A DNA stretch of 52,793 bases, the filler included, from Squatina squatina (lineage: Eukaryota), in the NCBI GenBank assembly GCA_031763465.1. It is 3 parts of 3 records of this genome, joined end to end, with 100 filler letters (N's around TTAATTAATTAA, not from the genome) between each part and the next. Parts side by side here need not be neighbours in the genome. Positions count along the whole stretch, not along the records: positions 13,295 to 37,778 come from JARFOE010000046.1; 2 more parts are not named here. One strand, 5' to 3'. The notes beneath the pieces were generated by a model, which was not told the DNA's origin, searched no databases, and saw only the letters and a program-made list of their open reading frames with translations. A program made the position numbers and the translations under genes. Shown here one piece after another: positions 1-52,793 of the stretch; position 1 is the stretch's first letter; every line of letters begins with the position of its first letter.

Positions 1-1343
1 ATTGGTGTGTTCTGTGCTTTATTAAGTTTTTTTTTTGGACAGGCAATATAACAGTGCGGGTCACACATTTAGGACATGCGCAAAATTGGAAAACCTTGTT
101 GAAGGAAGCAAAACAATAAATCCTCTCAATAAATTGGACTTCTTCACTGCCCCCATGTTTCAAATTTTAAAAAATCTAACTTGTCTTTGATCCTGATAAC
201 CCCCACACTTGTACAGTAACACAGTTGCTTATTTTGATGGCACAGTGAACCCCCTTCAATTTTTAATGACCTCCAACCAAATGCTAATGCCAGATGCACA
301 TTCAAAATATTGAAGCCTACTATAACGCTTTGTGTCTAATCTGTGTTCATCACTACAATACGATATTTTAATGATGCTTTTTACAGTTCAGGTTACTCCA
401 TTTAAGTACGAATACAAAAAGAAATTCCTCATTCCTCCATAATTTCTGAAAAGGACTTATTTTCTTGTGAAATCTTGCACTGACTATTTTTAACTGTCTT
501 TTGACTCAATAATTTTGTAGCCATGTGCAATTAAACAATATACTGTACATGTATTACCTGTGCTATTTTCCTTTTTGTAGATGTTGAAAGTATATCTTGT
601 CTTTTACATTTTTGAATTTACTGCCCAAAAATATTTTATTGCTGCTGTCTGAATTTCCAGAACATGTATGAAAATGTTAAATTACTGCAGTCTTTTGTAA
701 CAGTGTACTCTCAATTGATATGAAAGGTTGAGAGATTTGAGTCTGTTTCAAACCATGATTTTCTATTAATGCGATACTAAAAATGCACTTCAAATAGTCA
801 TATCTTAATACTTAGGTCTAAAGCTCAAGGATTCTGTTCACTGCACTTTGATAATATTCCGTTAACAAACTGTACAATCTGTCAGCAGTTCTTTGTGGAG
901 CTGCAGTTTGCCTTTGTAGAAAGTGCTGCATTATTTTTCATAAATTTTTTTAAAAATGCGATTATGAGCTGACCGTTATTATTCTGTTGGAGATATTGTC
1001 CGATATCTGGCTGTGCTGTTAGTTCAATAGGAGACGGAGTGAATAGGACGTTACTCGTGGGGTGCATAGTGTGTAGACAGGTGCTCAATACATGGCAAGG
1101 GTGTCCAGGCCCATATTATTGGGCATGGAGGCTTGAGGCTTATCCCCCACCTAAGATGCCCAGCACACCCCAGTGCGGGCAGCAAATGTCAAGGGAGCTA
1201 GGAATCTGTGAGCAAACTGCGCACCAGACTCGTTCAGGATACAGTCGACTCATTGTTCGTCTGTTATCTATGACTTGTGTGTTTAAATACAAAATAGATT
1301 GCAACTGCATCACTAATATTCCTTCCTGTTNNNNNNNNNNCAG

Positions 1344-1529
1344 GAATGACTGGATCCAAGTGGGGCTTTGCTACCCTAAAGGCAGCACATTTAACATAAT
1401 ATCGGATATTCACAATCGCTTATCAAAAAGAACATTTAAGACTGGATCTTTCCTGAGGGCACATCAGATGGACAGCCTGGATCGTACCCACCTGGGCAGG
1501 GGCTACTATTTCTTGGATGTGGATACTGG
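1344..1529 (+). CDS. CEMIP: CEMIP (KIAA1199, cell migration-inducing hyaluronidase) internal exon, 186 nt
   Basis: Boundaries cag|G...GG|gtacgc. Translates NDWIQVGLCYPKGSTFNIISDIHNRLSKRTFKTGSFLRAHQMDSLDRTHLGRGYYFLDVDTG, matching recalled human CEMIP GDWIRVGLCYPRGTTFSILSDVHNRLLK...YYWDEDSG. Confidence 0.93.
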
Positions 1530-1868
1530 GTACGCCCATCATACTTATAATTAAAATGGTCACATGTTGCTTGCTGCCTTCATATTACAATTGGGAATAT
1601 TTCTGGTAGAAAGGAAACTGCAGGTAATNNNNNNNNNNNNNNNNNNNNNNNNNNNNNNNNNNNNNNNNNNNNNNNNNNNNNNNNNNNNNNNNNNNNNNNN
1701 NNNNNNNNNNNNNNNNNNNNNNNNNNNNNNNNNNNNNNNNNNNNNNNNNNNNNNNNNNNNNCAGCTTTCTTCTGTTAGAAAATGTGTTTTATTTATTCCA
1801 ATGCTAACTTGCAGTCCTAAAGCTGCTGCCGTTGACATATTAACGGATTTCTCTCTTGCTCCCGAAAG

Positions 1869-2073
1869 GCTGCTGTTCCTGAAAGTGAAAGCCCACAAAG
1901 ACCGAGAGCAGTTTGCTTTCTGCTCAACAAGAGGCTGTGAGAGAATAAAGATCAAAGCTTCCATTCCAGCGAACAGCAGGGTCAGTGACTGTGCAATGAA
2001 AGCGTACCCCAAGTACAGTCAGATGCCAACTGTCGATGTGCCAATGCCACAGAGATTGCCCACGGCACAACTG
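1869..2073 (+). CDS. CEMIP: CEMIP internal exon, 205 nt
   Basis: Boundaries aag|G...CTG|gtaaat, phase-compatible with the previous exon. LLFLKVKAHKDREQFAFCSTRGCERIKIKASIPANSRVSDCAMKAYPKYSQMPTVDVPMPQRLPTAQL matches recalled CEMIP LLFLKLKAQNEREKFAFCSMKGCERIKIKA...VDVPMPKKL. Confidence 0.94.
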
Positions 2074-2519
2074 GTAAATTGCTTTTCTCAACTCTGATCT
2101 CCGTCATATTAGTAAACCCCCTTTCCCCCGCAAATTACTGCAAACGGTGAGAGTGAGGAGGCCTCCTAATGTTCTGTCTGGGTTGTGTTATCTCGCCCAC
2201 TGCGCGGGCACATCAGAAAATTACAGGAAACATGAGCTGGTGGCTGGACACAGGCATGCTGGACGTGGGATCAATTTCAACTGTTCCCGCTCGGCGGTAA
2301 ACATGTGGCAGTGAGTCGATCGCCCGTTTTACACCCGCCCGATTTTCCTCTCTGGCAGGAACAGTTAGGATCGATTCCAAAGATTCAGCAATGGGTTTGT
2401 TCCATATCCTACACTGTTCTGAAATAGGGTAAGATGTGAAGGTAGAGCCTTGAACTGGGGCTTACACACGGAGATTATAGATATTGACTTTGCCAGTATT
2501 TGTTTTATCTTCAAATCTC

Positions 2520-2699
2520 TCCCACCCTCTGTCTCTCGCCCTCCTTCTATCTCCTAACCTTTCTCTCTCTCTCTCTCTCGCTCCCCCTCTGTCTCTCTCT
2601 CTCTCTCTCACGCTCCCCCTCTGTCTGTCTGTCTGTCTCTCCCCCTCTGTCTGTACTCTTTCCCCCCCCCTCTGTCTGTGTCTCTCTCTCTCTCGCTCT
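2520..2699. repeat. (CT)n/(TCTG)n compound microsatellite running into a gap
   Basis: Directly visible pyrimidine-rich simple repeat. Confidence 0.9.
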
Positions 2700-2799
2700 N
2701 NNNNNNNNNNNNNNNNNNNNNNNNNNNNNNNNNNNNNNNNNNNNNNNNNNNNNNNNNNNNNNNNNNNNNNNNNNNNNNNNNNNNNNNNNNNNNNNNNNN

Positions 2800-2990
2800 A
2801 CCTTCCCTTTTGTTCTTTCCTCCCCCTCCCCCCTTTCCCTGCCCCTGCACTTGCTTAAAAACCTGCTACATTTCTACCTTTTTCTAGTTCTGACGAAGGG
2901 CCATCGACCTGAAACGTTAACTCTGTTTCTCTCTCCACAGAAGCTGCCTGACCTGTTGAGTATTTCCAGCATCTTCTTGTTTTTATTCTC
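2800..2990 (+). mobile_element. Penelope-like element terminal (pseudo-LTR) fragment in a CEMIP intron
   Basis: Reverse-complement match to the 12231-12400 segment, which adjoins a Penelope GIY-YIG ORF end. Contains a hammerhead motif. Confidence 0.8.
2886..2922 (+). ncRNA. Minimal type-I hammerhead ribozyme motif (Penelope-associated)
   Basis: AGUU (stem I) - CUGACGA core - A - GGGCC/AUC/GACCU (imperfect stem II) - GAAA - CG - U - U - AACU (stem I'). Palindromic ACGU replaces stem III. Confidence 0.7.
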
Positions 2991-3082
2991 TGTTTCTGGC
3001 ATTGCACCATATCCGTACATTAGCTGCTGCTAAGAACCTTTGCAACTTATAATTTTACAGCTGTTTCTCTCCTTTATTTCAG

Positions 3083-3210
3083 ATAAGCTGGTGTTCGTGG
3101 GATTTAAAGGAAGCTTCAAGCCTGAGTGGGTAAAATTTGTAGTTGGTGAAGATGCAGCAAAACTTCACCAGGTGCTCCCGATCCCCGTCATAAACAAGTT
3201 GAAACTATGA
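3083..3210 (+). CDS. CEMIP: CEMIP terminal coding exon with TGA stop
   Basis: Acceptor ttttatttc-like pyrimidine tract then ag|AT. KLVFVGFKGSFKPEWVKFVVGEDAAKLHQVLPIPVINKLKL* matches the recalled CEMIP C-terminus FVGFKGSFRPIWV...QVVPIPVVKKKKL. The intervening exons are missing, presumably in the 2700-2799 gap. Confidence 0.92.
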
Positions 3211-3684
3211 GGGATCCCAGCCTGCAGCACTGACCAAGTACAGGTCGAGCTATCGAGGGTTAATCTTGGAATTACTACTGATTTTTAGATGCCGTTTGTA
3301 GGAAAGTGGCTAAAGCTGCGAAGATATTGCAGTAGAGCAGCGCATTTACCATTGTGTTTATTTGTCTGACAACAAGGCTTGTTTCCAAAGCTGATACTAT
3401 TTGTAGACTGTACTTGACACAACATTCCGTACTTTATCTCAAACCTTTCCTTGCTCCCGAAATAGCTGGTCCTTTTTCGGATGTCCTCTTCTTCCCGTGT
3501 TTTGTATGTTGAGGTGTTTTTGACCTGTCGACCTCTCAAAAGATTTATTTTCTGTTGTACGTATGTTTGTATTTATTTATTTTTGGTGGATCTCCTATGT
3601 CATTGTTCACTGTACTCCGGAACCTGGCGTGCAATTTCTGAGGGTTATTAGAGTCCCATGGCAAACAAAGCACAGCAGCAGTTT

Positions 3685-3932
3685 GTAATTACTGAAATAC
3701 TGCAGGATATTCCACTGTAATTACTGAAGCACTGCCGGAGATGCAACAATAATTACTGACGCACTTCAGGAGATTCCACTGTAATTACTGACACACTGCA
3801 GGAGATTCCACTGTAACTGCTGGCACGCTGCAGGAGATTCCACTATAAATATTGACGCACTGCAGGAGATTCCACTCTAATTACTGACACACTGCAGGAG
3901 ATTCCACTGTAATTACTGACACATTGCAGGAG
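3685..3932 (+). repeat. 32-bp minisatellite, about 8 units, truncated by a gap
   Basis: Consensus GTAATTACTGACACACTGCAGGAGATTCCACT. Unit starts at 3685, 3717, 3749, 3781, 3813, 3845, 3877 and 3909. Confidence 0.95.
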
Positions 3933-6078
3933 NNNNNNNNNNNNNNNNNNNNNNNNNNNNNNNNNNNNNNNNNNNNNNNNNNNNNNNNNNNNNNNNNNNN
4001 NNNNNNNNNNNNNNNNNNNNNNNNNNNNNNNNACGCATTGTCTGTTTTAGATTGACAGGGGGCTGCAGTTTTTTCACACCTGCTTGTCCCAATCTGCAGT
4101 TTTGTACTCTTGGTTGTCCTGTCTTCCATTTTGTGTTACTGGCCTGCCCAACATTCTCCATTTTGTACTGAATTCTACATCTCTATCCAAGCTAATATAT
4201 TATCCCAAAGTCATGAGCTCTTATCTTGTGCAGTAACCTTTTATGTGGCACCTTATCGAATGCCTTTTGGCCATCCAAATACACTACATCTACTGGTTCC
4301 CCCTTATCCACCATTGTTCAGATGATCTGCAGCTACAGTAACACCTGCTTTCCGAGAAATGTCAACCAATTCTGTGATGCAAATCAAGTCCTGGATTTCC
4401 GCAGCATGCCCAAGGTCATGGCTTCTGCGTTTTAATAGACCATTTTAGTTTTGGTCCTCTGCTATCACAGCCACAATCAATTGTGCATGCGTTTCTACCT
4501 TCAGTAGTGGTTAAACCCATTATACATCACTAATAACTATAGTGTTTCAACAGGTTTGTAAAAATGCACAAAATAAAAAAGTGACAAGCAGTGAAACAGC
4601 CCGAGACTCAACCTTTCCTGGGGTTCGTGATACCAATATTGCTCTATAGGACACACGAAGCGGCCATGACTAATAGAATGACAGATCAAAAAATGTTGTT
4701 CCAGATGAGGTTTCTTTCTCCACATCCGTTCACTTCCTGCCACAGAACTGCACCAAGGTGGGACCTTAACTCAAGTTTAGTGAAGGATGCAAAAAAAATT
4801 GAATTACATTCTTACATTTACCCTACTAAAAAGACTGTTTCACAGTCTCCGGTTTATAACTTATACGGGTTAGGTGTTGGAGCAGATGCAGCTATTTACA
4901 CAGGTAAGAGGAATTTGTTAGTTTAGATTGAAGCCTTTTAATTTTTCCCCTTTTGGTAGCTGGATAGCTCAGGACATTGTCCCACTTGTGAAGATAGAAC
5001 AGTTGTCATCTGCATTATGTGCTTAGAACATAGAAAACAATTCAGGATACATCTTGCAGCGGTGCATCTGGTCATGACAACATAATAAATCAGCTGCAGA
5101 AACACCGCCTCATTTAAGTGAGTGAGGTTTTATCATTAAATTTCAGTACAGCAATACTTCCAAGCATTTTAAAAGCATCATCATAGTGGTTGCTACAGCG
5201 AGAGCAGGATGTCAGACAACACATCTGAAGTTCGAGGCAACTGCATGGCGTCAGCTTGTTCTGACTATTATACAGATGAGGTTCTGTGGTTGCTTCATTC
5301 TATAGAGACCGTAGTTTACCAAGTACATCGTTTAACAGCTCAGGAAAGTGGTGTATAAATTTATGAGCAATATTCTTTGAAAAATCTGATATTACTTTGA
5401 AAAAACTGAAATGCTTTTTTCTCCTCACGTAAAAAATTTACATCTGCAAGACTGAAATGTACCATGGATTGTGGCTACAGTGCAGATCAGAAGTAGCCAA
5501 TTCTACTGCGTGTCAATACGAAGGCTGATGACGAGTGAAGACATTACAATAACATACATGAATGCAGTACAGAAAGGACAATAGAGGAACGGCATTTTCA
5601 ATCATTTCACTTTGAAGTTAGAAACATATGTTGTGTTAGTCACTACTGAAAGAGCATCAATAGAAAATAATAGCCTGTATGTCAAAAGAGTACTTCAATT
5701 ACAAAAAAGGAACTTGGATTTATATTGAAGTGTAAAATAGAACAAAATGAAGAGAAATCCCATTCAGTGTCGAGGCGTAAGGTACAGGCAGCAAACGTGG
5801 TTTAAAGTCTACTGACTGCACCTTCAGCGACTTCCATTTTTACCTTTTTGAAAGGCTGAAAGTCACTGGAAAACGGGATGTAGTGCCTTCACATTAGGAA
5901 TGAAGGTTGGGAGGAGTTCACACTGCAGCTTCCCCTCCAGAAACTCTGACAATGAGCTGTATAATCCAGCCTCACAGATTCAGTAATAGCTCCATCTGAA
6001 CATCAAAAGGCAAGCTATCCGATACAAAAGAAAATTTTGTTTCAAGTATGTGTTTGTTCACCACCTAACTCAATTGTG

Positions 6079-6307
6079 TCATAGCTCGTTTTTGTTTGCT
6101 CGGTTGGTTTTCTGCGAAGCTGCTGCAGCTTTTTTCTTTTCAGGCTTGATTTCATTTTTCTTTTTCTCTGCTCCTTTTCCAGGATACGTCTGCCCTTCAA
6201 CAGTAACGTCTGCACAGCGGTCCTGATTGGTCAGGAAGTCTTTAATCTCCCAAGCGTAGCTTCCATCACGCAGCATGAATATGGCACGATCAGAACCAAC
6301 AACAAAT
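6079..6307 (-). CDS. MESD: MESD (LRP chaperone) terminal coding exon
   Basis: Acceptor ttccctag|A. FVVGSDRAIFMLRDGSYAWEIKDFLTNQDRCADVTVEGQTYPGKG...NKNEL* matches MESD and ends in a KDEL-like signal. Confidence 0.96.
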
Positions 6308-7066
6308 CTAGGGAAGGAAACAAAAAGAGGTGGATTATCCGCAAATTTAAGATAAATACCCAACAAAACAAATGTGGCCATATCCAGANNNNNNNNNNNN
6401 NNNNNNNNNNNNNNNNNNNNNNNNNNNNNNNNNNNNNNNNNNNNNNNNNNNNNNNNNNNNNNNNNNNNNNNNNNNNNNNNNNNNNNNNTCCCATCAAACA
6501 CTCCGAGGGCAGTTACAAGAGGTTCGATACTGAGCAAATCTCCCTCCTATTTTGTCTGAACAATGTGCCTGTTACAGTTTGGGCGTTTTCAACATTATTT
6601 TAATTGCCCTGCTTTTCTTCCGCCTGCAATTTGCTCCCCTCAATGTAATTACCCGCACTGGGATACAGATCCAAAAATACTAGCCGACCCCCCCATTACC
6701 TCATGTAAGAAGCAATTGTTCACATGCAAGCATAGACAGCAAGGTCAGTTGGCTATTCAACCAAGAAGGTTATCACGCAGGAAGCCTAATCTGTCTACAC
6801 TTTTCAGCTGGGATCACTGACTAGGTGATTAGACTGAACAGACCCTGCTTCATTTGTCAGTTCAAGGGCAGAGACCAGTTTCAAAGCTCCCACGTGCACC
6901 CGGATATCAGCTAGCTCAGCAGACAGGAGATCCTTTCCCATCTATTGGGCTATGAAACACATTTGCCAATATTGCTGCATAAACATCCTAAAATAAAGCT
7001 TCAGAATTAGTTTTGTCCACCCACAAGTTATCCATAGCTTTATAACCACAATGATCAGACACTTAC

Positions 7067-7299
7067 CTCTGTACATCATAATTTGCATTGTACAGACCAC
7101 CCTGCCAAAGACTGGTAATCTCCTCGGTGTCCTTCTCAGTGGGATGCCCAGACACAGTTACAAATACCATTAACGTCTTGCCTTTCTTGGTTAGCTTCAG
7201 AAGGCTTTCAGGATTACTGGCATCAACTTTGGAAAAGTCTATTGGTGGAGAAGTTCTCTTGTGTTCTGGTAGATCCCCTTCTTCTATATCATCATCTTT
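7067..7299 (-). CDS. MESD: MESD exon 2, 233 nt
   Basis: Boundaries tatag|AAA...AG|gtaagt. Translates KDDDIEEGDLPEHKRTSPPIDFSKVDASNPESLLKLTKKGKTLMVFVTVSGHPTEKDTEEITSLWQGGLYNANYDVQR. Phase 2 matches the next exon. This frame is absent from the ORF track. Confidence 0.96.
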
Positions 7300-8947
7300 C
7301 TATATAAAAGATAAAACAATACAAATTTCTGCTGAAGAATAAATGATCATTTTGTTAAGTGGTCTTCTGTGTTCCTTGGTTGTTGCAGATTTAGATAAAT
7401 CTGAACTCTACACCATGGGCTCTCATCAGGGAGGCCTGCCAGTTGGTTTGTCCCATCAATATACATGGCATAATCATCAATAGTCTTCCCTGTATATTGA
7501 GACAAGGGGGAAGAGTCTCGGTAAGTTTTTTTTAAAAATCCAGCTCTATTGGCTTCCACGTTCATAATNNNNNNNNNNNNNNNNNNNNNNNNNNNNNNNN
7601 NNNNNNNNNNNNNNNNNNNNNNNNNNNNNNNNNNNNNNNNNNNNNNNNNNNNNNNNNNNNNNNNNNNNTTTCAGAAGTATCCAGTTCAGTCTGTTGTTGG
7701 AAATGATGTGACATGTTGACTTGGCAGCTGTGCTACTTTATTCCCCCCAAGAGTTTAATAGAAATGAGATCCCAAGCATGACATTTCCCGGCAAATGATT
7801 TCTGAATTCGCCTCCTTCGATGTGTATGCACCACACTGCGATTGTTATAACCAAATGTGTGCATTCTGACCTCTACACTCTGCATTGCTATCATGTCACA
7901 GTGTTTATACAATCCAAAGAAACTCTATTTTTTTCCAAGCTCACCTCCCTGCTCTATCCATGTCCTGTTGGGCATAATTGATGGATAGTCATTCGCGAGT
8001 TTACACGTAGAGAGTTTTCTCACCCTTCCTTAGTTGTTTCCATCTGCCAAGTCCCAGTCACGATTTCCCCACCCTACTCCTGATTGTGTTTTGATATTTT
8101 CCACCAGTCAGTTGACATTGCTCCTGTAAAGGTTAAATGACGATTTTCCCAAATTTCAGGGAGCTTGTTGAATTCCAGGAGTGATAAAAAAATCTTCTAC
8201 TGGACAAGGATCAAAAATGTCTTTGAAACCTAGGTTTTTACAAGACAGCACAGTGAGGCATATAAACTATACGACTTCTTTAAGTGACACTTTGATTAAC
8301 GTTACTGTGGCTCACATTCAAGTTTGCATACAATAAAAATTCAGGGGTGCTTTAAGGGGAAATAGTTCAGTGAGGGGAGACTGGCCTGGGAGGGGAGGGA
8401 AGGCTTGAACTGTAGCAACTTTGACATTACTGTGAAGGGTGGACTCCATGGATCAAACACTCCTTCCTTTCCATATTCGTGTTCTGAACAGTGAAGTTTT
8501 ACTTGAGAGAGATGTTCTTTCTGCAAATTCCTTCCCTTTTACATTTAAATATTTCATTTCCTTTTGGCCTAATTTTAGACATGCTCTGTGATTTTCTCCC
8601 CAATATGATCTCGACATTCAGAAGCACGCTCCTTTTTTTGACACTGTTTGTAAAAGTGACTCTGCCACATATCCACCTCAGGGTTGTTTTCCATTCACCT
8701 CTTCTTTTTAATATTTATTTTATTGTGTTGTCAATTTTCTACCCCTCCTCACTCTTTCACAGGGGCTGGTGGCCCTCCAGTACCTTGTCGAAGTTGGCCA
8801 AGTGTGGANNNNNNNNNNNNNNNNNNNNNNNNNNNNNNNNNNNNNNNNNNNNNNNNNNNNNNNNNNNNNNNNNNNNNNNNNNNNNNNNNNNNNNNNNNNN
8901 NNNNNNNNCACTCAACTGTGCATGTTCAATCCCGGCGAAGAACGCAC

Positions 8948-8959
8948 TGCGCATGCGTA
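8948..8959. promoter_or_regulatory. NRF1-like site, possible MESD promoter element
   Basis: TGCGCATGCGTA is 11/12 to YGCGCAYGCGCR. It sits in a short CpG-rich patch at a gap edge upstream of MESD, whose exon 1 is missing. Confidence 0.4.
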
Positions 8960-9827
8960 GACTGATTGTTCTGGTCTGCCACTATTCAGATTTGGTCATC
9001 CTAATCATAAATAACCAGTATGTAAAAGGATTTACAGCCAGTTGTTAAGCAGATACAGTTTATAAGATCATCATAGCAACAGTGTACAGAATAGGAAACA
9101 AAGCTGGGTATGACTATACTGGATTTTCACGGGCGTTGTACCTACGAACCTAAAAATGGTGAGAGAAGTTTGTAAGCTGCTTGATCAAAATTCAATTTAT
9201 TTTTTACAGAAGTTAGAAACAGAGGTCAGTACATTTGCACTAACTGTTGGGAGGCTTTTTAATGGTTGTTTTTCTTACGTGCTCACCTCGTGTGAAGAGG
9301 GAGCACTCTCTATCACCGGAGGTTCCTCAGGGTAACTACTGAGGCTTAACAGCTCTGCCCAGCGGCCTGTTTACCAAGGATGTTTCTGCCCATTTTAGCT
9401 GAGGTGTGGTTCACTTCCTCAGCAGATGCAGAACTGAGCTGCAGTCTGCCTTGCATCCTGCCTGATCTGAGCATGCTCAAACCCTGCAGGCATTTCTTTT
9501 TTTTTATTGAAAAAAAAGCATAATGACACACCAAAAAAAGAATTTTCTAAAAATAAATTCAGAAGCCAAAGTTAAAATGCAGAGGACCTATCAAAGCAAT
9601 CCGGGCTCTTTATGCGAACAGCTCATTCTTAACCTTAACGTATTAGAGGTTACAGAGAGTTCCTTAAACTGAGCAAAACCTGGTTTCTGTTTAAATAGCG
9701 TAGTTAAGAGGCTGCTAAAATCATACAGGGTAATGCAATAAAACACGGAAGTGCGGGGATGTGGCCCTGAGAAGCACATGGCCTGTGAGGCAGGTTTTTA
9801 GTCACCTAAATTACTTTATTTTCATTT

Positions 9828-9921
9828 AATCTAGGCTGACACTCCAGTGCTGTGTTGGGGGAGTGCTGTGCTATTGGAGGGGCCGTCTTTCGGATGAGAT
9901 GTTGAACTGAGGCCCCGTCTT
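9828..9921 (+). mobile_element. Deu-domain SINE fragment (SacSINE1-like)
   Basis: Shares cactccagtgc...gtctttcggatgagatgtt with the longer copy at 24631-25050. Confidence 0.8.
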
Positions 9922-9924
9922 TCT

Positions 9925-10045
9925 TCAAAAGCAAATCACAGTGGATGCTGGAATCTGAGAGAAAATGCTGGAAATACTCAGCAGGTCGGGCAGCATCTGT
10001 GGTGAGAGAAACAAAGTTAACGTTTCAGGTCGATGGCCCTTCGTC
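9925..10045 (-). mobile_element. Penelope-like terminal fragment with a hammerhead motif cut by the gap
   Basis: Near-identical reverse complement of 2892-2985. On the minus strand it reads GACGA AGGGCCATCGACCT GAAACGTT AACT. Confidence 0.8.
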
Positions 10046-10145
10046 NNNNNNNNNNNNNNNNNNNNNNNNNNNNNNNNNNNNNNNNNNNNNNNNNNNNNNN
10101 NNNNNNNNNNNNNNNNNNNNNNNNNNNNNNNNNNNNNNNNNNNNN

Positions 10146-10290
10146 TGAATCACTTAGACACTCACACACACACACTGACTCACAGAGGCACTGACACAAC
10201 CACTTACTGACCGTCACATTGACACACACACATTGATTCACAAAGACCCTCACTGACAGAGACACTGGCAGGCTGACTGAATCACACCTC
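10146..10290. repeat. Degenerate CA-rich microsatellite
   Basis: Visible cacacac/cactgac repeats. Confidence 0.7.
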
Positions 10291-11420
10291 TGTGCTGGGT
10301 CTGTTTGCTTTGGGCTGTCTTTCTATGCTGTAATTCGCAGCAGGCGTACTACTACATAGGGTTTATTCAGAAACATCTGCCCAGAAGTGTTTTAGCGAAC
10401 TCTATGAAAGGCATTATTTACTTTTGTCAAGCAAGCCCAGTCGATGAGAGTGTTTCAAATTCCCAGATGAATGATTCTCCTTATGAGACAGCAACGTAGG
10501 TGAGCTTTTTATAATTCCTTCGACACGCAACACAAAGTTTCAGATTATACCGAGAATGTTCACCAACTTTTCCTGATCTGACAATACAGAGTTAAAGCAT
10601 TTGATATTTTGGAGTCAGTTATACGTCAGTGAAAGTCCCAGGGAGAGGCTGTGGTCTCTCGTTCGTTTATGTCGTAGAAACAGGGCCACAATTCAGCCCA
10701 GGCACTGTAAAATAACAGAGTTCTTTCATACCCAGTCACTAAGGGCGGTAATTGGAACAGCCCAATCTAAATCATACAAGACCTCTGACTAGGAAAAAAA
10801 ACCTCAATTTCTGTTCAGGCGTGAGACTGGCTTTCTGCAACCATCACTCTTAACTGGAGTTTGGCCAGAGGAAAGCAAGCTCAGATCTGCTGCAACGGGG
10901 GCCAAACAGAAGCAGGAGAGGAATTGCTGCTGATGGTCGATGAAAGCATCCAAACGATGGTAAAGAGAGATGCTGGTTAAGTTCAAGTCCTGCGAGGGTA
11001 AGTCATTTCTCAATGTTCTTCCACAATATTTACTGCCAACCTATTTGTTTTGGAAACCGAATGAATGGAATTGGTTTATTGTACCCGTAATGCGCAGCTC
11101 ACACAACCCTGAAATATTAAACTGTATAAATCTGGTGTGAATGGCAGGGTTACGGATCCAAAAAGCAGCAGGATCGGACTGGGTCAAACAGGCTGATTTC
11201 AAAGTCCGGTCTCTTCTAACAGCCCCCTGTATAAAGGTACAGAGTCAGAAACAGGAGCAAAGGTTGCACTGAGCACTTGCCTGATTCTTTTAACTGTCTC
11301 TCTGAGAATCTTTTTTTAATGCGCTTTTACTATGAAAATTGAATATAATGCTAATTTTTCGATATAATGCGTTTCACTCTTTCGTTCTCTCCGCCTGCAA
11401 CTTTTTCTGCTTCTCTTCCT

Positions 11421-11720
11421 TCTTTCGGATGAGATGTTAAATCGAGGCTCCGTCTACCTGTTCAGGCAGGTGTAGAAAATCCCACGGCACGTTTCTGAAG
11501 AGGAGGGAGCTCTCCCGGTGCCCCGGCCAACATTCATCCCTCAACCAATACCGCCAGAAACAGATTGGCCAGTCATTCATTCATTGCTATTTGTGGGAAT
11601 TTTCTGTGAATGAATTAGCAGCTACATTTGCATGTTTAACAGTAACTGTACTTCAAAATTACTTCATTGGCTGTGAAGCACTTTGGGATGTCACATGAAC
11701 GGCACTGTGGAAAGCCAAGG
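11421..11720 (+). mobile_element. Deu-domain SINE, 5'-truncated
   Basis: tctttcggatgagatgttaaatcgagg...ttcattggctgtgaagcactttgggatg is colinear with 24727-25020. Confidence 0.85.
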
Positions 11721-11871
11721 CTCCTTATCTCTTTACTCCTGATGCAGTGCCTTTAATCTGGGATGCTGAGGCTAACTGTATTGTCCCTGCCTCCATAGCT
11801 AATTCAGTACAGACCAATTATCAAACTGGGAAATTGCATAGTCCAGGGATCCATCCAGGGTTCTCTATGAT

Positions 11872-11942
11872 CGGTTGTAAAGCACTTTGGGACTTTTTAA
11901 GCTCGTGAAAGGCGCTACATAAATGCATCTTTCTTTTCTTTT
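11872..11942 (+). mobile_element. SINE 3' tail fragment
   Basis: gtaaagcactttgggac...gtgaaaggcgctacataaatgc followed by a TTTC tail. Confidence 0.75.
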
Positions 11943-12230
11943 TTATCTGTGTGGGTCAGAAGCACCCACATTTTGTTTTGCCTCTTCCTGGAGGTTACCC
12001 AGCTCTGGGTGGGCAGAGAGTGTCTGTAACATGATTCACTGGCCTCACGAGTCTGTGAGACAGGCTAGATAGACCAGCTGGTCTTTTCCTCTCTGACGTT
12101 TTTCATATGTTTGTATGCCCGTATTTTCTCNNNNNNNNNNNNNNNNNNNNNNNNNNNNNNNNNNNNNNNNNNNNNNNNNNNNNNNNNNNNNNNNNNNNNN
12201 NNNNNNNNNNNNNNNNNNNNNNNNNNNNNN

Positions 12231-12642
12231 AGCAGGTCAGACAACATCTGTGGAGAGAGAAACAGAATGTTTCAGGTCGATGACCTTTCCTCAGAACTGC
12301 AAGAAGTTAGAGATATAACAGGTTTTAAGCAAGTACAGAAGCAGGGAAAAAAGGGGTGACAGGAGAAAAGAACAAAATGGAAGGTCTGTGATAGTGTGGG
12401 AGACAGGAGAGGTTAAATGACAGAAGGGATAATGGTGCAAGGTGAAAGGAGATGGTAATGGGACAAATAAAGAAAAAAAGGATGGTGGAGGTGTAAATGG
12501 GAATATCAGAATCTTCATCAACAGCTGCTGCCCAAAGGGGCAGAGGTTATCATCTGAAATTGTTGAACTCAATGTTGAGTCCGGAATGCTGTAAAGTGCC
12601 GAATAGAAAGATGAGATGCTGTTCCTCAAGCTTACGTTGAGC
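12231..12642 (-). mobile_element. Penelope-like retroelement 3' end (GIY-YIG endonuclease C-terminus plus pseudo-LTR)
   Basis: Minus strand 12642-12550 encodes AQRKLEEQHLIFLFGTLQHSGLNIEFNNFR*, the R..E..I..L.TL.P.GLN pattern of Penelope endonuclease ends. A degenerate hammerhead lies at 12262-12298. Confidence 0.85.
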
Positions 12643-13194
12643 ATGTTAATGAGTGTTCAGTTGTAAAAGGCCAAGACAAATATCCAAATAATAAAGAAAT
12701 ATGTTTAAAAATAAATTTGTTCTAGTCTATTAAATGTATCCAAATATTGAAATTCACTATCAATTGTCTATTTTGATTTCTTTGCACTTTACTGTTCGTT
12801 TCTATCTTAACAATTTGCCATAGAAAGAACTTAACCATTCAGTGCAACAAATGCCATCAATTATCTAGTTTGGAGAGGTAACAGTGTGTTATAATTGGGT
12901 GCATTTTGAACAGATTTGTAACATTTTGACACAGGTATTTCCAAACCCTTTACATTAATTGGAAATCTGGTAGAAGTCAAATTCTGGAAGTTGCTGTTTC
13001 ACTAATGAAATGTTACAGAAACATTTGTAGATTGGGATTAAACAGTCAAAATAACAAGCCTGAAATGTCAGGAGTAGTGATAATGATGCACTAAAACTAC
13101 AGCAGAGATGGCTGGTTAAGGTTCAGTCCTTGTCCTTGGCAGTTAAATACAGCTGAGTCTGCTGTATTCACAGGAGCAAGGTTCCACTGAAGTG

Positions 13195-13294
13195 NNNNNN
13201 NNNNNNNNNNNNNNNNNNNNNNNNNNNNNNNNNNNNNNTTAATTAATTAANNNNNNNNNNNNNNNNNNNNNNNNNNNNNNNNNNNNNNNNNNNN
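13195..13294. other. Artificial scaffold-concatenation spacer (44 N + TTAATTAATTAA + 44 N)
   Basis: Palindromic 12-mer at 13239-13250 gives a stop in all six frames. Total length is exactly 100, and an identical copy lies at 37779-37878. Confidence 0.97.
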
Positions 13295-13893
13295 TGACTG
13301 AATGCAGGCACCATTTAGATTCTGAGAAAACACAGACAGTTCTTTAGAGTTTCATAATACCTGCTTCCTCCATTTACTTTGTGATTTCAGTCTGTCTGAC
13401 ACATCCATTGTTTTGGAAAGCCAAACAAAGGGAACATACATCAGGAATTTCTTTAGGGTTCTCCCGATTGTCTGGCATATCGTCGCCAAATGATCAGCAG
13501 AAACTCCATCTATGCAGTGTCCAGTGGCTTCTTGGGATGCAAGTTACAGTGGCTGCTTGGGATAACCCAAGGAAATTCCTGGTGATAATCTTAGAATTCA
13601 AACCAACCAGTTAAAATTGAATACAGGAAAAACTTCACATCAGGCGTCACAAGAATGTGGATTACACTGCCATGAAAAACCATAGGCACAAAGTCAATTG
13701 AAATGTTTAAAAGTGAGATATGTATTAATGGATATGAAGAAAAGTTAGAGAATTGGGATTAACAAGATAAGAGTTGCCATGCCTAACAAAACGATGGAGC
13801 AGGGTCAAGAAATGTTGGCAATTTTCCTGATCATCTAACAGTATTATCAATGTTGCTGTATGTTTCAATGTTCTTATCTTGTGATTGTGGCAG

Positions 13894-14002
13894 GTTTGGA
13901 GGTGGCCCTGCTGTGAACCATTTATACATCTGTTCCATTTGCCAAGTAGAAATTGAGGCAATTGCTAAAAGGAGGAAAATGGAAGTTGACACTTTTATAA
14001 AG
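13894..14002 (+). CDS. USP20: USP20 deubiquitinase internal exon, 109 nt (DUSP region)
   Basis: Boundaries ggcag|G...AAG|gtcaga. [36 protein letters not shown] is closer to recalled USP20 ([20 protein letters not shown]) than USP33 (CHTCQIEAEKIEKRR..IFIR). Confidence 0.9.
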
Positions 14003-15846
14003 GTCAGAGTGTATCATCCTAAAAGGGAGAGATTTTTAACTGAATGTTATGATTGTTAGCTGTAGAATTAACACCTAACTGTTGCAAAATATTGAAGTGG
14101 TTTGAGCTCTTATGGTAAAATTCCTGTGTATGAGATGCCAGTTGCTAGTACTCTTTCCATCGTTGTGCAATTGAGAAGTATTCTGACCATTTTACACTGT
14201 CTCACACCATGTATTGTGCCAAAGCAGCCATTCTGTTCCCAGCCTTCTGTCACTCTTGAACTCGTGCTGGAGTGCAGCCTGNNNNNNNNNNNNNNNNNNN
14301 NNNNNNNNNNNNNNNNNNNNNNNNNNNNNNNNNNNNNNNNNNNNNNNNNNNNNNNNNNNNNNNNNNNNNNNNNNNNNNNNNTCTACCGAAGGCAAGACAT
14401 CCGCCCAATGTTTGGAGCATTAGCCATTCAACTTACTTCTGTGTTGTTCTGAAAAATTCAAAGATCAAGGTAAGGAGTATAATAAGCAATTAAGGGTAGG
14501 GTTCACCACATCCCAAACCATGGATAGAAAAATAAATTTATAAAAATGAAAAAAACCTTTCTATTTCAATATGTCACAACTCCTCAAGAAATGTGTCGCC
14601 GTGTAGATTCATCATTTTTGTTGGCTATGGCTGGTCAAAGCTCTTAAATGAAGAATGCACATGTGATTGAAGTATTGCTGGACTATCAGCACCTAGGAAA
14701 ACTTACGTAAGCAGAAGTCAACACCTTCAACACAGAGAGGGAGAAAATTAAGAGAAAAAAAGTCAAAATTAATTATGGATGGTCTGGATGAAAAGTAAGT
14801 AGCCAGCAGCTCTAGACTGTCATGTTATTCTTGGCTGTTGATGAATGCACAATGAAATGTTCCTACCCCCACCTGCTTCAACAAAATATTTTAAGATTTA
14901 CGTCCAGAGTTTAAGTCAATTTAGGGGCATTTTGGTCTTGCTGTCCTCTACCATCTGCTTCTACCCTTTACTACCTCCAGGGATATGCATTACTATAAAT
15001 ATGCATGTCCTGCATATTCCAAGAATCTCTCTACCAGCATGCCTTTATACCTGACATAGTCTGAAAAATCATTTACAGCAGGGCCTTATGCCAATATAAA
15101 TCATTGGCATTTCCTGGCTTGTGGTGAGTTATTCTGATCCTTAAGTAGAATCTCCTGCCTGACACGCCAATAATGTGATTCTCCTTCATTTCTTGATGCT
15201 GTGCTTTGTATTTTCCAGATGCCTTGCTGGGCCTGTCTGATGGATTACATCCCCGGTGAATCAGTCCCTGATCCAGCTCCTAACAAGTGATTCAAAGCCT
15301 TTATCGTGAGCTCTGTTACCGTCTGGGTATACTGTGATTGACCCCAACCCCCAATCCAACCCCCCTGCTACTGAGGAATTCCATTGTCTTCGTGTCACGG
15401 AAGGCGGCCTTCATCATCATGGGATGTGTGATGTGCTCTCCTCTGATTGAAATGTGGAGCTTCTCCAAGGAGCGGAGGAGGAATACCTGCTTGGAGCTGT
15501 CGCTTTTCCCCAGCTCCTGTCTCTCCCAGTACCAGCGGGTCTCGGGGTTACACTACGTGTCCTCTTTCTCTGACGCGGAGGATTGCTGTGAGGACAGTTC
15601 TGCGTCCGAAGACTCAGATTCTGAGATGACTTAACTGCAAAGATAATAGTTGAGGATTACTGTAAAATAACCAAGCTGATATACTCAACTGGCAGTGGTG
15701 TTGAATAAATCCCCTTGTGTGATTCTACAACACAAATAGTCTTTTTNNNNNNNNNNNNNNNNNNNNNNNNNNNNNNNNNNNNNNNNNNNNNNNNNNNNNN
15801 NNNNNNNNNNNNNNNNNNNNNNNNNNNNNNNNNNNNNNNNNNNNNN

Positions 15847-15930
15847 CGTCTAAAGTACTCCATTGGCTGTAAAGCACTTTGGGACGTCCCGAGGACATGA
15901 CAGGTGCTGGAGAAATGCAAGGCTTTCTTT
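15847..15930 (+). mobile_element. SINE 3' tail fragment
   Basis: aaagtactccattggctgtaaagcactttgggacgtcc matches the SINE tail. Confidence 0.8.
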
Positions 15931-16647
15931 ATCTGACACACTTCCTTCAATTTTCCACAGAAAGGAGAACGAGTTGAACGGACCAAAGGGAAGGGAGCCC
16001 TGGGACTTCTGAAACCAATTGCCGAACTTGTGAAGGAGAGGTGTTGTGTGGACAACTGTGTCTCGGTAACTCGGTCTGCCGTTGGGGAGGAACTTACAAT
16101 GAAAATTCAATTTGTTGACCGAAGTGGAGAGGTATATGTTTGACTGAAAAGCTCCTTGATTGCTTTGCAGATGGCGCACACTCACGGGCGTTTGCTTCAC
16201 CTCTGGAGGGAGTGTGCCTCTAAAGGGCAGGCTGACGCACGCAGGGCCCTGGCTGAGATGTTGACACCTTCAGGTGGGTTGTGCAAATTAGACTGGACAC
16301 CAACTTATTCTATTCAGTTTAGGTCAAATACCCAACATGCGATGGAGAGGTTTGGTTAGGGATGCTTTACCAATATCTTGTATAGAATCATTATCATTTC
16401 TTTTGTATTCAACGCATTTAGAAATAAAATCCAAAACCTGAATGCCCTTTTTATTCCTTTCTGCATCTAATCCTCCTTTTGTGTATTTGTACTCCCAGGT
16501 CTCTCTGTTCCTTCACTTCTTTGAGAACTAGTCATTTAGGGTTTATTNNNNNNNNNNNNNNNNNNNNNNNNNNNNNNNNNNNNNNNNNNNNNNNNNNNNN
16601 NNNNNNNNNNNNNNNNNNNNNNNNNNNNNNNNNNNNNNNNNNNNNNN

Positions 16648-16993
16648 GTTTTTACACACAGCAAGGTCCCACAAGTAGCAATGCCATGACTGATCAGATA
16701 ATCTGTTATAATGGTGCTGGTTGAGGGATAACTATTGGCCAGGTAACCAGGGAGGACTCCCCTGCTCTTCTTCGAAATATTGTTCTGGGATCTCTTGCAT
16801 CCACTTGAGAAAACAGACGGGGCCTCGGTTTAATGCCTCATCCGAAAGACGGCACCTCCGACAGTGCAGCACTCCCTCAGTACTGAACTGGGGTGTCCGC
16901 CCGGATTATGTGCTCAAGTCTCTGGAGTGGGAATTGAACCCACGACCTTCTGACTCAAGAAGCGAGGGTGCCGCCCACTGAGCCACGGTTGAC
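16648..16993 (-). mobile_element. Deu-domain SINE with tRNA-like head
   Basis: Minus-strand head has A box TGGCTCAGTGG and B box GGTTCAATTCC. The body matches 24650-24920. Confidence 0.88.
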
Positions 16994-17004
16994 TGGGCAA
17001 GTTA

Positions 17005-17150
17005 ATGCAGATGCTGGAAACCAAACAAAAACAGAAAATGCTAGAAACACTCAGCATGTGAGGCAACATCTGCAGGGAGAAAGAAGCTCCTTTGACGAAG
17101 GTTCCGCACCCAAAACGTTAACTTGTCTGTTAACTTCACGGATGCTGACG
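17005..17150. mobile_element. Short Penelope-derived element with inverted terminal segments and a degenerate hammerhead
   Basis: 17005-17080 resembles 9945-10005. 17092-17150 resembles 2890-2950 in the opposite orientation (TTGACGA...CAAAACGTTAAC). Confidence 0.6.
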
Positions 17151-19471
17151 ATGCATCTGGTGTTTGGGTTTTAGACATGGCCTGGTTGGGGTGGGGGAGG
17201 GAGGTCTGATAATTCCCTTAGCCTTTGGTTGTTAAGACACATTCTGTGTAATTTCTGTAACACCCTGCTTAATAAATCCTTAATTGCTGTCAATGTTTGC
17301 GTTACATGCACTGCATTAAATTTTCTGCAAATATAGTGTGATCACACCCATCCAGTGAATCTGGCATTTCACCGTCACATCATCACAGTGGGTGACTGTA
17401 ACCCAAGGTCGATCAGTATTCATCTTAACACGTCTACAGCAGAAGTCAATAACTGGAGTTGCTGTGCAGAGCGTCTCTCTGGGAGATCTGAATTTTAATG
17501 CAGCTGAAAATAATTTATTGTACACGTTTGTACATCGCGGATCCTAGGGAGAAAGTGTTTAAAAAAAAACCACTATAATTAAATATCTGCCGTCTGCTGA
17601 TGTTTCTAAACCATTCGAGCTTTTCTCTCGTGGTTTATGGCACTATCAGAATCAGTCAGTTGAATTATAGGTTATAAACCCCTTTCAAGCATCCTTTTTA
17701 GTGCCAGATACCTGGTGACCTGTAGCTTCCTTTGCTGGTCTTCTGCCATTTAACATTAATGTGTGTAACACAAGTAATCAGTCCCTCAGTCAGTTCTGTA
17801 GGGTAACTGTGAGAAAACTTCATACACAGTTTAATCAGGAATTCTTTGTACACTGGTCAGCGATAGGCCCACAGGTCAGACAGTTGTCCAACCATTCGAC
17901 ACACAAGCGAGATGTTGCAGCTCACTCACAATTTTAACAAATGAAGGCCACTGTCAAACTGTAAATGTTTACGCACTCACATCTTGCTAGTAATGTCTGC
18001 TGTGTCAATATTTCATTACTGCTTTGAATTTGTCACAGTTCATGCACAATAATTTGACTATTGGTTTAAATGTTATGCTTGGAACTTAAAAGATAGGCAC
18101 CGAGAAACTACTGTTTGTGCTATTAGCATAAGATCACTCAGCAGGATCATGACATTCCCTTTTTTTAATGTTGAAAACTTCAATTAGATCATGTTAAAGT
18201 CTCCTATTTTCCACTTTGGATCTCCGCTCTGTACTTGCCAGTGGTTCTTCCTGGTGTGTAAGCCACAGGCCTGAACCCTACTCCATATCCAAAGTACACC
18301 AGCCCACAGGACCAAGTCACCTTGCAGAATTATTCCTGTTAACAATGCTGAGATGTTATATGGTCAAACAATACAAGGAATTGAGCATTTCCTTTCCAAT
18401 TCCCATTTTACTATTTTTTGTAGCTCAAAGATACTACTGCTGGGGAAAGAAACAACTTTCCTCTTTTTCTGGTGTCTGGATCAAGTACATCTCGGTCAGG
18501 TATTGCACAGGTCTGAAACTTGAGCTTCAGTAAAACACCCACTGCTGCACCAGTGTGTATTTTTCCATTTCCTGCGTTAACCATTCTTGGGGTCCATCTA
18601 AATGATATCAATTTAGTATCCCATTTGTAATGAATTATAGGAACTGTGGTCTTCACCCTTCAAAGCTGGTGGAGGCTGACAAAAATCAATTCAGCTCCCA
18701 AACCAGCAGGGGCGACTTTTATTAACTCCATTTACGAAACTTTGGAGCAGGAAAGGACCTTCCCTCTGTATGTTGTATTCTCTGGTTTTTATCCTCAAAA
18801 ATGTAAAAATATTAAATCTGATATTTTCTTTAGAATGTTCTTCAACACTTATTTTGTACAATCTACATTCACCAGAACTTAAATAAGACCTTAATGTGTG
18901 TACTGTTCTGTCACCTAATCAGACAAGGGGAGTTCCTGCTGTAAGTAAATAGCTTTGCAGCAATATTCAGCTTTCTGAGATTTATGAGATTGAGCATATA
19001 ACTCACTCCTTCCTCTCTCTCAGAATTCTGAAAGTTTCAGTCAAATTTTTCTGCTAACTTTCCATTTCTCATTGCATTCAATTGTTATGGAACTTAGTGA
19101 TTACAGCCTCCCTGTTTCCCATTTACCGTCCTGTAAAACTCCATCTGTATTAACTTAAGTTTCTGACTGTTTTCTGACAGCTCAGGAATACAAGCACTTC
19201 ACAAATGCCTCTGTACTCCAAACTGGCTTCAACTTCTCGGTTTTAATTAGACTGCTACGAAATTGCTGAAGTATAAACTTGGCACCAAAAGCATAGTTCT
19301 TTTGAAATATAACTCAATTTTTCCACTTCACTCTAACGGCATTAGTTGAGGGTCTTGATAAATTTTCATCAAAAAAAAACATTTAAAATTAAAACCATAA
19401 TTCCCCACCCCCTGTACTATCAACTCCATCTAGTTTTGGACTTTGCAAAAGACACACCCTTTGGTATACTT

Positions 19472-19585
19472 CCTTCTTAGGCAGCCCTTCGGGTCAAGGA
19501 TGACTTGCTTCCACTCCGGAGTTGTGGGTTCTGAGGTGACTGACTTGTCCTATACGAGATCCGCAAACTCTACTGCAGGTGGTGT
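19472..19585 (-). mobile_element. Probable LINE 3' end (RTE-like)
   Basis: cttcttaggcagccc...gatgacttgcttccactc resembles a common elasmobranch LINE terminus. This rests on recall only. Confidence 0.45.
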
Positions 19586-20052
19586 NNNNNNNNNNNNNNN
19601 NNNNNNNNNNNNNNNNNNNNNNNNNNNNNNNNNNNNNNNNNNNNNNNNNNNNNNNNNNNNNNNNNNNNNNNNNNNNNNNNNNNNNAGGACTTGCTGCTAT
19701 GCAGTCAACTGACTGAATGTTTATGAGAACAGTGCACAATGGCAGAACTTTCCATTTTCCTTCCTCCTGTGAGGAAATACCTGCTCATGACTCAAACTTC
19801 ACGTGTGATATAGTTGGTAACAGCAACTTGTGGGAAATGCAGACTTGAATATATGTCTTATCACTTTGGTGCAGCACTTTTGAGCTCCGATCCATGATGG
19901 CACCCCTAGTAAACATGGAAATTTTTTTTGGTAACAATATTTAAACTTCGATGTAAAGATGTATCATCCATATTATACTAACTACAGTTTATATTTTAAT
20001 TTTAATTGGGAAGGATTAATCTGTCTTTAATTCTCTTTGTTATTTCTTCCAG

Positions 20053-20110
20053 AAACCAGCAAACATCCTAGTAATGGGGGAAGGGCCAGAACGAGGACGT
20101 GTAAAAATAG
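20053..20110 (+). CDS. CDK8 or CDK19 Mediator kinase internal exon, 58 nt (after HRD, before DMG)
   Basis: Boundaries tttcttccag|AAA...ATAG|gtaatt. KPANILVMGEGPERGRVKI is the CDK8/CDK19 signature. The peptide is shared, so the paralogue cannot be resolved. Confidence 0.92.
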
Positions 20111-21164
20111 GTAATTATCACTACTTCAAGCATGATGGAGTATATTTTTCTCTGTGCGTAAAGGATGTGGGGTTTTCTTTTGGACTGCAAGGACAAGTCT
20201 ATGAGTTAATTAGAGAACAGGTTAATGAAATATTGGAGCTCCTCAACAAGCACCACTAGAACTGCATGGAAGTTCTTTGCATGGCTTGAAAAGGGATGCT
20301 TAGTCGAGTCAACTTAAACTAAAACATAAACCAAAAAAAATTCATTTTGATGTGACCTGGAGTTTATCAGACTATGTTTCATGTTCCCTCAACTGGGAAT
20401 TAATAGGAGAAAAAGAAGTCTCGCCCTATTCTCAGTTCAGCTCAGTTACCCAGCAGTTACCCAGCCAAAACTCAACCCAACTTTGCTGACATGGAGATCC
20501 GAATACAAAATTGACTAGTATTTTTTTTTAGATCAATGGAAATATAACATCCGTTATACTTGCAATTCCTCTCAGCATGTTATTAAAAATACAGTATCCA
20601 ATGGTACATTATATGAGGTGATTTCTTATGAGTTTTCAATTCCCCCTTAAATAAAAGAGACTAGGCAAATAGACCGACAGGATTCACAGACTATTTTTCC
20701 TTTGATGTTGGGGCAGTTTCTTTAAAGGGTGTTTTTAACAAACAGTATAGAAGAAGGCACCCAACGCAGTACACCGACTTAAGGTCCAGGAGATGTACCT
20801 CTTCTTGGTGTTGTTCACACCCTCCTAGCACTATAACAGAGGAAATTACATATTGAGATAGCTATCACTAAGATGTATTCCTATAAAATTAGTCCCTATT
20901 GATATGGATTGAAGGAGTAAAGAAAATCCATTTGAGACAGACTTTCACATTGAGTAGGTTGACTAGCATAATTGAAATGCACTGAGCCACATGCATTGGC
21001 CATATGCAAGCCAACGTTGACCAACAAACATTTTGTAGACAATTCACTTGTACAAGTAAACTGATCGTAGGCCAACAATTATGCACATTACTGGGAAATT
21101 TTCATTGGCATTCACTAATTAAATCATAGTATGAGTTGCTTTCTTTTGTGTGTGGACCTAAAAA

Positions 21165-22008
21165 GGATAGAACAGGGTACTTTCTAAATGGTAAAAAGCT
21201 CAAAGAGACTTGGTGGTTCAGGTACATAGATCATTAAAATGCCATGGATAGGTACAGAAAATAATCAAAAAGACTAATGGAATGCTGACCTTTATATCTA
21301 GAGGACTAGAGCACAAGGGGGTATATGTTATGCTGCAGCATAGATGTTATGCAAACATAAATGTTATGCAAAAACCTGGTTAGACCACGCCTGGAGTTCT
21401 ATGAGCAGTTCATACCGTGGGAAGAATATATTGGCCTTGGAGGGAGTGCAGTATAGGTTTACCAGAATGATACCCGGACTTTATAGGTTAAGTTACGAGG
21501 AAAGATTACACAAATTAAGGTTGTATTCCCTAGAACTTAGAAGGTTAAGGGGTGATTTGATCAAAGTTTTCAGGATATTAAGCAGAACAGATAGGGTAGA
21601 TAGAGAGAAACTATTTCCGCTGGTTGGGGATTCTAGGACTAGGGGACATAGTCTAAAAATTAGAGCCAGATCTTTCAGGAGTGAAATTAGGAAACACTTC
21701 TACACACAAAGGGTGGTAGAAGTTTAGAACACTCTTGGTGCTAGATCAATTGTNNNNNNNNNNCCCCCCCCACGGGGGGGGGGGGGGGCGGGGTGGGAGG
21801 GTAGTAGTTTGGAATTCTCTTCCGCAAACAGCAACTGATGCTGGATCAACTGTTAATTTTAAATCAGAGATTGATAGCTTTCTGTTAACCAAGGGTATTG
21901 AGGGATATGGGCCAAAGCGGGTGTATATGGAGTTAAATCACAGATCAGCCATGATCTCACTGAATGGCGGAACAGGCTCAAGGGGCTGAATGGCCTCTCT
22001 ATGTTCTG
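21165..22008 (+). mobile_element. CR1 LINE 3' portion (RT C-terminal region plus 3' UTR), interrupted by a 10-N gap
   Basis: LEGVQYRFTRMIPGL..LSYEERL..L.LYSLE.RRLRGDLI.VF...RTRGHSLK...F.TQRVV is the typical CR1 ORF2 end, followed by a gggctgaatggcct tail. Confidence 0.93.
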
Positions 22009-22253
22009 GAAAGGCCAATAAGACAGGAGCAATGATGCAATGTTGCCACTGCCACTGCAGATTTACGTTTACTAATGAGGATTGCAACATGCAACTCTGA
22101 TGGTGTACGTGATCCAACACTGAACGATATATTTAGCAATGATTCTCTAGGCCATTAAGTCAGCCTGTGCATGCATCAGCCATCAACAGGAAGCAAGTCA
22201 ATTTGAAAAAGAAACAAAAAGACTTGCGCGCTTGATTTCAAAATCAACATTAC

Positions 22254-22389
22254 CTTATCCTTCTGTTCTCTCGAGATGTCCAAATGCCTTTGACAGCAAG
22301 CAATTGCTTCTTCAAAGCTGCCAAGTACCTTCAATGTATTTCCAAGGTTGCCACTGGCTTTTGCTTCACCAATCCGATCCCCAATGGTC
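22254..22389 (-). CDS. GPSM1: GPSM1 (AGS3) exon 3, 136 nt, TPR repeats
   Basis: Boundaries ccaaag|G...AAG|gtaatg. Translates TIGDRIGEAKASGNLGNTLKVLGSFEEAIACCQRHLDISREQKDK, phase-compatible with the exon at 24341-24562. Not in the ORF track. Confidence 0.9.
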
Positions 22390-22679
22390 CTTTGGAAAGA
22401 GAGAGATCAATTCCTGATTGTTTTGTTATTGGAATTTGTTATTGGAACTTAAACATCGGTATTGAAATTTTTTTCCAATTAAGACTCCATTTATTGGAAC
22501 ACAGTGTAAAGATCTACCACCCAGAGGTCCAGTGGATCAGTGTACTGAGATAAGGTGCTATGAAATGGCAGCACAAAGTGTCCCACGAATCTATGGTGAA
22601 ATGTATAAATTACAGACCTGTAAACTTGTAAATTATGGATAACTTAAGCCTTTTTTTTTGCAAAAGTGGTTATTGTATG

Positions 22680-22775
22680 CATCACAGAATGGTTACAGCA
22701 CAGTAGGTGGCCATTTGGCCCGTCAAGCCCGTGCCAGCTCTCTGCAAGAGCACTTCAGCTAGTCCCAGTCCCCCG
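22680..22775 (-). mobile_element. CR1 LINE 3' tail fragment
   Basis: cacagaatggttacagcacag...ggccatttggccc is the reverse complement of a CR1 tail. Confidence 0.75.
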
Positions 22776-22854
22776 TGTAAAAATTATCAGTAAAATGGGA
22801 GGTTCTTTACCCAGCATCCATAGCGGGAGAGAAATCACTCTAGCCCTGCGATAA

Positions 22855-23028
22855 AATCACAGAATAGCACAGCGCAGAAGGCCATTCGGCCCAGCGAGTC
22901 TGCGCCGGCTCTTTCAAAGAGCAATCCAGTTAGTCCCATTCCCCCGCTCTTCCCCCATATCCCTGAAATTTTTTTTCCTCCTTCAAGTATTTATCCAATT
23001 CTCTTTTGAAGGTGACTATTGAATCTGT
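22855..23028 (-). mobile_element. CR1 LINE 3' tail fragment
   Basis: Reverse complement of the tails at 25350-25512 and 32200-32373. Confidence 0.8.
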
Positions 23029-24340
23029 ATACAAGTCAACACTGGGGTTANNNNNNNNNNNNNNNNNNNNNNNNNNNNNNNNNNNNNNNNNNNNNNNNNN
23101 NNNNNNNNNNNNNNNNNNNNNNNNNNNNNNNNNNNNNNNNNNNNNNNNNNNNNNNNNNNNNNNNNNNNNNNNNNNNNNNNNNNNNNNNNNNNNNNNNNNN
23201 NNNNNNNNNNNNNNNNNNNNNNNNNNNNNNNNNNNNNNNNNNNNNNNNNNNNNNNNNNNNNNNNNNNNNNNNNNNNNNNNNNNNNNNNNNNNNNNNNNNN
23301 NNNNNNNNNNNNNNNNNNNNNNNNNNNNNNNNNNNNNNNNNNNNNNNNNNNNNNNNNNNNNNNNNNNNNNNNNNNNNNNNNNNNNNNNNNNNNNNNNNNN
23401 NNNNNNNNNNNNNNNNNNNNNNNNNNNNNNNNNNNNNNNNNNNNNNNNNNNNNNNNNNNNNNNNNNNNNNNNNNNNNNNNNNNNNNNNNNNNNNNNNNNN
23501 NNNNNNNNNNNNNNNNNNNNNNNNNNNNNNNNNNNNNNNNNNNNNNNNNNNNNNNNNNNNNNNNNNNNNNNNNNNNNNNNNNNNNNNNNNNNNNNNNNNN
23601 NNNNNNNNNNNNNNNNNNNNNNNNNNNNNNNNNNNNNNNNNNNNNNNNNNNNNNNNNNNNNNNNNNNNNNNNNNNNNNNNNNNNNNNNNNNNNNNNNNNN
23701 NNNNNNNNNNNNNNNNNNNNNNNNNNNNNNNNNNNNNNNNNNNNNNNNNNNNNNNNNNNNNNNNNNNNNNNNNNNNNNNNNNNNNNNNNNNNNNNNNNNN
23801 NNNNNNNNNNNNNNNNNNNNNNNNNNNNNNNNNTAAAAGGGCTTGGTGCATTGCAGGCTGTCGGCAGTTCATAATTTGCGAGTGACCGTGGTTTCAGAGT
23901 ACCTCTTGTACATTTTACCATGGAAATTTTTTGGGCCTCCCAATAAGAGCTCTTTCTTTTTTTTTGAGTGTCCGTTTATACAGGTTCACTGCAGTTACTA
24001 AACCCGGTGTCCAGTAGATTTTGTGTTCTTCAGGGCCAGGTTTATTTGTGCTGGCAATGGAATACATTTTTCCAGTTTTTCCCCAAAAGAGCAGCAATCA
24101 CGAGAATCGGTAAAATAGGTTCATTATTGTTGTGTCACTGCACCCATTGCAGAGACTGTCCGCTCGGCTTATACACAAGTCTGCTAATAGCATGCATTAG
24201 GCACAGGGTAAAGCTCCCTGCCGATTTCTCCAACATTGCACCTTAACCCCAACTCCGGAAGACCAAGGAGCCCTGCGGCTCTGCGAGTAAGGCTGCAAAT
24301 AATTTTAACACTTTTGAGTTTTACCTTTCGCAGAACTCAC

Positions 24341-24562
24341 CTGGCCAGGGTTAGGTCGTGCTTATGGTATTCCAGAGCCTTGGAATAGTCCTTCAGGTAA
24401 AAGTAGGCATTGCCCAGCTGACTGTAGATGGCGCTCAAAGTCTTCAAGTCCTCTGTCCCAACCTGCACAGCAGCTTCGAAGAATGCCACCCCAGCCTTGA
24501 AATCTCTAGCTTTGCACAGCCGTTCCCCTTCGAGGGCCAGCTCGAGGCACGACGCCTCCATT
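24341..24562 (-). CDS. GPSM1: GPSM1 (AGS3) exon 2, 222 nt, TPR repeats
   Basis: Boundaries aacag|A...AG|gtgagt. Translates MEASCLELALEGERLCKARDFKAGVAFFEAAVQVGTEDLKTLSAIYSQLGNAYFYLKDYSKALEYHKHDLTLAR. The DFK, VAFF, YLK and YHKH residues favour GPSM1 over GPSM2. Confidence 0.9.
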
Positions 24563-24630
24563 CTGTTCATTACAAAAAAAAATATGCACACGTTATCGAT
24601 GCATTCTTTCTACATCATCAACGTTTGTTA

Positions 24631-25050
24631 TTCTTGGTTACAGTCCCGTCCAGGGGCTTGAGCACATAAATCTAAGCTCACACTCCAGCGCGGTGCTGAG
24701 GGAGTGCTGCACTGTCGGAGGTACCGTCTTTCGGATGAGATGTTAAACCGAGGCTCCATCTGCCCTCTCAGGTGGACGTTAAAAATCCCATGGCACAATT
24801 TCAAAGAGCAGGGAAGTTCTCCCCGGTGTCCTGGCCAAAATTTATCCCTTAATCAACATCACTAAAAACAGATTATCTGGTCATTATGACATTGCGGTTT
24901 GTGAGATCTTGCTGTGCACAAATTGGCTGCTGCGTTTCCCACATTACAACAGGGGCTGCACTTCTAAAGTACTTCATTGGCTATAAAGCACTTTGGAACG
25001 TCCGGTGGTCGTGAAAGTCGCTATATAAATGCAAGTCTTTCTTTCTTTCT
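24631..25050 (+). mobile_element. Near-full-length Deu-domain SINE (SacSINE1-like)
   Basis: Central gtctttcggatgagatgttaaaccgagg domain and a 3' tail aaagcactttgg...ctatataaatgcaagtctttctttc. About ten related copies occur in the window. Confidence 0.88.
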
Positions 25051-25349
25051 CCGCCCCTCTCCCTGGCAATTGCCCCGNNNNNNNNNNNNNNNNNNNNNNN
25101 NNNNNNNNNNNNNNNNNNNNNNNNNNNNNNNNNNNNNNNNNNNNNNNNNNNNNNNNNNNNNNNNNNNNNNNNNNNNNCCCGTGAATTAATGAATGCATTT
25201 TTATTAAAGAACCAACCTTGTTCAATCCTAGGATGAGTTTCAAACTCCATATCCTATCCATCACCAAGGCTGCTGACTTCCACCTCTGCAATATTGCCTG
25301 ACTGCCCTTGCTTCAATCCCTAACCCCTACTGGAAACCTTTGGATTCAC

Positions 25350-25512
25350 TAGTAACTTTTGAAATGGAATTGGATGTATACTTGAAAAGGAAACATTTGC
25401 AGAGCTATGGAGAAAGAGCAGGGGAGTGAAACTAAATGGATGGCTCTTTCAAAGGTCCGGCACAAGTTCGATGGGCTGAGTGGCTTCCTTCTGTGCTGCA
25501 AGATTCTATGAA
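25350..25512 (+). mobile_element. CR1 LINE 3' tail fragment
   Basis: ggaattggatgtatacttgaaaagg...gatgggctgagtggcttccttctgtgctg. Confidence 0.8.
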
Positions 25513-27639
25513 CTGTACCTTTTGTCACTCCTCTAATTTTCTATTATTGCTTGCTGTCTGTTTCTCCTTTGTGAAGCACTTTGGGATTTTTACTAGTTAA
25601 AGGCATTATAGAAGTGCAAGTTGTTGATTTACAAATGTCATAGTGAGCCAGAAACATATCACTGGAATTGAATCGGCTGTTATTGACAGTGCTATCCATG
25701 TTTAAATTGACACGCAGTATTTTGCTTGAAATTAACTTAAAAAGGAGTAAAGAGAACCTAATGGATATCCAGGAGTGATTTATAAGGTAATTTTTAATTG
25801 TTATCTGACCCCAAGAGGAGATTGCCACTTCAGAATCATTCCCATGTATCTATTTCTTTAAACAATTATACGGTGAAGTTAAGAGTGACAGTTTTCTCCA
25901 TTTTCACTTTTGTGAGAGTGCAGAGATAATGGCCCAGAGTTTGCTGGGAAAGTAATGGTGAGTTTGATGCACTCATCGCTACTAGTGTGTAAATCATCTA
26001 GCAATTTGTGGCGAGGAAGAGATGCACCATGAGTTGTAAATTGCCAGACAATTTGCATTGCTCCGCCATTAGTCACGCGAAAATGACAGCTCACCATCGA
26101 CCTCCCCCATGAATTTCAAGAAATTGCTGCATTTTGCATAGTAAATACAAATTAAACTCGCCGCTGAAAGTTAAGACTGGTATTTAATGACCTGAGGATC
26201 CTTTTAATGATGAGATTTATGTTCTTGCAATTCCAATCAACCTCTCTGGCCCAGATAGGGAACAATTAAAACTGTGGAGTCTCATTCATGCAGGTAGTAA
26301 ATTGTTCAGAGGTTTTAAAAATTTTACATTTCAATTTTTTCTTTCTTTTACTTTCATTGAATCATAGAATAGTACAGCACAGAAGCTGACTTTTTTCTCT
26401 CACTCTTAACCCAATCTTTCTTCCCTCTCTAATTCCTCTTTCTGAATCTAATTTGACTTTATTTCACCCTATTTCCTTCTCCCGTTGTTCGCTCTGTTTC
26501 TTTATCGTTAACTTTCATTGGTTAAGAAGATAGACTATTGGTCCCATTGTTCACCAAGGTCCCAGATGCCCTGTTGTCAACTCGCAATTCCAGCAATTTG
26601 CCCTGAGGGGAGGTTTTTGTTATATCTAATGTTTAAACCTCTATTAGATCAAAAAGGATGTGATATACCATTGGACAGTGAAGAAAAAGAGGGATTGCTA
26701 ATCATATTTTTATAACTATTTACACCTGTAGGCTAGTTTGATTTTGTGCTTCAGATGGCATTATTTTACGTTTATCTGAACCTTAAATTATGACCATAAT
26801 CCCTAATATAGAAACATTTCAGATATCACTGTAGGTCACACGTTTGCTTTTGGGCCTTACAAAAACATGTGCCGACAACGGACGGGGGCTCTCCACCTGT
26901 ACAGAGGCAAGAGGCCGTCGGTTGTCTCAAACGATTCTTTACTGTAAAAAGGAGCTTAGGAGGCGTGGTGGATTTTNNNNNNNNNNNNNNNNNNNNNNNN
27001 NNNNNNNNNNNNNNNNNNNNNNNNNNNNNNNNNNNNNNNNNNNNNNNNNNNNNNNNNNNNNNNNNNNNNNNNNNNNCCCCTCCGAGACCAGGTGGTGAGG
27101 CAATGACACGAGTGGCATTTATCATTGTAACTGCCACTGTCAGAGCGTTTTTATTGGTCATTTGTTTCTGTCAGGCATGATGTCAGAGCAGTGTTGCTCA
27201 GAGATGGATTGCAGTTCAGAGGTCACGTTGCAAGGGCCGCGGGATTTAATGGGAACAATCATCGAGGCTTTTTAAAAAAAATTTATTTTTCTCAGTCACA
27301 TGACCAAGTTGATAGCGTTTTCACTTTCTGAACTCGTCCATTTATTTTATTTTGATGTTTTATTGGCGCTCGGGTTAATAAGGATACCTCAAAGTCACCT
27401 TTCTTTTTGGCTCGCATGCTTCCTGTGAAGATGTTGTGTGGGCGAGACAGCATTAATGCCGCCCCCTTTATGCTTCCATCGGCGCCCATATGCCTCCAGC
27501 CCCGACCTCATCAACCTTCCCGCCCGCCCACTTTGGCTGTGGTGTGCACTCGGCGTTCTGTTCCAACCTGAGCTCAGCTTCTCACTGTAGCGCTAAGACC
27601 TCCCATTGCCTGCGGACACACCCTTAGTTCTCCCCAGGA

Positions 27640-27765
27640 GTTGATAGGGTAGATGGAGAGAAACTATTTCCTCTGGTGGGGGGGAGTCCAGAACAAGGGG
27701 ACATAACCTTAGAATTTGATCTCGACCGTTCAGGGGTGATGTCAAGGAGGCACTTCTTTACACAA
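27640..27765 (+). mobile_element. CR1 LINE fragment
   Basis: gatagggtagatggagagaaactatttcc...cacttctttacacaa is colinear with 21590-21710. Confidence 0.85.
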
Positions 27766-27865
27766 NNNNNNNNNNNNNNNNNNNNNNNNNNNNNNNNNNN
27801 NNNNNNNNNNNNNNNNNNNNNNNNNNNNNNNNNNNNNNNNNNNNNNNNNNNNNNNNNNNNNNNNN

Positions 27866-28255
27866 CAAGAAAGACTTGCATTTCTATACCTCCTTTCATG
27901 ACCTCAGGACATCCCAAAGCGCTTTACAGCCAATGAAGTGCTTTTTGAAGTGTAGTCACTGTTGTAATATGGGAAACGCAGCAGCCAATTTGCGCACAGT
28001 AAGCTCCCACAAACCGCAATATTGATAATGACCTGATGATCTGCTTTCAGTGATGTTGGCTGAGGGATAAATATTGGAAAGGACACCGGGGATAACTCCC
28101 CTGCCCTTCTTCCATTAGTGTCATGGGACCTTTCACATCCACCTGAGAGAGAGCAGACGTCAATGTTCAATGTCTGACCCGAAAATCCTTGGAGTGGGAC
28201 TTTTACCCATGGCCTTCTGACTAAAAGCGAGAGTGCTGCTCACTTAGCCACGGGG
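27866..28255 (-). mobile_element. Deu-domain SINE with internal deletion
   Basis: Reverse complement of the SINE tail and body, plus a head remnant at 28190-28255. Confidence 0.85.
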
Positions 28256-28834
28256 GAAACAACACCAAAAGGACTACAGGTGTGGGAAATACTTAGTGGC
28301 GGGTGGAGGGGGTCTGCGTAGGGGGGTTCAGAATGAGAAAATGTTCCATTGTCCAACAGTAATAACTGTGAGGAGTGCTAAAAGGAAGAGGGGAAAGCAG
28401 TAATCTGCACACAATTAATTAGCACAGCTTTCTGTTACTTTCAATTAGCATTTTAAGAGGATGAGGGGAACTTATGTTGCTTTTTAATACCCGGCACTTT
28501 GTGGCTTCAATGTGGCATAAATAAATCCGAACTAATTGCTACTGAACCCTCCCTAAGAGGTTTGAGAGCTTGCCAATCCCTGCCAGCCATTATGGGTTTA
28601 GTGGGCGACAATATCCTTTGGCATGGTTTCACAATGTGCATTAGGGTCCTCTTCAATGGCACTTTTCACGGGATCATCGGCACGCTTTCTTTCATTAAGG
28701 GAGATTGATTCAGTGGCTCTGCCTGCCATTCAGAGCTCTGTGTTTGACACAGTTCCAGATTAACTGTGAGATAGAAGTAAGAATGTAGGAACAGGTGTCG
28801 AAGACACCAGAACTGAGAGGCTACACCGAGCGGG

Positions 28835-29262
28835 AAAGACTGAGCAGGCTGGGCTTCTTTTCCCAAGATAGAGACCTGATAGAGGTCTTTATGATTATGA
28901 AAGGGTTTCGATAGGTTACACCTAGCGAAGATGTTTCCACTTGTGGGGGAGACCAGAACTAGGGGCCATAAATATGAGAGTCACTAATAAATCCAATAGC
29001 GAATTCAGGAGAAACTTCTTTACCCAGAGAGTGGTGAGAATGTGGAACTCACTCCCACAGGGAGTGGGTGAGGGGAATTGCAGAGATACATTTAAGGGGA
29101 AGCTGGATAAACACAGGAGGGAGAAAGGAATAGAAGGATATGGTGATAGGATGAGATGGAGAGGGGTGGGAGGAGGCTCGTGTGGAGCAGAAACACTGGG
29201 ATAAACCAGTGGGGCCGAATGGCCTGTTTCTGTGCTGTAAAATCTCTGTAATTCTCTGTAAT
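28835..29262 (+). mobile_element. CR1 LINE 3' end
   Basis: FRRNFFTQRVVRMWNSLPQG.....FKGKLDKH, followed by a gggccgaatggcctgtttctgtgctgtaa tail and short (ttctctgtaa) repeats. Confidence 0.9.
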
Positions 29263-30368
29263 ACACTCTCGTAACTCCAGCAGGAGTTTGAGGGAAATGT
29301 CTCAGATTCGATCGGGAGGGATTATATCGGCTCCCAACTTTCCCCGGAGCCCCTGTCTCGCCTTGTGGGAGAGGAGCTCCTTCTGCTCTAAGCTAAGCTG
29401 TTGATGCAGGGATGGGCAGGGACGGGGATTTGGGGATTTAGGGACAGCGTTACACCTGGCAGCAGTGGGTCCCTGAACAAAAAGGGGTACTCTTTTTAAA
29501 AAAAAGAATGATTTCCAGGTGCAAATGAAAGTCTTTTCCTGGAGTTGGGAAGGGGCTGGCAGGGAGTATTCCGACACTACCCCAGAACTATGGCAGTCAT
29601 GCCACCTGTTGCTGCCTGTGGGTGAAGGAGGTGTCCTAAATGTGTCCTTCGGACCTGGGCACCTATCATTAGATGCGAATCAAGGGTTCTTCCCCCTGAG
29701 CCAGTCAACCTTGGAGATCCCAGCACTTACAGCAGGTCACAGACACCCACCCCATGGATTTCGGCCCCAGTTACAGTTTATATTTTAATTAAAGACTCTC
29801 TTTATTTACTGCGTTACGATTTATTTGATGTTGTACAACTGTTTATCAAGCACTTTAAAAGACAGATTAATTTGTTAATTTGTTTGGAGGTTCTTTAACA
29901 AATATTATATAACTTTGTCCTTCTTGGAATTACAATTGCGAAGTTGATTAAAACAATTTAGTTTAGAGAACAGCTTTTAGCAATGATATCAAATTTTTTG
30001 TTCAGACCCCAATTCTAATCCATTCATAAATATATTGAAAATAGTAACAATTGCACAGATGAACGTGCTTTACCTGTCCAGCTTATTTGCTGCATCAATA
30101 ACTCTATTGCCATTCTTACAACACTGATGCTTGTGACATCCTGCCTGGCCCAGCCCAGGCACATTATAGGGGACTGAGACATTGCCTTTTTACCCCTGCA
30201 GCCTGCCTAAAAAGAGGAACGGTGACCTCCTATTCATAAAATCAATCGTACAGCACAGAAGGAGGCCNNNNNNNNNNNNNNNNNNNNNNNNNNNNNNNNN
30301 NNNNNNNNNNNNNNNNNNNNNNNNNNNNNNNNNNNNNNNNNNNNNNNNNNNNNNNNNNNNNNNNNNNC

Positions 30369-32069
30369 TCAGTTTTAAAGGAGTCCTTATGCAAAGAAGA
30401 AGACTTGGCCATGTCAGTCAAAGGAATTGGCCCATCAGCTCATGAGGAGCAGTCATTGCTTGTGGAAGAAATCTCACCTATAAGCGAGGAGCTGCTATCT
30501 CCAGTTGAGGAAGACAGTATGTTCAATATAAAAGAGTTAAACTCTCCAGTTGATGAATTAATGTTATATGAAAGTGAAGCCTCTCCACCTCCAGCTGAAG
30601 ATGATATCTCATTTGAAACTGAAGACTTTCCTCCGCCACCTGAAGAAATTATTTTGTGCATAAACGAAGAGCTTCCATCTCCATTTGGAGAAAATGCATT
30701 TGTTAGAATTGAAGACCCACCACCGCTATCTGTTGATAACACTTTGATAAATGAATGGTTACCATCTTTAGGTGACAAACGCAACTTATTGAACGCTGAT
30801 GATTTCACTCCTCTTCCTCCTCCTCCTCCCATGGAAGAAATAGGTGAAGAAAGGAACATCGCTGCAACAGAGAAGTGCAAGCATCCACTCAGAACAAGTG
30901 GAGAAGAGGAAACCAGCACTCAGTTTGGTGGGGAAGATCTTATTTTGTCTGAATCCTCAAAAATTCACATACCTCAAGCAGAACAACAAACGGCAGATCC
31001 TTTAAGGTCCTTTAATATTGGAGACCGGGTGTTGTTGAGTCAGAGAGAGTCTGGTACCTTAAGATTTAAAGGGCGTACATCATTTGGTCAGGGTGACTGG
31101 GCTGGTGTAGAACTGGATAATTCAAAAGGAGACCATGATGGAACCTTCTGCGGAGTGAAATACTTCGAATGCATGAATAAATGTGGCATTTTTGTTACCC
31201 CCGACAAGATCTCATACCTATGGGCTGATTATGAAGTTGACACAGATGTTACAGACAGTGAAGACTCATTCTCTGCTGGACCATCTGCACGAAGCTACAA
31301 AAGTCTGGACGATGAATTGAAAGAAACTCATTCCTTTGAAGAGGAACCTGAAGAGAAAGCCAATGAGAAGGGAAATATTTCCCAGCTGAGAAGCAAAAAG
31401 CTAACTTCGCACCAACTCAACCAGGGAGAGCCACATCCGGGCGCTATCGATGAGCAAGAACTAGAAGAGATAATCCTGGAATGCGCAAAGGCAGTAGAAT
31501 CATTTATAGGTTCGCAAGACTTGTTGGATGCTGAAGTAGAACCAAAATTGCATTTGGATGCACATGTAAACTCAGAAGGCTCAGTCCGCGCACGGGCTTT
31601 GCAGTGTCCTCGGGGTAAGGACAGTGAGCAGTCGGTGGACGACGTTACAGAACACCTCACGGAACACCTTGTAGAAGAAACTTTGGGTGAACTGACCAGT
31701 ATCAGAGAGCGGCAAAATCGAGGCACCACAGAGACGAGGGAAAAACAGCTCGCTGGATATCGAATCACACAAGACTGTGCTAACCTGACTCAACAGAACA
31801 GAGGTCCACTTAAAGGGCAGAGAGGCCATGACGAACCCTTCATAGATGTTATTGACTTTTTAGGAGTAGACTGTATGCAGTGCAAAGATCAAATTAGAGT
31901 TGCGAAGGGAGGCTGCAGCCAAGAAGCCATAGAAAACGTGACTGAAAATTTAATAGCAAAGTTCAGAGATGATGCAGCAAAAGATTACACAAAAATCAAG
32001 AGAAGACACGATGGAAATTTAGAAGCAAAAAATATCCTCTGTCCTCAGACTGTGGTGGATTGTTTGCCT
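30369..32069 (+). CDS. CCDC187: Large internal exon of a CEP350-family protein with CAP-Gly domain, probably CCDC187 (5' boundary uncertain at the gap)
   Basis: The frame is open from the gap edge to donor CCT|gtgagt. CAP-Gly at about 31011-31219 (FNIGDRVLL...GTLRFKGRTSFGQGDWAGVELD...YFEC...GIFV.P.KIS) resembles CEP350, with CEP350-like helices downstream. The symbol is inferred from divergent adjacency to GPSM1, as recalled for human 9q34.3. Confidence 0.75.
30486..30830 (+). repeat. Coding tandem repeat of about 8 x 15 aa (45 nt) acidic proline-rich units
   Basis: EELLSPVEEDSMFNI / KELNSPVDELMLYES / EASPPPAEDDISFET / EDFPPPPEEIILCIN / EELPSPFGENAFVRI / EDPPPLSVDNTLIN / EWLPSLGDKRNLLNA / DDFTPLPPPPP. 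Confidence 0.8.
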
Positions 32070-32134
32070 GTGAGTACAAATGCTATTAAACACAAATAAG
32101 GGAAAGTGTTTCAGCAAAATTGGCAAAAGAACCA

Positions 32135-32375
32135 GAGGGGAGATGAGATTTCTTTTTATGCAGCGAGTTGTTGTGATCTGGATGCGCTGCCTGAAAGGGT
32201 GGTGGAGGCAGATTCAATAGTAACACTCAAAAGGGAATTGGATATATACTTTAAGGGTAAAACATTTCAAGGCTATGGTGAAAGAGCAGGGGGGTGGGAC
32301 TAATTGAATAGCTTTTTCAAAGAGTCAACACAGGTGGGATGGGCATTCTGTACTGTATGAGTCTATGATTCTATA
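32135..32375 (+). mobile_element. CR1 LINE 3' end
   Basis: LPERVVEADSIVTLKRELDIY followed by a (ttctatga) tail. Confidence 0.85.
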
Positions 32376-32399
32376 ATTTTGCCACATGACTTGCAGTAA

Positions 32400-32599
32400 T
32401 GAAAGAAAGAATAAACCTTTATTTATATATCACCTTTCACATCCCCAGGGCATCCCAGGCCCATGAGAACCAATGGATTACTTTCAACTATAGTCACTGT
32501 TGTAATGTAGGCAAACACAACAGCCAATTTGCAAACAACAGTGTCCCAAAGACAGTAATGAGATGAAGGACTAGTTAAGCTGTTGGTTGAGGGGTAAAT
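32400..32599 (-). mobile_element. Deu-domain SINE 3' half, diverged
   Basis: Colinear with 27866-28075. Confidence 0.75.
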
Positions 32600-45512: not shown

Positions 45513-46161
45513 AAATTTTGAAAAACAGATGAGGACTTTGATGGGGCGGGCTACAGAAGAAGGCTGATGGGTATGCACAATGAAATGCTTGGTGACAGAA
45601 AGCCTGCGTGCAATGTCAAAGACGACGGAGGAGTCAGGCACCAAATTGACACAGGGCTTTGCGCAGAGCTTGGAGTCCCTCCTTTCCAGCATGGAAATGG
45701 TGGCTACCTCGGTCAGGATACCTATGGAACCAGCCATGATGCAGCTTCTGATGGCCGATGTCTCAGCTTCCATTGCAGCACAAGCAGTAGCCACCCAACG
45801 CCTGGGTGCTGCAGTGGAAGCTCAGACTTCTGTCACATAAGGTCAGCTTGCTGCCATGCAAGCTTAGACTGCTGCCATCATGACCATGGACTACAGTGTT
45901 TAAAGTGGCTTGCAGGATGTCACAGCAGTCCAGCAATTTGTCCTCCGACAGATTACTAGGATTGCTGAGGTGGCGTCCTGGGGGAGTGGCAGTGGTTTCC
46001 TGGAGCACGACCCTGCTGTCCTCTCTCAGGATGACAGCATTTGTCCTCCCACCACTGCCACACCACCAGTGCCCTTGCTGTTGCCTGTCAGCCAGCCAGC
46101 CCAGACTTCTGCCACCTATGCCAAGATGGCGTAGTCTGCAGCTGAGCCTTCTAGGCTCAAA
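45513..46161 (+). pseudogene. Decayed ORF, probably a transposon accessory gene relic
   Basis: One frame (45580-46160) reads as Ala/Gln/Ser-rich helical then Pro-rich protein through four in-frame stops. GC is higher than the flanks, and gaps bound both sides. Confidence 0.55.
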
Positions 46162-47279
46162 NNNNNNNNNNNNNNNNNNNNNNNNNNNNNNNNNNNNNNN
46201 NNNNNNNNNNNNNNNNNNNNNNNNNNNNNNNNNNNNNNNNNNNNNNNNNNNNNNNNNNNNNTGCACCTTGTAATTTTGTCAGCTCTGTTTTAAAAATGTA
46301 TTTAAAGTGCACTTTAATGGGAACAGTTCCTTTGAAGGTGACACATACATTTAGAAATGCAGGTTTTAACATTTTTGAGAACAGAACTATGTTGAGGAAG
46401 CATTATGCAGAGTAGCAATTTTGTATGTTCTTGTAATGCATCAAGAAATGTGGGGAGCTTTCAGATGCAATTATGTCTGAGATCAAGAACAGGTTTTGTG
46501 GAGTGGGAGCTTCATTCTGATACTGTTTTATATAGTACACATTCTTTTCTTACAGTGTTAGCTTTTAGACTTTTTAACAATTTAAGTATCCCCCAGGGAA
46601 CAATTTGTGTGTGTTATCCATCAGATTACAAACAGAGCTAAGGCTGGATTCCAATCTTAAATTGCTAAAATACTGCAAAATGTCTGCAAAGAAGAAAATA
46701 TACAAAAGTGTAGCAAAGGAAAGCATTAAATTACGCAAAAGTAAGTTAATGTCTTCATTTCAATCAGATGAGGAGTTTTATGAATTGATCGGGTGCATCA
46801 GAGATTGGTTGATACCTATCACAATTTATCAAAAATAAACGGTAAATTGCAAAAGTGGATGGAACTATTATGATTGTCATTTTAGGCTTCTTGAAAAGAT
46901 ACATGTTTTATAAGAACAAGAGAAAATTGATTTATAATGTAACATTTACTTGTCTAATCTAAAAAATGATTAACTTGTCATAAACATGCATAAAGATTGG
47001 ATAAGGCTGGAGTTGTGCGTGTTATAAATTGGCTTTGTGTAAAGTTACCAAAAACAAGCTTGGAGAAACATATCATATATAAGAATTCCTTTGTAGAAAA
47101 AGATCTGTGAAAGAGAATCTAGTCGGTGCTAAATTGCTTATGAGAAATCGTATGAGATTTAAATATGTTCTTACCTGTGCTAGAAGCAGGCATTTAAATG
47201 ATTCATTTTCAAAGGAAAGGTATAGAACCTACATGGATGTCTATTTTACAATGGCATTCAGCCTTTCTCTTTTTTTAAA

Positions 47280-47394
47280 ATTCGTTCCTGGGATGTGGGC
47301 GTCGCTGGCAAGGCCGACATTTATTGCCCATCCCTAGTTGCCCTTGAGAAGGTGGTGATGAGCCGCCTTCTTGAATCGCTGCAGTCCTTGTGGT
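47280..47394 (-). mobile_element. Non-LTR retrotransposon 3' end (clade not assigned)
   Basis: Minus strand encodes PQGLQRFKKAAHHHLLKGN*, a LINE ORF2-type end, followed by gggatgggcaataaatg. A second copy is at 42040. Confidence 0.75.
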
Positions 47395-49778
47395 NNNNNN
47401 NNNNNNNNNNNNNNNNNNNNNNNNNNNNNNNNNNNNNNNNNNNNNNNNNNNNNNNNNNNNNNNNNNNNNNNNNNNNNNNNNNNNNNNNNNNNNNTAGAGG
47501 AAACTCTGCCTCTACCTGTCCACCCTGTTTCACGTGTAGTGCCACCTGCGATCTGCACCCCTCCGCTGCTCTCACTTTCCAGCTCCCCCCTCTGCAGCTC
47601 CCCTCTGGGCAGCTCCCCTCTTTGCTGTCTGGCTACATGATTCTGAACAGTAGGCTGGTGCTGGTCATATTGGGCCCTGTCCGAGGTCCAGTCTAAGGCA
47701 GGCAAAGCTCCACCCATCCTGATGAGATGAGAAAAACTGCAAATGTAGAAAGCAAACTCTCACCAAAAGTACTGTGAGCAAACCCTTTCCCACTATCAGG
47801 TAAGAAAGCATCAGTGAGCACTGAGTATTTATTGCAGTATTTCCTTGAGTTTGATTCAGCCCCCTCAATTGACGCTGTGTTCTTGCCTTGCTTTTACTGT
47901 TGATTTTCAGAAACCCCAGAAACCTGTGGATGTGCCGTTAAATTTGAAAGTGAGTTGAAATATCGCTCTAATTGAGCGATTAACATATGTTAATGGGCAA
48001 CCCGCCTCTCCCTAATGTGCTCAAGTTAAAGTCAACGGGTTGAAGCCAGATTCCTGATGCGTGCACATTTTTCCAGATTTAACCCCCTACCTGCGCCACG
48101 TGCTCCTCCAGATTAAAATTCCCCTAGGCATGTCAAAACCAATAAGAACTATGATAATTCAGGGACTGCAATGATCTGTATCTGGTGTTGAATCACAACC
48201 TCAATGTTGAGGAACAGCAAAGTCACAGACATTGGTCACACCTCCATATTTTTCTTCAGGATCATTGGTTACATAGTCAGACAATATGAACAGGCAGTTG
48301 GAGCAGACTAGTCTCTGAACAGTGGGAATATACTTTTGCTATCATTTTATTATTCTCTAGAGTATCTCCATTTAATTCCCTAGTTGCCCTTTGAAAGCAA
48401 CTTCAAGCACACAGAGAAAGCTCTTAACTTGCTGGAAGGAGTTTTTACCANNNNNNNNNNNNNNNNNNNNNNNNNNNNNNNNNNNNNNNNNNNNNNNNNN
48501 NNNNNNNNNNNNNNNNNNNNNNNNNNNNNNNNNNNNNNNNNNNNNNNNNNATGTCACATGTTAGATGTACATTGTCCCCTATATTTTGTTTCCATGGTGA
48601 CAGACTCTGTTAGATGACTGCTTTCCTCAGCTCCTTCAAAATGATTGCATCCTATTTTTCCATCACATTACAAGAGGCTGTTTTCATTCTCACTTCCTGA
48701 CCATATTAAACGTAAAAAAAGAGATTGAATTACTCTGCTGTACAGTCTATATCTGATAAGGATTTAAGAGCTGAGATTGATGTACTGGAGACGTTTGTTT
48801 TCTTCTTTTTCTCAAGAAAACCAAAGCATTTATCATGAATTTTACTTTTATACTGACCATTCAACTAGTCAAGTAGCATTTGTACACCTGGGGGTAAATA
48901 TAGCATTTCTCCCACTCCATTGATAAAGCAATATTCTAAGCATTGCTTTGTTTGGTCTCTGCAACTCAACAATAAAAATATTCCCAATGTGATGTGTTGC
49001 ACCAGATATTTCAGTTATGAAATAGTTGCTTTGCTGCAGGATTCGACCTGCACACTCAGGATAATGAGGACATGTGTCCACGAGTTCACTTTATAAATGA
49101 ATAGAACTTTAGTTAGTGTGATGATAACATGTTATATTCCTGTAGTTAATAATGAACATGGAAATTTATGCTGTCCAGTAGTAACTGAAAGAAAAGGAAA
49201 TCTTATCTTTGTCATGACATGATACTGTGATTTGAAGCTTTTGAAGACTGTAGGTCTAATTTATGGTCTAATATTTTAATAAAACAGAAATAGTTCAGTT
49301 TTGTTAGTTTTTTTTCCTAAAATAATTTTATGAATTGCAGTTGCTTTGCATGTAGATCTGTGCATTTCTGAAGATGATGCTTAATATAGACTTGTATTCA
49401 GATTCAGACTCAGACTCTGATTCAGCACACATGTGATAGTTTAGATAATGTAGACAAAACCTAAGAGACTTGCAGAGGGAATACACTGTAGTCAAAGGGT
49501 CGATTCTTAAAGGGCCATTGTTGCCCTCAGCGNNNNNNNNNNNNNNNNNNNNNNNNNNNNNNNNNNNNNNNNNNNNNNNNNNNNNNNNNNNNNNNNNNNN
49601 NNNNNNNNNNNNNNNNNNNNNNNNNNNNNNNNGAAACAAAAAAAGCACATTTAAAGTAGTAAATCAACCCTTGGTTTTTCACAGGATCGTTGATTTTAGT
49701 TTATTTTAAATATGCCGAAGTAGGGTTAAGAAGTCTTAAGTGAATGTATGAGAAAAATAAATACCGTCTTTTTAAACG

Positions 49779-50962
49779 AACATAAGAAATTGGAGCAGGA
49801 GTAGTTCATTCGGCTCCTTGAGCCTACTCTGCCATTCAATGAGATCATGGCTGATCGTCCACCTGACCTCCACCTTCCAGCACTACCCCCATATCCCTTC
49901 ATTGCCTTTATCCAAAAATCTATCCATTTGTCTTGAATATGCTCAATGACTAAGCCTCCACAGCTCTCTCGGTTAGAGAATTCCAAAGATATACAACTCT
50001 TTCGGCAAAGAAATTCCTCCTCATCTCAAGTCATCAATGGCTGACCCCTTATTCTGATATTGTGACCCCTACTTCTAGACGCCCCAGCCAGGGGAAACAA
50101 CCTCCCAGTATCTACCCTGTCAAGCCCTGTAAGAATTTTACGTTTCAATGAGATCACCTCTCATTCTTCTAAATTCTCAGGAATATAGGCCGAGGGCAAG
50201 AAATTAATCTCCTGTTGCACCCCATTAGTGCCTCCGAGGGGTACTAAAGGGGCGAAACAGGAAGAAAATGGCACTGGGAGGTGGCCATCTTGCCTCCTGA
50301 GAAATTCAGCTGGGGCCAAAGGGTTCGTGGCAGGTTGGCGCATGATGTCATAAAGATGCGTGCTGACCCGCGTAGCCGCAACCCCCTTTACAGCCCGTTT
50401 GCATCCCATGGATAGAATTCACTCGCAGGACGCGACTGCAGCGCTGAGCGGTTGGAGAGACAGGGAAATCTGTCGCTGCAATGGCCCTCTTAAAGGGGAG
50501 GGCCTGTGTGCTTGCGGCCGCCATCTTTATTTATCAGCCGACTTTGTTGTCAACCAAATGATGGTGGCCCACGGCCAGACCGGGCCACCATCCCCTCCAT
50601 GCCAGGCTGGTGGCCCGGTCGCCAGTGTTCCTGGTGGCGCAATGTCGAGCAGGGAGCCCTCAGGATGGCCGGCGGTCCTCCCTTTTAAGGGAGGCCTGGC
50701 AGTGACACGGCGTAACTGACATCGCCGATGTGGCGCTGAGGCCACACCAGTGACGTACAAGGCCAGACGCCCCAGTTTCGGTCGGGAGCGCACTGCGGCT
50801 TGCTCCCGCCCCGGAACGACAAATTCTGCGGTGGGCGGGACCCGGCGCATGAAATGCCGGTTTCTGCCCTGTGGGCATCCCAAAGGGGTGTGAATGAAGT
50901 TCGGCCCCCTAGTCTCCTCAACCTCTTTTCATAGGACAATTCCCCTTATCCCAGGAATCAGT
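49779..50962 (-). mobile_element. CR1 LINE 3' portion split by a nested MITE
   Basis: 49779-50190 is a reverse-complement CR1 tail and ORF2 end. CR1 sequence resumes at 50909 (ctagtctcctcaacctcttttcatagg...cccaggaatcagt). Confidence 0.85.
50194..50908 (+). mobile_element. Complete GC-rich PIF/Harbinger-like MITE nested in CR1
   Basis: Imperfect TIRs GGGCAAGAAATT / AAGTTCGGCCCC and a 3-bp flank CGA/CTA (putative TSD, one mismatch). A homolog lies at 39240-39920. Confidence 0.75.
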
Positions 50963-51419
50963 AAGGTTAGGGCACGTGGTAGTGACATATTTTTGGATCC
51001 TATTATGGCGTGCTAAGTCCAATAGTGGCCAAGGCTAGGTAAGAGGTTGGACCATGGAACAATGTCTAATAATTATTTGACTGCTATTGACAATTCACAG
51101 AGAATCATAATCTTCAATCTCATAAAATGCAGAAATAAGTCGAAAATTTAAAACATAGAAATTTCTGGACACCATTTAAAAATCTACACTGCTCCAGTCT
51201 ATAAAAATGGGTTGGTGTCTATGCATACACTAGTCAGAGATTGTGTAGTTTTTTTTAACTTGAGGGGAAAGATCTTATTGGAAACCCACTAGCAGAATAA
51301 CTGTTGCTTCTTTGGTGGTGAGTAGGGGAAGAGTTGTGTTGTACAAACTTGCCATATAATTGTACACTTTATTGTGGTACCACTTCTGGATTATCACAAG
51401 TAACATAGTGATTGTTTTT

Positions 51420-51805
51420 GAGCCTGAAGTGGAGGCCATGTGATTCTTCACACTCTCGTGCAGTACTAAGGGAGTTGCTGCACTCGGGTGTCGTCTTTCG
51501 GATGAGATGTTAAACTAGGGCCCCTTCTGCCCTCTCAGGTGGATGTAAAAGATCCCCATGGCACTACTTGAAGAGCAGGGCAATTCCCTGGTGTCCCGGC
51601 CAACAGTTATCCCTCAACCAATACCTAAAAAAACTATTTTGTTATTAGCAGGTTGCTGTTTGAGAGATTACTGTGCACAATTTGGCTGCCGTGTTTCCCA
51701 TATTACAACAGTGACTACGCTTTAAAAGTACTTCATTGGTTATAAAGCACTTCGGGACAGTCTAAAGTCATAAATGCAAGTATTTCTTTCATTCTTCTTT
51801 CTTCT
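51420..51805 (+). mobile_element. Deu-domain SINE
   Basis: Colinear with 24680-25050 (gtctttcggatgagatgttaaac...aaagtacttcattggttataaagcac). Confidence 0.87.
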
Positions 51806-52793
51806 CTTATAAAGACACTTTATAAATAGGCTCAATTCCTAGAACAGCCAGTATACTGTTCACCTATTGTATACTGTGATCTGTCTGAACGCTACCATTT
51901 TCAGCCTGTGCAATTTGAAAAATTCAGGAGTTATAAATTACCTACCAGGCGGTTTCTTTTTAGTGATATAGCCATGGTAGAACGTATTACACCAGAACTC
52001 CAGTTTAGCCCTGTCTACAGCCATACAAAATCTCTAAGCGCATAATGAGCACTATAGAAACATAGGGCGTTAATTGTGAAATGTTATCTATCGTAACAAA
52101 ATCTCACCATATCCAAAACAGGCGGAATAGGTGTTATTGATTGGCCACTGAGGGAAACCGAGAAAGCAGCAAGTTAAAGTTCAGTTACAGTAAGAAGCCA
52201 GCTCATCTTGAAATTGATGTAGACCTGATATAGATTCAAAGAGTTGTTTGAAGACTGGCTAATGCAGAGGAGATATTGTATTCTCACCTCTTTATGACTA
52301 AACAATGAAAGATTAGTGCTCAGACTCTTCATGTAAATAGGCCATAATTTCACTATCATGGCAGTGTCACTTGATTCACTATCGGAACAGTGTCATTGAC
52401 ATGCCATGTGAATTATGACATTGGAATTTTTCACTCTCAAGATTCAATGTGTCTGAGTGAATGTTATTTATTAAACCCATCAGTTAAAGTTGTTAAATAA
52501 TAGGATACAAGCTGGGAAGCAATGAGAAACCAAAAATAAATCAAACAACATGATAAGGGCTACTGGAATAAATCATCTTAACCATGTCACAAGTGGTTTA
52601 TTTTTCATTACCATTGATTCTGTGTCATGCATTCTATTTATACAGTGGCCCATGTTTAATATTGTCTTGCAGCTAGTGTTATTCTGCTCTTTGCATCTGA
52701 CGAATGTTCATTGGTGCATAAGGACACAATTTAATATTCATTTGTGCAGTGGCATGGAGTAGTGCCTGCGGGGTATACAAATTATATTATAAT

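Follow-up and report, generated by a model that had tools for sequence, protein, structure and literature searches.

The acidic repeat that precedes a CAP-Gly domain in Squatina squatina is likely to be an expanded copy of a cassette of jawed-vertebrate CCDC187. Within this cassette, the EVH1 domains of Ena/VASP proteins are the likely partners of two acidic [FL]-P-x-hydrophobic-P motifs, and an upstream LSP[VIL][DE]E element is predicted to dock PP2A-B56. As far as sequence comparison can tell, CCDC187 is probably an Ena/VASP ligand with multiple motifs and, beside them, a candidate phosphatase dock, all within one deeply conserved cassette. The candidate PP2A-B56 site is a new element, overlooked in an earlier note on the same DNA, and the features of the locus are collected in Table 1.

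Table 1. Features of the locus, positioned along the window, i.e. the whole stretch of DNA analysed (52,793 nucleotides)
Feature	Position	Strand	Details and basis
Stop-free frame	30369-32096	+	576 aa (P0001); begins directly after N gap
Visible part of one large coding exon, chondrichthyan CCDC187 (CEP350 paralogue)	30369..32069	+	Orthologue alignment, relatives, tree
About eight degenerate acidic 15-aa (45-nt) units	30468..30836	+	Direct repeats, periodicity
Two tandem candidate PP2A-B56 docking motifs	30471..30512	+	ISPISE 30471-30488 and LSPVEE 30495-30512; B56 pattern (PMC5586252)
ELNSPVDELMLYES, unit in register with EILSPVDEVLSYGS of bony vertebrates	30534..30575	+	B56 position 1 is N, no match here
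EDFPPPPEE, first class I EVH1-type motif	30621..30647	+	Core FPPPP 30627-30641; also fits FxxP
DDFTPLPPPPPMEE, second class I EVH1-type motif	30798..30839	+	LPPPPP 30813-30830; pattern and alignment
Intact CAP-Gly domain	31017..31211	+	Residues 217-281; PF01302, E 3.8e-22, sole Pfam family found
Predicted helical segments toward the family's C-terminal region	31635..32030	+	Residues 423-476 and 518-554; AlphaFold2, pLDDT about 70-89 in most of these helices

Gene and exon identity

The 5′ end of the exon is hidden by an N gap (30268-30367), the scaffold carrying more than 30 such gaps, mostly of 100 bases each. Orthologue proteins align with the exon over about 565 aa as a single piece, without an intron gap, up to a donor-like GTGAGT at 32070 which closes the alignment, and thus the repeat and the CAP-Gly domain belong to one exon. 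The last proline run ends about 62 aa before the domain, in agreement with the earlier placement of the repeat some 60 aa upstream of CAP-Gly in the same exon. Searching the 52.8-kb window, itself gappy, by tblastn to an E value of 5 recovered no further CCDC187 exons. The exon is covered by contigs from two runs, presumed to be RNA, of a relative about 90% alike, with one contig spanning 30655-31938; these contigs reveal neither transcription nor splicing of the exon.

The closest relatives of the window protein are shark, ray and chimaera proteins annotated “CEP350-like”, followed by coelacanth and tetrapod proteins, many of which are named CCDC187. A tree was built from CAP-Gly and its flanks (21 rows, 105 columns); in it the six CEP350 rows formed a 99/99 clade that left the window outside, and the CCDC187 rows did not resolve into one clade. 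By these sequence relationships, the window gene is a CCDC187-type paralogue rather than CEP350 proper. A frameshift, real or due to an assembly error, was observed just before CAP-Gly, where tail residues 1881-1898 of the white-shark protein (Carcharodon, P0010) match window positions 30959-31012 in another frame.

The repeat array

The 15-aa period is well beyond chance. At protein lag 15 the score was 0.44 against -0.81 +/- 0.23, equalled in none of 2000 residue shuffles over lags 5 to 45, and at DNA lag 45 the identity was 0.48 against 0.28 +/- 0.025, equalled in none of 1000 codon shuffles. One unit is one codon short, giving a spacing of 87 (45+42). The claim of about eight 15-aa units is thereby borne out, and both EDFPPPPEE and LPPPPP lie where they had been placed. 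The proposed consensus E-[ED]-[LF]-P-[SP]-P-x-[ED]-[ED] did not hold, fitting only one unit. On the other hand, the statement that one or two units are canonical was correct, as two of about eight fit [FWYL]PxΦP, namely FPPPP at 30627 and LPPPP at 30813 (residues 87 and 149 of the window protein, 62 residues apart). A row of three or more canonical FP4 motifs, as in zyxin or ActA, was not found among the window units; two is the usual number of motifs in CCDC187 orthologues. In chondrichthyans the same cassette elements are dispersed over about eight 15-aa units, and from the alignments, the array of eight units arose by expansion of a shorter cassette in cartilaginous fishes.

AlphaFold2, run on a 56-row alignment, gave residues 1-220 without secondary structure, in a poor model of mean pLDDT 52 in which CAP-Gly also scored low. 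A PDB sequence search with the repeat returned no matches, and an ESM Atlas search with the turtle block gave no usable match.

Orthologue sample

Conservation was followed in 138 orthologues, one per genus: 12 chondrichthyans (with the window), 3 non-teleost ray-finned fishes, the coelacanth, 25 amphibians, 11 turtles and crocodilians, 67 birds, 6 squamates and 13 mammals. Same-genus duplicates, unnamed Logan proteins, one owl model starting inside the block and five models ending before it (P0260, P0307, P0308, P0316, P0330) were left out. One of the orthologue searches used the coiled-coil region and was hence blind to the repeat; it gave the best 120 of 331 matches, and rodents and teleost CCDC187 are unsampled because of this. 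Among the matches listed there was no teleost CCDC187, gar, lungfish, monotreme or rodent, and the teleost matches were CEP350. Since orthologues are not independent and about half of them are birds, kinship was addressed by clade weights (70 sequences) and by parsimony (124 sequences, from which chondrichthyans and two polypterids were left out).

Two conserved EVH1-type motifs

Ligands of class I EVH1 domains follow the pattern [FWYL]PxΦP, with multiple motifs and linkers of about 15 residues being enriched (PMC8789275), and acidic flanks are preferred by Ena/VASP (PMC11237882). The core pattern is a frequent one, with 4,994 occurrences in the human proteome (PMC8789275). In bony vertebrates the cassette occupies about 65 residues, running from L-S-E-I-L-S-P-[VIL]-D-E-x-L-S-Y to motif 1, mostly [ED]-L-P-x-Φ-P, and then to motif 2, mostly D-F-P-[ST]-P-P-E, the two motifs mostly starting 18-23 residues apart compared with 62 in the window. 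The second motif of the window corresponds to DDFPSPPPPP in Callorhinchus and, in most tetrapods, to DFP[ST]PPE.

At least one [FWYL]PxΦP was detected within the 150-aa block in 133 of the 138 orthologues and at least two in 109 of them; composition-shuffled blocks contained the motif in 8-15% of cases. Its density was 13.5 per 1000 aa in the block vs 0.17 in the remainder of the same proteins, an enrichment of about 80-fold. At least one motif was found in all 25 amphibians, all 6 squamates, 66/67 birds, 12/13 mammals and 9/12 chondrichthyans. The chondrichthyans are looser, with no motif in three of the 12 and at least two in just three; the chimaera, like the window, has both motifs together with an intact CAP-Gly. 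The reading of the earlier note thereby passes the conservation check that it had set, and the motif is kept far beyond chondrichthyans.

With clade weighting, P2 and P5 of both motifs reached a conservation of 0.95-0.98 against a median of 0.26 outside, ranking second to fifth of 450 columns. Parsimony on a tree built without the block gave 5-8 changes for the P2/P5 columns, 3 for F and 13-14 for position 3, where the references are medians of 21 for the disordered background and 8 for CAP-Gly columns, and a range of 6-33 for proline columns of the background. In motif 1, position 4 underwent 15 changes, and it is hydrophobic (P, L, F, A, I) in 120 of 123 sequences. By column, motif 1 fits PxΦP in 87/124, which is an undercount as proline runs slip register in mammals. 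Moreover, the flanks are acidic in every clade, the mean charge of the 8 flanking residues being -2 to -4. Judged by its substitutions, a cassette with P2 and P5 fixed, position 3 free and position 4 hydrophobic in two PxΦP motifs bears the class I EVH1 signature, and we consider binding of these motifs to Ena/VASP EVH1 domains to be likely. The original EVH1-ligand reading is upheld as regards conservation and substitution pattern, but not as regards an ActA-like array of about eight motifs; selection acts on two motifs, the remaining units being degenerate copies.

No [FWYL]PxΦP was found within 400 aa upstream of CAP-Gly in six CEP350 and two amphioxus proteins, so the motifs are probably younger than the duplication. 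In human CCDC187 (NP_001365117.1) LSPVDE lies at 1988, LPPPP at 2012 and FPSPP at 2035. The cassette is present in six of nine human records (2077-2257 aa, including NP_001365117.1) and missing from the other three (1063-1485 aa), which is perhaps why peptide screens missed CCDC187. Across the human and chimpanzee records (P0337-P0350) the cassette was seen near the C-terminus of isoforms of more than 2000 aa and not in those of 1063-1485 aa. The long and short forms represent a possible isoform switch for the motifs.

The LSP[VIL]DE element

The best conserved stretch of the block is the EILSPVDEVLSYGS element of bony vertebrates. Its most constrained columns surround LSP[VIL]DE, with no change at L915 and three at E913 by parsimony over the 124 sequences. 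The pattern [LMFI]xx[IVL]xE is present at the aligned site in 112/124 bony vertebrates, and the L/F and V/I/L exchanges remain within the consensus. An I-[ST]-x-[IV]-x-E unit occurs in 12/12 chondrichthyans, each of which has at least two matches to the B56 pattern. Binding of B56 is strengthened by phospho-S/T or D/E at positions 2, 7, 8 and 9 (PMC5586252); in the cassette position 2 is Ser throughout, position 7 is D in the LSPVEED of the window, and positions 7-9 are V-L-S in most bony vertebrates. That the S-P units might be decayed or phospho-regulated had been suggested; decay is contradicted for one of them, since no element of the block is better conserved and its sequence agrees with the PP2A-B56 motif.

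The assignment of LSP[VIL][DE]E as a PP2A-B56 dock is nonetheless a tentative prediction, slightly less likely than not to hold. The pattern is common by chance, appearing in 30-62% of shuffled blocks; it was not found at the aligned position in the coelacanth, nor in five of six squamates; and constraint exceeds the six B56 positions, covering about 20 residues with L915 invariant and also Y917, S919 and L922. For these reasons the element, with its wide constraint, may bind something other than B56. CCDC187 and LSPVDE gave no match in the searched portions of five supplements of PMC5586252.

The CAP-Gly domain and its loss

CAP-Gly was scored with an HMM made from CEP350 and CLIP domains at a threshold of 50 bits. 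It reached this value in all amphibians, turtles, crocodilians, birds and basal bony fishes sampled, in only 2/12 chondrichthyans (window and chimaera) and in 0/13 mammals; in these counts, the white-shark model and the six squamate models end before the domain. Nine of the other ten elasmobranch models have a decayed domain, and the tenth stops short of it. Decayed elasmobranch copies scored 6-34 bits vs 92 for the window and 98 for the chimaera, and a faint remnant was seen in marsupials and elephant. These scores point to a domain that decayed independently in most elasmobranchs sampled and in mammals, and that was lost at least twice.

The motif, in turn, was retained in 9/12 chondrichthyans, including most rays, and in 12/13 mammals. 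Because the motifs outlast the domain in mammals and most rays, and because CEP350 contacts microtubules via its N-terminus (PMC4357431), the motif cassette and not the motif plus CAP-Gly appears to be the selected unit. The linker module with CAP-Gly, as it had been proposed, is not supported as a unit of selection; on the pattern of losses the domain is a dispensable accessory, and coupling to it is not general. Binding of the repeat to CAP-Gly within the molecule was also considered and rejected as a general role, given that mammals keep the block without the domain.

Alternative readings

A distinctly unlikely reading takes the cassette as a double phosphatase dock, in which LSP[VIL]DE serves PP2A-B56, DFP[ST]P serves as FxxP for the EVH1 domain of PP4R3/SMEK and Ena/VASP has no role. 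PP4R3 does bind FxxP/MxPP and the centriole protein Centrobin (PMC7776573), FxxP is present at motif 2 in 112/124 sequences where PxΦP is present in 103/124, the F of this motif changes just 3 times, and 19 sequences (18 birds and one whale) keep FxxP there and lose PxΦP. Yet motif 1, which is equally conserved, fits FxxP in only 3/124, P2 and P5 are held at the level given above without being needed by FxxP, and ten sequences (sturgeon, coelacanth, five parrots, mousebird and two marsupials) keep PxΦP without FxxP, a pattern that moreover turns up in 32-72% of shuffled blocks. In the window FPPP fits FxxP and the second unit does not. Since motif 2 fits both patterns, PP4R3 (PMC7776573, PMC8786283) is a possible reader of that motif. 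Alternatively, the whole block could be one long element for a different partner (WW, SH3, another proline reader or a folded centriolar protein), its fit to EVH1 and B56 being incidental. The roughly 20 constrained residues around LSPVDE, some of them at positions dispensable for B56, would agree with this, as would position 3 of motif 2, mostly S/T and a possible proline-directed phosphosite; but a free position 3 and a hydrophobic-only position 4 in two separate motifs is the published EVH1 pattern, and we hold an incidental fit to be quite unlikely. The FBW7-type degron pattern TPxx[STE] gave 20 matches, mostly in amphibians and turtles, and is not conserved; reading VDELMLYE as an LD motif fails at position 8. 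The class II EVH1 (Homer) motif PPxxF, narrower as scanned than the [PIALV]Pxx[FWY] of PMC11237882, had none in the window and four matches in the 138 blocks, and is likewise not conserved.

The actin-microtubule linker of the earlier note, with CAP-Gly on tubulin or EB tails and the repeats on Ena/VASP, can count on an intact CAP-Gly in 25 amphibians, 11 turtles and crocodilians, 67 birds, 3 ray-finned fishes, coelacanth, chimaera and window, with the motif in all but one bird, and both features are missing together from two carpet sharks. However, mammals and rays hold the motifs without the domain, and the microtubule binding of CEP350 is N-terminal. In CAP-Gly domains that bind tubulin or EB tails the groove has the consensus GKNDG, which was not found in the window domain, where GDHDG is read instead (31128-31142). 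We regard such a linker as very unlikely. The chance that the repeat arose by tandem duplication in a disordered linker and is decaying neutrally, its proline runs being fortuitous, is close to nil: six of eight window units are indeed degenerate and motifs were lost in several sharks and rays, but across bony vertebrates constraint on the motif columns matches that on the folded CAP-Gly, and the motifs are far denser in the block than in the remaining protein. On the present alignments only the extra chondrichthyan units could be decaying neutrally; for the two core motifs this is already refuted.

Comparison with known systems

The preferred reading, a cassette of two EVH1 ligands preceded by a candidate B56 dock, has a close parallel in PCARE (C2orf71), the only cilium-linked EVH1 ligand among the matches of one literature search. 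PCARE is large and mostly disordered, with conserved EVH1-binding motifs at a cilium-related site, features that CCDC187 would share; ciliary tip expansion is reduced on deleting them (PMC9396937), and the EVH1 domain of ENAH is bound at 0.18 uM (PMC8789275). Unlike CCDC187, it is without CAP-Gly or CEP350 homology; it is specific to the retina, where it works together with WASF3 at the ciliary tip, and its binding is measured whereas that of CCDC187 is predicted. LPP, zyxin, NHSL1 and ActA also carry acidic [FL]PxΦP motifs, paired or clustered. The starts of the LPP pair are 20 residues apart (PMC8789275, Table 1), close to the usual spacing in bony-vertebrate CCDC187 and unlike that in the window. 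CCDC187 has two conserved motifs where zyxin has four, and it differs from multi-FP4 ligands in belonging to a centrosomal family and in having a candidate B56 site directly upstream.

The paralogue CEP350 (CAP350) has coiled-coil, CAP-Gly and C-terminal regions in common with CCDC187, and it joins microtubules to adherens junctions via alpha-catenin (PMC4357431). A B56 site found by phage display (PMC5586252) lies about 330 aa before its CAP-Gly, differing in sequence and position from the candidate site of CCDC187. PxΦP is absent upstream of CAP-Gly in the six vertebrate CEP350 sequences and absent altogether from the human isoform examined. With established PP2A-B56 docks (BubR1, RepoMan and, from Table 2 of PMC5586252, LSPVPE of ANAPC1), CCDC187 shares L-S-P-[VIL]-x-E and a phosphorylatable Ser at position 2; it departs from them in the non-acidic positions 7-9 of bony vertebrates and in its wider conservation, and its B56 binding is predicted.

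Proposed mechanism

By homology, CCDC187 would be sited at centrioles, basal bodies or microtubules through the regions it has in common with CEP350; for zebrafish ccdc187 a centriolar or microtubule location is stated, citing other work (PMC13139549). There, the two motifs, spaced in most bony vertebrates like those of the bivalent LPP ligand, would hold one Ena/VASP tetramer, and the Ena/VASP so held would seed or anchor local actin filaments. B56 binding would be strengthened once the Ser in L-S-P is phosphorylated, letting PP2A tune the complex. Perhaps, then, CCDC187 is a vertebrate scaffold anchored at the centriole or basal body, to which Ena/VASP and PP2A-B56 are brought next to each other. 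Such a dock would nucleate actin at the centrosome under a phospho-switch, would be younger than the CEP350 duplication and would have outlasted CAP-Gly; in mammals it would act in the testis via long isoforms missed by peptide screens. Taken as a whole, this scheme is speculative and rather doubtful. CCDC187 is among the genes altered in azoospermia (PMC8875138), and a role in sperm building is plausible.

No paper linking CCDC187 with EVH1, Ena/VASP or B56 appeared among the best-ranked literature matches, and mentions of CCDC187 in the matches listed were, judged by title and abstract, in gene lists or unrelated. The gene is not named in the text of PMC8789275 or in the 12 of its 14 supplements searched. 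If the proposal is true, a direct Ena/VASP anchor would have been added to a centrosomal protein family. For the nearly uncharacterised CCDC187, the human protein included, the cassette gives exact residues to mutate.

Other observations

Of 14 proteins scanned, 7, all from bony vertebrates, share another conserved element 300-400 aa upstream of the cassette, in which L-x-E-F-x-[KR]-x-[ST]-A precedes hydrophobics and an S-E-S-type acidic stretch (e.g. P0023 at residue 513, P0011 at 501, P0052 at 1211, P0324 at 1540). It had no match in four chondrichthyan records, a marsupial, chimpanzee and human CEP350.

Elsewhere in the window, an ORF at 21344-21727 resembles the tail of a LINE. A minisatellite of 32 bp (7.8 copies, 84% matches) extends over 3684-3932, with an N gap cutting through it. 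Directly 3′ of the exon, high-copy interspersed repeats occupy 32118-32590, where contig depth is very high.
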